Source of the DNA: Oligoflexales bacterium
Lineage (GTDB): Bacteria > Bdellovibrionota_B > Oligoflexia > Oligoflexales > JAPPIL01
Assembly: GCA_965215515.1 (NCBI GenBank)
Contig: OZ244057.1
Coordinates: 864,001 to 928,000, forward strand
Direction: 5' to 3'
DNA length: 64,000 nucleotides
Shown here: piece by piece, positions 1-64,000 of the stretch
Position numbering within the stretch: the stretch's first letter is position 1
Layout: each line of letters opens with the position of its first letter
Notes under the pieces: generated by a model
What the model saw: the letters and a program-made list of their open reading frames with translations, nothing else
Told to the model about the DNA's origin: nothing
The model's database searches: none
Program-made: the position numbers and the translations under genes

Positions 1-44
1 ATCGTCTTGGGAACAAACGAGGTGTGCATGACAGGTGGTGCTGT

Positions 45-530
45 TTATCGTTTAGCAGCTCCTGCTCGCAAGGCATTGACGGCGTGAGCAGTGCTGTGTG
101 CGGTGTGCTGAGGCAAGCTTTGTTGCAGTTGTTGCTGCACGCGTTGTAGGATGATGCGTTTGAGTTCGACATGCAGTGTGCGGCAAAAGGCATCGACAAC
201 CTGCTGCACTTCGTTTTTTATCTGTGCTGCTACTTTACCGCCTTCGGCAGCAAGCAGGGCCGCTTCTTGTTCGGCATCGGCAAGTGTCTGGGCTTCCAGG
301 GCGGGTAACTCTTGGTTGAGGCGGGTGCGCTCTCTTTGTGCTTCTGCTTCCAGTGCTGTCAGTTCGGCGGCCTTAGCACTGGCAGCACGGGCACGGTGCA
401 AAAAATCCTCGTGCTGGCTATGAGCAAAGCGCTGCAACGGCTGGCGAATGAAGTAAAGGAGCACCGCGAGGAACGTAAAAAAGTTAATAAACGGAAACAA
501 CATACCGCTTAAAAACTCAACGCCTTGCAT
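45..530 (-). CDS. atpF: ATP synthase F0 subunit b
   Basis: N-terminal TM helix with INFFTFLAVLLYF..PL motif, then a long charged helix; tandem with b'. Confidence 0.75.
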   Translation of the reverse strand: MQGVEFLSGMLFPFINFFTFLAVLLYFIRQPLQRFAHSQHEDFLHRARAASAKAAELTALEAEAQRERTRLNQELPALEAQTLADAEQEAALLAAEGGKVAAQIKNEVQQVVDAFCRTLHVELKRIILQRVQQQLQQSLPQHTAHSTAHAVNALRAGAAKR

Positions 531-975
531 GCTGCCTCTCGTTAGCTGGCAACAGGAGGTCTAGCATTTCCTGGCTGATACTGCCGACTGCGCTGTCGAG
601 GTCAGCTTGTGCTGCCGCGAATTCTTGCCGCAGGCTGGCTTTCGCTGCTTTGATGGCGGCCTCCGCTTCCCGCGTAGCCGCGACGATCAACTCCTCGCGG
701 CGGGCACGTGCCTGTTCGTATTTTTTGCGTCGCAACTGGGCGAGGGCGCTGAGTCTGCTTCTGCGTTGCTCTCGCAATTCGTGCAATTCTTTCTCCAACG
801 CAGCAGCGCGTGCCGCCGCGGCCGCTTGCTTACGCTCGGTATATTCGAGCCGCTTGGCTTTCAGTTCTAGGTAGGGTTCTATCAGCAGTTTTTTGATAAC
901 GACGGTGTTGGCGATAAAAATACCAGCCTGCACCAACAACACCCGCGGCACGGGCACGAGATTGAAATCCGCCAT
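517..975 (-). CDS. ATP synthase F0 subunit b' (second b paralog)
   Basis: LLVQAGIFIANTVVIKKLLIEPYL pattern plus coiled coil; GGAGG RBS before ATG 975; overlaps atpF. Confidence 0.75.
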   Translation of the reverse strand: MADFNLVPVPRVLLVQAGIFIANTVVIKKLLIEPYLELKAKRLEYTERKQAAAAARAAALEKELHELREQRRSRLSALAQLRRKKYEQARARREELIVAATREAEAAIKAAKASLRQEFAAAQADLDSAVGSISQEMLDLLLPANERQHARR

Positions 976-1064
976 GCTAGCCTCCCCAGCAGCAGGGTTT
1001 ACTATCACCCGACAAGCGTTTGTGCAAGATTATTGTGTTCCGCTCACCTAACGGCATACTAGCC

Positions 1065-1421
1065 GTAGATGCCCCCCTGAAAAATAGATACTTAATTGTG
1101 GGCAAGCGGACGGTGTGGTTAACGATGTTTACGTGGTGTCCTGCACTCAGCAGGACACCACACCCCTTAACCATCGACAGATGCCGACAGCACCATGCCT
1201 CGGAGCAAAAAACGTGCCACAAGCTAACCACCCTGTCATACAGGTAGTGACGAGTCTCGCTACCCTTCGCCATGTCTCGTATCTGTCCTACATGGGACAC
1301 TGCTGTTCCATGCCAGGACGAAAAATCGTGGAGGCAGGGACAGTGAGGCGATGTCCACCTGTGGCTCAGCGACATGGAGCTGACGGCATCGCACGTGTCC
1401 GCTTTTTACGGGGGCATCTAC
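1065..1421. mobile_element. MITE-like non-autonomous element or IS3-family remnant (~357 bp)
   Basis: Terminal inverted repeats GTAGATGCCCCC (12 bp perfect, 21/27 extended: GTAGATGCCCCCCTGAAAAATAGATAC vs GTAGATGCCCCCGTAAAAAGCGGACAC); no transposase ORF inside. Confidence 0.55.
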
Positions 1422-1452
1422 ACTTAGCGAAGCACCGCGAATGGCAAAAAAA

Positions 1453-1902
1453 CTATTTCCGATGAGGACAGTCTTTCTTCTGGCAGTGTCCATAAAGCAC
1501 GTGGTGGTGCGAGGACAATTTAAAGCCATGCTGTTGAGCGATTTCAAGCTGTTGTTGCTCGATGACGGGATGGCAAAACTCGGTCACAGTATGACAATCG
1601 AGGCAAACGAGATGATCATGATGATCGTTAGGGTCGATAATTTCAAACACCGAACGCCCATCGGTGAAACTGCACTGCTCGACCAAACCCGCGTCCTTGA
1701 GAAGATTGAGAGTGCGATAGACGGTGGCAATGCTGGCACGTGAACCAGCCTTTTTCATCAAAACATGCAACTCCTCCGCGCTGAGATGAGGACGAGCAGT
1801 GAGAAAAAACTCCACCACCTCCCGTCGCGTCCCCGTCTGCTTGAGGCCACGTGCCGAGAGATAAGCTTCGAGCTTATCCCAGAACCAGGCGAACCTTTCC
1901 AT
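1453..1902 (-). CDS. fur: Fur family transcriptional regulator
   Basis: HLSAEEL, SIATVYRTL, HHDHLVCLDC and C-terminal Cys motifs. Confidence 0.92.
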   Translation of the reverse strand: MERFAWFWDKLEAYLSARGLKQTGTRREVVEFFLTARPHLSAEELHVLMKKAGSRASIATVYRTLNLLKDAGLVEQCSFTDGRSVFEIIDPNDHHDHLVCLDCHTVTEFCHPVIEQQQLEIAQQHGFKLSSHHHVLYGHCQKKDCPHRK

Positions 1903-1925
1903 GCTCCACACCATACCAGCAGACG

Positions 1926-3134
1926 CTAACGCCTGTCAAAATTTGCCCGCTTGCCGCGACGCTCAGCGACATCGATCACCTGCGGTTGCCAGAGCTTGTT
2001 CTTCGCACTACTAAAACGCCGCGCCAGACGCTTTGTCCAAGCCGCCGTGTAGCGGTTGTTGAGATTGGTACGCACGGCCTGGCGAGTGGCCGCGATAGCC
2101 TGTACCAGCCAAGCCAAACCACGATACCCAAGCAACCGTTGATCGATACGTCTAATCGTCGCCAGCTTAGTGGGGTTACTGCTCGTGCTCAATCCTGTCG
2201 GTAAATTACTGTAATTACTAATAAAATCAATATAAAAACCATCTTGCAACAAATTGCGCTCGACCACCTGTTGCGGTGATCGCCAGTGGTGTAAACCGAT
2301 AACAGGCATCTCCGCTAGCGTGTAGTATTTAAAAAGCTTGACGAAATATTTTAAAATTTTAAAATCATCAGGTAAGAAAATTGCGTCGAATTTGCGTAAT
2401 TGCCGATAGACAACCTCCGTCTTGCCTTCCGCCGCAGTAGCGATCGTTTCTTCTCGCACCTTAAACAAACGCCGCACCGCACGGCTCATCGAATCAAAAT
2501 CGTCGCGCTGATAAGAAGCGACGTTAAAACGCAATCCCGCGGCAGAGGCATAGCGTTTGATATGACGCGGCACATCGTTATCATCCGTGCTGTTAAGCAT
2601 AGCGATGCGCTTAAAACCACGTCTACGCATTTCAGATACCGCCTTGCGCACGAGATGACGAAAATCAGGAAAAATAGAATGCATTAAATAAGGATCATTA
2701 CTACGACGTGGGGCAAGATAAAGAATAGGAACATGATAATCCTGACAGATGGTCATAAAATTACGTATCTTAACACGCGGTAAATCAGTAATAACTCCAT
2801 GCAGTTGTCGCTTATGAAGAGCACGAGTCAAACGAGAGACTTGATGTTTACCATGCAACACTCGCAGGCGTAAATTAGCTCGTTCAGTACCCTGCTGAAG
2901 AAAAATCTTAAACCCATAACTAAGATCACGGTAGTGAGAATAAGGTTTTGAAAGCACAATAGCGATGTTTTTTGCCTGGGGTGGAATATGGAGATCACGA
3001 TCGCTAACATCGCCATCAAAGTTAGCACCGTGTTGGATATCTTTGGCAATGTGATAAAACTTGAGCGAGGAAGCACGTGGGTGCGCACAACTGCACAGCA
3101 ATAAAATAAAAACACCCCACCGCGTCAGTTCCAT
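1926..3134 (-). CDS. Lipoprotein with periplasmic-binding-protein fold, LpoA-like PBP activator candidate
   Basis: Lipobox LCSC; FDAIFLPD segment typical of LpoA-like/PBP1 proteins; overlaps the PBP1A stop. Confidence 0.55.
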   Translation of the reverse strand: MELTRWGVFILLLCSCAHPRASSLKFYHIAKDIQHGANFDGDVSDRDLHIPPQAKNIAIVLSKPYSHYRDLSYGFKIFLQQGTERANLRLRVLHGKHQVSRLTRALHKRQLHGVITDLPRVKIRNFMTICQDYHVPILYLAPRRSNDPYLMHSIFPDFRHLVRKAVSEMRRRGFKRIAMLNSTDDNDVPRHIKRYASAAGLRFNVASYQRDDFDSMSRAVRRLFKVREETIATAAEGKTEVVYRQLRKFDAIFLPDDFKILKYFVKLFKYYTLAEMPVIGLHHWRSPQQVVERNLLQDGFYIDFISNYSNLPTGLSTSSNPTKLATIRRIDQRLLGYRGLAWLVQAIAATRQAVRTNLNNRYTAAWTKRLARRFSSAKNKLWQPQVIDVAERRGKRANFDRR

Positions 3135-5095
3135 TTGAAAAATCCCCTAAAATCACGGTTCTTACTCAATGCCTCATAGGGCGAATAATGCCTGGTCGGT
3201 ACTTTTCCGACAGGGAAAAACATCCTGACCCCTCTCTTGTTATCGAGTGTGCCATAACGCGGATTAACACGTGCGGCTATCAGCCCGCGCGGCACAGCAA
3301 AACCACGGCGCGTCTGCGGAGGAGTAACTGCTTGCATAAACTTCGCCCACAAAGGCAAAGCTACTGTCGCCCCGTATGTGCGCCGAGAATTCTGCGAAAA
3401 GTCGTCCTTACCCACCCACACGACGGTGACCCGCTCCCTGCTGTAACCACAAAACCAATTGTCTTTTGCCTCATCGGATGTGCCCGTCTTGCCCGCAGCC
3501 CACCGATGCATGTTACGATAACGGCGGGCCGTGCCGTGTCTAAAAACATCCTGCATCGCAGCAGTCATCATGTAACTTACCTGAGCACTGAGCACATTCG
3601 CCTGTCTCTCCTTCCTAGACGGAGCGGTGTAAAGCACCTCACCATGACGATCGGTAATTTTTCTTATCGCGATCTGTGCCGTGCGAATCCCCAAGTTAGC
3701 AAACACCGCATAAGCGGTAGCCATTTCCGTCATGCGTACATCCGAACTGCCCAGCGCGGTCCCCGCCTCTTCCTTCAACGGGCTGGTGATACCAAAGCGC
3801 TGCGCATGCGCGATGATACGCTTGATGCCAAATTTTTTGGTGAGATCAATAACAGGTAGATTCAACGATTTGTAAAAAGAACGATAGAGCGTCGTTTCCT
3901 TGATAAATTCACTGCGCTGCTCACGAGGACGATAGGCATCGATAGAAATAGGGGCGAGCAGACTAACATCGTTCCACGCCATGCCATGTGACAAAGCATA
4001 GGAATAAACGATCGGTTTGAAAGCAGACCCAGAAGGTCGTAAGGCTTGCACAGTGCGATTAAACTTCGAACGCCGATAATCTTTACCACCGACCATCGTT
4101 AAAATTTCTCCACTGCGCGGATCGATACTCAACAGCGCAGCTTCCATCTCCGCAGCTTCTTTGTATTTGGTAATTTTATCAATATCAGCAATAATCTCCG
4201 TTGCCTGCCGCTGATGCGATAAATCAAGAGTCGTATGAATACGTAACCCTTGATCCCCAATCGTTGGCCAGCTGAGAATAGATGCAGCTCTCTTGATAAC
4301 ATAATCGACAAAATGTGGAGCAATTTCTATCCGCGGTGCACGGTAAAGTTGGAATTTAAGATCTTGCCGTGCAGCATCGTGCATTTGCTGGTTGTCAATC
4401 TTACCGCTGGCTGCCATCGCCTGTAAGACCTGTAACTGCCGCTGCCGCGCGGCGCGAGGAAAACGCATAGGATCATACTTGCCTGGCGCACGAAACAAAC
4501 CAGCAATCATTGCCGCTTCCGCCACAGTTAACTGCTGCACTTTCTTGCCAAAATAACGCCGCGCCGCCGCACCGACACCATAGGAACGATTGCCGAGAAA
4601 GAAGTTGTTAAGATAGATATCGAGAATTTTTTCTTTCGACAAAATACGTTCTAGTTCGATGGCAAGAAAAATTTCTTTTATTTTGCGCCGTAAAGTTCTT
4701 TTGCTAGTCAAACTGTAGTTTTTGATTACCTGCTGTGTAATAGTGCTCGCTCCTTGTTTGATGCCACCTGCTTTTAGGTTATGCCAGAAAGCGCGCAACA
4801 TCGCCTTGCTATCAATACCATTGTGGTTAAAAAAATTGCGATCTTCGCTAGCCAGCACTGCATCGATAATTAGCGCAGGCATTTTTTCCCACGGCACATA
4901 GATGCGATAGCGAGAAAAAACCTCCGCTATCACCTGTCCATCACGGGCGTACACCAAGGTGTTATCACGCTGCGTATGGTCAATAACACTGTCTAGTGCT
5001 TGGGCATGATTGAAGTCAACAATGTCTGTAATCCAAACCACGCATACACTCAGCACGATTCCCGCGAACAGTGACAGAGCAACCAAATAACGCAT
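3125..5095 (-). CDS. mrcA: Class A penicillin-binding protein (PBP1A family)
   Basis: Transglycosylase EDRNF, GASTITQQ, RKIKE; transpeptidase SAFK, SLN, KTG. Confidence 0.9.
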   Translation of the reverse strand: MRYLVALSLFAGIVLSVCVVWITDIVDFNHAQALDSVIDHTQRDNTLVYARDGQVIAEVFSRYRIYVPWEKMPALIIDAVLASEDRNFFNHNGIDSKAMLRAFWHNLKAGGIKQGASTITQQVIKNYSLTSKRTLRRKIKEIFLAIELERILSKEKILDIYLNNFFLGNRSYGVGAAARRYFGKKVQQLTVAEAAMIAGLFRAPGKYDPMRFPRAARQRQLQVLQAMAASGKIDNQQMHDAARQDLKFQLYRAPRIEIAPHFVDYVIKRAASILSWPTIGDQGLRIHTTLDLSHQRQATEIIADIDKITKYKEAAEMEAALLSIDPRSGEILTMVGGKDYRRSKFNRTVQALRPSGSAFKPIVYSYALSHGMAWNDVSLLAPISIDAYRPREQRSEFIKETTLYRSFYKSLNLPVIDLTKKFGIKRIIAHAQRFGITSPLKEEAGTALGSSDVRMTEMATAYAVFANLGIRTAQIAIRKITDRHGEVLYTAPSRKERQANVLSAQVSYMMTAAMQDVFRHGTARRYRNMHRWAAGKTGTSDEAKDNWFCGYSRERVTVVWVGKDDFSQNSRRTYGATVALPLWAKFMQAVTPPQTRRGFAVPRGLIAARVNPRYGTLDNKRGVRMFFPVGKVPTRHYSPYEALSKNRDFRGFFKWN

Positions 5096-5182
5096 GTTCA
5101 AATAACTTCCGCATTGTTGCGGGAAGACCATCGGCGCATGCGCTTAAATGCTTAGTCTCTGATGATAACAATTTTTGTGCTA

Positions 5183-5644
5183 TTACAGCTGTGCAGGGGT
5201 TGGCACACCTTTTTGCCTATCGGTCGAGCCAAACCCGCCCTGCCGTTGTGTCGCGGGTTGTGGCAAACAGACTAAACGATGGCTGAGCGCCACCACCATC
5301 TGCGCGATACGATCACCCGCGGTGATACGAAAAGTCTCGCGACCACAGTTGTAGAGTAAAACCTTGATTTCGCCACGATAATCGGCATCGATCGTGCCTA
5401 CTCCGTTCAGCAGGGTAATACCGTGTCGTGCTGCCAACCCTGATCTTGCCCTGAGGGTAATTTCGGGCACGTAGCCCTCAGGCACCTGTTCCCAAGCAAC
5501 TGCGGTTATGTAGACACCCGTGCGCACTGCTGAGCTTTGCGTAGGGGCAAGTACCGCGTCCACGCACGCACACAGATCAGCGGCAGCACTGTGAGCGGTC
5601 ATGTAAGCAGGCGGGAAGCGTTTATCATAACGTAAAGTGAACAC
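5183..5644 (-). CDS. dut: dUTP diphosphatase
   Basis: RSGLA, GTIDADYRGE, GDRIAQ, RQGGFGST. Confidence 0.95.
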   Translation of the reverse strand: MFTLRYDKRFPPAYMTAHSAAADLCACVDAVLAPTQSSAVRTGVYITAVAWEQVPEGYVPEITLRARSGLAARHGITLLNGVGTIDADYRGEIKVLLYNCGRETFRITAGDRIAQMVVALSHRLVCLPQPATQRQGGFGSTDRQKGVPTPAQL

Positions 5645-5656
5645 GTCCGTTAACTC

Positions 5657-6613
5657 CTATTCGGCAAAATGACAAGCGACTTGTGTCCCTTCGACGTTAC
5701 GCAGGACTGGAGCTTGCACACGGCATATCTGTTGTACCCGTGGGCAGCGGGTGTGAAACGCACAGCCGCGCGGTGGGTCGAAGGGTGAGGGTATCTCCCC
5801 TTTCACCGCGGGTGGTTTAGGTCGAGTACCGAGAGCGATACGTGCCGTGCTATCCAGCAGTGCCTGTGTGTAGGGATGGCGTGGTCGGGCGAAGACAGCC
5901 GCGGCACGACCGTATTCCGCCACCTTGCCGAAATACATGACGAGAATATCGTCCGAGATGTGGCTGACCACCGCGAGATCATGGGCGATAACGACGTAGC
6001 TCAGCTGGTAGTCACGCTGTAAAGCCATCAACAAGTTAATGATCTGCGCTTGCACCGAGATGTCGAGTGCTGACACAGGCTCGTCGCAGATAACTATTTG
6101 GGGGCGCATGATGATGGCTCGTGCAATCCCGATGCGTTGCCGCTGTCCGCCGCTAAACATATGCGGGTAGCGATGCCAGTAGACACTTGTCAAGCCTACT
6201 TGTGTCAATACTTCCTGCGCACGTTGCCGACACTCTTGCCGCGACAAAGCAGAATTGACTATTAACGGCTCGGCAACGATGTCGAGCGCTTTGCGGCGTG
6301 GATTGAGCGAGCCGTGGCAGTCTTGAAAAATCATCTGTATACTGCGTCGAAACTCGGCAAGATTGATTGCCGAGTATGGTTTAGCGTGCAGGTAGAGTTT
6401 ACCTGCACTGACGTTTTCGATCTGCATCAGCATCTTGGCTATAGTTGATTTGCCGCACCCTGATTCTCCGATGATACCGAGGGTACGTTGCCGTGCCAGG
6501 GTAAAGCTGACATCGTTGACCACGGTGATTTCTTTGCGCACGTGGGTATAGTGTTTGACGAGATGGCGTGCTTCGAGACAGGGTGTTGCCTCTATGACAG
6601 GGGGTAGTGGCAT
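5657..6613 (-). CDS. dppF: Dipeptide/oligopeptide ABC transporter ATPase
   Basis: GESGCGKS, FSGGQRQR, C-terminal oligo_HPY Cys cluster. Confidence 0.88.
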   Translation of the reverse strand: MPLPPVIEATPCLEARHLVKHYTHVRKEITVVNDVSFTLARQRTLGIIGESGCGKSTIAKMLMQIENVSAGKLYLHAKPYSAINLAEFRRSIQMIFQDCHGSLNPRRKALDIVAEPLIVNSALSRQECRQRAQEVLTQVGLTSVYWHRYPHMFSGGQRQRIGIARAIIMRPQIVICDEPVSALDISVQAQIINLLMALQRDYQLSYVVIAHDLAVVSHISDDILVMYFGKVAEYGRAAAVFARPRHPYTQALLDSTARIALGTRPKPPAVKGEIPSPFDPPRGCAFHTRCPRVQQICRVQAPVLRNVEGTQVACHFAE

Positions 6614-7557
6614 TTTACGGGTCGCTTGTGGGTTAAATCGTAGGGGGGTTTTGTGCGGCGGCACAACTCTGTCGCATACCGACAGCGTGGGTGAAAGGCA
6701 CAACCGCTGATGTTATCGTAGATGCTCGGCACATGTCCTGCGATGGTCGGTAATTCTGCGCCACGTGTTGTTGTCACTGCGGGCAGAGTGTCGAGCAGGG
6801 CTTTCGTATAGGGGTGCCGCGGGGTGAGCAGAACTTCTTTGGTGTTGCCGCTTTCCACTGTTTCACCAGCGTAGACGACGATGATGGAGTTACAGTGTTC
6901 GAAGACAACGTTGAGGTCATGGGTGATAAGTATCATGCTCATTGCTTTTTGCTGTTGTAATTCAGCTAGCAAGGCGAGGATTTGTTTACTGATGGTAACG
7001 TCGAGGGCGGTGGTCGGCTCGTCGGCGATCAGTAGTTTGGGTTGACAGGCGAGGGCGATAGCGACCATCACCCGTTGTGCCATCCCTCCTGACAGTTCGT
7101 GTGGATAGCTGTGCAGGCGTTTTTCTGCGGCGGGAATACCTACCTGTTGTAGTAGTGCGATCGCTTTTGCGCGGTAGGCAGCACGTGAGGCTTGTGGTTG
7201 GTGCACGCGCAGGGTTTCCTGCAATTGGTAACTGACGGTGAAGCAGGGATCGAGGCTGCTCATCGGATTTTGCATGATCATGGCAATCCCTACCCCGCGC
7301 AAGTGGGTGCGACGACTGCGATGCAGGGCGAGTAGATTGGCTTGTTGAAAGTTTAAACGCTGGGCGCGGAGCGTGGCATTGTTGGGCAGGAGGTCGATAA
7401 TAGCGAGGCTAGCGATACTTTTGCCCGACCCTGATTCACCCACGATACCGAGCGTGTCACCTTCGGCCACGTTGAAGCTAAAGTCTTTGACTGCGCACAC
7501 CTTGCCGAGATTAGTACAAAACTCGACTGCCAGTTGTTTCACTTCCAACAAGGCCAT
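6592..7557 (-). CDS. dppD: Dipeptide/oligopeptide ABC transporter ATPase
   Basis: [28 protein letters not shown]. Confidence 0.9.
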
Positions 7558-7560
7558 TGT

Positions 7561-8424
7561 TTATAGTTGCCGTAGTTTGGAGTCGAGACAATCACGTAGC
7601 ATGTCGCCGACCAGGTTGAAGGCCACCACGACGATGAGCACGCAGCAGCCAGGGAGAATTACCAGCCATGGTTCGCTGGCGATGTAGGGGCGGGCATCTG
7701 CCAGCATTGTGCCCCATTCGGGGGTGGGGGGTTGTGCTCCCAGTCCGAGAAAGCCCAGCGCGGCGATGTTGAGGATACCGTCGCTGAAGGCCAGGGTTGC
7801 TTGTACCGTTATCGGAGCGATGCAGTTAGGCAGGATATCGACACAGGCGATGCGCACGTGTCCCGCTCCGTAGCTGCGTGCACAGACGACGTAGTCCTTG
7901 ACTTTCTCTGCCATGACACTGGCACGCACTAAGCGCACAAAATACGGCACGGACACGACACTGATGGCGATGACGGTGTTAAAGAGGCTTGTGCCTAGAA
8001 TACTGACCACGACGATAGCCAGTAGGATACTGGGCAAGCTCAGCACGATATCGGTGATACGCATGATAACGATATCGGTCATCCCGCCGAGGTAGCCTGC
8101 GCATAGACCGATGGAGACACCGCAGATGGTTGAGGTTAGGACGATAAACAGCCCTAGCATCACCGACACTCTTGCACCGTGGAGGAGACGGCTGAAAATA
8201 TCTCGCCCGACATCGTCTGTGCCTAGCCAAAATTGTCCGCTCGGCTTCAGGAGGATAGCTTCGGTAAAGATGTGGTTCGGGTTATGAGGGCTGATAAAGT
8301 CGGCGCAGAGAGCGATGAGAAAAAAAAAGGCGATGATCGTCAGTCCTAGTAATGCTCCTTTGCTGCGGGAAAAATTACGCCAGAACTCTCGTAGGGGTGA
8401 TGGTGGTGTGATGGTAGTGTTCAT
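7561..8424 (-). CDS. dppC: Dipeptide ABC transporter permease
   Basis: LGTDDVGRD, GLGAQPPTPEWG. Confidence 0.9.
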   Translation of the reverse strand: MNTTITPPSPLREFWRNFSRSKGALLGLTIIAFFFLIALCADFISPHNPNHIFTEAILLKPSGQFWLGTDDVGRDIFSRLLHGARVSVMLGLFIVLTSTICGVSIGLCAGYLGGMTDIVIMRITDIVLSLPSILLAIVVVSILGTSLFNTVIAISVVSVPYFVRLVRASVMAEKVKDYVVCARSYGAGHVRIACVDILPNCIAPITVQATLAFSDGILNIAALGFLGLGAQPPTPEWGTMLADARPYIASEPWLVILPGCCVLIVVVAFNLVGDMLRDCLDSKLRQL

Positions 8425-9434
8425 GAAATGCGCAGCCGCGGGTTGATAAGTGCGTAGATGACATCGATGCTGAGGTTGATGATAACGATTAGAGTACCGA
8501 TCAGCAGGACACCGCCTTGAATGACGGGGTAGTCGCGGGCGGTGATGCTGTGCAAGATCCATTTACCGATTCCGGGCCAGGAGAAGATAGTTTCGGTCAG
8601 GATTGCTCCTGCCACCAGGGTGCTGACCAGCAGACCGATGACGGTGACGATGGGGATAAAGGCGTTGCGCAGCCCGTGAATCCAGTACACGGCAAACTTC
8701 GACAGGCCTTTGGCGCGTGCGGCGAGCATATAGTCTTCGCCGATAATTTCTAGCATACTCGCACGGGTGATACGGGCGATCAGGGCTAGGGGTATTGTGC
8801 CCATCGCCACGGCGGGTAGGATTAGGTGGCGCATGGCATCGCGGAACAGCTCGCCGCGATCTTCGCTCACTAGCAGTGTATCGATAAGCATGAAGCCAGT
8901 CACCGAGGGGACATCGTAGATCATGCCGATTCGTCCTGAGACGGGGGTCAGTTCTAGCCAGACCGAGAAGGTGATGATGAGGAGCAGTCCCCACCAGAAA
9001 ATCGGCATCGAATAACCGAGCAGGGAGGTGAACATGACGCTGTAGTCGAGCAGGCCGTTACGGTTGAGGGCTGCCAGCATCCCTAGGGGGATACCCAGCA
9101 CGATCCCGAACAGCATTGCCATCAGTGCTAATTCCAGTGTGGCGGGGAAGCGGGAGAAAAATTCGTGCAGCACGCTGGTTTTGGAGACGATCGAGTCGCC
9201 GAGATTGCCTTGCAGGGCGTTGCTGAGGAAGGCAAGGTATTGCTGTGGCAGGGGTAGGTGCAGACCGAGGGTGCGCTGCATGTGAGCGTAGGTTTCTGGG
9301 CTTGCGTATCGCTCTCCTAGCAGCAGCAGGACGGGATCGCCTGGTACCAGTCTGATCAAGCTGAAGGAGATCAGCGAGATACCCCACAGCGTGATAACGA
9401 ACACAACGACGCGTTTCAGCAGGTAACGTGCCAT
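8421..9434 (-). CDS. dppB: Dipeptide ABC transporter permease
   Basis: PGDP, RFPATLEL, ARAKGL, ETIFSWPGIG, RDYP. Confidence 0.92.
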   Translation of the reverse strand: MARYLLKRVVVFVITLWGISLISFSLIRLVPGDPVLLLLGERYASPETYAHMQRTLGLHLPLPQQYLAFLSNALQGNLGDSIVSKTSVLHEFFSRFPATLELALMAMLFGIVLGIPLGMLAALNRNGLLDYSVMFTSLLGYSMPIFWWGLLLIITFSVWLELTPVSGRIGMIYDVPSVTGFMLIDTLLVSEDRGELFRDAMRHLILPAVAMGTIPLALIARITRASMLEIIGEDYMLAARAKGLSKFAVYWIHGLRNAFIPIVTVIGLLVSTLVAGAILTETIFSWPGIGKWILHSITARDYPVIQGGVLLIGTLIVIINLSIDVIYALINPRLRIS

Positions 9435-9498
9435 GCACAGTTCTCTTGTCCGTTTTTACACGACTGGTGGTCGCTTACCATAGCGCGGCGTGTCTGGC

Positions 9499-9518
9499 AA
9501 TGATAGTGGGCCTAGCCT
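9499..9518 (+). repeat. Putative inversion site S1 (AATGATAGTGGGCCTAGCCT)
   Basis: Identical to the reverse complement of 10487-10506; 19/20 identical to 11894-11913. Confidence 0.8.
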
Positions 9519-9725
9519 AAAGTCTACGTCTCTTGTGCCGCAGGTCGACAAGCACCACCAACTGAGATGGAAACAGCAGTAGATGGAAACGTAGAACAGT
9601 GTGATGATAATAATGCTGGTACAGACGGCACTCAGTGTACAATCGTTGCTACCGATAGTGAAAAATGCACTGTGGTGGTTAAAAGCGGAGATGTAAGTGT
9701 CATGAAAAGTTTGGATTTGTCGTAA
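9499..9725 (+). pseudogene. Silent lipoprotein C-terminal cassette A (no start or signal peptide; 1-nt frameshift at AAA 9519-9521)
   Basis: NDSGPSL followed, with one extra A, by KVYVSC...CTVVVKSGDVSVMKSLDLS*; acidic and Cys-containing like the other cassettes. Confidence 0.65.
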
Positions 9726-9747
9726 TTATTGATCTGCGCAAAGAAAA

Positions 9748-9773
9748 GGAGGAGGAGCGCATGCCTCCTCCTC
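9748..9773. terminator. Hairpin between convergent cassettes A and B (probable bidirectional terminator)
   Basis: GAGGAGG...CCTCCTC stem with an A-run on the left. Confidence 0.6.
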
Positions 9774-9792
9774 GTGTTTGGCAAGGACTCCC

Positions 9793-10614
9793 CTAACCCG
9801 CTGCTCCAGTTACGTCGATTGTTTCCGTTACTTCACTGCCGCTCTCATCGTTAATTGATGCAGCTACGGTGCAAGTGTACGTTGAGCTGTCTGCTAGTTC
9901 GTTGCTGCTATCATCAAGCGTGATACTAGCGGTGTACTCCCCGTTAGTACCAGTGCCCATGTTTACAACTCCTCCAACTCCTGCATCAATGTTGCTGTTG
10001 TCCACACAAGACCAAGACACACTTAAATCATCACCTTCTATACTCCCTGTAACCATAACCTTGGCCCATACTACTGTTCCTTCAGTGACTGCACCAGCAT
10101 CAGCAGCACGCTCACCACCAATAGCGTCGCTGCCATTGTCGTCGTGGATAGCCAAAGTCAGGGTAGGAGTTCCATCATCCCCGTCGCTCGCAGCCTTAAT
10201 TTCAAACTCAACTTCCTTTGCCTCTATCTTCTCACCGCCGAGGGTGGCTGAGGCATTAGCTGTGCATTCTACCGCAGTGCCGTGATCGCCGAGATCAATG
10301 TCACCAAAATCCGCTTTACCAGCCTTAGCCTTCATCTTTTTTTCAACAGCTTCTTCATCTCCACACGCGACAGTCAGGGTTACTTCAGCAGTTTTGTCAG
10401 CATCAGCATCACTAGCGATGCTGACTGTAATGGCTGCACTTTCACCGCCATCTCCCATGGTGACATCACCGATTGTGCCGATAGCCAGGCTAGGCCCACT
10501 ATCATTAGTTTCTGTCCCTTCTTTGTTGTCATCATCCTCTGTATCACAGCCGCTCAGAGCTACAGCAGCCGCGATGACCCACACCATCCTCAAGAACCAA
10601 ACTCTAAACGACAT
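9793..10614 (-). CDS. Variable acidic lipoprotein: constant N-terminus plus cassette B (two Ig-like Cys-paired domains inferred)
   Basis: Lipobox LSGC; first 43 aa identical to 11786..12592, then diverges exactly at the NDSGPSL site. Confidence 0.8.
   Translation of the reverse strand: MSFRVWFLRMVWVIAAAVALSGCDTEDDDNKEGTETNDSGPSLAIGTIGDVTMGDGGESAAITVSIASDADADKTAEVTLTVACGDEEAVEKKMKAKAGKADFGDIDLGDHGTAVECTANASATLGGEKIEAKEVEFEIKAASDGDDGTPTLTLAIHDDNGSDAIGGERAADAGAVTEGTVVWAKVMVTGSIEGDDLSVSWSCVDNSNIDAGVGGVVNMGTGTNGEYTASITLDDSSNELADSSTYTCTVAASINDESGSEVTETIDVTGAAG
10487..10506 (-). repeat. Putative inversion site S2
   Basis: Reverse complement is AATGATAGTGGGCCTAGCCT. Confidence 0.8.
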
Positions 10615-10900
10615 GATCTCTCCTCCGAAAAACAATTGTCTAAAATGTAAACATCATACTGAGTATCTAACCACACAACCGAGCTGCGCGCTACCCCTAT
10701 TCTCTCAAAAAGCGAAAAAAAATCCAACCTTGGGCGCAAAAAATATTTCTAAAATCTTCTTTGTGTCTGCTGAGGGAAGAATTTAAAAAACTGCAAGAGA
10801 ATGGCTGCAAAAACAAAAAACAGACTGCGAATGCCTCCCACTGCGTATGTTTGCATAATCGATAGCAGAGCCCGTCAGTTTGCTGCTCAGATCTTTTTGC

Positions 10901-11505
10901 ATGGACAAGATCGCGGTCAGCGGTAATGTAGCGCACCGTGCTGATTGTGAGCGCATCACCACCGAATGTGTGCGGGCGCGTCCGCCGTAAAATTTCACCC
11001 CATCGAGGAACGTGCCCGTGGTCATCCCCGTCGCCCGCGCCACGAACGATTGATCGACGAGGTGCGTAAGCGGGGGCGTCGGATTTTTCTGATCGGCGAT
11101 GGTGATACCCATCGTCGCGGGCTACGGGCTTGCCACGGCCAATCCTTGACTCGGACATCGAGCGTCCCTGCTCGGTGTTGGCGGTGCACCTGAGGGTGTG
11201 TTGGCTGCCGCTGCCTTGCGGTGTATGAACGGCGATTTTCAGGGACGCTTGATTTTCGGCAGGAGGAGGAGGAAGCCCGTGCCCGCGACATGGGTATCGC
11301 CGATCCCGCTCGGGTTTACAAAATCGACGAGCTTGCTTCTGGCAACGTTATGTTTTGTGCGACGGGGGTGACCACGGGCACGTTCCTCGATGGGGTGAAA
11401 TTTTACGGCGGACGCGCCCGCACACATTCGGTGGTGATGCGCTCACAATCAGGCACGGTGCGCTACATTACCGCTGAGCACGACTTGACCCGCAAAAAGA
11501 TCTGA
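10901..11505 (+). CDS. glpX: Class II fructose-1,6-bisphosphatase, C-terminal part only and garbled as assembled
   Basis: MDKIAV (10901-10918), [59 protein letters not shown]. Confidence 0.85.
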
Positions 11506-11785
11506 GCAGCAAACTGACGGGCTCTGCTATCGATTATGCAAACATACGCAGTGGGAGGCATTCGCAGTCTGCCTTTTTGTTTTTGCAGCCATTCTCTTCG
11601 GCACGTTTTTTAAATTCTTCCCTCAGCAGACACAAAGAAGATTTTAGCTCAAATATTTTTTGCGCACCAAGGTTGGATTTTTTTTCGCTTTTTGAGAGAA
11701 TAGGGGTAGCGCGCAGCTCGGTTGTGTGGTTAGATACTCAGTATGATGTTTACATTTTAGACAATTGTTTTTCGGAGGAGAGATC

Positions 11786-12592
11786 ATGTCGTTTAGAGTT
11801 TGGTTCTTGAGGATGGTGTGGGTCATCGCGGCTGCTGTAGCTCTGAGCGGCTGTGATACAGAGGATGATGACAACAAAGAAGGGACAGAAACTAATGACA
11901 GTGGGCCTAGCCTGATGGTCGCTTTTGACCCAGCAACCCCTGAAGCTGGAGCAGAAGCTACAGTCGTAGTAACTGTCAAAGATGGTGAAGCCGATGACAA
12001 GATCAATATCGGCGTTATGTGCGGCAAGAGCGAAACACTGGCCGCGCAAGATTATGAAGTTAAAGACAACAAAGCGACCAGCGCTCAGTTTGGTGTTCCT
12101 GAGGCTGGAGGGGCAAAGATAACCTGCACCGCGACTGCTTCAGGTAAAGTTGGGGATAAAGACCTAAGCGAAGAAAAGTCTTTCGACATCGACGTGGCTG
12201 GCAGCAATGAGGAGGAAGCCGCTGCTCCGACACTACGATTTCAACCTGATTCTACTAGTGAGCTAGATGCATTAGAACCAGGTGCGACTGAAACTCCGGA
12301 GATTAGTGTTGAAATCATCGACGATGCAGGCAGGGTAGATGGTGATAGTACTTTAGATGTGACCCTATCTCTAACCTGCGGTGTAGATGAAATTGACCTC
12401 AACGGCAACAACACCCCTGGCAATGCCGCAATAATAGCAGCGGTGGCGGGTGTGGCAACTTTCCCCCCTATGTCGAACCTGAAGGAATTCACCGCTGGTA
12501 AATGTACTCTGAAGGCCGAAGTCGGCACTGAGGGCCAACCAGATTATCGCGTAAAAGAGTATGAGCTTACCATCGTCGCCCCCACCGCCTAA
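11786..12592 (+). CDS. Variable acidic lipoprotein: constant N-terminus plus cassette C
   Basis: GGAGGAG RBS; lipobox LSGC; two beta-rich domains each with a Cys pair. Confidence 0.85.
   Translation: MSFRVWFLRMVWVIAAAVALSGCDTEDDDNKEGTETNDSGPSLMVAFDPATPEAGAEATVVVTVKDGEADDKINIGVMCGKSETLAAQDYEVKDNKATSAQFGVPEAGGAKITCTATASGKVGDKDLSEEKSFDIDVAGSNEEEAAAPTLRFQPDSTSELDALEPGATETPEISVEIIDDAGRVDGDSTLDVTLSLTCGVDEIDLNGNNTPGNAAIIAAVAGVATFPPMSNLKEFTAGKCTLKAEVGTEGQPDYRVKEYELTIVAPTA
11894..11913 (+). repeat. Putative inversion site S3 (AATGACAGTGGGCCTAGCCT)
   Basis: 19/20 match to S1 and S2. Confidence 0.8.
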
Positions 12593-12598
12593 CAAACT

Positions 12599-12629
12599 GG
12601 AGAGAGGAGGCACACGGCCTCCTCTCTCC
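12599..12629 (+). terminator. Hairpin downstream of cassette C
   Basis: GGAGAGAGGAGG/CCTCCTCTCTCC 12-bp stem directly after the stop codon. Confidence 0.6.
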
Positions 12630-12725
12630 GTCATGCCCACATAGAGAGCGAAGCCTCCGCGGGTTTTTAGCCTAGCATTTTGTTTTCTCGCCATCGCTTC
12701 TGTATAATGATCCCGATGCGAGGAG

Positions 12726-13580
12726 GTGCGGGTGGCAAACGAGCGTGTCTGCCCACTGCGTTATCAGCAACCCTGTTGTCGGGGCACGGGTTACGTGGTG
12801 CGGCCTGAAGGAGGTGTGGCACAAGCCGAGCGCTGTGTATGCGTTTTGCGTTGCCCGCTGTGCGTAGGCAGCAACCTACTCCCCATCGAGGGCGTAAGCC
12901 GAGTTTGTAAACGCCCCCCTCCAGGAGAAGTGATCGCCCGCTTCAACCGTGCCGCCATCCCCGCCCGCTTCGCCAACGCTACTCTGGATAACTTCACCAA
13001 CTTGAACGACGACATGTCGCGCCACCTCAAGGCAATGCGAAATTGGCTACAAACCTTTCGTCCCGCTACCAGCAGAGGATTAATGCTGTCAGGGCCAGTC
13101 GGAGTGGGTAAGACGCACCTGCTAGTGGCACTGACCCGCGAACTGATAAAGAAAAACATCGACGTTAAATTCATCGATTTTTTTCAACTGCTGTCGATCT
13201 TGCGAGACGGTTTCGCCAGCGACCGCTCGGAATTGAGCACACTCGAACCACTGATGGCCGTCGACGTGCTGGCCATCGACGAAATCGGTAAAGGACGCAA
13301 CAGTGAATGGGAAAAAAATATCCTCGACCAACTTATCATGGGACGCTACAACCGCAACCGTACCGTGATCGCCTCAACCAACTACCGCCTGACCCTGCCC
13401 AGAACAGTCAAACGAGGATCATTCAACGTGCCCCTCGACACAGGAGAAGAGAGAGAACGCCCCCCCGACTACAGCCTGAAAGAATTACGCACGACGATCG
13501 GTGAACGCACCTACTCACGCCTAGTGGAAATCACGGATTTTTACGAACTGCACGGTAACGATTTTCGGCAGCTGCGATGA
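12726..13580 (+). CDS. DnaC/DnaI/IstB-like AAA+ ATPase with N-terminal Cys-rich Zn finger
   Basis: GPVGVGKT, LAIDEIG, IASTN, GERTYSRLVE, GNDFR; CCRGTG..CVC..CPLC. Confidence 0.85.
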   Translation: MRVANERVCPLRYQQPCCRGTGYVVRPEGGVAQAERCVCVLRCPLCVGSNLLPIEGVSRVCKRPPPGEVIARFNRAAIPARFANATLDNFTNLNDDMSRHLKAMRNWLQTFRPATSRGLMLSGPVGVGKTHLLVALTRELIKKNIDVKFIDFFQLLSILRDGFASDRSELSTLEPLMAVDVLAIDEIGKGRNSEWEKNILDQLIMGRYNRNRTVIASTNYRLTLPRTVKRGSFNVPLDTGEERERPPDYSLKELRTTIGERTYSRLVEITDFYELHGNDFRQLR

Positions 13581-14308
13581 TGCTGCGCCGCTGCCTGCTG
13601 CCCGAACTCAGCAACCACAAAGCACGCTCCCCCTTCATGGGACTCACCCGCAGCGAAACCCAGGCGACAGCCGACCACACCTGGTTCAACTGCTGCGCAG
13701 GCACAGGACAACAAACCACACCCGCAGGCATTAAACTCTGCCCCCTCGCACAACACTTGACAAAATTACAAACACTACTCGATCTCTACCAACGCGGCTG
13801 GGGGACAGGACATAAACAATTCCTCTACGCCGTGCTCAGCAAGATCGACCTACAAAAACTCGCCGCCCTCAACGAAGGAGCACAGGTGAGCGGACGACTG
13901 CTGACCTCCACAAACACCACCACCCCAGGGACACTGTGGCCATTAGCCGTCGCCGCTGCCTGGCGGTTCAATTTCCCCGTGCACTTCATCACCCTGCACA
14001 CCGCCAGCAAAGACAACCTACTACCATCCCGCCACCTCCCCAACACCCTGATACTAGTCGAAAACCACCTCCCCCCCTGGCACCCCGACACCATGCTCGA
14101 CTGCGAAGTAATCGTCAACTACTGCTACAATACCACCACCCCCCTGTGGTTCGATTTTGTGCGCAGCAAAGCCCCCCCCACCCCGACCGCAGCCAACGCC
14201 ATGCTAGCCAGCCTGCGCCAGCGCGTCGCGCGTCTGCGACGAGGTAGCCCCCTACCCTACTTCAGCCCCGAAGGACGAGCGAAACTGCGCGCCATGGGCA
14301 TGATCTAG
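13577..14308 (+). CDS. Hypothetical protein, possibly a degenerate P-loop fold
   Basis: Start overlaps the ATPase stop; LILVEN resembles a decayed Walker B. Confidence 0.55.
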   Translation: MMLRRCLLPELSNHKARSPFMGLTRSETQATADHTWFNCCAGTGQQTTPAGIKLCPLAQHLTKLQTLLDLYQRGWGTGHKQFLYAVLSKIDLQKLAALNEGAQVSGRLLTSTNTTTPGTLWPLAVAAAWRFNFPVHFITLHTASKDNLLPSRHLPNTLILVENHLPPWHPDTMLDCEVIVNYCYNTTTPLWFDFVRSKAPPTPTAANAMLASLRQRVARLRRGSPLPYFSPEGRAKLRAMGMI

Positions 14309-15615
14309 CGCGACCTCCCCCACGGCCATGACAAGCCTGACACACCGAAATTAAACCGTGAGCCACCAGGCGTACATAGTTCGAGAGAACCTCCGAGACC
14401 GCGAGAATCGGCTCTGACCTGAAAATCGCACAGCGTAGCCCACTGACAGGGGCTATGGACATGCGTTTGGTGTCCGAGTGGCACACAGTACGAGTAGTAG
14501 AGTTGAGGATCGAAAGTTGCCGTGTAGCCTCGGTCACAGTAACACCGCCCGAAGGGATTACCATCTTTGTACGTGCCTCTCCCTCTCTCCCATCGATGCG
14601 TGGGGCCAGGGCTGAGGGCATGCTCCTCGCAACGAATGCGCTCGTATTCACGCTTCGGAATCGGGGGGGAATGCCCTCCCAATCCGGTTTCTACCGACAC
14701 CATGCCCCCTTCAATTATTATCGTTTCCTTACCTATGCGGGGGTCCAACGAGTCGCGCCGACAGATGATCGGTTGCTGAAACTCCCCGAAATGGACGCCG
14801 CCAGAAGCTTGACACTTCCCGCCAATAAACCTCATACCCTGCAGTACGCATCTCAGCTCTTCTGACGACTCTGGTATCGTCGTGACGAAGTCATCTCCCA
14901 AATCGAGACACGAACCCCGAAACCACACTCCTTGGCGGCAGTTACAACGCCCCCCGTTATAACTTACGCCGTAGAGATCTCGGCACATGAGCTCCATCCC
15001 AGCTTCGGCGACTGGCCCTAGGCAACCACCGAAGCTGGGATGGAACAAGGATAGCGGGTCGTCGCACACACAAACACCGTGGTCCTGCCCGTGAAATGTT
15101 GCTCCCGTGCCACACATCATCTTGGTATGATGCCACACGATAGGCTCGCATTGCCCCGTCAAGGCATTGAACTGTCGCTCGCCATCGCACGAGCAGAATC
15201 CAGCATGATTCCACTTCGCCATTGCTCGTTGGCAGGCGCTTTGCAGTTGCGGCGCGCCGAACCCCTGCCGATTACCAGACTGCACGCCGCAGGGTGCATG
15301 CATATTGCTACTGTCATATATACTGCCGTTAGCACACAGGCACGTGCCGTCGGCTTGCAAGCGTGCGCCGCCGTAGCATTGCTTGTCGTGCTGGCACTGA
15401 AAATCATAAGCACCCGCGCCACTAGGTACTACTTTGCGATAGCCATGCTTACATACACACTCGTCACCTACCCAAACTGTGTTGCTGATTTTCCGACAGG
15501 CACTTCGTTGTCCTCCGTCGCCTTTCCCTCCGTCTGGGCAACTGCTGCTCAGCACTGCTGACAGCACTACCGTAGCGAGTGATACCGTCGTCCGAACTGC
15601 CACTGCACACCTCAT
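14305..15615 (-). CDS. Cys-rich secreted lipoprotein with EGF-like repeats
   Basis: Hydrophobic leader ending LSSSC; six CxC modules (CVCKHGY, CLCANG, CSCDG, CVCDD, CNCRQG, CYCDRGY). Confidence 0.7.
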   Translation of the reverse strand: MRCAVAVRTTVSLATVVLSAVLSSSCPDGGKGDGGQRSACRKISNTVWVGDECVCKHGYRKVVPSGAGAYDFQCQHDKQCYGGARLQADGTCLCANGSIYDSSNMHAPCGVQSGNRQGFGAPQLQSACQRAMAKWNHAGFCSCDGERQFNALTGQCEPIVWHHTKMMCGTGATFHGQDHGVCVCDDPLSLFHPSFGGCLGPVAEAGMELMCRDLYGVSYNGGRCNCRQGVWFRGSCLDLGDDFVTTIPESSEELRCVLQGMRFIGGKCQASGGVHFGEFQQPIICRRDSLDPRIGKETIIIEGGMVSVETGLGGHSPPIPKREYERIRCEEHALSPGPTHRWERGRGTYKDGNPFGRCYCDRGYTATFDPQLYYSYCVPLGHQTHVHSPCQWATLCDFQVRADSRGLGGSLELCTPGGSRFNFGVSGLSWPWGRSR

Positions 15616-15738
15616 AACACCAGTCACCTGCGCTGTCGGCGAAAATGAGGCACAGCCTTAGTTTTATCTTGCAGGGAGGAAAACTATGCCTGAGGGGTGT
15701 CGGATGCGGCCAGGTCTACCCGACTGCGGCGACTAAAA

Positions 15739-15978
15739 TCAGTGGGGATCGAGATACCAGCCCTCGTCGATACGACGTTCGTGAATCGTCGTCCAGGCAA
15801 GACCCGCAAAGAGCTTGCCGATACGGTTGAGATCAGGATCGTCCATGTCCGCCTCGGCTCTGATAACGATGTTCAGCTGATCGAGACCACGCGCCTTGGA
15901 ACGAATGTTGTCGATGTCCTTCTTGGCCGCAGCCAACGTGTCGTAGAAAACTACGCCATACTTTTTGGGGCCGACCAC
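15739..15978 (-). CDS. Small hypothetical protein in the pspA operon
   Basis: Starts 1 nt after the pspA stop; protein-like composition. Confidence 0.6.
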   Translation of the reverse strand: MVGPKKYGVVFYDTLAAAKKDIDNIRSKARGLDQLNIVIRAEADMDDPDLNRIGKLFAGLAWTTIHERRIDEGWYLDPH

Positions 15979-15979
15979 G

Positions 15980-16684
15980 TCAGTCGAGGCCCATTTTTTT
16001 CTTCAAGTCGGCCAACGACGCACTGCCCGCCGCCGACGCACCGCGCAGCGTATCATCTATCTCCTGCTCGACAGTGGTCACACTAGCCCCCACATCGCCG
16101 TAAGCCTCGGCCAACGACTCCTCCTCAACAACACGAGTTTTCATCTTCTCTAACATCGCAATAGTCGAGCTCGAATCCACCCCCGACAACTGCTGATTGA
16201 TCTTGCGCATCGACTGCGCCGTGCGCGCCCTAGCCTTTAAAGTGAGCAACTCGTTTTCATACTTGCGAATCGTCTGATGCAACTTGTTAACCTTCCCCTG
16301 CAACTGCTCCGCCGCCCGCTGCTGATTGGTATGCTGCGTCTCCAGCGTATTGCAACGTTCGAGATACTCCTTCTGCTTGCTAAGTGCCTCCGCCGCTAAC
16401 GGCTCGGCCTTGTCCGCCGCCAACTCACCCTCCTTCATGCGAGTCAACAACAACATCGCCTTGCGCTCGAAATCCTCCGCCGCCCGCCGCTGGTCACCAG
16501 CATCACGCTGCATGCGAATACACTCCGCCTTCACCTGCGCCAAACTGCGCATCGATAACTCCAAATCCTTGCGCAAATCCCGCAAACCCTGCTCGGTCAT
16601 CTTGATCGGATCCTCCAGCTTGTCGATCAAAGCATGCCCCTCCGACTTCGCCACGCCGAAAAGACGCGTAAAGAAACCAGCCAT
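15980..16684 (-). CDS. pspA: PspA/IM30 family protein
   Basis: MAGFFTRL amphipathic start, LEDPIKM, LKARA, long coiled coil. Confidence 0.88.
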   Translation of the reverse strand: MAGFFTRLFGVAKSEGHALIDKLEDPIKMTEQGLRDLRKDLELSMRSLAQVKAECIRMQRDAGDQRRAAEDFERKAMLLLTRMKEGELAADKAEPLAAEALSKQKEYLERCNTLETQHTNQQRAAEQLQGKVNKLHQTIRKYENELLTLKARARTAQSMRKINQQLSGVDSSSTIAMLEKMKTRVVEEESLAEAYGDVGASVTTVEQEIDDTLRGASAAGSASLADLKKKMGLD

Positions 16685-16695
16685 CACCACCTCCA

Positions 16696-17097
16696 CTAAT
16701 GTTTGGAAAATGCAATTAACTCGGCACTTACCTCCGCTAAACCAAGCGACAGTGCCTTAATCGAACCCTCCAACTCGTTGAGATCGAGGTTCTGCAACTG
16801 CAACGTGTCACGGAAATAAACCCGCTTCCCCTCCTCGTCGAGCACAAACGCACCGTGCACCAGCACACGATTCATCTGCAGCAAACGACCGTAAAAATGC
16901 ACCAGCCCCTGCGAAGGCACATCCATAATAAACTGCTCAAGAATAACAATCGGGTCCTCGACATCGATCACGAGATTGTTAATGCCATTATCCTCATCCT
17001 GCACTACAAACAAGTCATCATCAGGAACTTCCCTAACAATCGCAATCCCCAACTCATTGAGATAACCCTTGACCTTAATAAAACCAGCCGTATCCAT
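16696..17097 (-). CDS. YbjN/CesT-like chaperone-fold protein
   Basis: LLQMNRVLVHGAFVLD, FRDTLQLQNLDLNEL; lies upstream of pspA. Confidence 0.75.
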   Translation of the reverse strand: MDTAGFIKVKGYLNELGIAIVREVPDDDLFVVQDEDNGINNLVIDVEDPIVILEQFIMDVPSQGLVHFYGRLLQMNRVLVHGAFVLDEEGKRVYFRDTLQLQNLDLNELEGSIKALSLGLAEVSAELIAFSKH

Positions 17098-17514
17098 CAC
17101 CGTCCTCCGCCTATTAAAGCAAGCATACCCCCAACAATAACATAAAGATACAGAAAAAACAGCCCTACCCTTCCCCCACAATAAATTTATCGCCAGAGAA
17201 AAAACTTTACCTGGCTGGCTAGTCAGTTTACACTAGTAAGTAGGAATAAGCATTGCACTATTGAAAGCGGTGGCGAACAACGTGGCTGGCGTGTGGGCGG
17301 GTTTCAATTTCACGGCGGGGGTATGTTATGTCGCTAGAGTGAGGATAGCGCAGGGCGATACTCTTGTCATCGTGCGGGTTGTGTAGTATGATGGTGGGTA
17401 GACAATAAGTCACAGCAGTGCTCAGCCCCCGCCGCATGAGGATCAGGTTACGTGTGTTCTGTTGCTCGCTGACTGTGCGAGCAATGTTCAACCTCTGGAA
17501 GGGAGATAACTGGT

Positions 17515-20061
17515 ATGTCCTGCGCGAAATTTCTTTCCTGCCTCCTTGGCCTCGGCATTGCCTCTGCTGCTTTCGCCTTCGTAGGCTCTCATCGCGACGA
17601 CCAAGGTGACCGCAAGCGCTATCTCGACGAACGGGTCGTCGTGCGGCCGCAGCTGCATACGAGCACACGACTGACGGATAAGCGTGCGGGAGGCGCAACG
17701 ATCAGCATACAGCGCGATCGCCTAAGCGGTGTGCCACGCCTGCTGTCGGGAGCAGATCTCGGTCACTTCGTGGGACTGCAGGGCGAGGACAACGCTTCCT
17801 ACCTGAACATCATGCGCCGCTATGTCGCTGCAGGACACACGTTGTTGGGAGTTACTTTCGATGATCTACAGCTGGTGGACGATGCAACCTTCATCAACCA
17901 CGACACAGCCTTCTATAAATTCGATGTCTACCGCGACGATTTGCTCGTCGAAGACGCGACACTGTTGTTTCGCTTTCGTTATGGACGCTTGGTGCAGGTG
18001 GTGAACCGCACCTTCGCCGAGGCACAGATTGCCGACAACACAACTCCCGCGCTGAGCGACAGGCGTTTGCGGCAGTCACTAGAGAGTGAGCTGGGCACGA
18101 ACAAATACACCGCCCATGGCTACGCCTGGCGAGTAGTCGCGGGCGACACAGGCTACGAGTTACTGAAGGTGCGCACCTTCCAACAGGAACTAGGCGAAGG
18201 CCGTCGCGTGCAAGTCGACCCTCGCAGTGGACGAGTGTTCGAGGTTGCACCGAGTAGGTTCTTCAGCCGCGCAGGCTTCACAACCGCGGGGCGCGCGGAC
18301 GAGCCCGATCTGGTGCGGGGCTACGCACGGGCGAGTATCCATCCGCGCTGGTACGAGGAAGAGATGGTGTTCAAGCCGTTGTCCGAGATTATCATCGGCC
18401 TGGCCATGCCTCAAAACACTGTGGAAGAATCGCTCCCCGCAGCAGTAATGACCGATGTCGAAGGACGTTACCGTATTGCCGCAACGGCTCTCCCCAAAAT
18501 TAGCAGTATCACAGGAGCTAAGGTACGCATCTTCAACCGCACAGGCCCGCGGGTCGCGGTCGACGGCATCAAAAGAGGAGACTTTTGGCAGACACAGGTC
18601 AGTCAGCAGGAAGGCGTACTTCCCTCGCAGGATAAGATCGTCGCACAGTCGATGGTTTTTCATCACACCGATCGTATTTTTCGCCTTGCCGCTCAATACA
18701 TCTCCACCCCCTGGTTCGATGAGCCGTTACCCGCACATACCAATCTCTCCAACTCTTGCAACGCACATTGGGATTCACGGGCAGGAACGGTCAACTTCTA
18801 CTCTGGTAACGACCAATGTGCCAATACAGGGCTGATTTCCGATATTGTTTATCACGAGTGGGGACACGGCCTCGATGCCAAGACAGGCGGAATCAAGGAT
18901 GGTGCGTACTCGGAAGGCTTCGGCGACATCATGTCGATGCTGATCACCAAGTCGCCGATCATCGGGATCGGTTTCGGTTTGGACGGGCGTGTGGTGCGCA
19001 ACCTCGACCCAGACAAGATCTACCCACAAGACGCTAAAGGAGGGGTGCATGCCGAGGGAATGGTAATTGGCAGCACGTTCTGGGATCTGTTTAACAAATT
19101 CAAAGAGTACTACTCCGAAGACGAAGCGCTGGCGATTCTGCGCAAGTACGCTTTCCAGATGATTTTTACGGCCGAGAAATATACGGATGTTTACGATGCA
19201 CTGTTGGTCATCGACGATGACGATGCTGATTTGAACAACGGCACACCTAACCTCTGTATTATCAACGAACCGTTTGCCCAACACGGGTTGACCACCTTAC
19301 AGCGCAGTTGCTTGGTGATCAGCTTCGTGCGTAACGATGTGCAAGAGCTACACGGTAACGACAACCGTGTCATCGAGCCAGGCGAGAGAATCGAGCTGAC
19401 CCCCTGGGTGGAAAACCTCACCGCAGGGTTGCTGCACGACCTGCGCGGCACCGCCAGCACCACTAACAGCTACATCAACTGGAAAAACTCCCAGGCCGAG
19501 TGGGACGAGGTAGCCGCGGGAGAGAAAGCACCGAGCTCACGGTCGATCGTCTTTACCGTCGATGCCGATGCTGTCTGCGGAGAGGAATTCAATATCGATC
19601 TCGATTTTAGGATCGGCAAACGCAAGAAACATTTTTCAGAAAACTTTCGCATCGGCCGTTCCGCAGGACAGAAAGCACTCTATCAAGGGGTCGGCTTGCC
19701 TTTGGAGATCCCCGATCTGGAAATGGTCGAAGCTGAAGTGATGGTCGATGGCCTCGACTGGCGGGAAGACACACCCATTCACGCCGCGCAGCTCAAATTT
19801 GAGCTGCAGCACACCTATCACGGCGACCTCAACATCAGTTTGATCGCTCCCGATGGCGAAGAAGTGCTGACCAAAAAAATGCAAGGACGCGGGCGCGGCA
19901 TGCTGTCTTTCGACGAAGACATCAGCGATCTCCTGCAAGCGCGAGTAGGCTACGGCGAATGGCGTTTGCGCATTAGCGATCTCAGACGACTCGATCGCGG
20001 CATGCTGCACGACTTTTCCCTGACCCTCACACCCCGCAAATTCGTCTGCAACCCCGCCTGA
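17515..20061 (+). CDS. Secreted M36/M4-like zinc metalloprotease with C-terminal P-domain
   Basis: Signal peptide; CNAHW, HEWGH, SEGFGD, GGVH; P-domain HTYHGDLNISLIAPDG..GEWRLRISD. Confidence 0.85.
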   Translation: MSCAKFLSCLLGLGIASAAFAFVGSHRDDQGDRKRYLDERVVVRPQLHTSTRLTDKRAGGATISIQRDRLSGVPRLLSGADLGHFVGLQGEDNASYLNIMRRYVAAGHTLLGVTFDDLQLVDDATFINHDTAFYKFDVYRDDLLVEDATLLFRFRYGRLVQVVNRTFAEAQIADNTTPALSDRRLRQSLESELGTNKYTAHGYAWRVVAGDTGYELLKVRTFQQELGEGRRVQVDPRSGRVFEVAPSRFFSRAGFTTAGRADEPDLVRGYARASIHPRWYEEEMVFKPLSEIIIGLAMPQNTVEESLPAAVMTDVEGRYRIAATALPKISSITGAKVRIFNRTGPRVAVDGIKRGDFWQTQVSQQEGVLPSQDKIVAQSMVFHHTDRIFRLAAQYISTPWFDEPLPAHTNLSNSCNAHWDSRAGTVNFYSGNDQCANTGLISDIVYHEWGHGLDAKTGGIKDGAYSEGFGDIMSMLITKSPIIGIGFGLDGRVVRNLDPDKIYPQDAKGGVHAEGMVIGSTFWDLFNKFKEYYSEDEALAILRKYAFQMIFTAEKYTDVYDALLVIDDDDADLNNGTPNLCIINEPFAQHGLTTLQRSCLVISFVRNDVQELHGNDNRVIEPGERIELTPWVENLTAGLLHDLRGTASTTNSYINWKNSQAEWDEVAAGEKAPSSRSIVFTVDADAVCGEEFNIDLDFRIGKRKKHFSENFRIGRSAGQKALYQGVGLPLEIPDLEMVEAEVMVDGLDWREDTPIHAAQLKFELQHTYHGDLNISLIAPDGEEVLTKKMQGRGRGMLSFDEDISDLLQARVGYGEWRLRISDLRRLDRGMLHDFSLTLTPRKFVCNPA

Positions 20062-20244
20062 CATGATACAAGATGGGGAAGATATTTTTTTCTCTTTGAC
20101 CAGACTCTCCCACGCCTCCCCCCCGTCTGCGCTAACCGTATCTTGCCAGCTGAGCTTCATCCCCCACGAAAATACAGATAAAGGTTGGCAACCTGTGACC
20201 GATACGTCAGCACAGGTGGGTAACCTTCGCATAGAGTAGGCTGC

Positions 20245-22467
20245 GTGTCTTTTTTTGCCGTCCTGCTGGCTGTCAGTGCTTTCTCGGTCGCGTCCGTCGC
20301 CGCACACGGCGAGGTATCCCGCGGCGATCGGGAGCTACAAAACTGGCTAGGCACGCTCAGACACGCTTCCAGCCCACGTGCTCTCACTCCCGATGACCCC
20401 GCCCACGCTATCGGCGCACAGGCGACCGTAGCCGCATATCTGACCTTGCGAGGCACACACGAACTAGCCGTCAAGGAAAACCTAAGCGCTACCTTCTTGC
20501 GAAAATTACAGCAGCAAGAGGTCGTGCACCCTATCACACCATATTTCTTAGAAGAAGTGTCCGATTTAGAAAAATTTCAAAATCATTTCGCCTTGGGTAA
20601 TTTGACCAGAATATTTTCTACCCGCAGTTGTCCCGCCCGCCGCCTTTTACGTGCCTCGCTGGCCAGCAAAGAAACCCTTACCGCCCACGAATTACATGAG
20701 GTGATACCTTGGATTGCGTCTTTTCAGACGCGTAAATTTAAGTACTATACTTTTACGAAAATTTTACGCATTCTGCATAAAAACAAAACAAAACTTCCTT
20801 CCGAACTTGTCCCTTATCTACATGAATTTCCTAATCTTAAAATTGCTTTTCAGGGTGTCATGCCACGACTGACAGTAACCGATGCAGCACGCATCAAATA
20901 TTTTCTGCACGACAGGAAGTGTGCCTCTGCCTATACGGTTTTGCGTCGGAGCAAACTACAGTTGCCGAAGTTTAAAAAGTTGGCACGACAGATAGGTAAA
21001 TGCTACCGTCGTCATCGTCGTTTTAGCCAGCTTAAATTTTGGCGTAGCCTGCAGGGCTTAATGCGCAAAAAATATCAGTTTGCGGGCTGGGCCGCGGCCA
21101 CGATAAGAATGGCGGAATTGCACCGTTATCGCGACCGTTTTCAGCAGGCTATTTCTTTGCTGCAGCAGGTGCGCCGCGCGGCGAAACAGCACGCCGCTCG
21201 TCCTGAGCTTGACGAAGCGTTATTCGCCTTAGCACAGGTGAAAGAACACCAGCGGCAAACCGATGTGGCACGTCGTCTCTATCGTCAGCATATCGCACAA
21301 TTTCCGCATAGTCGGCGGCACAAGACGGCTTTGCGAGCACTGGCGTTGCTGTTGCTCAGTGAGGCGCGGTGGGAACAGGCCGAGTCTGTATTGCTGCGTT
21401 TGCGCCAGCGTCAGGAAGCCTTGCCGCGTGATATGCGACGGGAAAGTTTGCTGGGCTTCGCACTGTTGTGGCAAGGGCGGGCAGCATTGGAAATGGGCGA
21501 CCACGAACGGGCAAAGGCCGCTTGGCTACGCTTGCAACGGGAGTTTTTTTCCAGTTATCAGGGGGCGCTGGCACACCACCTGCTGGAAAAATTAACCGGA
21601 GACACCATTCCCGTCGCACCGCGGTCGCAGGCGGTTTTCGAAGAACGTATGCTATATGATCCCTTCGATCGGCAGACACAGGTGCAGGTAGCACGCGTGC
21701 TGTATCTGTTGCGTCTGGGCATGAACAAGGAAGCGACCTGTGAAATAAAAGAACAGCCCGCGACAGGCAATGCCCAGCTGTATGTCAAAGCACTGTTGCT
21801 GCATGCCGCAGGCGATTGGGCGACATCGATCAAGACCTTCACCGCCATCGACAGAAGTTATCGTGAATTGCTTCCGAGAGGTAGCGAAAAAATTCTTTTC
21901 CCCAAACGCTTCGAAGAAGAAGTTTTTACTTACACCAGTAGGGTAAACATCGATCCCTTTTTAGCGTTAGCGTTGATTAGACAGGAGAGCGTTTTCAATC
22001 CAAGGGCACGCTCGTCGGCCGACGCACGTGGCTTGATGCAAATTATGCCACGCACAGCACGCTACGAGGTACAGCGTCTGAAGGCCTCATACATCTCTAC
22101 CCAAGAAAAAAAACGCATCAAGCGCGCCGTGCACCGCTCCAAAAACAACCTCTTCGATGTGTCCACCAACGTTTTGCTCGGGGTGCACTACTTGCACCGC
22201 CTGTTCAATAAATACAACAACACGGTGCATACCCTGTCTTCCTATAACGCAGGCATGACACCTGTTAATCGCTGGCTAAAAACCTTTTCCGACAACAACG
22301 ACCCTATGCTCTTCATCGATAAAATTCCGTGGCGAGAGACACATAACTACGTCAAGCTCGTTCTGCGCAATTATTTTTATTACAAGCGCTGGTACGCACA
22401 AGAAGAACACCCCCACCACGACCACCTCGCGCCCGTCGTGAAGGCTGCTTTGCAACATCATCGTTAG
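20245..22467 (+). CDS. Soluble lytic transglycosylase (Slt-like) with TPR region
   Basis: IRQESVF, ARGLMQIMP, SYNAG, ETHNYVK. Confidence 0.88.
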   Translation: MSFFAVLLAVSAFSVASVAAHGEVSRGDRELQNWLGTLRHASSPRALTPDDPAHAIGAQATVAAYLTLRGTHELAVKENLSATFLRKLQQQEVVHPITPYFLEEVSDLEKFQNHFALGNLTRIFSTRSCPARRLLRASLASKETLTAHELHEVIPWIASFQTRKFKYYTFTKILRILHKNKTKLPSELVPYLHEFPNLKIAFQGVMPRLTVTDAARIKYFLHDRKCASAYTVLRRSKLQLPKFKKLARQIGKCYRRHRRFSQLKFWRSLQGLMRKKYQFAGWAAATIRMAELHRYRDRFQQAISLLQQVRRAAKQHAARPELDEALFALAQVKEHQRQTDVARRLYRQHIAQFPHSRRHKTALRALALLLLSEARWEQAESVLLRLRQRQEALPRDMRRESLLGFALLWQGRAALEMGDHERAKAAWLRLQREFFSSYQGALAHHLLEKLTGDTIPVAPRSQAVFEERMLYDPFDRQTQVQVARVLYLLRLGMNKEATCEIKEQPATGNAQLYVKALLLHAAGDWATSIKTFTAIDRSYRELLPRGSEKILFPKRFEEEVFTYTSRVNIDPFLALALIRQESVFNPRARSSADARGLMQIMPRTARYEVQRLKASYISTQEKKRIKRAVHRSKNNLFDVSTNVLLGVHYLHRLFNKYNNTVHTLSSYNAGMTPVNRWLKTFSDNNDPMLFIDKIPWRETHNYVKLVLRNYFYYKRWYAQEEHPHHDHLAPVVKAALQHHR

Positions 22468-22503
22468 CGGGTGCGGACGGAGTCGGCCCGCCTTTAGTGA
22501 CTT

Positions 22504-23955
22504 TCAAGACGGCGAGGCAGTTGCACCGATACGGGCGACGATGGCAGAGGTCGAGTGTCCCTGGAGCAAAGGAATGGTGGTGACTACGCCCCCCTGTCGC
22601 CGCACAATGCTCGCTCCTGCAATGTCCTGTGCCTGCCAATCGGCACCTTTGACCAACACGTGCGGGTTGAGGCGCGCGATCAGAGCTGCAGGGGTGTCTT
22701 CCTCGAACCAACTGACGAGATCGACACAGCTGAGTGCTGCGATGAGACGCAAGCGTGCTGGGAGTGCCACGATAGGGCGGGTACTACCTTTAAGGCGGGA
22801 GACAGAGCGATCGGAGTTGAGTGCGACAACCAGTACATCGCCACGAGCACGAGCTTTTTCCAGAAAAGTCACGTGCCCCGCGTGCAAAATATCGAAGCAG
22901 CCATTCGTGAAAACAACACAACCGCTGCGCGCGGCAAGTGCCGTAGCAAGCTGCTGAGGATCGACAATCTTGTGTGCACTGCTGTGACTCTCGGCCGCCC
23001 TGAGTGCTCGCTTGAGTTCTGCTGCGGTCACCGCCTGCGTGCCACGTTTCTCAACCACCAGCCCTGCGCCGTGACTAGCGATCTCCAGGGCGTGTGGCAC
23101 GGGCACAGCACAACCCGCCGCCAATGCCATCAATGCCGCGACGGTATCTCCCGCTCCAGAAACGTCGAAAACTTCCCGCGCCCGAGTGCGTTGCCACACA
23201 GGTGTTTGCGTCGGTGCACGCGGCACGTAGACCATGCCGTCTTTGCCCATAGTTACCAACACGTCCCGCAGGTGAGGGTAGCGGCGTTGCAGGGCACGTC
23301 CGAGCCGTGCCCCGTCGTCTTCCTGGGCAGCTGGGGTATCGAGAGCACGACGTGCTTCAAGCAGGTTAGGGGTGATGAGATCGGCAGCGGCGTAGGGCTG
23401 GAAATCACATCCGTAGGGATCGACTACTACCTTACTGCCGCGACGGTGAGCGAGGGCGATCAGGCGTGCACTCAAAGCAGGCGGCAGCGTGCCTTTGCCA
23501 TAGTCGCTGAGCAGCAGCACTGCGAAACGCAGCCGCACTGCCAACGCATACAGTTGTTCCTGTTCAGCATCGCGAAGTGCCTGAATTCGCTCATGATCGA
23601 CACGCAACATCTGTTGATTTTGAGCATAAATTCTCGTTTTCCTTATCGTTGTACGATGTGCGCTGGACACGAGATAAGCGCTGCTGATGCCGTCCTGTTC
23701 CAACACCTCCCGCAGCTGTGCTCCTACTTCGTCATCGCCAACGATGGCACAGAGGTACGCCTTGCCCCCTGTCAGCTGCACGTTGCGGGCCGCGTTGGCC
23801 GCCCCGCCCGCCATGCGGCGGCGTGCGACAACTCGTTGCACGGGCACGGGAGCCTCGGGAGATATGCGATTAACCTCTCCATCGAGACACTCGTCGAGCA
23901 TCACATCGCCTACTACCAGCACGGTGGTGGGAGTTTGCTCCCACGGCAAGCGCAT
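22504..23955 (-). CDS. hldE: Bifunctional heptose 7-phosphate kinase / heptose 1-phosphate adenylyltransferase
   Basis: GDVMLD, RISPEAPVP, DVSGAGDT, FTNGCFDILHAGH. Confidence 0.95.
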   Translation of the reverse strand: MRLPWEQTPTTVLVVGDVMLDECLDGEVNRISPEAPVPVQRVVARRRMAGGAANAARNVQLTGGKAYLCAIVGDDEVGAQLREVLEQDGISSAYLVSSAHRTTIRKTRIYAQNQQMLRVDHERIQALRDAEQEQLYALAVRLRFAVLLLSDYGKGTLPPALSARLIALAHRRGSKVVVDPYGCDFQPYAAADLITPNLLEARRALDTPAAQEDDGARLGRALQRRYPHLRDVLVTMGKDGMVYVPRAPTQTPVWQRTRAREVFDVSGAGDTVAALMALAAGCAVPVPHALEIASHGAGLVVEKRGTQAVTAAELKRALRAAESHSSAHKIVDPQQLATALAARSGCVVFTNGCFDILHAGHVTFLEKARARGDVLVVALNSDRSVSRLKGSTRPIVALPARLRLIAALSCVDLVSWFEEDTPAALIARLNPHVLVKGADWQAQDIAGASIVRRQGGVVTTIPLLQGHSTSAIVARIGATASPS

Positions 23956-24150
23956 AACAAGACCTCCGTTACAGTCAGGCCTCATAGCACATTAGCCATT
24001 TTTTCCCAAACAACCCGCATCATTTATCCGCCCGCGGCAGGCTATGTCACCGCGGACGAAAGCGGGAAAATATCGACACCCCTTAATGTTTCCCCCGCGC
24101 TTACCGACACGGGGCGGGAAGGCCGCGGGCAGATATCGGAACGAGACGGC

Positions 24151-24936
24151 ATGCGGGTAGAAAAAATCAAGCGCATCGTCGCAGACGGCGATCTAGAACG
24201 AGCGCAGGAGGCTTTGGATACATTGTTGGATCTCGGCCCCAACAATGTCGAGGCTTTAAAATTGCAAGCTGCTCTGCTCAAGATACAGGGCAAATTGGAT
24301 GACGAGCGACAGCTGTGGGTTAGAATTCACGAGTTGGATGCAGATGACCTCGACACCCTGCGTTTTTTGCAGAAAAAGCAGGTGGAGGAACGAGAATTTT
24401 TTTATTTTACCGATGAGCTGCCAGAGGGGCGTAGATTTCTTGCTTACCCTAAAAAAATGGCGGTAGCCTCGCTTATCGGGTTGTTTGGTTGTACGCTGTT
24501 TCTCGTCATTGCGCACTCTGTCCGTATGCACCTCCCTCTAGGTGGGCAGGGGATCGTGCTGCTGACCTTCGCGGTCTGTGTGCTGTTGCCCTGGGTATTG
24601 ATCATTCATCGTTTTTTGACAGGGTTGGTGTCGATCGCTGTTACCGCGGCTGACATTCGTATCAAGTCTCGCTGGCAAACACTTGCCTATCGCTGGGACG
24701 AACTGCATCAGGTATGTCTTGCCCACCAACACGATGCTGCACGCGAACAGTTGTTGTTGATAATTGTCCCGCGCCGCGCCGCACTGCCTGCGATAGAAGT
24801 TGACCTAAGCGATGGCAGTTCCAGTCTCTGTGCGCGTTCCTATCTGATTGCGGAGATTAAACGTGCCTGCCACAAACTCGAACACACCCCGCGTGAGCAA
24901 CTGCATCTCGGCGCAAGAAAGCGCTTGGTTTTCTAA
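24151..24936 (+). CDS. TPR-containing membrane protein, hypothetical
   Basis: Likely true start inside the 793-aa track ORF; TPR-like N-terminus and two TM helices. Confidence 0.65.
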   Translation: MRVEKIKRIVADGDLERAQEALDTLLDLGPNNVEALKLQAALLKIQGKLDDERQLWVRIHELDADDLDTLRFLQKKQVEEREFFYFTDELPEGRRFLAYPKKMAVASLIGLFGCTLFLVIAHSVRMHLPLGGQGIVLLTFAVCVLLPWVLIIHRFLTGLVSIAVTAADIRIKSRWQTLAYRWDELHQVCLAHQHDAAREQLLLIIVPRRAALPAIEVDLSDGSSSLCARSYLIAEIKRACHKLEHTPREQLHLGARKRLVF

Positions 24937-25019
24937 CCCAGCATCACCCCGCGACGGGTATCAACCGTGCGGACTAACGAGGAGTGGGCGAACAACGAGG
25001 GAGGGGCGCGAGTCAGCGT

Positions 25020-25874
25020 TCAAATACCAGCCAAGTCCTGGTCGGACTCCTCGTCACTGAAACGATCACGCAACTTCTCAATCACGCGGCTCAGCTCACA
25101 TGCCTCCGCCTGACAGCCATAAATCTTCTGAATGCGCTGAATGTCACCCTTCGAAACGCCGCGGCTGGTCAAACCCGTGCCGATCAACAGCGAAGGATTC
25201 ATCGCCGAATACATGTCCACGTCCTCGTCAATGTGACTTAAACCCAAAAGATGCCCCAACTCATGCAAGGCGAGCGATTCCATATCGACAACCTCCTTGC
25301 TCTCCTCATCGTCATATTGCAAAGTCAAACTGTCGCCGAACACGTAGAAGGCACTGTTGAACCTTATGTCAGCAGTTCTGATCGCCTCCAAGCCGCCGCT
25401 CTCGTTTTCCCAAATCGTCGTGGCTAACACGACCTCAGACTTGCCCGTCTTCCCCCAATCCCTGTCGAGATAGTGACCGTTGACAGAATCAGACAAAGAC
25501 GTATACAGGTCATTGAACGTGTCGCCCTGAACCTCCTTGTGCACACCGCGAAACTCAAACAACTGTTTGCCTACCGCAATCTCCCATGTCTTGACGGCGC
25601 GCAAAATGCCCTGTAACTGCTCCTGCGACGTAAGACTGAAAGTGCTTTCAAAACCAGAACCAACCCGAAAAGGAATCGGCAACTGCCGCCACCCCGCAGC
25701 GGCATGTATGCCATAAAATTCCGAATCAGGGTCCGTGGCATCATAAGGCAACTCCTGCTGCGTGTCCTCGTCCAGCGAAACCTTGTAAAACTGCAAGCCA
25801 CAAGAAATAAAGTTGACGAAAAAAATGACAACACATACCAATAACGAAAAATATTTTAGCGCCACACTAAACAC
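25020..25874 (-). CDS. Matrixin (M10) family metalloprotease lipoprotein
   Basis: HELGHLLGLSH, Met-turn SAMNP, ADIRFN; lipobox FISC. Confidence 0.88.
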   Translation of the reverse strand: MFSVALKYFSLLVCVVIFFVNFISCGLQFYKVSLDEDTQQELPYDATDPDSEFYGIHAAAGWRQLPIPFRVGSGFESTFSLTSQEQLQGILRAVKTWEIAVGKQLFEFRGVHKEVQGDTFNDLYTSLSDSVNGHYLDRDWGKTGKSEVVLATTIWENESGGLEAIRTADIRFNSAFYVFGDSLTLQYDDEESKEVVDMESLALHELGHLLGLSHIDEDVDMYSAMNPSLLIGTGLTSRGVSKGDIQRIQKIYGCQAEACELSRVIEKLRDRFSDEESDQDLAGI

Positions 25875-25954
25875 AATAACCCCTCAGCCTCACGCCTACG
25901 GTTCGGCAAAATAAGGCGGTTGCTTTAGCTAAAAGGTAAAAACTTAGTTATTAT

Positions 25955-26227
25955 TTAATGATTTAAGAAAGTTATGTCGGTAGCTTGTCGTGTGATGCGG
26001 TGCATGATCGTCTTGTCAAGGGCTTGCAAGGAGCGGCGCGGGTTGTGCGCAAACAGGGCGGGCAGTTTGTCGGAAAGCAACAGCAGGAGAAAATCGACAT
26101 CGGGACAGTGTGCCAGCCATTTTTGGATAAGGTGATAGTCGTGTGCAGAAAGGAAAGAGCCGCGGTTTTTGTGGGCGAGCACAAATTCCGTGACAAGTTG
26201 CGCAGGGGACAGATCGTCGTCGTGCAT
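25955..26227 (-). CDS. Small hypothetical protein, DnaD-domain-like
   Basis: LSAHDYHLIQKW helix pattern; follows the oxidoreductase directly. Confidence 0.5.
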   Translation of the reverse strand: MHDDDLSPAQLVTEFVLAHKNRGSFLSAHDYHLIQKWLAHCPDVDFLLLLLSDKLPALFAHNPRRSLQALDKTIMHRITRQATDITFLNH

Positions 26228-26229
26228 GA

Positions 26230-27387
26230 CTAGGGCGGCAGAGTGCGTAGACGTTCTGGCCACAGCTGGCGTGGCAGGCTGTCGCTGTGGCCGTGGCAGA
26301 TCAGGTCGGCAAGACACTTACCTGCCTGAAACCCCCAGCTCAAGCCGTTACCCATGTAGCCTGTGGCGAGCAGAACGCGCTCGTTGCCGTACATCGGCCC
26401 GATGATCGGGAGCTCATCACAAGGTCGTACACCGATAAGCGGCACTGTGTGCATGCAGTGCAGGGGAGCGATGGCAGGCAGGAATTTCTGAAACCGTTGC
26501 TGTAGATAGGCGGTAATTTTTTCGTCGGCGCGCGGCTTGGCATCACCCGTGCCTGCCAGCCGTCGTAAAAAACGCGCCCCGCCGAGACGAATTTCCTCAT
26601 CCGAGACGACCACCGCCCATTCGTGCCCGTGATTGGCCGTCAACACCAACCCCGTTGCCAGTCGGTGGCTTTCGGCACGATAACTGCTCCACTGGTCGCG
26701 GTAGGGAATCACGATTTCCTCCAACTCTGGCATCAGAGTTACCAGGTGATGATGAGCAGCTAAGACCACCAGCTCGCAGTGCAGTTTACCTTCAGTGCAC
26801 TGCAGGACACAGCTCTTGTCACGTTGCCAAACCAACCTCTCAACCGCCGTGGCTAGCCATCTAGACGTGCTGAGTTCTCGCAAGCGCTGGCACAACAAAC
26901 TTGCATCGAGGTGACCAGCACCGAGACCATCGTCCTGTAGCGCAGCTACCGCTTGAGGATTGCAAGCCAACAGGCTGGTGGCCTCTTCTGCCGCGACCGC
27001 GAGGTTGCGCGCGGCGAACCCCGTGCGTTGGAACAGTGCCACTGCCTTTTGTGATTCGATCAGCTCATTGGGTGACACGATGAGACGCAAATGCGGGGCG
27101 AGTTGGAGAGCGATACGCTGCTGAGCACAAAAATCACGGAGGTTCTGTTTCGCCAGTTGCGAGAAACGATAGATCGCCGCGGCACTATCAAGTCCGTAAC
27201 CGTGTGCAACTCTGGTGATATTGTCGAGCAGCGAGCCGAGCACAAAGCCAGCCGTGTGTTCAGAGACAGGGGGGCGCAGGGGATCGCACAACACCACCAC
27301 GTCCTCAATCCCTGCCCGACCGAGATGGTAAGCGGTCGCTAGCCCCGTGATGCCCGCGCCGATGATGGCAACCTGACAGTCACGCAC
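26230..27387 (-). CDS. FAD-dependent oxidoreductase (DAO family)
   Basis: IIGAGITG, DELPIIG, TGYMGNGL. Confidence 0.88.
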   Translation of the reverse strand: MRDCQVAIIGAGITGLATAYHLGRAGIEDVVVLCDPLRPPVSEHTAGFVLGSLLDNITRVAHGYGLDSAAAIYRFSQLAKQNLRDFCAQQRIALQLAPHLRLIVSPNELIESQKAVALFQRTGFAARNLAVAAEEATSLLACNPQAVAALQDDGLGAGHLDASLLCQRLRELSTSRWLATAVERLVWQRDKSCVLQCTEGKLHCELVVLAAHHHLVTLMPELEEIVIPYRDQWSSYRAESHRLATGLVLTANHGHEWAVVVSDEEIRLGGARFLRRLAGTGDAKPRADEKITAYLQQRFQKFLPAIAPLHCMHTVPLIGVRPCDELPIIGPMYGNERVLLATGYMGNGLSWGFQAGKCLADLICHGHSDSLPRQLWPERLRTLPP

Positions 27388-27526
27388 AGTGTTGGCTCGC
27401 GTCGACAGCCGAAACTCCTTAATTTTTGCACCGCGCTGGTATACCCTATACCGCGAGGTTGTGGCAGCGCTAAATTTGCAGGCACACCAGGTACACTTGT
27501 GTTGTTATACTGTGAAGGGGATTAAT

Positions 27527-28327
27527 TTGACCGTGGTGTTGAAATCCGACGACGATATCGCCACGATGCGTAGCAGTTGCAAACTAGCGGCAGCGACCCT
27601 GCGCATGATCGCCTCGTACGTGCGGGCGGGGGTGAGCACGCTGGAATTGAACGACATCTGCCACGACTTCACGCTCGAACACGGCGCAGTGCCTGCCCCG
27701 CTGCATTACAAGGGTTTTCCCAAATCGATCTGCACTTCCATCAACGAAGTCATCTGTCACGGCATTCCGCACGCCGAGCAGCGACTCAAAGATGGTGACA
27801 TCATCAATATCGATGTTACTCCTATTGTCGATGGTTATCACGGCGACAGCTCGGTGACTTTCATCGTCGGCGAAGCCGCCACCGCAAGTCGTGAAGCACG
27901 TTTGGTGACACAATGTGCGCGCGAGTGTCTCTACCGTGCTATCGAGGTGGTCAAGGTAGGTAAACATATCGGCGATATCGGTGCGACCATCCTCGCACAT
28001 GCCGACAGTTACGGGTTCAGCGTCGTGCGGGATTTCGTCGGGCACGGCATCGGCAAAACGTTTCACGAAGAACCGCAGATACCTCATTTTGGCGTGAAAG
28101 GAAATGGCCTGCGCCTGTGCGAAGGAATGGTTTTTACCATCGAGCCGATGATTAACGTCGGCACGTGGAAAGCATGTTTGCTCGACGATGGGTGGACGGC
28201 GGTGACGGTAGATGGCAAGCTGTCCGCTCAGTTCGAACATACGATCGCCATTTTGAGCGATGGCAGTGTTGAAATTTTGACCGCAGATAACGAAATACCC
28301 CCGAGTGACCATGCAGCAGGTAATTGA
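27527..28327 (+). CDS. map: Methionine aminopeptidase type I
   Basis: CTSINEVICHGIP, DVT..GYHGD, GHGIG..FHEEP, FTIEPM, QFEHT. Confidence 0.95.
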   Translation: MTVVLKSDDDIATMRSSCKLAAATLRMIASYVRAGVSTLELNDICHDFTLEHGAVPAPLHYKGFPKSICTSINEVICHGIPHAEQRLKDGDIINIDVTPIVDGYHGDSSVTFIVGEAATASREARLVTQCARECLYRAIEVVKVGKHIGDIGATILAHADSYGFSVVRDFVGHGIGKTFHEEPQIPHFGVKGNGLRLCEGMVFTIEPMINVGTWKACLLDDGWTAVTVDGKLSAQFEHTIAILSDGSVEILTADNEIPPSDHAAGN

Positions 28328-28874
28328 GCACAGCTGGCAACAGCATCGACGCGTGTTCGACGCTTTGCAGGACTTGTTGCCACAGCTTGCACCGCTGGCG
28401 CAGGCCTGTATCACGACGCTGGCGGGGGGGGGCAAAATTGTGTGGATGGGCAACGGCGGCAGTGCCGCAGATTGCCAGCATCTTGCCGCCGAGCTGGTGG
28501 GGCGTTTCCACAGTGAGCGACAACCTCTGCCATCGCTAGCCCTGACCGTCGATACCTCTATCCTTACTGCAGTGGCCAATGATTTTGGCTACGAGGAAAT
28601 TTTTTCCCGCCAAATCAAAGCCCTGAGTGGCAAAAACGATCTCGTTTGTGGCATTTCGACTTCTGGACGCAGCGTCAACGTGTTGCGTGGTTTGCGTGCG
28701 GCACGCGAGCTGGGGGCGACGACCGCGGCATTGGTCGGCGAGCGGGGGTTGGCGGGTGACGTGGATTACTGCTTAGCCGTGCCCTCGGCTACGACTCCAC
28801 GTATCCAGGAATGTCACCTTTTTATCGGACACACACTGTGCGAGTGTATCGATATGCATTGGCGGGAGAAATAA
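28311..28874 (+). CDS. gmhA: Phosphoheptose isomerase
   Basis: GNGGSAAD, ANDFGY, ISTSGRS, RIQECH. Confidence 0.93.
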   Translation: MQQVIEHSWQQHRRVFDALQDLLPQLAPLAQACITTLAGGGKIVWMGNGGSAADCQHLAAELVGRFHSERQPLPSLALTVDTSILTAVANDFGYEEIFSRQIKALSGKNDLVCGISTSGRSVNVLRGLRAARELGATTAALVGERGLAGDVDYCLAVPSATTPRIQECHLFIGHTLCECIDMHWREK

Positions 28875-30611
28875 ATGCAGGTGGAGGTGAGTCGACGTGC
28901 CCGTTATTGGGCACAGGCCGCGGTATTCGATGCTGCGACACGGGAGGAAGTCGCGAAACTGTTGCAAGCGAACGACACGCAGGAACTGCGGGAGCGTTTC
29001 GGAGCGGAGTTGGAGTTCGGCACGGGTGGCATGCGTGGCTTGGTGGGAGCGGGGACAGCGCGGCTCAACGTCTACAATATCCGTAAAGCCTCCTGTGCGT
29101 TAGGCAAGTATCTGCGCAGCCAGTTTCCTGACGTGGACTTGTGTGTGGCTGTCGCCTACGATACGCGTTACCACTCGCGTCTTTTTGCCGAGACGACGTG
29201 CGCAACGCTCGCAGCTCTCGGTATTCGCACGCTGCTGACACAAGAGCCTTGCCCTGTGCCGACGTTGTCGTTTATGGTGCGGCACTTCCGCTGTCATGCG
29301 GGTGTCTGTGTCACCGCCAGCCACAACCCTCCCGCTTACAACGGTTTCAAAGTCTACTGGCAGCACGGCGGGCAAGTCGTCCCGCCGCACGACGATGGTA
29401 TCGTCGCCGCATTCGAAAAAATCAGCGACTACGGCAGTATCGCCCTGTTGCCCTACCCAGAGGCACGGCGGCAGCAGTTGACCAGCACGATCGACGACAG
29501 CATCGATGACTTGCACAGTGCTGGTTTGGCGGCTCTGGCGCGGGGCGACGATCGCGAGGTGCGGGCAGTCTATTCGCCTCTGCATGGCACGGGCGCACGT
29601 CCCGTAATGCGGGCGTTGGCTCGACTTGGTTACCGCGATGTACAGATGGTGACTGCACAATGTGATGCGGATGCAGGTTTCTCTACTGTTGCCTCTCCCA
29701 ACCCTGAAGATCCTCGCGCGTTGCAGTTGGCGGTGCAGTTGGCGCAAAAGACCGATGCGGAATTGGTGCTGGCTACCGATCCCGACTGCGATCGTCTCGG
29801 CGTAATGGTTCGGGAAGACGGAGAATTTCGGCGGGTAGATGGCAATCAGTTGTTGGTGCTGGCTGTGGAGTATGTGTTGTCGTCGGCGCAGGCCACGGGA
29901 ACATTGCGTGCCGATGATTTGGTGGTGCGCACTGTCGTGACCAGCGAGTTGGTCGATAGCATCGCGGCCCGCTACGGTGTGCACTGCGAAACGACACTGA
30001 CGGGGTTCAAATGGGTCGGACAGTTGATTGAAGATTACGAGACGGGGAAAAAACGACCGTATCGGCGCTTTTTATTGGGTGGCGAAGAGAGTTTCGGGCT
30101 TATGTATGGTCGTGACGTGCGAGATAAGGACGGGATCGCAGCTTGCTGTTTAGCGATGAAAATGACGGCTCATTTCAAAACACAGGGAATGGGGTGGTTC
30201 GAGGTGTTGGACAAAATCTACCTGCGTCACGGGGTATACCATCACGAACTGCTTTCCTTCACCCTACTCGGTCTCGACGGCAGAGCGAAGATGGCCGAGT
30301 TGCTCACTCAGTTACGTCGCACTCCGACCTGCATCGCACCGTTGCCTGTGCAGCAAGTTATCGACTATAGCACGGGCGCAGTGTGTGCCTTGCCTGCAAC
30401 CGATATGTTGCGCTTCGTACTCGCCGATGGGACGCAGATTAGCGTGCGTCCCTCTGGCACTGAACCGAAAATAAAGTTCTACCTCGCCCTCAAGCAGCCT
30501 GTGCCCGCTGCGGCTGCCTTGCCACATAGCAAGCGTGCCTGCGCCACACGTGCCCATGAGCTAAAGCGGCACCTACAGACATTGTGCGAGTGTACGGGAA
30601 AGAAACGCTAG
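28875..30611 (+). CDS. Phosphoglucomutase/phosphomannomutase
   Basis: FGTGGMRG, TASHNP, DPDCDR, GEESFG, RPSGTEPK. Confidence 0.92.
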   Translation: MQVEVSRRARYWAQAAVFDAATREEVAKLLQANDTQELRERFGAELEFGTGGMRGLVGAGTARLNVYNIRKASCALGKYLRSQFPDVDLCVAVAYDTRYHSRLFAETTCATLAALGIRTLLTQEPCPVPTLSFMVRHFRCHAGVCVTASHNPPAYNGFKVYWQHGGQVVPPHDDGIVAAFEKISDYGSIALLPYPEARRQQLTSTIDDSIDDLHSAGLAALARGDDREVRAVYSPLHGTGARPVMRALARLGYRDVQMVTAQCDADAGFSTVASPNPEDPRALQLAVQLAQKTDAELVLATDPDCDRLGVMVREDGEFRRVDGNQLLVLAVEYVLSSAQATGTLRADDLVVRTVVTSELVDSIAARYGVHCETTLTGFKWVGQLIEDYETGKKRPYRRFLLGGEESFGLMYGRDVRDKDGIAACCLAMKMTAHFKTQGMGWFEVLDKIYLRHGVYHHELLSFTLLGLDGRAKMAELLTQLRRTPTCIAPLPVQQVIDYSTGAVCALPATDMLRFVLADGTQISVRPSGTEPKIKFYLALKQPVPAAAALPHSKRACATRAHELKRHLQTLCECTGKKR

Positions 30612-30669
30612 AGTCCCTGCGTTTTTTTGTGTTACATCGCTGTCTGACCGCCGTGTCTGGCGTGGGGAG

Positions 30670-32067
30670 GTGTCTGTGACCATCGACTTGCAACAGCTGC
30701 ACCGCGTGCAGCGGGATTATTTTGCTCGTGGTGTTACTCGTGCCTATGCTTTTCGGCACCGCGCCCTGACGACCTTGCAAGCTGCCTTGTGTCAGTACCA
30801 CCGTGACATTACTGCGGCCCTCCATGCTGACCTGCGCAAGCCTGCTTTTGAAGCGGTGATGGGTGAAATCGATATCACTCAACAGGAGTTAGCCTATACT
30901 CGTCGGCATCTCAAACGCTGGATGGCGTGTCGCCGCGTTCGCACCCCGTTGTTGCACTTCCCTTCTCGCAGCTACACGCAATACGAGCCGCGCGGTAGTG
31001 TACTCATCATTTCTCCCTGGAATTATCCGCTGCAGCTAGCGTTATCGCCTTTGATCGCCGCGCTTGCCGCAGGCAATTGTGTGGTGTTGAAGCCATCCGA
31101 GCATGCCACCCAGACCAGTGCTTTGTTGCAGCGCATGTTGTCCTCCTGTTTCCCGCCTGAGCATGTACAGGTTGTCGAGGGGGGTATCGAGACGAGCGAT
31201 GTGCTGCTCGGTATGCCTTTCGATCATATTTTTTTCATCGGCAGTCACACGGTGGGCAAGATTGTCATGGCCAAAGCTGCTCGCCATCTCGTTTCGGTGA
31301 CGCTCGAGCTCGGTGGCAAAAGCCCCTGCATCGTCGATCGGGATGTGCCTTTGCGGGATACGGCACGTCGCATTGTCTGGGCGAAGTTTTTCAACAGTGG
31401 GCAGAGTTGTATCGCGCCCGACTACTTGCTCGTGCACACCGACAGCAAAGATGCGCTGCTTGCCGCACTGTGCCGCACCATCATCGCTTTCTACGGCGAG
31501 CGACCGCAGCGGAGCACGAGTTTGGCGCGTATCATCAACCGCCAACACTGTGAGCGACTCATCTCTTACCTGTCAGAGGGCAAAGTCATCCACGGTGGGC
31601 AATATGATCTCAACGATAATTTCATCGCCCCGACCCTGCTGGACGATTGTCGTCTCGACAGCCGCATCATGCGGGAAGAAATTTTCGGCCCCTTGCTGCC
31701 TATCTTTACTTTCCAGGACAACGCACAGCTTGCGGCTATCGTCTCTCGAAATGACAACCCGCTGGCACTGTACCTCTACAGCCGCGACAAGCGGCGCATC
31801 AGCTATGTCACCCGCAACATCGCCTTCGGCTCTGGCTGCATCAACGATGCGTTAATTCAGTACGGTATCATGGGGCTACCCTTTGGCGGCAAGGGCAACA
31901 GCGGTTTGGGCAAGTGTCACGGCAAACACGGTTTCGCGGCTTTCTCGCACCAAAAAAGCATCACCCACCGTGCCTTCGGTTTTGATCAAGCGCTACGCTT
32001 TCCCCCCTACAGCAAAAACCTCCGTCTCCTCAAACTCCTACTACGCCTTGGCCGTCCTTCTCTGTAG
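30670..32067 (+). CDS. Aldehyde dehydrogenase (ALDH3-like)
   Basis: PWNYP, LELGGKSP, GQSCIAPDY, EEIFGP. Confidence 0.92.
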   Translation: MSVTIDLQQLHRVQRDYFARGVTRAYAFRHRALTTLQAALCQYHRDITAALHADLRKPAFEAVMGEIDITQQELAYTRRHLKRWMACRRVRTPLLHFPSRSYTQYEPRGSVLIISPWNYPLQLALSPLIAALAAGNCVVLKPSEHATQTSALLQRMLSSCFPPEHVQVVEGGIETSDVLLGMPFDHIFFIGSHTVGKIVMAKAARHLVSVTLELGGKSPCIVDRDVPLRDTARRIVWAKFFNSGQSCIAPDYLLVHTDSKDALLAALCRTIIAFYGERPQRSTSLARIINRQHCERLISYLSEGKVIHGGQYDLNDNFIAPTLLDDCRLDSRIMREEIFGPLLPIFTFQDNAQLAAIVSRNDNPLALYLYSRDKRRISYVTRNIAFGSGCINDALIQYGIMGLPFGGKGNSGLGKCHGKHGFAAFSHQKSITHRAFGFDQALRFPPYSKNLRLLKLLLRLGRPSL

Positions 32068-32108
32068 GGAGGAGGTGTGTTTTTGCTCTATTTTTGTGGC
32101 TGGACATG

Positions 32109-32960
32109 TCGACCTTTATCAAAATCTCGGCAGATTTTAGGATGACCGTGCACCGTCGATCACTGGGGCCTGAATTGCGTCACCTGCTCGCGGACGCAGA
32201 TGGTACGCTTGCTGGGTTATGTCAACATGAGTTGGAAGACACCCTCACCGCGTGCCTGCAACGGCGCAAACCGCGACATCTCATCGCCCTCGTTGCGGAG
32301 TTGATCGACCTACGTCTACCTTTGTCAGCGCTGCAACTGCTGGGAACACAGGCACGAGAACAGGCGGACGACTTTACGTTATCTTTCTGGCAAGGAGCGG
32401 CAAACATGGCTGAGGGTGACTGGTTAGCGGCAAAAAAAAACTTCTATGCTGCCCATTGCTTACGTCCTGACGAAATCGCCGTGCACGATAACCTTGCCGC
32501 CATCCTGCGTGCGGAAGGCAATACACAGGCAGCTCAGCAGTGGCTGCGGGCGGGCTTGCAGATCGATAGCAATGCAGTGCAACTGTGGTCAGCAACACAC
32601 CGCTTATGTTCAGCGAAAACATTGCTAGCATTGGCAGAAGAACTGCAGGCATGGCGTGGTGCTAGCCTCTACGCACAGCTGACAGGTGACCTTACTGCGG
32701 CCTTAGCCATCTACCGACGGGTGTTTGCAGGTGGTGAACGCAGCGGCGAGTTCCTGATCGAGTTCAGCGGCGCACTCGGTCGACAAGGCTGCTATGCCGA
32801 GCTAGGTGCGTTAGCCTGGCAAGTGCTGGGACAGGGATCATGGCCCTGGCAGGTATACGAACACTTCGCACAGGCTTTCACCCGACTCAACAATCAGCGA
32901 CAAGCACAACGCTGTACTACGTTGGCGCAGAATGCCCGCGCCCATTCATACACACCCTAG
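32109..32960 (+). CDS. TPR-like hypothetical protein (start uncertain)
   Basis: Ala/Leu helical repeats. Confidence 0.6.
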   Translation, partial: STFIKISADFRMTVHRRSLGPELRHLLADADGTLAGLCQHELEDTLTACLQRRKPRHLIALVAELIDLRLPLSALQLLGTQAREQADDFTLSFWQGAANMAEGDWLAAKKNFYAAHCLRPDEIAVHDNLAAILRAEGNTQAAQQWLRAGLQIDSNAVQLWSATHRLCSAKTLLALAEELQAWRGASLYAQLTGDLTAALAIYRRVFAGGERSGEFLIEFSGALGRQGCYAELGALAWQVLGQGSWPWQVYEHFAQAFTRLNNQRQAQRCTTLAQNARAHSYTP

Positions 32961-33077
32961 CTGGTCTCCGCTTTGTTTCGCCTGTGTGCAGAACTGCCAG
33001 GAGAGGAGCGGGAGCTTGAAAGGGGGTGCACTTTCGTTATAAAATACGCCTTTGAGTGCGACTGGGGGCATCTACAC

Positions 33078-33767
33078 ATGCCTGTAACCGACAGCCCCGT
33101 GCTGAGGACGAATTTCCGCCGCGTGCAGGCTAAGATCTCCTCGTTGTGCTCCGCCGCCGAGCGCTCTCCACCCCGTCTGCTGGTGGCCAGCAAGGGTCGC
33201 CCCGCGGCGAGCATCGCGTCCTTGCACGCTCAGGGGCAACGGGAGTTCGGGGAGAATTTCACTCACGAGCTGGAACAAAAAGCGCAACAGTTACAACATA
33301 TCGCTATCACATGGGTCTACATCGGGGTGCTGCAATCGAACAAAATCATGCGTCTCGTGCGTCTCTGCGCTGAAATCCAGTCGCTCGCCTCGCACAAACA
33401 CGCCCGCTATACCGATCGTTACGCCGCACGGTATGGCAAGCGGCCGTACCCCGTCTATCTGGCCGTCAACATCGGCAACGAACCGCAGAAACAAGGGTTC
33501 ACCGCCGCGGCGGTCGCCGCTGCCGCACAGGAGATAGCCAAGACCTGCCCTAACCTGCAAATCGAAGGCATCATGGCCGTGCCTCCGAGCAGTTATAGCG
33601 ACAGTTCCTACCCCCAACCACCCCCCGCCTACCGCGAACTGCGTCGGCTTGCATCCTGCTGCGGGCGTGGTAAACTCTCGCTAGGCATGAGTGCCGATCT
33701 CGCCCTCGCCCTGCACGCAGGCACGGATTGCGTGCGTATCGGGCGGGACATTTTCGGGGATGGCTAA
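33078..33767 (+). CDS. yggS: PLP homeostasis protein (YggS family)
   Basis: VASK, FGEN, IGVLQSNK, LSLGMSAD, VRIGRDIFG. Confidence 0.92.
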   Translation: MPVTDSPVLRTNFRRVQAKISSLCSAAERSPPRLLVASKGRPAASIASLHAQGQREFGENFTHELEQKAQQLQHIAITWVYIGVLQSNKIMRLVRLCAEIQSLASHKHARYTDRYAARYGKRPYPVYLAVNIGNEPQKQGFTAAAVAAAAQEIAKTCPNLQIEGIMAVPPSSYSDSSYPQPPPAYRELRRLASCCGRGKLSLGMSADLALALHAGTDCVRIGRDIFGDG

Positions 33768-33790
33768 CAGCACCTAGACAGGAGAAGAGC

Positions 33791-34114
33791 GTGGGACACA
33801 TGATCAACGGCTTGGCGTTCGTGCTCGACCTTATTTTCAACCTCGTACAACTGCTGGTGATTGCATCGATAATTATCAGCTGGGTCAATGCCGACCCCTA
33901 CAACCCTATCGTCCGCACTATCACCAGTGTTACCGAGCCGCTCTATCGCCCCCTGCGCCGTCTGACAAGCCGTATCCCTGGGCCGCTCGACTTCGCACCG
34001 CTGCTGCTGATTCTGATTGTTGTTTTTTTGCAGAAGAGTCTGATACCATACTTAGTAGAGCTAAGCAGGAGCTTGAACGACCACAGGGAAGTGATTGACC
34101 AGTTTCGGCGCTGA
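33791..34114 (+). CDS. yggT: YggT family membrane protein
   Basis: SWVNADPYNP, TEPLYRPLRR, LDFAP. Confidence 0.9.
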   Translation: MGHMINGLAFVLDLIFNLVQLLVIASIIISWVNADPYNPIVRTITSVTEPLYRPLRRLTSRIPGPLDFAPLLLILIVVFLQKSLIPYLVELSRSLNDHREVIDQFRR

Positions 34115-34117
34115 GTA

Positions 34118-34786
34118 ATGAACCTCGCAATAAAACTACTGGTGCTTGTCGTGGCCGCGTGTTTGTTCTGGGTGACCGCGGTGCACTCGCACGAGGCTTA
34201 CAAACGTCCCGATCACGAGGTGCAAGAGCCACCGCTGATAAACCTCTCGGCACGCGTCATCTCCGTGTTGTTTTTGGGTTTCAAACAAATCTACGATGAT
34301 TTTCTCAGCATCTGGGCGGTGCACTATCTCGCCAGCCCCAACCCTTCCATCTACGATCTCGACGCACTGGAGCGGATGCTCCACAAGATCGCCCGATCCC
34401 GACAACGGCGGGAGACAACCTACATTTTTTCCTGTTTTGTGCTGTCGCAACTCGGTCGCCCGCAAGCCTGTCCTCCTATTCTCGAACTGGGCATGGAAGT
34501 GCTGCCGAACAGCTGGCGTATCCCACTGACACTGGGCTTTATCTATACCGAAGACCTTAACGACCCGCGCAAAGCCGCCATCTACTACAACGTTTGCTCG
34601 ACACGGGAGTATTCGCCCAGCTATATCAAGGGTGTGGCACGCAAACTAGCTCAGCGCGGTGGCACAACCCTGGAAGCATTGGACCACTCGGTAGCCGAAG
34701 TGCTCGGTATTTCGAAAGAATCGGAGCTATATAAGATTCTCAAAAGAAAATACAAAGATGACGAAGATGAGGCTGAAAGCAGATAG
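34118..34786 (+). CDS. Exported TPR-like protein (PilG-like, upstream of an ABC exporter)
   Basis: N-terminal TM, ILELG..PNSWRIP..LGF motif, operon position. Confidence 0.5.
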   Translation: MNLAIKLLVLVVAACLFWVTAVHSHEAYKRPDHEVQEPPLINLSARVISVLFLGFKQIYDDFLSIWAVHYLASPNPSIYDLDALERMLHKIARSRQRRETTYIFSCFVLSQLGRPQACPPILELGMEVLPNSWRIPLTLGFIYTEDLNDPRKAAIYYNVCSTREYSPSYIKGVARKLAQRGGTTLEALDHSVAEVLGISKESELYKILKRKYKDDEDEAESR

Positions 34787-35762
34787 TGTTGAAAGGGGGG
34801 AAGGGTTGGATTCACAATTTTTAGCAGCTACCAACGTGACCAAGACTTATCGCGCGGGGGCGTTCAAAAGCAAAGTTGCCGTGCTCGACGGCCTGACGAT
34901 TGCCTTTCCATTGCACAAATGCACGGGCTTATTCGGTCACAACGGTGCGGGCAAGACAACTTTGATCCGCTTGATTTTCGGCATCAGCAATCCCACTAAA
35001 GGGCATATCACCCTCGATGGCACCGATATTGCGCAGATGGATCGCAGTCGTATCGGCTACATGCCCGAAGTCGACAAGACCGCCAACGTGCTCACGCCCT
35101 GGGAAATTCTTGTAAACCACTGTGCGATCTTTCGGGTCGACAACCCCAAAGAAAAAACAACCGCGGCACTGCGGCGGGTAGGCCTATTAGCGAGCAAAGA
35201 CAAAAAGTCACGAGAGTTGTCTAAAGGTATGGGGCGACGGCTAGCATTTGCCCAGGCTGTTATTCACGAGCCGCAGTTTTTAGTGCTGGACGAGCCGTTT
35301 GCAGGACTTGACCCGTTGGGACGAGCGGAGATGCACGGCTGGATCAACATGCAGAAAGACAAAGGCACAACCATCATCCTCTGCTCCCACGAGCTGAAGG
35401 AAGCGTATGCTCTCTGCGACGAGTTCAACATCATCAGAAAGGGACGGCTGGTCTACTCAACCCTCCACGCTGATCACGACTGCGCACAACTGCAGCACGC
35501 CTGCGTACTCAAAGTACGTGCGGTAACGGTCGCGGACCTAGAGCAGTTGTGTCAGAACAAGCGACTTCCCGCCTGGCAGGAGGTAACGCAAGAAGCAGAA
35601 CAGGTCAGCATGCATTTTACCGCCTACGAACAGATACCCTCCTGGTTGACCGCCTTAAGTGATGCTGGCCACCAGATCGCCGCGTTCAGCGATGGCGGCG
35701 AGCAAATCGGCACACGGAACGACTTGTTGAAACTTTTCGATCTGGGAGAGAAAGTGGCATGA
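34758..35762 (+). CDS. ABC transporter ATP-binding protein (PilH-like)
   Basis: GHNGAGKT, LSKGM signature, LDEP, SH. Confidence 0.85.
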   Translation: MTKMRLKADSVERGEGLDSQFLAATNVTKTYRAGAFKSKVAVLDGLTIAFPLHKCTGLFGHNGAGKTTLIRLIFGISNPTKGHITLDGTDIAQMDRSRIGYMPEVDKTANVLTPWEILVNHCAIFRVDNPKEKTTAALRRVGLLASKDKKSRELSKGMGRRLAFAQAVIHEPQFLVLDEPFAGLDPLGRAEMHGWINMQKDKGTTIILCSHELKEAYALCDEFNIIRKGRLVYSTLHADHDCAQLQHACVLKVRAVTVADLEQLCQNKRLPAWQEVTQEAEQVSMHFTAYEQIPSWLTALSDAGHQIAAFSDGGEQIGTRNDLLKLFDLGEKVA

Positions 35763-36541
35763 AGTCTATCAGTATTATCGCTAGAGAAACATTCGTGTTG
35801 TTGCGGCGGGACAAGATATTTCTGCCCATGGTAGTGGTGGGTCTATGCTTGGTGTTTTTCTCCAGCATGATGCAAAGCTCCAGTGCCGACGAATTGGTGA
35901 AAGTCATGTTCAATATGGGCGCAGCAGGGTTTTTTTTCACTGGTATTATCATCTGTCTGTTGTGGGGGATCAAATCCATCTGCGAATCCCGCCGTGACGG
36001 CTCGATTGAGTTACAGCTGGCTGCCCCCGTCACCCGCAGCCAATGGTTGATCGGCAAATACCTCGGCTTGTGTTGTTCGCTGTTGCTGGTCGGGATAATT
36101 TTATTAGCCGCATTTCAACTCATGCTTTACCTCGATTTCAAAGACATCATGACCTGGAGACAGGTGTTGGTGTTCGTCTACCTGTTTATCGGCTGGCTGG
36201 TCTTCGCAGCCATCTGCACCCTTTTTGCCACCTTTTGTAATACTCCCGCGGCAACTTTCACCAGCTTCTGCGTTTGGGTAACAGGAATGCTTAGCGGTGT
36301 TATCGTCGCCACCATTCCGCCGCACAGTGAAGATTCCGCACTCGAATCATCCGTCAAGGTAATCGCCGCGTTCTGGGATTTTCAACGTTTCAACCTCGTC
36401 GATCACGCGGTCGAATACTGGGGTATCGATACGTTCCCGCCACCTGCCGATCTACTGTGGTTCGCGGCTTACGGTGTTGCCGTAGTGGTCTTGCTGTTAT
36501 CGGCAGCAACGATGATTTTCAGTTATCGAGATTTGGTGTAG
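35759..36541 (+). CDS. ABC-2 type permease (PilI-like)
   Basis: About six TM helices; PVTRSQWLIGKYLG, FSYRDL. Confidence 0.8.
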   Translation: MKSISIIARETFVLLRRDKIFLPMVVVGLCLVFFSSMMQSSSADELVKVMFNMGAAGFFFTGIIICLLWGIKSICESRRDGSIELQLAAPVTRSQWLIGKYLGLCCSLLLVGIILLAAFQLMLYLDFKDIMTWRQVLVFVYLFIGWLVFAAICTLFATFCNTPAATFTSFCVWVTGMLSGVIVATIPPHSEDSALESSVKVIAAFWDFQRFNLVDHAVEYWGIDTFPPPADLLWFAAYGVAVVVLLLSAATMIFSYRDLV

Positions 36542-36543
36542 CG

Positions 36544-36819
36544 GTGTGGCACAGTGCTGACGTAGAACAAGAAACACACGTCAAGCGCGAAAAGGCCAAA
36601 GCCAAACAGCTGCGCCGCACGCGTTGGTGGACGCAGAAACGCACCGCAGCCCGTTGTTATTACTGCCACACCGCCCTCTTACCCACACAGGTGACGATGG
36701 ATCATGTCGTCGCCCTCAGCCGCGGCGGGTGCTCCGTTAAAAACAACATCGTCACCGCCTGCCGCTCCTGCAACCAAAACAAAAAAGACCGCCACTTCGT
36801 CGATTATTTTTTATCCTAG
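36544..36819 (+). CDS. Small HNH endonuclease-family protein
   Basis: CYYC..TMDHVV..GG..NIVTACRSCN. Confidence 0.85.
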   Translation: MWHSADVEQETHVKREKAKAKQLRRTRWWTQKRTAARCYYCHTALLPTQVTMDHVVALSRGGCSVKNNIVTACRSCNQNKKDRHFVDYFLS

Positions 36820-36841
36820 TTTAAGCGAACACCCTTGCCTA

Positions 36842-36869
36842 TTGACAACGAAAGAAGAAGACTTACGTT
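36842..36869 (+). promoter_or_regulatory. Putative sigma70-type promoter of hsp20
   Basis: TTGACA-16-TACGTT. Confidence 0.4.
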
Positions 36870-36912
36870 GAGCTTGGAAACGGTTTTGTTAACTTTCTGG
36901 GGAGATAGGATA

Positions 36913-37317
36913 ATGTTAGTACCTAGTAGCTTTTTTGAAAAAAATCTTTTCGATCATTGGTTCGATCGTTGGCACGGCGACGAGGTGACGAGCTTCGTGC
37001 CCAAAGCTGGTATTGCCGAGCGGGAACGGGAGTTCGCCCTGAGCCTCGACTTGCCTGGCTTCAAGAAAAACGAGTTGGGTGTCGAGGTGAAAGACGATCA
37101 GCTGATCGTCAGGGGTGAGCGCCGCAAAAACGAAAACCACAAGGACGGCGGCTATCAGCGGGAAGAGCGTGTCTTCGGTGCTTTCGAGCGCAGATTCGTG
37201 TTACCGCAGAGTGTGGCACGCGACAAAATTGCGGTCAACTACAGCGACGGTGTCTTGCAGGTAACGCTGCCTAAGCAGGCGGAAGCGGCTGCACGTCGCC
37301 TTGAAATAAGTGGTTGA
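36913..37317 (+). CDS. Hsp20/alpha-crystallin small heat-shock protein
   Basis: DLPG, ERVFGAFERRF, YSDGVLQVTLPK. Confidence 0.92.
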   Translation: MLVPSSFFEKNLFDHWFDRWHGDEVTSFVPKAGIAEREREFALSLDLPGFKKNELGVEVKDDQLIVRGERRKNENHKDGGYQREERVFGAFERRFVLPQSVARDKIAVNYSDGVLQVTLPKQAEAAARRLEISG

Positions 37318-38296
37318 GCGTGCCGTCTACCGCGATGCCGATGTCGATGCGGCTCGCTTGCAAGACAAGTGCGTGTCCATCGTCGGCTATGGCAATCAGG
37401 GGCGTGCCCAGGCGTTGAACTTGCGAGACAGCAGGGTACGGGTGACGGTCGGTTTGCGGCCTGGCAGTGCACAGCGATCTGCTGCCCAAGCCGACGGACT
37501 GGCCGTCACCGACATCGCGACCGCGGTGCACGCAGGCGATGTGGTGATGTTGCTTGTCCCCGACGAGGTGATGGGCGAGCTCTACGCACAGGAGATCCGT
37601 TCCCACCTCAAGCCCACGGCTACCCTGGGTTTCGCGCATGGTTTTGCGGTGCACTATCGTCTCCTCGTGCCGCAAGGTGCGGTGTTTATGGTCGCCCCCA
37701 AAGGCACGGGAGCGGCATTGCGTCAGTGTTATCGTGCTGGCACGGGCTTGCCCGCGTACGTCGCGGTGCGCGACGACGAAGATCACGACACGTTGGCATT
37801 GGCGTTGGCGTACGCGCAGGCGATCGGTTGCACGAAACGGGGAGTCTTCCGCACGACTTTCCAGGAAGAGACCGAGAGCGATTTGTTCAGCGAACAGGCA
37901 GTGCTCTGCGGCGCGCTGGGCTTGTTGCTGCGGCAAGCCTTTGAGGTATTGGTGGCAGCTGGCTACGATCCCCAGTTGGCCTACTTCGAGTGCGTCACCG
38001 AAGCTAAACTAGTATGTGACCTGCTAGTCGAGGAAGGTTTTGCCAACTTCGGGAAGAAAATCTCTAACACCGCCGAACTGGGTGGCTATTTGGCAGGGGA
38101 AAAAATTATCGACCGCCGACAGCTAAAAACAAACATGCAGCAAGTGCTGCACAACATCCAAAGCGGCAAGTTTGCGCGTGACTTCATCGCCGACTACAAA
38201 AATAACTTCCGCCAGCTCAACAAGTACCGCGCCACCCTACAAAACCACCCGATCGATAAGGCAGGAAATGCCGTGCGGCAGGTGACTCAGCTTTAG
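37310..38296 (+). CDS. ilvC: Ketol-acid reductoisomerase
   Basis: GYGNQG, FAHGF, ETESDLFSEQAVLCG, ISNTAE. Confidence 0.95.
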   Translation: MVERAVYRDADVDAARLQDKCVSIVGYGNQGRAQALNLRDSRVRVTVGLRPGSAQRSAAQADGLAVTDIATAVHAGDVVMLLVPDEVMGELYAQEIRSHLKPTATLGFAHGFAVHYRLLVPQGAVFMVAPKGTGAALRQCYRAGTGLPAYVAVRDDEDHDTLALALAYAQAIGCTKRGVFRTTFQEETESDLFSEQAVLCGALGLLLRQAFEVLVAAGYDPQLAYFECVTEAKLVCDLLVEEGFANFGKKISNTAELGGYLAGEKIIDRRQLKTNMQQVLHNIQSGKFARDFIADYKNNFRQLNKYRATLQNHPIDKAGNAVRQVTQL

Positions 38297-38384
38297 CCAC
38301 GGATAAGTCTGCCGATGCTGGTAAACAACCAGCGGGCATGCAGCTGTGCGGCGGGTGCAGCCCCCCCTGGTGCAAGAAGAGCGA

Positions 38385-38861
38385 TCAAGCCGATGATCGT
38401 TCGTTATGGCGGTGGCGTTGCTCAAGATTCGTTGCCATCGTGTTGAGTTTGGTAGCCAGCCGCTGCAGCTCGTCCCTCTTGCGCAACGACACCCTACTGC
38501 TGTAGTCACCATCAGCCACCTGATCGACAAATTTCTCGATCGATACCAGCGGCCCGTAGTAGCGGTGGGTGAGTTTAAAGACCATCGCCATGGTCAGCAA
38601 CATAAACAACAGGAACAAAGCTGAAACTTTTATGATATTGGCAAAAAACACGTCGTTGGTGACCATCTCCCACTGCAGGTTGGGGTCGACAACCTCAAAA
38701 ATGCTCATGACATGCTGATACTGTTGCCAGAACGAGGACATGAACAGATAACCAGCACAGACGATGAAAACGAAGGTTGTAATGATAATATAGACCCCGA
38801 TCTTAAACTGCTTGAAAGGCTCTATGACCGTGTTTCTGAGCTTTCTATCCTTTCTCGCCAC
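38385..38861 (-). CDS. Membrane protein with HAMP domain
   Basis: Two TM helices, THRYYGPL, LRKRDELQRLA; GTG start inferred from a GAGG RBS. Confidence 0.75.
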   Translation of the reverse strand: MARKDRKLRNTVIEPFKQFKIGVYIIITTFVFIVCAGYLFMSSFWQQYQHVMSIFEVVDPNLQWEMVTNDVFFANIIKVSALFLLFMLLTMAMVFKLTHRYYGPLVSIEKFVDQVADGDYSSRVSLRKRDELQRLATKLNTMATNLEQRHRHNERSSA

Positions 38862-38990
38862 AGCTTGCCACCTCGCACATAATTTACCACTCCTCCACCT
38901 CCATTCTATCTGAGTTCGTCTTTTTCCGACAGCCAAAGATCCGAAAAACCATCCACAACTCGTGGGGAATGACAGAGATAGAATTACCTC

Positions 38991-39019
38991 TTGCCCCGCA
39001 TGGCAAGATCTGCCATAAT
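38991..39019 (+). promoter_or_regulatory. Sigma70-type promoter with extended -10
   Basis: TTGCCC-17-CATAAT with TG one base upstream of the -10. Confidence 0.55.
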
Positions 39020-39046
39020 GCCGCCTCCACGGTGTACAGGGGCACG

Positions 39047-39148
39047 ATGCACGGCTCGAGACATAAGCGTAAACACCCCAAAGGCCGCAGGAAGGTCGGG
39101 CGCAAAAAGAGACGCATGATGCGCAAGCGCCGTGAACTGCGTACCTGA
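39047..39148 (+). CDS. 33-aa highly basic small protein (not in the ORF track)
   Basis: MHGSRHKRKHPKGRRKVGRKKRRMMRKRRELRT; AGGGG RBS and upstream promoter. Confidence 0.65.
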   Translation: MHGSRHKRKHPKGRRKVGRKKRRMMRKRRELRT

Positions 39149-39304
39149 TTAGTTTTCCCACAATATCGGTATGTTACCTGTTATTGGTGATTGCTCTTTG
39201 CGTTCCCGTGCTGCGAGCGGTAAGCTGGTAGTGTAGGCCAAATTGTTTCGTTACGGTCGCTGGTGCGGGTCTTTGCAACCTGATCTGTGGGGGAGGAGGT
39301 TACT

Positions 39305-39976
39305 ATGCTTGATTTTGTCCAAGCACTGACAGGCCTCGTTGCTGGGGGGGATAGCGGCGCACAGTGGGAAGTCAGTGAGATCGCACGGGTATGTGATTGT
39401 CCTTGTCATCAGGTGTTTGAGTACTTGAGCATCGCATTGGGTGATGACCTAGATGTGCGCGAGCCGCTTACACGCAACATGCTTCTACAGGCACTGGTTA
39501 TCTTGAAGGAAAAGACCCGTCCCCAATTCATGCTCCAACAAAAAAAACTGCTGGCACGACAAGAGAAAGCATGCAAGGGCTACCAGCGCATTATGAAGAA
39601 AGTGAGGACTGCACAGCAAAATGGCGAGTGGCGCAAAGCGTACCGCTCGCTCGGTTACTTCGCACGCGGCAATGCCGACAACTTACCCACCGATTTGCGG
39701 CTGACGATTTATAACGACTGCTTGCGGCTCGGCATCAAGGCACGCACTAACCTGCAAGACCTCGGCAGTTGGTTACGTGCCGTGGTAGAAGCGACGCTGC
39801 GGGATGCCAGTGAAGAGACACTGCATGATGCGTTTGATTTTATCGACACCTATCAAGGTGAATTTCTGTGCGACACTAGCGGCACAGGTGGCAAGCTTCT
39901 CCGCAATATCGTTACCCCTCTGCGAGAAAAAGCATCGAGCTGTGATCTCGCCCTCCCTCCGCTGCTCGCCAGCTAA
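39305..39976 (+). CDS. Hypothetical helical protein
   Basis: GGAGG RBS; long ORF with no competing gene. Confidence 0.65.
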   Translation: MLDFVQALTGLVAGGDSGAQWEVSEIARVCDCPCHQVFEYLSIALGDDLDVREPLTRNMLLQALVILKEKTRPQFMLQQKKLLARQEKACKGYQRIMKKVRTAQQNGEWRKAYRSLGYFARGNADNLPTDLRLTIYNDCLRLGIKARTNLQDLGSWLRAVVEATLRDASEETLHDAFDFIDTYQGEFLCDTSGTGGKLLRNIVTPLREKASSCDLALPPLLAS

Positions 39977-40164
39977 CACACCTACAATACCAGCATCATC
40001 CCAGCCTCCCGAAGTCACGACGATGCGCACGCACCGTTGAAATAAAATTACCTGTATTACTAATAATTTGTTAAAAATATATTGATTTTTGAGATAAAAT
40101 CATTTATAACTCGATGGATGATTAGAAATGCTACCTAGTAGGGATCCTCAGTAAGGAGAATGTT

Positions 40165-41340
40165 ATGAAAATTTTGGCTTTGTTTACAGTCTTGCTGTCT
40201 GTGTCGGGTTGCCCCTCGCGCGACAGAGATGGGGAAGTGGACACTCGCATCACGCTCAAAAAGTTTAACGACGGCTTGGGAATGATGGAGATCGGCTACA
40301 ATTCCGATACCGAGGGGGCACGCTTCCAGTGTAAAGTCAAGCTGACTGGTGGCAACGACACGCGTAACGATCAAAGCTGGGGCGCGTGCGAGGGCAATCC
40401 GCTGCAGATTCCTATGGCGATAGGCGAGCGGCTGGAGTTGCAGGTGCGGGCGATTACAGCTGACAACCGTGTCGATGTTACACCATCGACGGTCACCTAC
40501 GTGCACGGGGCTAACCCAGGCGGTTCGCACACTCTGAACACGTTGCCAACACCACCCGTGTTACAAGTCGGTATTGCGCACGAGTTTCAAGTGCCGCAAG
40601 GGATGCACATCACACAGTACGCTACCAACAACAACTATCAAGGAGTTGGTATCGAGCTGGTGCGCCTGCAACAGGGACAGGATGCCAATTACCTCGGCAG
40701 CTACCCCTTGCAAGCACTAGGCGGTAACGGTTGCAGCACCTTTTCGCAGGCTATCGTGTCGCTGAGCAGCCCAGGGGCAAGGACTTACAGGTACTGTCAG
40801 TCTTTTCTCGACGCGGGAGATTACTTCAACATGTTCAGCGGCAACTACGCCCGTAACCACATCGAAGTGGCCTCCGACGGTTATGCCAGCGAAATGCAAC
40901 CTGGCAGCAGGCCACAGTCACGCTTGTTGGTGCAGACTTACGGCCCGCAAGAAGAAAATATGATCAGGAATAGGTTCAACGATCTGTGCCACCCTTCACG
41001 GGCAATCGGCCCCGAAAGCCGCTTTGCTTCCCTTCCTATGATAGAGGACTTTTGGTTGGCAAAGGGAGGGTTGACCGTGCGTGATACCCACGTCTGCACG
41101 GTGAAGCTCGGCGGTCTGCACGGAGGCTTGTTTAAAGTCGGTGGTTTTACCGCCCTGACCCCCGTCAACAACATCCATCACAGGGTCGGTTGTAGCGCAG
41201 GCAGCTGCGGCAGCTACGCCAAGTTCATCTCGGTGGTCTACATGGAACGTGTCGCGGGTGGCAATGGCATCGACCAAGAATTCGCACGCAACTTCCAGAA
41301 AACCCTGGTCTCCTCCCTGAGAAGGAACAGACCCCTATAG
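40165..41340 (+). CDS. Hypothetical lipoprotein
   Basis: AAGGAG RBS; lipobox VSGC; beta-rich N-domain with several Cys. Confidence 0.75.
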   Translation: MKILALFTVLLSVSGCPSRDRDGEVDTRITLKKFNDGLGMMEIGYNSDTEGARFQCKVKLTGGNDTRNDQSWGACEGNPLQIPMAIGERLELQVRAITADNRVDVTPSTVTYVHGANPGGSHTLNTLPTPPVLQVGIAHEFQVPQGMHITQYATNNNYQGVGIELVRLQQGQDANYLGSYPLQALGGNGCSTFSQAIVSLSSPGARTYRYCQSFLDAGDYFNMFSGNYARNHIEVASDGYASEMQPGSRPQSRLLVQTYGPQEENMIRNRFNDLCHPSRAIGPESRFASLPMIEDFWLAKGGLTVRDTHVCTVKLGGLHGGLFKVGGFTALTPVNNIHHRVGCSAGSCGSYAKFISVVYMERVAGGNGIDQEFARNFQKTLVSSLRRNRPL

Positions 41341-41395
41341 ACATAGGAGTTGTCCACCCTCCCTTGGGCAACTTCTACGGCGACGTATCACGACC

Positions 41396-42049
41396 TTACC
41401 GTGGTACGTCGCCTTGGCGCATGCCGATCCCTGTCCGAGGCCACGCGGCAACGTTGCTGGCAACGTGCTTCCCCACCATGTCGCTTTCGAAATTCACCCG
41501 CTGTCGAGGCACGAGTGCCGCGAGGTTAGTCCGCTGACAAGTGGCGGGAATCAAACAAACCGTCATCGCCTGCCCGTGCGAGGCATCGTTCTGCACGGTG
41601 GTGATCGTTAAGCTAACCCCATTCAGGGCGACCGCGGCACGGGGGAATATCTGGGTCTCATACCCCTCTGGCACCGCGAGAGTGAGGTCAAGACCACGCG
41701 CAGGTGTGCCGTCCACACCCAGCACCTCGGCCACAGCATCGACGTGACCGCTAACCAAATGACCATGGACACGATCCCCCAGACACAACGGCAACTCGAC
41801 GTTGAGCAGTTGCCCCCGTGCGAAGGTGGCAAAGGTAGTACACCGACGGGTGGCGTGGCTGAGGTCGAAAGACACCCGCTCCGCCTCGCAGGCAACGACG
41901 GTCAGACAGCAGCCATCCAGTGCCACACTATCACCATCCCGCAACCGTTCACCGAACGCGGCGACCGACAGACGCACCCCGCCATCGGCGCACTGCACGA
42001 GATCCACGACGGAGGTAGTGTGGGTAATCAGACCCGTGAACATCTTCAC
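41396..42049 (-). CDS. ribE: Riboflavin synthase alpha chain
   Basis: MFTGLI, GDSVALDGCCLTV, GHLVSGHVD, NGVSLT. Confidence 0.93.
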   Translation of the reverse strand: MKMFTGLITHTTSVVDLVQCADGGVRLSVAAFGERLRDGDSVALDGCCLTVVACEAERVSFDLSHATRRCTTFATFARGQLLNVELPLCLGDRVHGHLVSGHVDAVAEVLGVDGTPARGLDLTLAVPEGYETQIFPRAAVALNGVSLTITTVQNDASHGQAMTVCLIPATCQRTNLAALVPRQRVNFESDMVGKHVASNVAAWPRTGIGMRQGDVPR

Positions 42050-43056
42050 ACTTTGCGCAAGACAGTCGCCCCCCAGGTCAACCCAGAACCGACGACGACA
42101 AGCAGAATAGTGTCACCCTGACGCAAACGCTCCCAATTTTGAGATAACACATCAGGTGCACCCGCCGCCCCCTGATTGCCATAGTCAACGACGTTACAGA
42201 GATGCTGCGTGGTACGTAAACCGAGTTTGCTGAGCACCGCCTGCAACATACGGTGGTTGGCCTGATGCCCGATAAAATAATCGATGTTGTCGATGGTCAA
42301 GGCATTGCGTTGGAGGATAGCCCGCGCGGCAGCGATGGTTTTGGAGATGGCAAACTTCTGCACCGCCTTGCCCTGCTGCGCCAACGTGCCGCCATCGGGA
42401 ATAACCACCTTGTCACAGGCAGCAGGGTGCGAATAGACTTCCGTGTCGATTACCGCCAAGCCCCGTCCCCCGCTCTCTACTACAGCACAAGCACTGCCGT
42501 CACCGAACAACACACAACTGCCGCGATCACGGTAATCCATGCGCAGTGAATAACGTTCTGGATTACAGATTAACACCTTGCGACTGCGATCGACAGCCAA
42601 CATCCGTCGGGCAAAGTGCAGATCGACAACGAACGAACTGCAAGCCGAATTGATGTCCACCGCCACACCCTTCAATCCCAATTTGGCGGCGATGACACAA
42701 GCATTGGCAGGGATGTCCCAATCGGGCACCGACGTACCGCAGATGACCAGCCATTCACCCCGCCAGGTCTTTACCCTTTTTCTCTTCTGCAAACAGCTAA
42801 AAGCAGCCGCCGCGCAACTCGCAATGTCCCACTCACAGCCGCCTGTGCGCATGGCAGTGATGGCCTGCGGTGTGTCTTTCAGAGTGCGAATCTGTGCAGG
42901 GCTGAGCACCGAGCGGCGCGTCTTGATCCCCGTACGTGCCTCGATCCAGGCACTCGCAGAACCGATATCGAGGGTAGCAAAAAAATCGTTGTCGATAACA
43001 TGCGGAGGAAACCAATGCCCCATCGCCGTTATCACCGCATGCGGTTCAGCAATCAT
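42046..43056 (-). CDS. fabH: 3-oxoacyl-ACP synthase III
   Basis: SACSS, LFGDG, HQAN, YGN, GSGLTWG. Confidence 0.88.
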   Translation of the reverse strand: MIAEPHAVITAMGHWFPPHVIDNDFFATLDIGSASAWIEARTGIKTRRSVLSPAQIRTLKDTPQAITAMRTGGCEWDIASCAAAAFSCLQKRKRVKTWRGEWLVICGTSVPDWDIPANACVIAAKLGLKGVAVDINSACSSFVVDLHFARRMLAVDRSRKVLICNPERYSLRMDYRDRGSCVLFGDGSACAVVESGGRGLAVIDTEVYSHPAACDKVVIPDGGTLAQQGKAVQKFAISKTIAAARAILQRNALTIDNIDYFIGHQANHRMLQAVLSKLGLRTTQHLCNVVDYGNQGAAGAPDVLSQNWERLRQGDTILLVVVGSGLTWGATVLRKV

Positions 43057-43796
43057 CAGCCTGCAAACATACCTCCGTTGACATGCAAGGTTGTGCCCGT
43101 GATGTACTGCGTTGCAGGAGAGGCGAGGAACGCCACCGCCTGTGCCACGTCCTGCGGCTTACCGAACTTTTGCAGCGGAATACGTTCTTTGATGGCAGCG
43201 ATAATGTCATCCGAGAGGCGCGCCGTCATGTCGCTATCGATCAAGCCTGGGGCAACACAGTTGCAGAGGATGTTGAACTGTGCCAAGTCCTGCGCAATGC
43301 TTAAGGTAAAGCCTGTGATCGCACTCTTGGTGGCAGCATAAAGACCCTGCCCGAAATTTCCCGTATGCCCGACTACCGAGGTGATGTTGATGATACGCCC
43401 CCACTTGCTCTTAATCATCATGCGCGCCACCAGCTTGGACAACAGAAAAGTGGGACGCAGATTGACCGCGATCAATGTCTGGAAGTCCTCCGCCTTCGCA
43501 AAAGGCAGAATCTGATCCTTCACCGTGCCCGCGTTGTTGACCAACACGTCGATACGTCCGAGTTCGCCTTTCACGCGCTTGACGAGCTCTTCAGCCGCGT
43601 TCTCCTGTGCGAGGTCAGCTCGGTAGGCCTCCGCCCCCGTCAGTTCGTTGCACAGGGCACGGGCCAACTGTTCGTCACGCCGATAGTGCACGGCAAGGCG
43701 GTAACCGTCACGGTGCAAAGCCGCCGCACAGGCCGCCCCTATACCTCGTGACGCGCCTGTCACCAATGCCACCCGCGGTGTGTTTTGTTCTGTCAT
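43056..43796 (-). CDS. fabG: 3-oxoacyl-ACP reductase
   Basis: TGASRGIG, NNAG, YAATK, YITGTTLHVNGG. Confidence 0.9.
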   Translation of the reverse strand: MTEQNTPRVALVTGASRGIGAACAAALHRDGYRLAVHYRRDEQLARALCNELTGAEAYRADLAQENAAEELVKRVKGELGRIDVLVNNAGTVKDQILPFAKAEDFQTLIAVNLRPTFLLSKLVARMMIKSKWGRIINITSVVGHTGNFGQGLYAATKSAITGFTLSIAQDLAQFNILCNCVAPGLIDSDMTARLSDDIIAAIKERIPLQKFGKPQDVAQAVAFLASPATQYITGTTLHVNGGMFAG

Positions 43797-43929
43797 CTTG
43801 TCTCCTTAACTCCACGCCCCCACCACCGTCCAGGAGTATAACACAGGTGGTTATTTTTTTGGCAAGGGCTGTTTTTTAGGCAAGTAGAGTGATACACTGC
43901 CGCGACGCGATGGCGATTATGGGTGGTGT

Positions 43930-45666
43930 ATGCATTTTGAGACGATCGAAAACTGGGTGAAAGAAAGTGCGCAGCTGGTGGGAGCCGCGCAGGTCAGGTG
44001 GTGCGACGGTTCGCGACAGGAGTACGATAATCTCATCACGATGATGCTCCAGGACGGTTCATTGTTGCCGCTGCATGAGAAATACCGCAACTGCTATCTG
44101 CATCGCTCGCATCCCAGCGACGTGGCACGCACCGAGCAGCAGACTTTTGTCTGTCCTCGTAACCGTGACGACGCAGGCCCCAACAACAACTGGCTCGACC
44201 CTCAGCAGGCACACGCCAAGATGGACGCGCTATTCCGCAATTGTATGCACAAGCGGACGATGTATGTCGTTCCCTACTGTATGGGGCCGCTCGCGTCGCC
44301 CTACGCGGGGCTGGGTATCGAGATTACCGACAGTCCTTATGTCGTGGCTAACATGCACATCATGACGCGCATGGGGGAGCAGGCGTTGGCGCGTATCAAG
44401 CGAGGCGAACAGCAGGTCGTTCGTGGCCTACACTCGGTCGCTGACCTCGACCCGCAGAGACGCTTCATCATGCATTTCCCCGAAGAACTGTTGATCAAGA
44501 GTGTCGGTTCTGGTTACGGCGGCAATGCCCTGTTGGGCAAGAAGTGCCACGCGCTGCGGATTGCCAGCAATCAAGCACATCAGCACGGTTGGTTGGCGGA
44601 ACACATGCTGATCGCGGGTATCGAGCACAAAGGCGAGACACACTACATCGCCGCGGCTTTCCCCTCCGCGTGTGGCAAGACCAATCTCGCCATGTTGATT
44701 CCGCCTGCCAAGTACCAGAAGGACTACAAGGTGTGGACGGTCGGCGATGATATCGCCTGGATGCATGTCGGTGATGACGGTCGTCTGTGGGCGATCAATC
44801 CCGAAGCGGGGTTTTTCGGGGTGGTGCCAGGCACGAATGAGCACAGCAATCCCAACGCTCTGCGGATGCTCGACCGCGACACGATTTTCACCAACGTCGC
44901 CCTTACTGCCGACAACGAGCCGTGGTGGGAGGGCAAACTCAGCGGACAGCCGCACATCAATTGGAAAGGCGAGCCGCACCACCGCGGTCAAGGGCCTGCG
45001 GCACATCCCAACTCCCGCTTCACCGTCTCCGCCAAACAGTGTCCCAGTTATTCGCCTGCGGCGGAAGAGGCGTGCGGTGTGCCGCTCAGTGCGATTATTT
45101 TCGGCGGGCGGCGTTCGACTCTTAACCCTCTTGTGGTGGAGTCGTTTGATTGGGCACATGGTGTTTACATGGGGGCGACGCTGTCTTCCGAAACGACTGC
45201 TGCGGCGACGGGCAGGGTGGGTGTGGTGCGGCGTGACCCGATGGCGATGTTGCCGTTTTGCGGCTACAACATGGGCGATTACTGGTCGCACTGGTTGAGT
45301 ATGCAGCAGCGTGCTACCCAGTTACCGCGCATTTTCCAGGCCAATTGGTTTCGGCGTGATAGTGACGGAAAATTTCTCTGGCCTGGTTTCGGCGACAATT
45401 TGCGTGTTTTGCAATGGGTGATCGCTCGTTGCAAAAATCGGGTCGATGCTACCAGCACTCCTATCGGGTATTTGCCTAAGATCGCCGACATCGACTGTGA
45501 CGGCTTGGATTTATCCGAAGCTACCAAGCGTTCTTTGTTTGCTATCGACAAGCATGGTTGGCAAGCTGAGCTGGCGGCTATCTTCAACTACTTCGAGACT
45601 TTCGGCACGCATGTGCCACAGGCGTTCGCCGCGCAAATGCAACGTATTCGTACCCAACTTCGCTAG
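43930..45666 (+). CDS. pckG: Phosphoenolpyruvate carboxykinase (GTP)
   Basis: YGGNALLGKKC, FPSACGKTNLAM, VGDDIAW, HPNSRF. Confidence 0.96.
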   Translation: MHFETIENWVKESAQLVGAAQVRWCDGSRQEYDNLITMMLQDGSLLPLHEKYRNCYLHRSHPSDVARTEQQTFVCPRNRDDAGPNNNWLDPQQAHAKMDALFRNCMHKRTMYVVPYCMGPLASPYAGLGIEITDSPYVVANMHIMTRMGEQALARIKRGEQQVVRGLHSVADLDPQRRFIMHFPEELLIKSVGSGYGGNALLGKKCHALRIASNQAHQHGWLAEHMLIAGIEHKGETHYIAAAFPSACGKTNLAMLIPPAKYQKDYKVWTVGDDIAWMHVGDDGRLWAINPEAGFFGVVPGTNEHSNPNALRMLDRDTIFTNVALTADNEPWWEGKLSGQPHINWKGEPHHRGQGPAAHPNSRFTVSAKQCPSYSPAAEEACGVPLSAIIFGGRRSTLNPLVVESFDWAHGVYMGATLSSETTAAATGRVGVVRRDPMAMLPFCGYNMGDYWSHWLSMQQRATQLPRIFQANWFRRDSDGKFLWPGFGDNLRVLQWVIARCKNRVDATSTPIGYLPKIADIDCDGLDLSEATKRSLFAIDKHGWQAELAAIFNYFETFGTHVPQAFAAQMQRIRTQLR

Positions 45667-45732
45667 GGGCACGGCACTAAACGTTTTCCGTTGTGCCACC
45701 GATAGGGGTGGTGGACGGCGTGGTGTGTCGGA

Positions 45733-46788
45733 ATGGGTAAAGCGGACAGCCTCAACATTATCACCGACGAGCGGGCTTTGGATAGGGATGACTTCTCTTT
45801 ATGCGGGGATTATTCTGCGATAGGTATCGATAGCTCTCTCAATCGTTTCTACGTTACCTATGATCGTGTTTTGTTTCGTAAATTACCTGAAGTAATTCAA
45901 ACGATTCTCGAAGCTAACGGGTTTGTGCACAATTTTGAAAACATGCTTTCCTGTCTTGAACGTCTGTGTTTCGGGGTGCGCAGCGAGGAGAGCAAAGACA
46001 GTGTGCGCCGCGGCTCGCCTTGTCTGGTAATCCGTTTTCCCGATAAGAAAAAAATCGGGGCATTGCTTAACAATTTCTACAAAGAAGTCAACAAGTACGA
46101 AGACATTATCGCTAGTTATCAAGCTGACAATCTGGCGAGCAATAAAAAAAATCGCCGTGAATTAGAAATTGCGCTAGAGAAACTGCGCACAGAAAACGCT
46201 GAACTGAAGAAAGAAAAAACCGCACTGCAACAAACGGTAGCTTATCTGCGTTCAGCGCACGAGCACGCTCTTACCGCGGGCAATTCCCTGCCAGTCGATT
46301 TGTCCTTTGCACGCGCCAAAGAAATAATTGCTGAAGATCGATGTGTGCTGTTAAGATGTCGCAACAAAAGCTATCGTGTGCCGTTAAGTATGTTCGATGT
46401 TTTGCCTGAGAAAGAGCAGATGTGTCTAGTTTTGTTCGCTAAGCATAACAAAATTAGCAGAGTTTTTATCTATGGTGAAGGTGGTACAATTATTCCTAAA
46501 AGCCTGTGTATTGTGCTACATATTAAGGGTGATCGTCTTAAATTACGTGATTGTCTGAGCCGTCGTGTTTATCTTTTTACCCTCAGGAGTGATCGGGAAA
46601 GGAAGCGGTTAGGGAAGGTGGGACGGGGGAGCAGTGTCATTGCCTCTTTGTATAATGGGTATGTTTTTGATCTTGTGATGTTGACTCCTATGGTTAATAG
46701 TTTGTTTGAGGATTTGATGCACGAGCGTGTTATGCGGGCGGGAATCGACTTACAGCACGGCGGCGATGATGATGAGCAAGGGGCATAG
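45733..46788 (+). CDS. Hypothetical protein: N-domain, coiled coil, two OB-fold-like repeats
   Basis: Heptad stretch LEIALEKLRTENAELKKEKTAL followed by two beta-rich units. Confidence 0.7.
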   Translation: MGKADSLNIITDERALDRDDFSLCGDYSAIGIDSSLNRFYVTYDRVLFRKLPEVIQTILEANGFVHNFENMLSCLERLCFGVRSEESKDSVRRGSPCLVIRFPDKKKIGALLNNFYKEVNKYEDIIASYQADNLASNKKNRRELEIALEKLRTENAELKKEKTALQQTVAYLRSAHEHALTAGNSLPVDLSFARAKEIIAEDRCVLLRCRNKSYRVPLSMFDVLPEKEQMCLVLFAKHNKISRVFIYGEGGTIIPKSLCIVLHIKGDRLKLRDCLSRRVYLFTLRSDRERKRLGKVGRGSSVIASLYNGYVFDLVMLTPMVNSLFEDLMHERVMRAGIDLQHGGDDDEQGA

Positions 46789-46790
46789 GC

Positions 46791-47582
46791 ATGGAGAAGC
46801 TGCGCGCGAGGACATACTTAAAATCGCCGAGCAAACGCTTCGACCCGCTTGCTTTGTTGATCAGTGTAGCGGGTCTGGGTTTTGTTTTTTTTGTAGCTAA
46901 CCGTGTTGGTGCAACGGCACAGGTGTTTGACGTACGTAGTGCAATTATAGTAGTAGGGGGCACGTTTTTTGTTTTGTTATTTCAATTTGATTTTACTTCG
47001 GCTTTTATTTCTCTCAAAATAATTCTTAAATCTTTATGGGGAACACCTGATCGGCCTGTGTTAAAGATTTTACGGCAGCTAGACACTGCGATCATCAACG
47101 ATTATGGTCTTGATAAGTTGCGCAAAGGCGAGAGGTTGACGGGTGAGTTGCTCAACGACATCGTGTATATGTATCACAAAGGTTTGCTTTACGAAGAGAT
47201 AGACACCTTTGTTACCACGAGAATTTCCGACGCGTATTTGCATCGGGAGCTAGCGGTATCGTTGCTCAACAAGGCGGCAACGATTGCTCCTGCTCTCGGT
47301 TTGTTCGGCACGGTGTTGGGTTTAATTGGGGTTTTGCGTTCTCTCAATACCCCTGAGGGGATCGGGGCATCGATGTCGCTTGCTTTGTTGACTACGGTGT
47401 ATGGCACGGGTTTAGGCTCACTGGTGTTCACGCCTTTATCGGGTCGTATCGAGCATCACAATGTTATTTATCTAGAAGCACACCGCCAATTACTTAACAA
47501 AATTGCTTTGTTACTGAAAAGGTCGGAGCGGCGTATGAGTAGGGCACGCTTGAAGGAAGTAAATGCCTATGAAATTGAGTGA
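46791..47582 (+). CDS. MotA/PomA-family ion-channel stator subunit (non-flagellar context)
   Basis: SAIIVVGGT, APALGLFGTVLGLI, MSLALLTTVYG, VFTPLSGR. Confidence 0.9.
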   Translation: MEKLRARTYLKSPSKRFDPLALLISVAGLGFVFFVANRVGATAQVFDVRSAIIVVGGTFFVLLFQFDFTSAFISLKIILKSLWGTPDRPVLKILRQLDTAIINDYGLDKLRKGERLTGELLNDIVYMYHKGLLYEEIDTFVTTRISDAYLHRELAVSLLNKAATIAPALGLFGTVLGLIGVLRSLNTPEGIGASMSLALLTTVYGTGLGSLVFTPLSGRIEHHNVIYLEAHRQLLNKIALLLKRSERRMSRARLKEVNAYEIE

Positions 47583-48204
47583 TCTAAAAAAAATCAGTCA
47601 AGAAAACAAAGCGAATGTGTTTTATCTTAGTTTTAGCGACTTGATGGTATTGTTGTGTGTTTTTTTCATCATGTTGATAAGCATCAGTAAAATTGAAACT
47701 TTTTCTTTTGAGCAAATAAAAACTTCCTTCACGGGTTCAACCCGCGGCACACTTGCGGAGCTGGGTAAAAAGCTCAGGGGCATGACAAGACGTGAGGGGG
47801 TAAAAATCAGTCTTGATAAAGATGGTTTGCGCCTCAATCTTGAAGTTGCGGCACTTTTTAAAACAGCGAGTGCCACTTTAAAAAAAAATGCTTTGCGTAA
47901 AATCGACCCGCTGTTACATGAGATAAGAAAAACTGACTATACTGTTGATGTTGAGGGGCATACCGATGATCGTAATCTTTACTATGTCAAAAAAGATAGC
48001 AGTATTGAAACTAACTGGTCACTGAGTGGCAGGCGTGCCAGCACTGTCGTGCTTTATATGATGCGCAAAGGTTTTGCTAAAAAAAGGCTGCGAGTAGTTG
48101 GATATGCGAGCAATAAGCCGATAGCTAGTGTAGCTAGGAAAGCTGGGCGTGCGCTGGCCCGTGCCCGCGCCCAGAATAGGCGGGTGTCGTTGTTGGTTAA
48201 GTAG
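47563..48204 (+). CDS. MotB-family protein with OmpA-like peptidoglycan-binding domain
   Basis: SFSDLMVLLCVFFIML (conserved Asp), VEGHTDD, NWSLSGRRA, NRRVSL. Confidence 0.9.
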   Translation: MPMKLSDLKKISQENKANVFYLSFSDLMVLLCVFFIMLISISKIETFSFEQIKTSFTGSTRGTLAELGKKLRGMTRREGVKISLDKDGLRLNLEVAALFKTASATLKKNALRKIDPLLHEIRKTDYTVDVEGHTDDRNLYYVKKDSSIETNWSLSGRRASTVVLYMMRKGFAKKRLRVVGYASNKPIASVARKAGRALARARAQNRRVSLLVK

Positions 48205-48212
48205 GTACTACG

Positions 48213-51200
48213 ATGAAGAATATAATTGCGCAAAAAATTCCCCCTGCGGGTTTAAGCAAACGCTGCAATCGTGCCAACAAATTTAAGATAACTCGCAGCA
48301 AGGATGGTTTTGGGTTTCACGTCTATGTGCTTGAGAATACTGCACGGCGAGAAAAAATTAACATCAGTCGTTTTATTTTCGATCGTTTTCGTAGCGCTCT
48401 TAAGACGGTTGAAAAATCATGGCAAAGACGTGAGTTTCCACCCGAGGCAAAAGTTTTCTATCGTTCAGAAGTACATTTTATCATCAGCCAAAAATTAAAT
48501 GAAAAACATCAATATCTCATTCAGGAAATAGATCACAAGGGTGACACGGCAGGTTACATGTCGTTTGATATCGATGCTGTTGAGGCACTCACTAAGCTTC
48601 TTTATCATCACAAATTATTTCATCCCAATGATTTACTTAATCGTTTAATTGGGTATCACAAAATTTTCCGTTTTAGTTTTGCGGAGAGTACCGATAGTAT
48701 TACCAGCAAGCTGGTCATCAAAAACGATTTGTTGTGTTCGGTAGAGGGCTACAAGAAAAAGCTCAAACCGCGTTTTGCCAGCAAAATTGTTCCTTTTCTA
48801 GGGGGCAGTGCTCCGTCTACGTCGCCTGCGATGGATCTTGCTAAGGTTAAGCAGCAGAATTTTTTCAAGTCTCGTCTGGCAGAGAAGGCGGTAGCTCATA
48901 ATGCGGCAGTCAATTACGACCAGCTTTTTGAGCCTGAGGAAAAAGTTGTTGAACCTAAAAGCGAACGAACGAGTAAGCTCAATGAGCAGCGTATTTTATT
49001 ACCTCTTCACGCTCAGGATGTTAAAAACTTCACTGAAGTGCCTTTTATTTGTGAGTTTACAACAGGTGATTTCAGTGATTTTTTGCAGTTTGTTGGCCGC
49101 GAGCGGCACGGTGAGTTTTTGTTAGGCTTTGAGATAATCGACTGTCTTTTTAAGCAGTCGGGGAGTATGAAAACTTTTAAATTTCCTCTCTATTATATGA
49201 AGGTAACTTTGAAGGAGTCTGGCAAGGAAATTATCATTGAGCCAGTTGAAGACGGAGTTTTTTATCTCAATCACCTTGCTCTTGCTAACCTTATCGAAAA
49301 ATTTTCTAAAAATAAATCTGCTGACAACATCAATAAATTTTTCAAAACTTTGCTGGCACAGTACATGACTGTCGATGAAAAGCCGACACGTGTTTATCTA
49401 TCCCGTATGCTGCCTATAAATGAAGAAATTTTTGCATTGGTGCGTAAGATTCTCTTCGGTACACCTGAGGAGCGGGGTAAGGGTGGTATTCTTTTCAATC
49501 TCACTACGATAGGGGCGGAGATTGATCTCGATAGTGTTTATCTCTATCGTTCAGCGAAAGTGCAGGCATTGATGGCATTAAGTCTTGAGCATGATTTGGA
49601 TGAAATTTTGACTATTGCCTACGAGCATCCGCAGCGTTTCTATCACTCTAATCTGGGTAATTTTCTTTCTCCCGAAACATATGTGCCTGTCAGGGGAATT
49701 TTTTCTGAGCGAGCATGGGTGCCTAAGGCCTTACCAAAAAGTTTCAGCACTTTGTTGAAAAAACTTGATGAGCATAATTTTCTGTTGCTTGAGGGACCGC
49801 CTGGCACGGGGAAGACGCATTCAATTTTAAAGCTGTTGATTCACTGTATATGTATTAACAAAAAAATTCTCGTTGTCAGCGACCAGCATAGTGCCATTCA
49901 TGCGTTGCTTGAGCCGCTGAAGGAGTTTGCTCACCAGGGCAGTAGTGATACGCAGAACATCGCCAACATTATTGCCCAGAGTATTAAGGTCATAGACCAC
50001 ATACCCGCAAGGGATAGTTCGCTTTCGGCATGGGCAAGCAGCTTGAAAAAAATGTTGACCACCAACAAGTTGATCGAGCATCTTAGCGAAGATCCTCCTA
50101 ATTATAATGTGCAAATAAAGCAAATAGATAATGACATGCAGGCACTGAAGGAGAAACTGCAAGAAACAATAAAGCAAAATTTGTCGCCTCGCAACTATCA
50201 CGAGTCTACCGCTAAGGATATTGAAAGTATCATAAATTTTATTCGTTTTTGTGGGTATAGCCGCCGGAGCGGAAAAAACAGGGAGCGTAACACTTGGAAC
50301 AGAAAGTTAGTTACGGAATTCATGGCGATGCGCAAAAAGCTGCTCAAATTTGGGAGCTTGTACCGCTTTTTTCGTTTTACTAACTCATTATCTGAGTACA
50401 ATCAAGAAATGTTGATGACCCGTGAGTTTATCAACAAAATGCTCAAGATCAAACCGAAGAATGTGTGCAAGCTTAACCTGGTTTACGAGAGAAAGCTTGA
50501 CAATGCGGTCACTGCTTATTTTTTAAAAGAGTGGCAACGTTCTTTCCCTGTCCGCAAATCTGGATTAGCACGTGCTTTGCGTTATTTTACTGCGCTGATA
50601 CGGCATCCATTGACAGGACGTTTGAAGAAAATACGTCGTATTTTAAACAATCAGCTTGCCTTATTGCAGAGTGCTGATAGCAAAGTGATTTTTCAGATGA
50701 ATAAAATTCACCATTACCTGCGTGCTCGGAAAGAGCAAGCATCGTGCTTAGCTTATGATATTTTTGTTAAAAATGAGGGCAAAGTTGCTAAACGTAAGCA
50801 AAAACATACAGAGACGGCGCAGGATATTTTGCAAGTTATGGAGCAGCGGCAAGACGAGCGTGATCGTCTCGTCAAGATGCGTTTTTTACTTAATCTTACT
50901 AATATTGCCAGTAAAGCCCAGCATTCTGCGGGAGATGGAAAACCCGACCCTTTGACTACTATTGCCGCTTTGTGCGATAATCTTGGCAGCTATGATGCGT
51001 TGGAGATGGCTTTGCCTGTCTTGAATGATTTGAAAGAAAAGCTGATGGAAATATTTCCTATTTGGATATGTCGCAAGCAAGCCGTGCCGTTCCTTTTTCC
51101 TTGTGCAGAAAATATTTTTGATCTAGTCATCGTCGATGAAGCCACTCAATGTCGTGTCGATGATGCTTTACCTTTGTTGTTTCGTGCCTCTAAACTGTTG

Positions 51201-52382
51201 GTAGTAGGTGATGATAAACAAACAGTACTGGCAAAAAATTCTGCCCTTGATGACTATTTATTTCAGGAGTTTGGGCTTGATGAGCACTTGCGAAAAACAC
51301 AGGGACAGGGGTTAAAAGGTGGTGGTTCGCATATTTTTGGCTTGATTAAACAAATCAAGCAAGCGTCTCTTATGCTTGACGAGCATTACCGTTGTCCGCC
51401 AGAAATTATTGCCTACTCAAACCACTATGTTTATCATAACGACTTAAAAATGATGCAATGGGGTACTCGTGATGCTGTTGTCGTTGATTATAGTGAAGAG
51501 CATGCCGAAAAAATAACACGTCAAACACGCGGTATCTATAAAGGTATTGAGACCGATATGGTTGATCGCTTTCTGCTGTTTGTCGAAAATACGATTAAAA
51601 AAATTGAGCAAGAAAAAAACATAAAAATAAATGTCGAAAAAAATGTGGCATTATGCTATTTTTTGCTAAAAAATGAACCCTACCTTAAAGCCAAGAAGGG
51701 TGAGCTTTTGCGTCGTCTCAATAGAGGAGAGGACATTCTTGATGGTGCGGGAGCGGCGTTGCAAGGGAAGGAACGTGATTACATTTTTTATCTGTGGGAC
51801 ATCAATCGCAGTAACATGATGGCTTTTCGACAAGGCGATGAGGAAGACAAGCGTAAGGGTGAGTTGAATGTATTGATGAGTCGCCCTAAAAAGCGGGCCT
51901 ATCACTATTTGCATAAAAGTTTTGCCAGTTTAAAACACAACAGGGCTACGATCAGCGATTATTTGTGGAAAGCTTATCGTCAGCAGCAACGTGTCAAAGA
52001 ACGCAAAACTTTTGTGCCCCGTGCCCAGAATCCTACTCCTAGCTTTACCCCCTGGCGCAGATACAGCGGGCAGTTGATTGAAAAAATTCTTGCCGAGAAT
52101 ATCAAAAAAGCCGACTTGCAAGTGCACTACAGTGTTAATATCGGTGACCCTGCTTACTGTATCGATTTGGTGCTGGAGGCGGGCAAGCACAGTATCGGTA
52201 TTATCGATATCAGTCGTTTTATGGAAGAAAGCAAACCTGCCGAGAGTATGATCGCTTATTATTTTCAAATCAAGCGCGCGACACCTAAGATTATCCCTTG
52301 GTTTACATTTATTAGCGACATCGCCAGCTGTCGTGACCGCGAACTGCGCGTCTTGGCAAAGACGATTGAGCGGCTCAGCTAA
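48213..52382 (+). CDS. Large SF1B (UPF1/DNA2-like) helicase with possible C-terminal restriction-endonuclease-like domain
   Basis: GPPGTGKT, FDLVIVDEATQ, VVGDDKQ, LDEHYRC, LQGKERD, LNVLMSRPK; C-terminal IDLVL..SIGIID. Confidence 0.88.
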   Translation: MKNIIAQKIPPAGLSKRCNRANKFKITRSKDGFGFHVYVLENTARREKINISRFIFDRFRSALKTVEKSWQRREFPPEAKVFYRSEVHFIISQKLNEKHQYLIQEIDHKGDTAGYMSFDIDAVEALTKLLYHHKLFHPNDLLNRLIGYHKIFRFSFAESTDSITSKLVIKNDLLCSVEGYKKKLKPRFASKIVPFLGGSAPSTSPAMDLAKVKQQNFFKSRLAEKAVAHNAAVNYDQLFEPEEKVVEPKSERTSKLNEQRILLPLHAQDVKNFTEVPFICEFTTGDFSDFLQFVGRERHGEFLLGFEIIDCLFKQSGSMKTFKFPLYYMKVTLKESGKEIIIEPVEDGVFYLNHLALANLIEKFSKNKSADNINKFFKTLLAQYMTVDEKPTRVYLSRMLPINEEIFALVRKILFGTPEERGKGGILFNLTTIGAEIDLDSVYLYRSAKVQALMALSLEHDLDEILTIAYEHPQRFYHSNLGNFLSPETYVPVRGIFSERAWVPKALPKSFSTLLKKLDEHNFLLLEGPPGTGKTHSILKLLIHCICINKKILVVSDQHSAIHALLEPLKEFAHQGSSDTQNIANIIAQSIKVIDHIPARDSSLSAWASSLKKMLTTNKLIEHLSEDPPNYNVQIKQIDNDMQALKEKLQETIKQNLSPRNYHESTAKDIESIINFIRFCGYSRRSGKNRERNTWNRKLVTEFMAMRKKLLKFGSLYRFFRFTNSLSEYNQEMLMTREFINKMLKIKPKNVCKLNLVYERKLDNAVTAYFLKEWQRSFPVRKSGLARALRYFTALIRHPLTGRLKKIRRILNNQLALLQSADSKVIFQMNKIHHYLRARKEQASCLAYDIFVKNEGKVAKRKQKHTETAQDILQVMEQRQDERDRLVKMRFLLNLTNIASKAQHSAGDGKPDPLTTIAALCDNLGSYDALEMALPVLNDLKEKLMEIFPIWICRKQAVPFLFPCAENIFDLVIVDEATQCRVDDALPLLFRASKLLVVGDDKQTVLAKNSALDDYLFQEFGLDEHLRKTQGQGLKGGGSHIFGLIKQIKQASLMLDEHYRCPPEIIAYSNHYVYHNDLKMMQWGTRDAVVVDYSEEHAEKITRQTRGIYKGIETDMVDRFLLFVENTIKKIEQEKNIKINVEKNVALCYFLLKNEPYLKAKKGELLRRLNRGEDILDGAGAALQGKERDYIFYLWDINRSNMMAFRQGDEEDKRKGELNVLMSRPKKRAYHYLHKSFASLKHNRATISDYLWKAYRQQQRVKERKTFVPRAQNPTPSFTPWRRYSGQLIEKILAENIKKADLQVHYSVNIGDPAYCIDLVLEAGKHSIGIIDISRFMEESKPAESMIAYYFQIKRATPKIIPWFTFISDIASCRDRELRVLAKTIERLS

Positions 52383-52393
52383 AAACAAACACC

Positions 52394-53440
52394 CTACCGA
52401 TAACCTTCTTGTAAAGCATCGAGTTGTGCCGCACCAGGGCATAGCTGGCTGTGCGTAAGCTGTGCCAGCGGTGTCGGAGGCAGAGAATTGATAGCACTTA
52501 AATCCTCGCGATCGCGTTCAGCATAAAGCAGACCAGTTACCACACCCCGTGCTTTTTGCAGATAGGCGTGTGCCGCATGGCGGTCGCTCACATCGTAGTC
52601 GTCGGCAAGGTTGTGAATCGTCAGCCGCGCACCGTCGTGCAACGGAATCGTTTGACTCGTTCCCGCCGCAATCTGTGCCGCGATCTCCGCACGGGGGGGC
52701 ACGAAACTAGCCTTCGTTACCGCGTCGTAGTTTTTCCGCGTGTACATATAGCTTTTAGTCGACTCACGGTGGTCGTTGAAGGTCACACATGGCGAAATTA
52801 CATCCACCAACGCAAAACCACGTTGCTTCAGCCCGCCCTTCAACAAGGTTACCAGTTGAGCACGATCACCAGAAAAACCACGTGCCACATAAGGTGCACC
52901 GAGCAGCAAAGCTAACGCAACCGCATCGATCGCCGCGTAAGGGTTGCTCTCCCCTGTGCGGGAACGCGTCGTCGTATCCGCCGCGGCCGAAAACTGCCCC
53001 TTAGTCAACCCGTACACCCCGTTGTTCTCGATGATGTAGAGCATGTCGACGTTGCGCCGTATGGCGTGACACAACTGCCCCAACCCGATCGACAGCGAAT
53101 CACCATCGCCCGATACGCCGATGTAGCACATGTCGGAACGTGCTACCGCAGCGCCCGTGGCAATAGACGGCATGCGCCCATGCACAGCATTGATCCCATG
53201 CGCACCACGCAAAAAGTAGGCGGTCGACTTCGACGAACAGCCGATGCCGCTCAGTTTAGCCACCTTCTCCGCGGCAACGTCGAGATCAAACAAACTTTGC
53301 ACCAACGCCGCAGTTATCGAGTCATGCCCACAGCCCGCACACAAAGTCGAAGCGACACCCTCGTAATCACGCACCGTCAGACCGAGCCTGTTACGCGGCA
53401 GTTGCGGGTGTCGCAGCTGCGGTTTACGTATCGAAGTCAA
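52394..53440 (-). CDS. korB: 2-oxoacid:ferredoxin oxidoreductase beta subunit
   Basis: CAGCGH, SGIGCSS, HGR, GDGD, NNGVYGLTKGQ, SPCVTFN. Confidence 0.9.
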   Translation of the reverse strand: MTSIRKPQLRHPQLPRNRLGLTVRDYEGVASTLCAGCGHDSITAALVQSLFDLDVAAEKVAKLSGIGCSSKSTAYFLRGAHGINAVHGRMPSIATGAAVARSDMCYIGVSGDGDSLSIGLGQLCHAIRRNVDMLYIIENNGVYGLTKGQFSAAADTTTRSRTGESNPYAAIDAVALALLLGAPYVARGFSGDRAQLVTLLKGGLKQRGFALVDVISPCVTFNDHRESTKSYMYTRKNYDAVTKASFVPPRAEIAAQIAAGTSQTIPLHDGARLTIHNLADDYDVSDRHAAHAYLQKARGVVTGLLYAERDREDLSAINSLPPTPLAQLTHSQLCPGAAQLDALQEGYR

Positions 53441-53625
53441 CTAACAACCCGAAAGTTACCAGATCTGCGTGACTCTACCGCTTCATACACACCACGCCAA
53501 GTACTTTCCGTCCTCAAGATACAAACTGCCTTCTCATCTCACTTTGTTTGGACTTGACAGAGACACGGAGGCATGTTCCTACAGCAATCGGCGTTATTGT
53601 CACTACCGATCAACTGGAGGTTATC

Positions 53626-54738
53626 ATGCGACTGGCTCTACTGTTGTTGATGTGTTCTACCCTCTTCGCCTCTGCCGATGTGGCTAAGTTGTCTCGTTTC
53701 GCCCGACAGGTAGCTGCGAGCGCAACTGCCGTGGGGGTGGCGTGCAGTGCGATGTTGTGCACCGTCGGTGTGGCATCGGCAAAAGATGTTCCGAAATATT
53801 GGCAAGGCTACCACTGGGATGCATCGCAATACCACGTTGCGCAACTGAAAAAGCTCGCCTTGACGGGATACCGCGGGGCGCAGCAGCACACCGCACCAGG
53901 TGGTGGGGTGGAATTGGAATTCATACTCAGAGACTCAGGAGGAGATCTTTTTGAAGGCCACCCTGACAGTGCGTCCTGGGGGTATCTGCACACGCAGGCT
54001 GTCCACGACGGCGAGGATTGGCATTTTCCACGTCTGCACGTTTACCTCATGTACGATTACGGTGTGCCTTACCCTATGTCCTACGCCGATGGACAGGCTA
54101 TCAAAGCAGAGATTTCGCAGTGGGGCTACAGCTATTACGATTTTCGTGCCCACCGCTTGGCTAACGACGAGACGGAGGGATTCGTTACTCACCATCTCCA
54201 TCTGTGGAGTCTGGGGTTGCTGCCCATGTTCAGAAGCAGTTTCGGTTTAGGTGATCTGGGGGTGGTGGAAACGGGTAGCTTTGCACAGTCAGACCTAACT
54301 GCCTGGGCGGGGGATGAAGCTGATTTCCACGCGGTTCTCTGGCATCACGGATCGCTCGAATTTCGCTTCCGCTCGTTCTGGGGTGACCTGCAATTCGATA
54401 TCGCTAGCGATTATCCCCTCCTTTACTATGCGACATCAAAAGAACCTCCGCCACCCATCGATTTTGGTATCAAGGTCGAACAACTGCGCTCCCTTTTCGG
54501 TGACATAGATTTGCCCGATGCAGGAGACGGTGGCTTCACCGCCATCTGGGAAGCAGTCACGGCAGACATAGTACTGACACTTTTTAGCGGCGAGCGGCGC
54601 GAAGGCAGCCTGAGCATCGCTCTCGAAGGGTCGGTCTACCGTCAACGTATCGACGGCGAAATAGACGGTGGCAAGTCGTTTTCCCAAAACGTGCGGGGAA
54701 GACGCATCACGGGAAAAATAATCACCCTCTGGCACTGA
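53626..54738 (+). CDS. Hypothetical secreted protein with bipartite leader
   Basis: GGAGG RBS; two successive signal-peptide-like segments; aromatic-rich mature part. Confidence 0.7.
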   Translation: MRLALLLLMCSTLFASADVAKLSRFARQVAASATAVGVACSAMLCTVGVASAKDVPKYWQGYHWDASQYHVAQLKKLALTGYRGAQQHTAPGGGVELEFILRDSGGDLFEGHPDSASWGYLHTQAVHDGEDWHFPRLHVYLMYDYGVPYPMSYADGQAIKAEISQWGYSYYDFRAHRLANDETEGFVTHHLHLWSLGLLPMFRSSFGLGDLGVVETGSFAQSDLTAWAGDEADFHAVLWHHGSLEFRFRSFWGDLQFDIASDYPLLYYATSKEPPPPIDFGIKVEQLRSLFGDIDLPDAGDGGFTAIWEAVTADIVLTLFSGERREGSLSIALEGSVYRQRIDGEIDGGKSFSQNVRGRRITGKIITLWH

Positions 54739-54777
54739 ACAGGGCGAGCTAAGTTTTTTTTGCTGCGGTGGTGTTCG

Positions 54778-56157
54778 CTACTGTAACAGGGCGAGAATAT
54801 CGTCGCTGGTCTTCTTGGCATCGCCAAACAGCATCTGGGTGTTGTCGCGGAAAAATAGCGGATTGTCGACCCCCGCATAACCACTCGCCATACTGCGTTT
54901 CAACACCACAACCTTCTTGGCATCCCAAGCTTGCAACACAGGCATACCATAAATCGCACTGCTGCGGTCGGAAATCGCGCCAGGGTTAACGATGTCGTTT
55001 GCACCTACTACCAACACCGCATCGGTGCGGGGAAAGGCAGCATTGATATCATCCATTTCCTCCACAATACTGTAAGGCACACCCGCCTCGGCCAACAAGA
55101 CATTCATATGCCCAGGCAAACGTCCCGCCACAGGGTGAATGGCAAAACGCACATCAACCCCGTTGTCGGTCAAGCGGGAACTTATCTCCTTGATACTGTG
55201 CTGTGCCTGCGCTACCGCCATCCCGTAGCCAGGCACGATGATGACCTTGCTAGCACTCTGCAATAGAGCCGCAGTCGTCCCCACGTCGGTGATGAGATAT
55301 TTCCTGTTATCTACGTCAGCCGTTGCCGTCCCCTGCTTACCGCCAAAACCACCGAGAACGACACTGAAGAAAGAACGGTTCATCGCCCGACACATGATGT
55401 AGCTGAGAATTGCCCCGCTGCTACCGACCAACGCCCCCGCGACGATGAGCAGATCGTTGACCAGCATGAAACCTGTCGCCGCAGCCGCCCAACCAGAGTA
55501 GCTGTTCAGCATCGAGACCACCACAGGCATGTCCGCACCGCCGATCGCGACCACGAGATGCGCTCCAAAAACAAAGGCCAGCAGGCAAGCCAGCAACAGT
55601 GGCAAGACATTGCCACCACCGACAAAAAAATAGCCGCAGACAATTATCAGACTTAACATCAGCAGGTTCAAAACATGTCGAGCAGGAAGCAGCAGCGGCC
55701 GACCATCGAGCGTTCCCTGTAATTTAGCCCACGCCACTACCGAGCCTGTAAAAGTCAACGCACCGACAAACACACCGACAAACACCTCGCCGCGATGCAC
55801 CGCGTGTGCCATCTGTTCTCCAGTAGTTACGCGTTGGGTAACATGATCGCTGATACCGATCAACACCGCCGCTAAGCCGACAAAACTGTGCAAAATCGCT
55901 ATCAATTGTGGCATCGCAGTCATCTCGACACGGCGGGCAACGTAGATACCGACCGTGCCCCCTATGACGAGCAGCACCGTAATCAGCCCCAGCCCCCCCT
56001 CGCCCGCGCACAACGTAGCCACGATCGCCAACAAAATACCGATCGTACCGCACAACGCGCCGCGGCGCGCCGTATGGTGCGCACTCAACCCACCGAGACT
56101 CAAGATGAAGAGCACCGCCACGAGCAGGTAGGAAACGGTTAGCAGATTGTCGCTCAT
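54778..56157 (-). CDS. pntB: NAD(P) transhydrogenase beta subunit
   Basis: HSFVGLAA, GGADMPVV, PGYGMAVAQAQ, HPVAGRLPGHMN. Confidence 0.96.
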   Translation of the reverse strand: MSDNLLTVSYLLVAVLFILSLGGLSAHHTARRGALCGTIGILLAIVATLCAGEGGLGLITVLLVIGGTVGIYVARRVEMTAMPQLIAILHSFVGLAAVLIGISDHVTQRVTTGEQMAHAVHRGEVFVGVFVGALTFTGSVVAWAKLQGTLDGRPLLLPARHVLNLLMLSLIIVCGYFFVGGGNVLPLLLACLLAFVFGAHLVVAIGGADMPVVVSMLNSYSGWAAAATGFMLVNDLLIVAGALVGSSGAILSYIMCRAMNRSFFSVVLGGFGGKQGTATADVDNRKYLITDVGTTAALLQSASKVIIVPGYGMAVAQAQHSIKEISSRLTDNGVDVRFAIHPVAGRLPGHMNVLLAEAGVPYSIVEEMDDINAAFPRTDAVLVVGANDIVNPGAISDRSSAIYGMPVLQAWDAKKVVVLKRSMASGYAGVDNPLFFRDNTQMLFGDAKKTSDDILALLQ

Positions 56158-56164
56158 TTTAACC

Positions 56165-57703
56165 TTACTTGCGAAACATCTTCAGCATGCGCCAGGTGAC
56201 AAAAAACCCTCCCGCCACATTCACCGTCGCCATCAACACCGCGGCGACCGCAAGCAGCGAGGCGATGTTCCAGTGCGGCGGTTGTAGTTCCAGCATCGCA
56301 CCGAGCACGATGATACCGCTGATAGCGTTGGTAACACTCATTAATGGCGTGTGCAGCGCGGGAGTGACATTCCACACCACCTGCCACCCGACAAAACACG
56401 CCAGCACAAACACCGTCAGACGTTCGATGAAGGCAGGTGGAGCAAAACTGCCCAAGCCGTACAAACACGCCACCGCAGCAACCCAGCCCAACCACACGTA
56501 GGCATCGTGACGACGGGGGGTAGCCTGTACGGTGCGTGTCGCCTTTGAGGGTGTGGCCGCGGGTGATGGTCGCGGCACGACATCCACAACCTGCGGCGTT
56601 GGCCAGCGGATCGTGCCTTGCTGGCAAAGCAGGGCAGCCGAGATGATTTTGTTGTCGAGATCGAAGGTGAGTTCCCGCTTGCCTTCGTCCGTCAGCAACT
56701 TCAGCAGTTGTAATAAATTGTTGCTGTAAAACATGCTTGCCTGCTTCGCCAGCTGACTAGGCAAATCGGTGAAACCCGCGATCTTTACTCCTCGATGCTC
56801 GATTACCTCGTCCGCGACCGTCAACTCACAGTTGCCGCCCATCTCCGCGGCGAGATCGAAAATCACACTGCCTGCAGCCATACTCTCGACCATCGGGCGA
56901 GTAATCAACACGGGTGCGGGGCGACCTGGCACTAGTGCCGTGGTTATCGCAATCGCAGTACGAGGCATGCGTGTCGCGAGCAACCGCATTTCACTCGCCA
57001 CGTAATCTGCGCTCATCTGCTTGCCATAACCACCTTCTCCCGCACCTTCTTCGTCGCTGTCGAGAGCGAGAAAACGCCCGCCCACGCTACGTACCTGTTC
57101 GGCCGCGGCAGCACGCGTATCGAAAGCATACACCTCTGCACCGAGACTGCGTGCCGCACTGATAGCGCTCAACCCCGCAACACCAGCACCGATAACCAAC
57201 ACCTCGGCGGGGTCGCTACGCCCTGCGGAAGTTATCTGCCCAGGCAAAAACCCCCCGTACATGTCAGCCGCGGCAACGACCGCCTTGTAGCCTGCGATGT
57301 TGGCCATCGTGCTCATGGCATCCATACTCTGTGCGATCGAAATACGCGGGATGCAGTCCATCGCCACCACCGAAAGCTGTCGCTGCGCGGCGGTTGCTAG
57401 CAAATCCTGATTGTCGTGCGGTTTGAAAAAGCCGATCAGCGCGGCATGTGTACGCATCTGCTGGAGTTCCGCAGCAGATGGAGGCGCGACTTTGAGGATG
57501 ACATGCGCTTCACGCCAGACGCTATCGTCGCTGAGCACTGCCCCCTGTGCCTCATAGTCGGCATCGGCAAAACCAGCCGCGTGCCCCGTGCCCCGTGCCA
57601 CCCGCACCTCATTACCCCAGCTGCGCAACACGCATGCAACCCGCGGGGTGAGGGCAGTGCGCCTTTCACGCACCCCACCCTCGACAGGAACACCGATAAT
57701 CAT
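56165..57703 (-). CDS. pntA: NAD(P) transhydrogenase alpha subunit
   Basis: [30 protein letters not shown]. Confidence 0.96.
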
Positions 57704-57734
57704 GTCGTGCTCATGGGTTTATTGCTTCGCTACT

Positions 57735-58085
57735 TCACGACTTGGTGGCATTGAGTGCAGCATCACGATCGTCATAGACGGGTAGAAATCTGGTCAGCCC
57801 ACTGATGTCGAGAATTCTTTGCACGTTGCTGTTCACCGAACACAGCACCACCTTGCCGCCTTTGGTTCTCGTCTTCTTGGCAACGTAGAGCAGCACCCGT
57901 AACCCTGCGCTGGAAATGTAGACTAGGTCTGAAAAATCAAAGACCACCTTGACAAAATCACTCTCCAGCACGTCGGTAGCGCGCTCGTTGACGGCATTAA
58001 CCATAGAAGCATCGAGATGCCCTTCGATGGCAAAAACCATCGTGTCGCCTATTTCCTCGATCTTGATGCCAACTTTCGTATCCAT
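57735..58085 (-). CDS. STAS-domain anti-sigma-factor antagonist
   Basis: GHLDA, YISSAGLRVL. Confidence 0.9.
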   Translation of the reverse strand: MDTKVGIKIEEIGDTMVFAIEGHLDASMVNAVNERATDVLESDFVKVVFDFSDLVYISSAGLRVLLYVAKKTRTKGGKVVLCSVNSNVQRILDISGLTRFLPVYDDRDAALNATKS

Positions 58086-58112
58086 ACACCTGACCTCACT
58101 AAAATCCCGATG

Positions 58113-59177
58113 TTAGTTCAAACAGACAGTTTCCACAAGCCGCGCGGCCACCCGATACGGATCGGCGTTAGCACCAGGACGACGATCTTCAAAGTATCCA
58201 TACCCCTGCTGCGAAGTGGCAAGAGGAATGCGAATCGATGCCCCGCGATCCAACACCCCTGACTTAAACTGATCGATGTGGCAGGTTTCGTGTAAGCCTG
58301 TCAAGCGCTCTTCGAGACGATCGCCGTAATCACGAATGTGCTTGGCGTGGTTGTCCTTCAAATTTTCCACCGCAGCCTTGATGGCTACCAGACCGTTTTC
58401 ACGGTCGCGTGTCGCGGCAGTGGAGAAGTTGGTGTGCATCCCAGCACCGTTCCAGTCACCAGGCATAGGCTTGTTGCTGAAAGAAACAATGGCATCGTGT
58501 CGCTCGGCGACGCGCTCCAACAGATAACGTGCGATCCACAACTGATCGGAGATGGTCAGAGGATCAACCGCTTCGCCTTCGATCCCACGATAGCCGATCT
58601 GAAACTCCCACTGCGCAGGCATTACCTCGGCATTGATACCGTAAAAGGCGAGATCAGCTTGCCGACAGACCTGGAGATGATGCTCGACGATCTGTCGTCC
58701 GAAAACACGGTTCGTGCCCAGACCGCAGTAAAACGGCCCCTGCGGTTCAGGAAAACCGCCCTTACTTGGCCAACCCCACGGACGACTGTACTCAAAGAAA
58801 GTATACTCTTGCTCGAAGCCGATCCATGGCTCAGCCGCCTCAGCACTGTTCAGCACCTTAGCCAACTCGTGGCGGGTGTTCGTGATGTGCGGTGTGTCGT
58901 CGGAGTTGTAAACCTCCGCGACCACCAGATAGTGATTGCCCTCCATCTCCCGCAGGGGGTTAGGGCAGAAAAAAACAGGTTTTAAGACACAGTCAGAATG
59001 TGAGCCGTGCGACTGCCAAGTCGAAGAACCGTCGAATGCCCACTCAGGTAAGTCACTTAAACTTTCTACTTTCTCGGTAGGCAGAATCTTGCTCTTGGAG
59101 CGCAGTCCCTGCGTCGGTCGCCCTCCATCGAGCCACATATACTCTGCCGTCGCCAGCAGCCTACCACTCTTCGCCAT
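58113..59177 (-). CDS. glnII: Glutamine synthetase type II
   Basis: AEYMWLDG, FDGSST, GFEQEY, NAEVMPAQWEFQIG, DWNGAGMH, RLTGLHET, EDRRP; 354 aa. Confidence 0.9.
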   Translation of the reverse strand: MAKSGRLLATAEYMWLDGGRPTQGLRSKSKILPTEKVESLSDLPEWAFDGSSTWQSHGSHSDCVLKPVFFCPNPLREMEGNHYLVVAEVYNSDDTPHITNTRHELAKVLNSAEAAEPWIGFEQEYTFFEYSRPWGWPSKGGFPEPQGPFYCGLGTNRVFGRQIVEHHLQVCRQADLAFYGINAEVMPAQWEFQIGYRGIEGEAVDPLTISDQLWIARYLLERVAERHDAIVSFSNKPMPGDWNGAGMHTNFSTAATRDRENGLVAIKAAVENLKDNHAKHIRDYGDRLEERLTGLHETCHIDQFKSGVLDRGASIRIPLATSQQGYGYFEDRRPGANADPYRVAARLVETVCLN

Positions 59178-59353
59178 AACTGAACCCTCCCTTAACTCAC
59201 TACACAGCAGACTAACCTAAGACGTAACGGTACACGCTAAAATGCCACGGGTCAACAGAGTTTTTTTTCGTCTTCTCGTCGGGAAATGGCAAAGGAAGTT
59301 GCCCTCAGATACGTGATGCAGTAGAACATCATGATGTGCTAACGGGGAGTAGC

Positions 59354-60637
59354 ATGCCCTCTGCAATCGAACTGGTCGCGCCCGCGGGCAGCATGGACAA
59401 ACTCAAGGTTGCCCTGCGCTATGGTGCAGATGCCGTCTATCTCGGCGGACGCAGTTTCAACTTGCGTGCCCGCTCCAGCAATTTTTCGCTCGCCCAGTTG
59501 GAGGAGGCGGCCGCTTATGTGCACGCGCACGGCAAACGTATCTTCGTCGCCCTGAACATCATCGCGCACCAACGGGAACTGCGAGCACTGCCTGCCTTCA
59601 TTCAGCACCTCGACCGTCTCGCGGTGGACGGAGTGATCGTCTCCGATCTCGGCGTGTTGGAGCTGGTGCGAGAGAACTCCTCCCTCGCAGTGCACGTGAG
59701 TACACAGGCAAGCGTTACCAACTGGCGCAGTGCCCGTATGTGGCAGCGTCTCGGCGCAAAACGCTGCGTATTGGCACGGGAGCTGAGCCTGAAGGAAATC
59801 CGCACCATCAAAGACAAGTTACCTGAAATGGAGTTGGAAGTGTTCGTGCACGGGGCGATGTGCATGACCTACTCGGGTCGCTGTAACCTCAGCAGCTACT
59901 TCGCCGATCGCGACGGTAACCGTGGTGCGTGCTCCAACACCTGCCGTTGGCAGTACCACCTCGTCGAAGAAAAACGCCCTGGCGAATACTTCCCCGTCTA
60001 CGAAGACGAGAGTGGTTCTTACCTCTACAACTCCAAAGACCTCTGCACGATCGAGTTTCTCGACAAGATTATCGCCGCGGGCGTGACCGCACTGAAAATC
60101 GAAGGACGCATGAAGAGCTTACTCTATTGCGGAATCACCACCCGCACCTACCGCGCCGCCCGCGACCGCTGCCTGCAAGCTGCACCCTACCAGGTCGATC
60201 CTACCTGGCTGACACAACTACGTTCGCTCAGCCATCGTGGCTACACGGGAGGGTTTTTCCACGGCAAACTCGACCGCGATTTCCAAAACCGTATGGGAGG
60301 CTACACCGCCACTCACAAATACGTCGGCCATGTCGAGACCTGCAGCGCCGACAACTGGCTACACCTCACCGTGCACGAAAAAATCGTGTGCGGCGATCAG
60401 CTGGAGATCATTCCGCCGCACGGGGACAGCACTACCTTCACCATCACCGCCATGCAGAACGCGGAGAACAACACCCCCCTCGCCGTCGCACAACCCAACA
60501 CGACCGTCAAGCTGTCCGCTCCCCGCGCCTATCAGCCCCTCGACCTAGTGCGGAAAAGCATCAACGCCCATCCTGCTGTATCAAACACGCCGCTACCTCA
60601 TCCAAGCAGTGTGCTAAAGCAAAATCTTTCTCCGTGA
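59354..60637 (+). CDS. U32 family peptidase-like protein (TrhP/YegQ-like tRNA hydroxylase)
   Basis: ELVAPAG, HVSTQ, EVFVHGAMCMTYSGRC, CSNTCR, LKIEGR. Confidence 0.9.
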   Translation: MPSAIELVAPAGSMDKLKVALRYGADAVYLGGRSFNLRARSSNFSLAQLEEAAAYVHAHGKRIFVALNIIAHQRELRALPAFIQHLDRLAVDGVIVSDLGVLELVRENSSLAVHVSTQASVTNWRSARMWQRLGAKRCVLARELSLKEIRTIKDKLPEMELEVFVHGAMCMTYSGRCNLSSYFADRDGNRGACSNTCRWQYHLVEEKRPGEYFPVYEDESGSYLYNSKDLCTIEFLDKIIAAGVTALKIEGRMKSLLYCGITTRTYRAARDRCLQAAPYQVDPTWLTQLRSLSHRGYTGGFFHGKLDRDFQNRMGGYTATHKYVGHVETCSADNWLHLTVHEKIVCGDQLEIIPPHGDSTTFTITAMQNAENNTPLAVAQPNTTVKLSAPRAYQPLDLVRKSINAHPAVSNTPLPHPSSVLKQNLSP

Positions 60638-60863
60638 TCCCCCCCGCCTCGTGCGTTGCCAGCGTCACCGCGACACGGTTGTAGCAATTGCTCCAGTCAG
60701 GGTGGTGATCATGCCGCTCGGCATGCAGCGCCGCAGCAGTCATGAACGCAAAAGCACGCTGAAAATCCCGAAACTCAAAAGCTTTCTTCAGACAATCACC
60801 CTCCTGCCGCCATCCTTCGAACTCCTCCAACCGCACCACAACATCGTCCTGGGATAACTTCAT
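60561..60863 (-). CDS. phhB: Pterin-4-alpha-carbinolamine dehydratase
   Basis: AERHDHHPDW, THEAGGITEKDF. Confidence 0.92.
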   Translation of the reverse strand: MKLSQDDVVVRLEEFEGWRQEGDCLKKAFEFRDFQRAFAFMTAAALHAERHDHHPDWSNCYNRVAVTLATHEAGGITEKDFALAHCLDEVAACLIQQDGR

Positions 60864-60942
60864 CGCTTTCTCCTAAAAAGCCTACCATAGCACGGCAGAT
60901 GGGCACAGGCTTGAGTTAATTAAAAAAATGTTTCTCGCACCG

Positions 60943-63669
60943 CTAAGGTAAGCTCTCCTCGATAGCTCGTTGGCCTCCGCCGCCGAAAAGCTTGTCCAGC
61001 TGTCCCGCAGAAAGCACCATAAACCACAATCCGTCCGCACCGAGTTTGATGTTTTCCGCTGGTACGATACCAGCATCCATGAACTTAATTGCACCATCAT
61101 CCAGTTTGGCCGCCACCTGGCCATCTTTCCTGAGCTTGTAATTAAATTTCATGCCCTTTTGTTTAAAGTTTTTAGAATATCCAGCAGCCGTATCAAGTAA
61201 CTCCGAATGTTTCCAAGCTTCAATATTTTTAATTTTTACTCTCTTTACGCTGTCTTTTAATCCATCGATATTCTTTCTGAAAGATTCTTCGATACCGCTT
61301 AGTTTACCCGTAAGCTGCCCCGCTTGAACATTGCGCAGTCCCTTGGCCCTTCCACTCGCTTCTTTCCATCCCCTAGCGATGACCTCCCTAGCCTTAGCCA
61401 CGATGCCTGGTTTTTTGCGCCGTATTGCGTTGTACAATCTGTCCGTATTATCCAATTTCGCCCGCGTTGCGGCCATCTCTTTTTCATTTCCACCCTTGAT
61501 GGCTTCTTTCCACTTTTCTTTGCGTTGTGCACGAATATCCTTAATTTTTGTCATCCTTTCCCTCCACGCTCCCATATTCTGCTTTCTCGCAGCTTGCCAA
61601 ATTCTGGCCTTTTCAGCGCTATTCTTGAGGCTAGCCTTGATATTCGATGCTGTGTAGGCAGAGCGTGCCACACGGGGAGAGGTGATGATGCTACGCGCGG
61701 GACCTACCCCTACCGTGGCGAAGATACCTTCCCAAATAGCACTGCGTTTTGCATCTTTCCACTCCTGCATCGTGTTGGCAAGCTCACCAACAGCCTCCCG
61801 TCCGCCGCTGTAGATCGATTTTTCCAGCATGGCATAGTCGCTCTTCTCATGCAAATAGTCGCTGACATAGCCTATCGCAGAAAAAGCACCTATGGCCAAT
61901 GAGGCAAGCATCAGTGCCGAAGCCAACACCGACGTTGCCGCCCCCGCGGGGGGAAATAACCACAACACCGCCGCGGCAACCCCCAACGCCCCACTAGCAC
62001 CGACAAGGATGCTAAGTGCTCCTTGCCAGAAGGCATCGGCTTTTTTCCTATCAAAAACGTCATCGTGTGCGGTGACAAGCGCAGCTGCCAGTTCATCTGC
62101 CTTGTCTGGATGTTCGGTAACAATCGGTGCCGCGGTATAAAAGTAGTTGCGCAGTAACTCAGCGCGAAAATTATCTGCTCGGTAATTTTTTTGAATATCC
62201 TCCATGCCCTTGATGACAGATTCCTTGAGATCCTTCACCCCCGCAGGGATAAGCTTGATGTAGTTTTCGTTAAATTTATCCAACTTGATCGCATAGCCAG
62301 GACAAACCTTATGGAGACCAGTCTCTTCCATAATTTTGCGTGTGGTCAGTAAAACAAAAATATCAGCATCCTTAAAAAGGTCAGCAGCACCCCCTAAAAG
62401 GTCAGCACCCTCTTCATCACCCTCTCCACAAGAGGTAGTTAGCCTGCGGTAAAATTCACTTAGACTATCTTCACAGGCAAACCCTTCTGCTTTCCGTTTA
62501 GATAGAAATGTATTCATGCAGGTAAGATGTGCACTAAGAGGACCGTGGACTGTGGAGATCCGGTGGTACACATTTATCGGAACATCTTGTTCTGCTAAGG
62601 CATTTTTCGCATCGTTAAACCTATCGGTAATTTCTCTAATGTGATCTTGCACCTCAGACGGAAGTTCACTCACCAGATTACTGTATCGTGTTTGCATGTC
62701 ATTACTGGCGAAATGTCCATCTGAAGCGAACGTATGCTGGTATTGTAGAAACTTAACCGCGGCGTTGCCCATCGCCTCTTTCAGCAACAGAAGATCGATG
62801 CCCGCCTCCCCAGTGCTCTCCTCAGGCGTGACGCGGTTGTTGACGCTAGGATCGAGGAAGACACCTAAAACGGCAGGAATAACGACGTGCTTGTCCCTGT
62901 CTGCATGGTCAGCATCCATGGTCTGCGCTTTCATCGTAGCCAAATCTTTATTTTTTTTCAGCCCCCCATACATCGCATCGTAGCCTTTGAGCATCTTAAG
63001 TCTGATGAGAAAATCATCGATGTAACTATTTATTTTTTCATCGTTTGTTTTATGCAGCACACCATTTTCGCCCTTTGCCATCTCCTCTTGATAAAATTCT
63101 TCTGCTTTTCCCAGTACTTCCCTATATTCCTGCTCATCAGGCCAGGAATGTTGGTTATCCTTGGACAGATTAGCGATGCTCTGTGCGATGGCACTCACCT
63201 TTACCCTCAGATTGTCCGCACAAGCCAAGTCGGTGGCGGAAAAGATAACCCCCTCCTCTGCATCATGGGTAAGCTCGTTGGTGACGATAGGCTTGGCAGG
63301 GTTAGGGCAGACAGGTTTGCCCTGGCTGTCGATGAGGTTTAATTTAATCATGTCGATCAAGATCCCATCATCGGCGAGCGTCGCACTATTGTTGGTATCT
63401 GGCGCGGTGAACTCAAGCGCCTCGCCATTGGCAAGAAATTGTAAGTCAACACCTGCTACTTGGCTATGCTGAGTGAGGTGTGACGAGAGCGCCAGCACAA
63501 TCTCGCCCTCATCCCCCGAGAAGGAAGAAGCATGTATCTCCAAATCAAGCAGCGCCCACGGGGTCTCGCTGAGTCCCCCTGCGCGCAACGCATCGTAATC
63601 GACATCCGTGTATCTACAGCTGCATACAAGCAAAAAAGCAAACGGTACTAGCCTTCCACAACTGGACAC
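60943..63669 (-). CDS. Large hypothetical lipoprotein with internal hydrophobic hairpin (start uncertain)
   Basis: Lipobox VCSC; ~50-aa Gly/Ala-rich hydrophobic stretch; basic C-terminal region. Confidence 0.75.
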   Translation of the reverse strand: MSSCGRLVPFAFLLVCSCRYTDVDYDALRAGGLSETPWALLDLEIHASSFSGDEGEIVLALSSHLTQHSQVAGVDLQFLANGEALEFTAPDTNNSATLADDGILIDMIKLNLIDSQGKPVCPNPAKPIVTNELTHDAEEGVIFSATDLACADNLRVKVSAIAQSIANLSKDNQHSWPDEQEYREVLGKAEEFYQEEMAKGENGVLHKTNDEKINSYIDDFLIRLKMLKGYDAMYGGLKKNKDLATMKAQTMDADHADRDKHVVIPAVLGVFLDPSVNNRVTPEESTGEAGIDLLLLKEAMGNAAVKFLQYQHTFASDGHFASNDMQTRYSNLVSELPSEVQDHIREITDRFNDAKNALAEQDVPINVYHRISTVHGPLSAHLTCMNTFLSKRKAEGFACEDSLSEFYRRLTTSCGEGDEEGADLLGGAADLFKDADIFVLLTTRKIMEETGLHKVCPGYAIKLDKFNENYIKLIPAGVKDLKESVIKGMEDIQKNYRADNFRAELLRNYFYTAAPIVTEHPDKADELAAALVTAHDDVFDRKKADAFWQGALSILVGASGALGVAAAVLWLFPPAGAATSVLASALMLASLAIGAFSAIGYVSDYLHEKSDYAMLEKSIYSGGREAVGELANTMQEWKDAKRSAIWEGIFATVGVGPARSIITSPRVARSAYTASNIKASLKNSAEKARIWQAARKQNMGAWRERMTKIKDIRAQRKEKWKEAIKGGNEKEMAATRAKLDNTDRLYNAIRRKKPGIVAKAREVIARGWKEASGRAKGLRNVQAGQLTGKLSGIEESFRKNIDGLKDSVKRVKIKNIEAWKHSELLDTAAGYSKNFKQKGMKFNYKLRKDGQVAAKLDDGAIKFMDAGIVPAENIKLGADGLWFMVLSAGQLDKLFGGGGQRAIEESLP

Positions 63670-63830
63670 CACTCCTCCCCTCTCAAAAAGAACGCAGCGA
63701 CGCGATCGGATAGCCAAAACTTTTTCTTTAGTCCTCGGTTAACAGCCGTTCACTTAAACTTGCCACCCAAGAGTTTGCTACGGAGGGGAGGCTTGACAAC
63801 GCCCCCGCAGAAAGGGTACTGGGGTTTGGC

Positions 63831-64000
63831 ATGTGGCGGTTATTGGTACTGGTACTGTACGGGCAGGCGTGGTCGGCAGGTGCGGAGCCGTGGCTGGCGA
63901 TCAGATTTGCCCAGAACTGCGCGGGCTGCCACGCCCCAGGGCGGATTAACTTGCCCCCTAAAGACCGTCGTTGCACTCTGTCGTGTCAAGGATGCCATAT
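63831..64000 (+). CDS. Exported c-type cytochrome-like protein with at least two CxxCH motifs (truncated by the window edge)
   Basis: MWRLLVLVLYGQAWSAGAEPWLAIRFAQNCAGCHAPG...LSCQGCH. Confidence 0.75.
   Translation, partial: MWRLLVLVLYGQAWSAGAEPWLAIRFAQNCAGCHAPGRINLPPKDRRCTLSCQGCH

Follow-up and report, generated by a model that had tools for sequence, protein, structure and literature searches.

A probable gene-altering DNA inversion joining one lipoprotein leader to either of two cassettes in an Oligoflexales bacterium

Lipoprotein genes, repeats and a glpX truncated in the assembly

The window analysed here is a 64,000-nucleotide stretch of an Oligoflexales genome. Two open reading frames in it, at 9793-10635 (minus strand) and 11765-12592 (plus strand), encode lipoproteins with a common signal peptide, lipobox and acidic linker (43 amino acids from the ATG) and part exactly after a short site. 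A first-pass annotation had claimed this shared stretch with divergence at the end of the site, and the reading frames bear it out. The site spans codons ~31-43, and the frames of leader+A and leader+B are both open. The features of the locus are as follows.

9499..9518, plus strand: S1, the third 20-mer copy, standing alone and with the same letters as S2; its flanks on neither side are common to the other copies
9516..9725, plus strand: third-cassette remnant comprising the final ~69 codons of the second domain in a family member, one base off the frame of S1
9739..9780, no strand: hairpin separating cassette A from the convergent remnant, resembling a terminator on the minus strand (9773-9746)
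9793..10486, minus strand: cassette A, a variable mature lipoprotein part with two Ig-like domains, outside the putative invertible segment (from alignments)
10487..10519, minus strand: left 33-bp inverted repeat (20-mer S2 and 13 nt); the contig graph branches at 10519/10520
10520..11034, minus strand: left assembled copy with leader, upstream region and 3' end of glpX; the reads support a single copy, which the outer part (to 10820-10900) matches
11035..11505, plus strand: glpX (fructose-1,6-bisphosphatase class II), Pfam positions 162-307 alone, the first half missing in the assembly
11506..11785, plus strand: intergenic region upstream of the leader, with presumed promoter; 11580-11666 differs by indels from the read-supported version
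11786..11880, plus strand: leader with signal peptide, lipobox Cys23 and acidic linker, the constant part, on the putative invertible segment (from sequence and alignments)
11881..11913, plus strand: right 33-bp inverted repeat (13 nt and 20-mer S3); the contig graph branches at 11880/11881
11914..12592, plus strand: cassette B, an alternative variable mature part (from sequence, alignments and a structure model)
12599..12629, no strand: hairpin after cassette B (from sequence and terminator scan)

The 20-mer AATGAYAGTGGGCCTAGCCT is present at 9499-9518 (plus strand, S1), 10487-10506 (minus strand, S2) and 11894-11913 (plus strand, S3). S1 and S2 agree letter for letter, and S3 has a C instead of a T at position 6. 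The three copies described earlier were confirmed as non-random: at up to 3 mismatches the window holds 3 matches against 0.01 expected, and 3 were reached in 0 of 100 shuffles. A scan of the whole genome (2,180,710 bp, one contig) for further copies, as had been proposed, returned only these three at up to 4 mismatches. The same scan gave 0 matches each in the metagenome_contigs and genome_contigs collections, from which the genome's own records are possibly absent. Exact inverted repeats across the genome (at least 18 nt, 150-15000 bp apart) included IS-like and other repeats, none further with the 20-mer motif. Around the sites, the DNA of the paralog and of the relatives G001 and G002 showed no conservation past what the protein motif explains. 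Viewed by eye, the site has just a 4-nt dyad (ACTA..TAGT) around ATGA and no clear dyad symmetry.

S2 and S3 lie within 33-bp repeats, AGGGACAGAAACTAATGAYAGTGGGCCTAGCCT, which flank the segment as an inverted pair, are alike at 32 of 33 positions and have a longest unbroken identity of 18 nt. The first-pass annotation treated S2 and S3 as isolated 20-bp sites; in the assembly they instead terminate, on the outside, an inverted repeat of ~550 bp (10486-11034 / 11359-11914) whose arms include the leader, the region upstream of it and the 3' end of glpX. The outer 248 nt of its arms differ at the site's T/C alone, while the inner part is 94-99% alike with indels.

The two lipoprotein products are ~40% identical and carry tandem Ig-like domains, with no Pfam family above the cut-off. 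Cassette A is orthologous to a fixed gene in G002. The structure model of cassette B has a mean pLDDT of 71.6, with domain 1 above 90 and its beta sandwich at high confidence, and a fold search with the model returned only generic tandem Ig/FN3-like beta-sandwich matches. Scans for sigma-70 promoters and terminators found no excess over shuffles (4 vs 2.9±1.9 and 4 vs 3.3±1.9, respectively), and Rfam gave 0 matches over 9000-13200 at E ≤ 0.1.

Between S1 and S2, two convergent cassettes separated by a hairpin had been described. The convergent coding pieces and the hairpin (~9739-9780) are there, but the piece at S1 is a remnant. The lipoprotein frame read through S1 meets a stop after 20 codons, and the open frame at 9516-9725, one base off, matches P0016 over residues 210-251 alone, its last 42 residues (57% identity, E 1e-12, BLASTP). 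The frame shift and the match to just these residues make the piece a truncated, out-of-frame remnant and not the usable leaderless third cassette that had been proposed. S1 and its remnant are probably the fossil of a third cassette.

The glpX gene is whole in all three relatives searched, and in the window's genome it covers only Pfam positions 162-307. A search of the genome for a class I fructose-1,6-bisphosphatase (FBPase) found none, and PEPCK is present. Given these findings, glpX should be intact in the organism. Its residue numbering rests on Pfam positions, and the ~85-95 nt placed upstream of it on the segment are a rough estimate.

Junctions and depths in the contigs of four public runs

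Read evidence was taken from the Logan contigs, not the raw reads, of four public runs (X1-X4) that represent at most three samples from one study. These runs may include the genome's own assembly data and so are not independent of the genome. Stretches without contig cover (11580-11807 and most of 10919-11030) were left out of the evidence.

In all four runs, the A-side contig stops at 10519 and the B-side contig starts at 11881. Each segment end has two 42-nt records, one with the window-type continuation (10490-10531; 11869-11910) and the other continuing with 12 letters that are missing from the assembly. The two 12-letter alternative ends, denoted X, are reverse complements of one another. 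Thus four junction types, leader-A, leader-B, X-A and X-B, were found in each of the four runs. They uphold two earlier claims, that an inversion swaps the C-terminal part on a constant leader and that the flipping segment carries both promoter and constant part. In X1, X2, X3 and X4, record depth was 19, 6, 50 and 4 for leader-A, 23.4, 3, 32.4 and 8.5 for X-A, 19, 5, 30.2 and 12.5 for leader-B, and 15, 4.3, 27.2 and 10.2 for X-B. These values are mean depths, with noise in the 42-nt records, as in X3, where leader-A and leader-B sum to 80 against 55. The T/C difference keeps to its cassette side in all contig records. No contig represents a single molecule spanning A, the segment and B.

The segment itself is covered by an unbranched 1427-nt contig that begins at 10502, passes through the leader and its upstream region and continues in glpX to 11031. 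It has no branches where the assembled arms differ or at the fold-back, which it does not follow. By comparison, a k=31 simulation of the window as assembled breaks at 10733 and beyond, with the arms at two copies. The depth of this contig against the A-side flank contig was 38.5/38.1, 8.8/9.0, 55/54.5 and 18.9/20.2 in the four runs, and so not twice that of the flank. The X-junction depths sum to 38.4, 7.3, 59.6 and 18.7, in agreement with the depth of the 1427-nt contig. In X1 and X4, depth bookkeeping for the bin 11808-11921 leaves 18 nt at this contig's depth, as expected if its far end is X followed by 11881-11898. From these lengths and depths, we infer that the segment is single copy, with X at its far end; the contig's final 579 nt would be the 5' half of glpX, ending in X.

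Compared with the read contigs, the assembly at 11071-11260 contains 10 miscalls (substitutions), 13 extra letters and 1 missing letter. Applying the read-derived edits yields one continuous GlpX reading frame. The inner part of the left copy and the fold-back junction at 11034/11035 are probably artefacts, and for the two-leader arrangement of the first-pass annotation, too, the contigs of the four runs point to an assembly artefact.

At S1, a 3517-nt contig spans the site without branching in all four runs, and no recombination was seen there in their contigs. The suggested S1/S2 inversion was therefore not observed. Because the S1 cassette is a frame-shifted remnant, the claim of at least three variants is not borne out, and two variants are supported.

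A probable switch with one leader and the competing explanations

We consider it likely that this locus is a gene-altering DNA inversion switch in which a single leader segment occurs in both orientations and that the assembly is a chimera of the two states. With two identical leaders, as the first-pass annotation assumed, an inversion between S2 and S3 would change nothing, so a switch makes sense only with the single leader to which the contigs point. In the proposed arrangement, a single-copy segment of ~1.43 kb between the 33-bp inverted repeats would carry, in one direction, glpX as a passenger, then the intergenic region, where the promoter is presumed to lie, and finally ~31 codons from the start of the lipoprotein gene. 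Cassettes A (minus strand, left) and B (plus strand, right) would stand on either side of it, and each would have a terminator hairpin of its own. One orientation would fuse the leader in frame to A and leave B next to the non-leader end X; the other would fuse the leader to B and place A next to X. Since orientation decides which cassette the leader joins, each cell would make one of two tandem Ig-like surface lipoproteins. Seen from the T/C difference, the crossover would fall towards the leader, within the 18-nt block. The sequenced population would contain both orientations, which the assembler would have collapsed into one fold-back with two leader copies, without the X end or the first half of glpX, and with a garbled consensus at the join. 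As in other invertons, flanking inverted repeats, coexisting orientations (at contig level, in one study) and an in-frame protein change were found.

It is very improbable, in our view, that the assembly is correct, with a genuine inverted duplication of ~550 bp, A and B as stable paralogs expressed side by side, a destroyed glpX, and alternative junctions contributed by a second co-resident strain with another middle segment. The window sequence itself speaks for such a duplication, the leader-A and leader-B records are compatible with it, and strains at 50:50 would also make leader depth equal to flank depth. However, under two strains two measures should vary together: the ratio of 1427-nt contig depth to flank depth, which stays at 0.94-1.01 in all four runs, and the share of leader-A among the A-side junctions, leader-A/(leader-A + X-A), which ranges from 0.32 to 0.67. 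The 1427-nt contig lacks the fold-back junction and runs 579 nt past 11031 with no re-entry into an arm. With 0-2 differences over ~2 kb, the flanks give no hint of a second strain; the garbled consensus coincides exactly with the join, and glpX is intact in the three relatives. A one-off inversion polymorphism, with two lineages fixed in opposite states coexisting in a host or habitat and no ongoing programmed switching, also appears improbable to us. The contigs prove only that both forms exist, and the samples, being from one study, may share one source population. Nevertheless, both forms occur in every one of the at most three samples, and the repeat lies in frame at the leader-cassette boundary, which makes both products complete genes. 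A third site with a cassette remnant also exists, and a sister species has an analogous inverted-repeat layout.

The inversion could be real and yet arise by general, RecA-type homologous recombination across the 33-bp repeat without a dedicated recombinase. The 64 kb without a recombinase gene would fit this, as would the perfect 442-nt repeat in G001, whose length suits homologous exchange, and the sap inversion of Campylobacter fetus is RecA-dependent. In Escherichia coli, however, 18 nt is shorter than the length usually needed for efficient RecA exchange, and here both orientations are found at intermediate shares in all four runs despite an identity of that length. The T/C difference was never found exchanged, and S1 is a sharp 20-nt island in unrelated flanks, typical of site-specific exchange. 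We regard the RecA route as unlikely though credible. Under the switch that we favour, the exchange would be catalysed by a putative site-specific recombinase encoded elsewhere.

The sister species G001 (L018 7922-9683) has an expressed gene and a leaderless inverted copy, linked by the perfect 442-nt inverted repeat. Among the family proteins found, 2 of 20 are leaderless. Around the lipoprotein and glpX loci of G001-G003, there is no synteny with the window.

These results provide direct evidence, albeit at the level of contigs, that surface lipoproteins are phase-variable in an uncultured lineage of the Oligoflexales type. Among the 8 top-ranked of 8,607 full-text results of an either-term query, none joined "Oligoflexales" and "phase variation", which is a weak negative. 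The finding suggests that the cell surface in this lineage is under pressure from immunity, predators or phages, and it also serves as a warning that an inverton in mixed orientation can be assembled as a false inverted duplication in which one gene looks like two paralogs. Here the probable misassembly gave a housekeeping gene the appearance of being broken and left ~0.6 kb of genuine sequence out of a one-contig genome labelled "complete".

Recombinase candidates and comparison with known inversion systems

The first-pass annotation saw no recombinase gene in the 64 kb, and this holds: the genome has 1 PF00589 and 6 PF00239 profile hits, none of them inside the window, and Pfam scans of the window's reading frames found none either. 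IS110/Piv-family recombinases gave 0 hits in the genome, which is 93.9% complete, and the 1427-nt segment has no room for a recombinase gene. The PF00589 hit at 2016122, ~1.14 Mb off, is XerD-like and under the NCBIfam cut-offs; no Rci-like gene was found. The nearest PF00239 hit (838228-838662, ~35 kb from the locus) is of a 369-aa type. The only small serine recombinase in the genome, of 213 aa, is encoded 315 kb away at 559245-559886. Its nearest solved relative is the Gin invertase (4m6f, E 2.4e-14), and it is conserved in all three relatives at 64-81% identity. We consider it the best candidate enzyme for the inversion. Inverted repeats beside it show no likeness to the site, and our tests tie no recombinase to the site. 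Speculatively, and with low probability, this conserved enzyme could be a trans-acting housekeeping "master invertase" that acts on short asymmetric sites and drives surface-lipoprotein variation in an uncultured, probably host-associated Oligoflexales family, with the only detected FBPase gene as a passenger. The genomic context of that gene would then flip with each antigen switch.

The first-pass annotation likened the locus to the shufflon of IncI1 plasmid R64, in which the tyrosine recombinase Rci, encoded next to four or more invertible segments, acts on seven sfx sites to give many arrangements and the target is the C-terminus of PilV, the type IV pilus tip adhesin. The likeness holds for the layout: asymmetric short repeats mark the point where the constant and variable parts of a surface protein meet, and only one side of the site is common to all copies (at S1, the 20-mer alone). 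It fails in other respects, as the locus here is chromosomal, has three sites and no Rci-like gene, targets a lipoprotein that is no pilus adhesin, and shows one inversion. Simple two-site inversion is shared with the serine invertase systems Hin, Gin, Cin and Pin. Unlike in those systems, where the invertase gene lies beside or inside the segment, the small serine recombinase here is distant. Their 26-bp crossover sites consist of two inverted half-sites, and by eye no such dyad-symmetric site is evident here.

In the vsa locus of Mycoplasma pulmonis and the vsp / vpma loci of M. bovis / M. agalactiae, an adjacent tyrosine recombinase (HvsR / Xer1) serves many cassettes. The locus here is similar in having a single expression site (promoter and signal-peptide region), leaderless cassettes, a short site just past the leader and a variable surface lipoprotein as product; we found A and B joined to either leader or X, with a leader that depth indicates to be single copy. 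It differs in having two working cassettes and a remnant, no adjacent recombinase, and unrelated proteins. The sapA system of Campylobacter fetus likewise has a promoter-bearing invertible segment between two opposed homologous surface-protein genes, of which one is expressed. There, conserved 5' regions that extend over hundreds of bp serve as the repeats, and exchange depends on RecA, whereas here the repeat has 33 bp and the leader coding part itself is on the segment.

Parallels are also found in gene-altering programmed inversions, or 'partial intergenic invertons', in which inverted repeats lie inside coding sequence, both orientations occur per population and a protein part is exchanged (Milman et al. 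2023, PMC9881135; Chanin et al., preprint, 10.1101/2023.03.11.532203). According to these papers, some invertible regions have no recombinase gene nearby. More usually, a fixed 5' part is combined with convergent variable parts inside the segment; here the promoter and constant 5' part are on the segment, and the variable 3' parts are outside and divergent. Further differences are that a housekeeping gene, glpX, rides on the segment and that the lineage is Oligoflexales-type. The locus is best placed among the gene-altering programmed inversions, a known kind of switch, and is no R64 shufflon.

Organisation of the assembled lipoprotein locus

A pattern scan located the 20-mer AATGAYAGTGGGCCTAGCCT at three positions in the window, and a whole-genome scan allowing up to 4 mismatches found these to be its sole copies in the genome (one contig, 2,180,710 bp, 52.6% G+C). 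At up to 3 mismatches, 0.01 matches were expected by chance in the window, and none of 100 shuffles reached three. The scan and a comparison of the ORFs bore out the first-pass annotation in its three copies and its two lipoprotein ORFs splitting at the site:

9499-9518, + strand: 20-mer, site S1
10487-10506, - strand: 20-mer, site S2
11894-11913, + strand: 20-mer, site S3
9793-10635, - strand: lipoprotein ORF, leader and cassette A
11765-12592, + strand: lipoprotein ORF, leader and cassette B

The leader common to both ORFs consists of a signal peptide, a lipobox (Cys23) and an acidic linker (43 aa counted from the ATG). The ORFs split right after the site and are about 40% identical beyond it.

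Site S1 was found to be a sharp-edged 20-nt island with flanks unrelated to those of the other copies. The lipoprotein frame downstream of S1 meets a stop after 20 codons, while the frame shifted by one base is open across 9516-9725 and matches the final 42 residues of the family member P0016 (57% identity, E 1e-12). Because the frame is shifted and the match covers only these last residues, what had been proposed as a third cassette is a truncated, out-of-frame remnant.

S2 and S3, previously described as isolated sites, were instead found to be the outer ends of an inverted repeat of about 550 bp (10486-11034 and 11359-11914). In the outer 248 nt of the arms the sole difference is the T/C of the site; further in, they are 94-99% alike and carry several indels. 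Each arm contains the leader, some 260 nt lying upstream of it and the terminal 3' portion of glpX (fructose-1,6-bisphosphatase class II), and the 324-nt spacer between the arms is further glpX sequence. Of the 307 Pfam positions of glpX, only 162-307 occur in the genome, with internal frame breaks, and the gene is truncated by the assembled fold-back at 11034/11035. A truly broken glpX in the organism is unlikely, since the gene is whole, with an open frame of 317-333 aa, in all 3 of the relatives that were searched, a genome-wide search found no class I FBPase, and PEPCK is present in the window.

Junctions in public sequencing runs and a proposed inversion switch

We analyzed four public runs (X1-X4; one study, at most 3 samples) as Logan contigs, in which 84-87% of the words sampled from 9300-12700 were present. 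The contig graph was identical in all four. A 3517-nt contig spans at least 9300-10519 with 0-1 differences, passes S1 unbranched and stops at 10519; the B-side contig (4.7-26.5 kb) begins at 11881 and contains cassette B and beyond. Contigs drop rare variants, so the finding of no alternative junction at S1 in the four runs is compatible with rare events there. Two 42-nt records were found at each of the ends 10519 and 11881, one window-like, leading into the leader (leader-A, leader-B), and one alternative (X-A, X-B, named for X, the presumed non-leader end of the invertible segment, missing from the assembly). The alternative A-side record goes on with the 12 letters CGGGGTTTTGAG, the reverse complement of which precedes 11881 on the B side. 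In that junction context these letters do not occur in the assembly.

A 1427-nt record starting from 10502 agrees with the left arm as far as 10820-10900 and from there with the right arm and the spacer (reverse of 11571-11031), and extends 579 nt further, with only a 23-nt piece of the extension found on the stretch. The record runs unbranched through the positions at which the two assembled arms diverge, and the fold-back is absent from it; in a k=31 simulation, the window would give a two-copy unitig of 232 nt and, after it, repeated breaks.

Mean depths of contig records in runs X1, X2, X3 and X4
1427-nt record: 38.5, 8.8, 55, 18.9
A-side contig: 38.1, 9.0, 54.5, 20.2
leader-A: 19, 6, 50, 4
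X-A: 23.4, 3, 32.4, 8.5
leader-B: 19, 5, 30.2, 12.5
X-B: 15, 4.3, 27.2, 10.2

The sums of X-A and X-B (38.4, 7.3, 59.6 and 18.7 in X1 to X4) are near the depth of the 1427-nt record and those of leader-A and leader-B (38, 11, 80 and 16.5) fit more loosely in X2 and X3; such depths are means, noisy for 42-nt records, and serve not as copy numbers but as a hint agreeing with the graph topology. In X1 and X4, adding up the depth of bin 11808-11921 leaves a surplus over the listed records equal to exactly 18 nt at the 1427-nt record's depth. By this arithmetic on depths, the surplus is what one would see if that record ended, at its far side, in the 12 X letters followed by 11881-11898.

Compared with the contigs, the window carries 10 substitutions, 13 extra letters and 1 missing letter, confined to 11071-11260 (about 190 nt, 4 of 4 runs). 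Applying the read-derived edits turned the broken glpX part into a single continuous frame up to the normal stop; a consensus failure here creates false glpX frameshifts. The inner end of the left arm looks like a mosaic, because its patch 10896-10918 matches 23 nt sited just past 11031 in the contig. Position 11032 corresponds to glpX Pfam position 162, and by this numbering the unread 579 nt would hold about 161-165 glpX codons plus roughly 85-95 nt, which would leave no room for a further gene.

The simplest structure fitting the evidence would be a single copy of a segment of about 1.43 kb, running from the X end through glpX and the intergenic region to the leader. Inverted repeats of 33 bp, each made of 13 nt and the 20-mer and alike at 32 of 33 positions, would bound it, with cassette A to its left (-) and cassette B to its right (+). 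Within this structure, the sampled population contains the segment in both orientations. The leader would be fused in frame to A in one orientation and to B in the opposite one, and the unfused cassette would adjoin X and lack a start and signal peptide. The assembler appears to have merged both states into one fold-back, which would account for the leader duplication, the missing glpX half and the poor consensus. In the contig records the T/C difference was never separated from its cassette, which locates the exchange within the 18-nt block AGGGACAGAAACTAATGA or else at a fixed point. As to mechanism, we favour site-specific over RecA-type exchange, because only short stretches are identical (18 + 14 nt), each state has an intermediate share in every run, and the edges of S1 are sharp.

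Candidate recombinases

No PF00589 or PF00239 match lies inside the window, the nearest being about 35 kb off; a recombinase nearby is described as usual, not universal, by Milman et al. (PMC9881135). No IS110/Piv-type genes were found in the genome, which is 93.9% complete. The one PF00589 match in the genome is a 300-aa XerD-like protein at 2.016 Mb, below NCBIfam cut-offs. This XerD/XerC-like gene (G000:C1:2015756-2016658; 114 bits, cut-off 330) was the only tyrosine-recombinase-like gene found, and by eye the usual catalytic tyrosine motif is missing from the C-terminal end of its protein. PF00239 gave six matches:

559245-559886: small serine recombinase, 213 aa
125333-127126 and 1630742-1632550: two large serine recombinases, about 600 aa (597 and 602 aa)
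serine recombinase pair, 369 aa and 261 aa
1757878-1758597: serine recombinase copy with stop codons

The two large proteins are closely similar, and by eye their frames continue at the 3' end into sequence resembling tRNA; as integrases they probably belong to two related integrated elements. The gene with stop codons is a third copy. The 213-aa protein, kept in 3 of 3 relatives (64-81% identity), is only a candidate for the enzyme of the switch. Among solved structures, its nearest relatives are Gin invertase and the gamma-delta and Tn3 resolvases (E 2e-14 to 3e-11). Its whole length aligns with the Mpi-family model, at 43 bits far under the cut-off of 272. Some 170-400 nt upstream of its gene, both this genome and the sister species G001 have an imperfect inverted repeat (L002 1048-1282 and L025 1097-1329; arms of 21-23 nt, 74-76% complementary, about 190 nt apart).

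The lipoprotein family and comparison with known inversion systems

No Pfam or NCBIfam family matched the lipoprotein above cut-off. The family is small, comprising 20 proteins at E <= 0.001, all unnamed, two of which are the window's own; the leader is absent from 2 of the 20. Members are domain mosaics, such as P0003, with a B-like first and an A-like second domain. A model of cassette B from the 20-sequence alignment (mean pLDDT 71.6; residues 41-135 above 90) gives two predicted tandem beta-sandwich domains, with only generic Ig/FN3-like structural matches. A third paralog in the genome (G000:C1:735163-735950; L017 1498-2268), with its own leader and no 20-mer copy, is apparently a fixed gene. 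In G002, which like G001 is a congeneric genome, the cassette A ortholog is a fixed gene without repeats; beside the lipoprotein gene lies a gene of about twenty 21-nt tandem repeats (L019 9313-9966).

In G001 (locus L018), an expressed gene (7840-8775) and a leaderless inverted copy (8851-9597) have in common a perfect 442-nt inverted repeat (7922-8363 and 9242-9683) starting inside the signal peptide. The 878 nt between its arms contain two different C-terminal halves. This layout suggests that L018 7840-9683 is probably a second inversion switch in the same protein family, of classic layout. Positions 4000-14000 of L018 are dense in short dispersed repeat families (30-300 nt, direct and inverted).

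Elsewhere in the window we observed a cysteine-rich protein of 440 aa that falls in no Pfam family (14305-15627, -), a strong CesT_Tir_1 chaperone family match (16696-17178, -; E 1e-46) adjoining a PspA gene, and a 1389-aa protein (48213-52379, +) with AAA_11 and weak STAND-NTPase matches, which could be a defence-type NTPase.

The first-pass annotation had likened the locus to R64-type shufflons, of which it is not a member: Rci, pilV and a multi-segment array are all missing here. It is at best a possible member of the Hin/Gin family. The Mycoplasma vsa/vsp lipoprotein switches and the Campylobacter fetus sap promoter inversion are nearest to the present switch in logic. Uncommon, though not new in kind, are a promoter and constant part that travel on the flipping segment, cassettes that stay outside it, a passenger housekeeping gene, and the Oligoflexales-type lineage. 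The locus documents a case in which an inverton produced a false inverted duplication in a genome that looks finished. The gene-altering programmed inversions of Milman et al. (PMC9881135) and the "partial intergenic invertons" of Chanin et al. (10.1101/2023.03.11.532203) work like the present switch, and both papers state that systems of this sort often go by the name of shufflons.

Follow-up and report, generated by a model that had tools for sequence, protein, structure and literature searches.

Phase variation has been described mostly in host-associated bacteria. At the sap locus of Campylobacter fetus, one promoter on an invertible segment serves either of two opposed surface-protein genes, and inversion proceeds by RecA over long 5' homology (about 600 bp). 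In the Gin, Cin and Hin systems and in R64 Rci, the constant 5' part stays in place and the invertase gene adjoins the segment. The sap locus comprises sapCDEF and multiple sapA copies, according to the accessible text of PMC4943207. For Mycoplasma pulmonis, the available portion of PMC2268961 describes vsa (HvsR) as a system in which inversion sets a 5' unit of promoter, ribosome-binding site and signal peptide before silent lipoprotein bodies that lack their own 5' end. Invertons, shufflons and gene-altering programmed inversions have been found by reads of both orientations and are, as far as the accessible parts of the surveys go, mostly 3' or specificity domain swaps beside a recombinase gene (PhaVa, PMC10028968; Milman et al., PMC9881135); the accessible part of PMC10028968 contains no mention of misassembly, i.e. 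of assembly palindromes as an inverton artefact.

The system presented here, located in a 64-kb window (the whole stretch of DNA analysed, to which all positions refer), is a Mycoplasma vsa-like switch with a housekeeping passenger gene. As in the available description of vsa, a promoter and a 5' coding region are joined in frame to 5'-less lipoprotein bodies at short intragenic sites. The locus differs from vsa in having only two bodies and one apparently dead remnant, in having no adjoining tyrosine recombinase, in a moving unit that also carries a housekeeping gene, probably whole, and in belonging to an unrelated lineage (the nearest named GlpX matches are Bdellovibrionota). With sap it shares an invertible promoter segment with passenger genes, sapCDEF there and glpX here; however, the repeat here measures 34 bp and, judged from a flank-linked variant, the crossover seems to be fixed, and the sap passengers act in the same function (S-layer secretion), which glpX does not. 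It resembles the partial intergenic invertons of the surveys, as far as their accessible text describes them, in that one repeat lies in coding sequence and inversion changes the protein made, and it departs from the invertons described there in that the mobile part is the promoter with the 5' end, which switches between two flanking bodies. Short inverted repeats, a module with convergent alternative C-terminal cassettes (between the sites S1 and S2 below) and a small, conserved serine recombinase that is the candidate for the enzyme recall Gin/Cin/Hin and R64 Rci, whereas here the 5' part moves, no invertase is adjacent and no hix/gix-like site was seen by eye.

The assembled palindrome and the run contigs

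In the deposited assembly, positions 10486-11914 (1429 nt) form a near-perfect palindrome with its symmetry point at 11200.0, as the original prediction had claimed (about 11200). Between the outer arms (10486-10733 and 11667-11914), 247 of 248 positions are complementary and 10501 versus 11899 is the lone mismatch; in a gapped alignment the arms reach further, to about 10486-11040 and 11359-11914, with 8 additional letters in the spacer of the right arm, one letter missing from the left arm and one divergent patch. The left arm carries on the minus strand, at 10520..10900, a reversed lipoprotein 5' end (ATG at 10614), a 272-nt spacer and the last 14 nt of glpX, all exactly matching read contigs. 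Inside this reversed arm lies a forward glpX patch (MDKIAV codons, 10896..10918, plus strand), recognised by a contig joint and by its match to the same-genus genome G001: the part already noticed at 10901-10918 is identical to the G001 glpX at 18/18 positions, and in all four runs 10918 is joined to 11031 with its 23-nt side on the same strand as 11031-11491. The next stretch, 10919..11030, is a minus-strand mirror copy of the glpX 3' end (equal to 11363-11474, one letter missing), identified by alignment and a minus-frame tblastn match, and sits where forward glpX codons about 127-164 belong. A reverse patch within the forward glpX, earlier described as 11104-11131 mirroring 11273-11298, was likewise recovered: 11095-11140 matches the mirror of 11265-11305 in 31/35 aligned columns in the assembly versus just 13/19 in the read-supported sequence. 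The assembled centre (11071-11260) is garbled, with 10 substitutions, 13 extra letters and 1 missing letter.

Reads were checked as per-run contigs, the nearest available equivalent of clustering reads by orientation, from four public runs (one study, three samples) placed on window positions 9000-13200. The runs hold 2.1-6.3 million contigs each, counts that suggest community samples, and only 0.85-0.87 of the sampled words of the stretch are present in them. All four belong to one study that may include the genome's own source data; the comparison is a test of the assembly and not independent biology. Contigs lose rare variants and may merge small ones, so a rare palindromic molecule or a divergence between orientation classes could escape.

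The palindrome was absent from the contigs of all four runs, and none of these contigs reads through the assembled centre without changes (10 substitutions and 14 indel letters). Instead, in each run a single 1427-nt contig carries one copy each of the glpX 3' part, the spacer and the 5' end of the lipoprotein gene, together with 579 nt that match nothing in the window. On one strand this contig aligns to 10502-10900 (10502-10820 in runs X1 and X4) with 0 differences and 0 gaps, and on the opposite strand it covers 11031-11491 (11031-11571 in X1 and X4). One contig-comparison statistic, the share running on unlike the window, was 0 in every run, in conflict with these 579 unplaced letters. The left-flank contig spans 9000-10519 with 0-1 differences and ends at 10519, and the right-flank contig begins at 11881 and spans 11881-13200 with 0-2 differences, in all four runs. 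K-mer depths of the segment contig and the left flank, which are rough and do not give shares of cells, were 38.5/38.1, 8.8/9.0, 55/54.5 and 18.9/20.2 by run. Low or zero depth in bins 11538-11819 is a placement effect, since each contig was placed once and the identical left arm took it, and is no evidence on the right arm.

At each border, all four runs contain a pair of alternative junction contigs of 42 nt. The first reads as in the assembly; the second connects the border with the segment's unseen end and continues into CGGGGTTTTGAG (mirror: CTCAAAACCCCG), a sequence found nowhere in the window. Junction depths by run (as assembled/alternative) were 19/23.4, 6/3, 50/32.4 and 4/8.5 at the left border and 19/15, 5/4.3, 30.2/27.2 and 12.5/10.2 at the right border. 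With two junction forms at both borders in each run, both orientations co-exist in every run. The claim that the assembly merged both orientations thus agrees with the contigs of all four runs, in which neither of the two opposite outcomes (reads reproducing the palindrome, or one orientation only) was found. Of the wording 'actively flipping', the co-existence of orientations in three samples stands; the switching itself we infer.

We consider it very probable that the palindrome is an assembly mix-up of both orientations of one real invertible segment that carries glpX and the lipoprotein 5' end with its promoter. The assembler would have joined the left half of the reverse orientation to the right half of the forward orientation, and polishing would then have mixed both; such mixing would account for the artificial palindrome, the garbled centre and a falsely truncated glpX. 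The segment measures 1427 nt between crossover cores (about 1459 nt with repeats) and is single copy. It had been proposed that glpX, spacer and lipoprotein 5' end fill the interval between the repeats almost exactly; the real segment is 30 nt longer than assembled, so the fit holds approximately and the mosaic is only roughly in register. The idea that the arms are a repeat of about 550 bp failed, the real repeat being only 34 bp.

Repeats, lipoprotein cassettes and glpX

The 34-bp inverted repeat, AGGGACAGAAACTAATGAYAGTGGGCCTAGCCTG, is present as S2 on the left (10486..10519, minus strand; delimited by arm alignment, the contig end at 10519 and the junction contigs) and as S3 on the right (11881..11914, plus strand; delimited by arm alignment, the contig start at 11881 and the two junction forms). 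The two copies are complementary at 33/34 positions, and contigs break exactly at the repeats. S3 covers the last base of lipoprotein codon 32 and codons 33-43 (GTETNDSGPSL). Both 42-nt left junction contigs start at 10490 and show 0 differences over 10490-10519; because the variant at 10501 stays with the flank in both junction forms, the crossover is placed within 10502-10519 (the inner 18 bp), and the flank-linked 10501/11899 variant points to one fixed crossover point.

A repeat search revealed that the outer 20 nt of the repeat occur a third time, as S1 (9499..9518, plus strand). S1 is identical to S2 and inverted relative to it, and direct relative to S3 (19/20 identical). Within the window there are 3 copies of the 14-nt site core (at 9505, at 10487 on the minus strand and at 11900) against a chance expectation of about 0.35, a count of 3 being reached in 1/100 shuffles; the core was found nowhere else in the 2.18-Mb genome. 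Inversion between S1 and S2 was not seen in the contigs, which can drop rare variants: one contig runs unbroken through S1 in 4/4 runs. The 34-bp repeat has no motif in common with five other inverted-repeat pairs in the genome, and inspection by eye against consensus sequences revealed no convincing internal dyad or hix/gix-type site in it.

The constant lipoprotein 5' end (11786..11880, plus strand; assigned from the ORF and homologues) encodes the signal peptide, LSGC (Cys23), which we take to be the lipobox, and an acidic linker up to codon 32; residues 1-12, 15-20, 22 and 23 are invariant in 4/4 genus homologues. Junction contigs show this 5' end at either border. The variable bodies both lie outside the invertible segment: cassette B (9793..10485, minus strand; codons 44-273 and stop, within ORF 9793..10635 with ATG at 10614) and cassette C (11915..12592, plus strand; codons 44-268 and stop, defined by its ORF and the right-flank contig). 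The resulting lipoproteins B and C have 273 and 268 aa, share residues 1-43 and are both fused in frame. A promoterless remnant, cassette A (9519..9725, plus strand; from reading of the ORF), meets a stop after 27 codons when read in frame from S1 (9580-9582); a 52-codon ORF in another frame of it (9567-9725) resembles lipoprotein C-termini, by eye only. Between the convergent cassettes A and B, a GC-rich hairpin (9739..9780), with a terminator-like site on the minus strand at 9773-9746, is likely their shared terminator, judged from sequence. The AT-rich spacer between glpX and the lipoprotein (11506..11785, plus strand; GC 0.38-0.42), defined by composition and alignment and 8 letters longer than its left-arm copy, presumably holds the lipoprotein promoter and ribosome-binding site; the promoter and terminator scan gave no more matches than in shuffles, with only weak sigma-70-like matches in the spacer.

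Searches with the lipoprotein gave only a sub-threshold Big_5 match in Pfam and Atlas scores of at most 0.85, which are leads only. Its AlphaFold model is weak (mean pLDDT 58.8, all beta strands) and retrieved generic tandem beta-sandwich proteins with Foldseek (TM 0.2-0.33), which at most suggests two beta-sandwich domains. In the searches for relatives, none was found for lipoprotein B among genome contigs or for lipoprotein C among metagenome contigs.

The glpX gene runs on the plus strand from RPRH to the stop codon at 11031..11505 (family match, tblastn and contig differences). The assembled version matches PF03320 only over model positions 162-307 and contains a stop; once the contig differences are applied, 11032-11505 becomes 462 nt, as long as in intact relatives, and is free of internal stops. 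The corrected C-terminal part (153 residues) matches the database GlpX P0125 at 144/153 positions and is identical in the versions from X1 and X2. The expectations on the geometry of the gene were borne out: MDKIAV, said to precede RPRH by roughly 45 aa at a matching spacing, does so by 132 nt in relatives and 131 nt here (10901 to 11032), GlpX of relatives has 316-317 aa (about 320 had been stated), and a full gene in the register of the assembly would begin at about 10540-10543 (near 10540 had been stated). From length arithmetic and the 23-nt piece at 10896-10918, the N-terminal 164 codons are probably encoded in the 579 unplaced nt. For the claim that glpX rides on the switch, its 3' part is indeed on the segment and intact, and the N-terminal codons would follow by this reasoning. 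These data indicate that glpX is intact, as directly observed for the C-terminal 153 residues and as deduced for the remainder. No further FBPase gene was found in the genome, where the search for a class I FBPase gave no match.

Both same-genus genomes contain an intact 316-317-aa glpX. In G001, two convergent lipoprotein genes form an analogous pair, with a perfect inverted repeat of 442 nt. In the genomes G001, G002 and G003, glpX has no adjoining lipoprotein gene and DNA similarity stops at glpX itself, so the glpX-on-switch arrangement is known only from the present genome. No GlpX of the same species was found in the protein collection (best match P0125, 76/80 residues), and no same-species locus among genome contigs with a GlpX query (best 68% identity; near records may be left out) or among metagenome contigs with a GlpX C-terminus query (best match 72%).

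The proposed inversion mechanism and rival readings

On the preferred reading, the segment would consist of a leader of about 70 nt, a complete class II fructose-1,6-bisphosphatase gene glpX, the 272-nt spacer and lipoprotein codons 1-32, with the 34-bp repeats inside lipoprotein codons 32-43. In one orientation the promoter and signal peptide would be fused in frame to body C, reading rightward, and in the other to body B, reading leftward, so that each cell would make one of two surface lipoproteins, while glpX would merely change strand. Inversion is probably recurrent and catalysed by a site-specific recombinase encoded elsewhere. No recombinase gene was found among 20 ORFs scanned across 1926-32067 of the window, nor an HvsR/Xer-like tyrosine recombinase in the locus. 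The genome contains 6 Resolvase-family matches, the nearest about 36 kb away, and a single tyrosine recombinase match (PF00589, at 2016122, more than 1.1 Mb away). A small serine recombinase of 213 aa, encoded 315 kb away at genome positions 559245-559886 and kept in 3/3 relatives searched (64-81% identity), is a candidate for the inversion enzyme.

A real palindrome, i.e. an inverted duplication of about 555 bp that destroyed the N-terminal half of glpX and left lipoproteins B and C both constitutive, is exactly the structure that the deposited single-contig assembly displays, with both lipoprotein ORFs complete, and loss of glpX is conceivable given that the gene was not found in 12 of the 31 genomes searched, several of them incomplete. 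Yet the palindromic centre is on no run contig, the arms lie on one contig at flank-like and not double depth, the alternative junction contigs enter sequence missing from the assembly, and the frameshifts of the centre are gone in the contigs. A duplication would also leave the patches at 10896-10918 and about 11104-11131 unexplained, and no other FBPase gene was found. The run contigs thus largely refute this reading, which we regard as highly improbable.

Two co-existing strains separated by a one-off inversion, for example by a rare RecA-dependent exchange at the 34-bp repeats, would involve no programmed switching. Contigs of apparent community samples demonstrate co-existence only, no recombinase is adjacent, and small flank differences exist between samples (9891, 10128, 12261-2), all of which such strains would accommodate. 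They fit less well with the depths of the two forms, which are of the same order in each of the 3 samples, and with the lack of any contig break or variant that splits the classes over 3517 + 1427 + 4736 nt. The repeat lies exactly at the boundary between constant and variable protein with both fusions in frame, the third site and cassettes that converge on a likely shared terminator are in keeping with a built switch, the flank-linked 10501/11899 variant favours a fixed crossover over homologous exchange anywhere along 34 bp, and a sister species has an analogous inverted-repeat lipoprotein pair. Taken with these points, the two-strain explanation appears unlikely.

Consequences for the genome and the lineage

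As deposited, the 'complete' single-contig genome has lost half of its only FBPase gene to an artificial palindrome, and annotators would take glpX for a pseudogene and gluconeogenesis for broken. A near-perfect palindrome about as long as one plausible gene set, with a garbled centre and small opposite-strand patches roughly in register, is a signature that could be screened for in long-read assemblies and could reveal unresolved invertible segments.

There is a small chance that glpX is not an accidental passenger. Recombination by the same chemistry between S1 and S3, which are in direct orientation, could excise the whole intervening stretch; with the sole FBPase gene of the genome in it, such deletions would be costly and the switch would be anchored; alternatively, expression of glpX and the lipoprotein may be coupled. 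If so, with glpX immediately preceding the lipoprotein 5' end on the same strand, lipoprotein dosage could be linked by read-through to expression of a gluconeogenic gene, and inversion could alter glpX expression through the changed upstream context. Under the preferred reading, the locus is a read-supported two-state surface-lipoprotein switch in an uncultured lineage whose nearest named GlpX relatives are Bdellovibrionota, and a housekeeping metabolic gene is an unusual cargo for a promoter-bearing invertible element.

The palindrome and the contigs of four sequencing runs

As assembled, the 1429 nt of 10486-11914 form a palindrome with its midpoint at 11200.0, confirming the symmetry about ~11200 that had been noticed in the original prediction. 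In the outer 248 nt of the arms 247/248 positions are complementary, the sole mismatch being 10501 versus 11899. A gapped alignment carries the arms over ~10486-11040 and 11359-11914, where they differ by 8 additional letters in the right-arm spacer, one letter missing from the left arm and a divergent patch at ~10901-10918. Both arms contain a lipoprotein start, an AT-rich spacer and a glpX 3' end; the lipoprotein starts (ATG 10614, minus strand, and ATG 11786, plus strand) encode a signal peptide with LSGC and Cys23.

Contigs from four public sequencing runs (X1-X4; one study, three samples, possibly including the assembly's own data), in which 0.85-0.87 of the 31-letter words sampled from the stretch occur, were placed on 9000-13200 and gave the same pattern in 4/4 runs. 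The left flank is a 3517-nt contig ending at 10519, and the right-flank contig begins at 11881. A 1427-nt contig matches 10502-10900 (10502-10820 in X1 and X4) without a difference and then, on the opposite strand, 11031-11491 (11031-11571 in X1 and X4), the end-points varying because 80 letters fit either side. Its 10 substitutions and 14 indel letters relative to 11031-11491 all lie within 11071-11260, and an extra 23-nt piece falls on 10896-10918 in the strand of 11031-11491 (joint 10918->11031). The window accommodates 848 of its letters and the other 579 match nothing there, a remainder that could not be reconciled with the unlike run-on share of 0 given in the placement output. At each border two contigs of 42 nt occur, of which one is window sequence (10490-10531; 11869-11910) and the other departs after 10519 or before 11881 into CGGGGTTTTGAG (mirror CTCAAAACCCCG), which is absent from the window.

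Junction depths (as assembled/alternative) were 19/23.4 left and 19/15 right in X1, 6/3 and 5/4.3 in X2, 50/32.4 and 30.2/27.2 in X3, and 4/8.5 and 12.5/10.2 in X4. The segment contig was about as deep as the left flank (38.5 vs 38.1, 8.8 vs 9.0, 55 vs 54.5 and 18.9 vs 20.2); such contig depths are rough, do not give shares of cells and support no finer statement than 'same order' and 'not doubled'. Were the palindrome true, as the assembly has it, the arms should be doubled, a contig should cover the centre and alternative junctions should be missing, but the contigs of the four runs showed none of the three. Both junction forms occurred at both borders in 4/4 runs, which supports the predicted mixed-orientation consensus. 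The assembly is in reverse orientation up to 10900, holds a forward patch at 10896-10918 (its first letters compatible with either orientation), returns to reverse with one error (10919-11030), and is then forward at 11031-11070, forward with mixed noise at 11071-11260, clean forward at 11261-11571, forward with 8 spurious letters at 11572-11666 and clean from 11667.

Two local details of the prediction also held. The forward patch MDKIAV (10901-10918) is 18/18 identical to the codons of the same-genus genome G001, and lies 131 nt upstream of RPRH, compared with 132 nt in relatives. The proposed reverse patch is indeed reverse-orientation sequence: 31/35 columns of assembled 11095-11140 agree with the mirror of 11265-11305, against only 13/19 for the read-supported sequence, and the patch is therefore leakage of the reverse orientation into the forward consensus. 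The garbled centre is assembly noise.

The segment and its glpX cargo

The contigs and repeat comparison give a true repeat of 34 bp (10486-10519, 11881-11914) rather than ~550 bp. In both junction forms the 10501/11899 variant remains with its own flank, placing the exchange within the inner 18 bp (10502-10519). RPRH starts at letter 581 of the 1427-nt contig; by arithmetic, the glpX start codon would lie 163-164 codons upstream, at letter 89-92, leaving ~70 nt between repeat and glpX. Next would come glpX with 951-954 nt, then 272 nt of spacer, then the lipoprotein 5' end with 95 nt (codons 1-32 without the final base of codon 32, part of the repeat core) and lastly the repeat core, all adding up to 1427 nt. 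By this reckoning the real segment exceeds its assembled image by 30 nt.

Against the genes of G001 and G002, also of this genus, the forward reading begins at RPRH (11032) and ends at the stop (11505), its frame changing twice within ~11100-11260, and the left side holds a mirrored copy of the last ~45 glpX codons. When the contig differences were applied to 11032-11505 by script, 462 nt resulted, the RPRH-to-stop length of both relatives, with no internal stop and 144/153 residues matching the closest database GlpX (P0125); the difference lists of X1 and X2, though written differently, yield the identical sequence. The window glpX is the sole PF03320 match of the genome (model positions 162-307 only, with an internal stop), and a search of the genome for class I FBPase (PF00316) gave no match. 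PF03320 is present in 19/31 genomes searched, this one included. In G001 and G002 glpX is intact (316-317 aa) in a different neighbourhood, and glpX as segment cargo is seen in this genome alone.

The probable lipoprotein switch and its surroundings

Lipoproteins B (9793..10614, minus, 273 aa) and C (11786..12592, plus, 268 aa) have residues 1-43 in common and then diverge. The sequence at the divergence point has a third copy at 9499-9518 (S1) and none elsewhere in the 2.18-Mb single-contig genome. Inversion between the 34-bp repeats would make a unit of promoter and signal peptide face either body C or body B, both fusions being in frame at codons 33-43 (GTETNDSGPSL), and switching is probably recurrent. 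The predicted lipoprotein fold may resemble two beta-sandwich domains. Run contigs differ within the bodies at 9891 (C>T, X4), 10128 (C>T, X3) and 12261-2 (AG>TT, X2 and X4), thus some strain variation exists in the variable cassettes.

Behind S1 comes cassette A, a remnant without a promoter whose in-frame reading stops after 27 codons; it converges with body B over a hairpin common to both (9739-9780). We read this left neighbourhood (S1, cassette A, body B, hairpin) as a second, classical module; none of the contigs of the four runs showed an S1-S2 inversion. A dppB-like permease gene (8421..9434, minus) starts just 65 nt from S1, with no substrate-binding-protein ORF upstream of it, and S1-S2 inversion, if it occurs, would alter the upstream context of this transporter operon. 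Three genes lie just to the right of cassette C: an IstB/DnaC-like ATPase whose N-terminus is rich in cysteine (12726..13580), an ORF without family (13577..14308) and, on the minus strand, a cysteine-rich ORF of 440 aa (14305..15627).

The closest case with passenger genes is the C. fetus sap locus, where a promoter and sapCDEF lie on an invertible segment. Of this, PMC4943207 bears out the gene content of the locus only. The switch logic is that of M. pulmonis vsa, where, according to excerpts of PMC2268961, site-specific inversion brings a promoter, ribosome-binding site and 5' coding region before silent lipoprotein bodies; it is also compatible with 'partial intergenic invertons' and shufflons as excerpted from PMC10028968, PMC9881135 and PMC11868660. 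By the tests run, the switch belongs to neither the HvsR/Xer nor the Hin/Gin family.

Candidate recombinase and related loci

The linkage of the variant to its flank, the shortness of the repeat and its placement precisely at the constant/variable boundary speak for a site-specific recombinase, rather than general homologous recombination, as the responsible activity. A scan of 20 ORFs across 1926-32067 found no recombinase near the segment; genome-wide there are 6 Resolvase-family matches and 1 tyrosine recombinase match. The best candidate, as a lead, is a 213-aa small serine recombinase ORF 315 kb from the segment (G000:C1:559245-559886, in this genome; 1447-2088 of locus L025), with a Resolvase N-terminal domain and a weak HTH_7 match. 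It is kept in 3/3 relatives searched, with 80-81% identity in the two other genomes of the genus and 64% in the sister genus, which is more suggestive of an invertase passed on vertically than of a transposon resolvase. Bacteria mostly carry two Xer proteins; the only Phage_integrase-family match in this genome is G000:C1:2015756-2016658 (L031 1135-2037, 300 aa, E 7.8e-10), in whose product a catalytic tyrosine is not obvious by eye near the C-terminal end.

Elsewhere on G000:C1, outside the window, further clusters of inverted repeats within 15 kb lie at 230222-244554 (arms 175-538 nt), 1154218-1171260, 1864697/1868976 (236 nt), 2087191/2088629 (47 nt, 1391 apart) and 2091790-2109428; none of them forms a tight palindrome of the kind at 10486-11914. 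An element of 45-94 nt recurs at 1155427, 1161939, 1166668 and 1679034.

Lipoprotein homologues occur in 3/31 genomes, all of this genus. G002 carries a single copy and no repeats. In G001 the paralogues form a convergent pair (L042, G001:C1:2074000-2088000, at 5840-7683), comprising 5840..6775 (plus strand, with signal peptide) and 6851..7597 (minus strand, without), with a common inverted repeat of 442 nt that is 100% identical (5922-6363, 7242-7683). The pair could represent a further set of invertible C-terminal cassettes or a further assembly effect, and variation of this lipoprotein by inversion may thus characterise the genus. The segment studied here is a known kind of switch with an unusual cargo, and the assembly artefact that it left is instructive.
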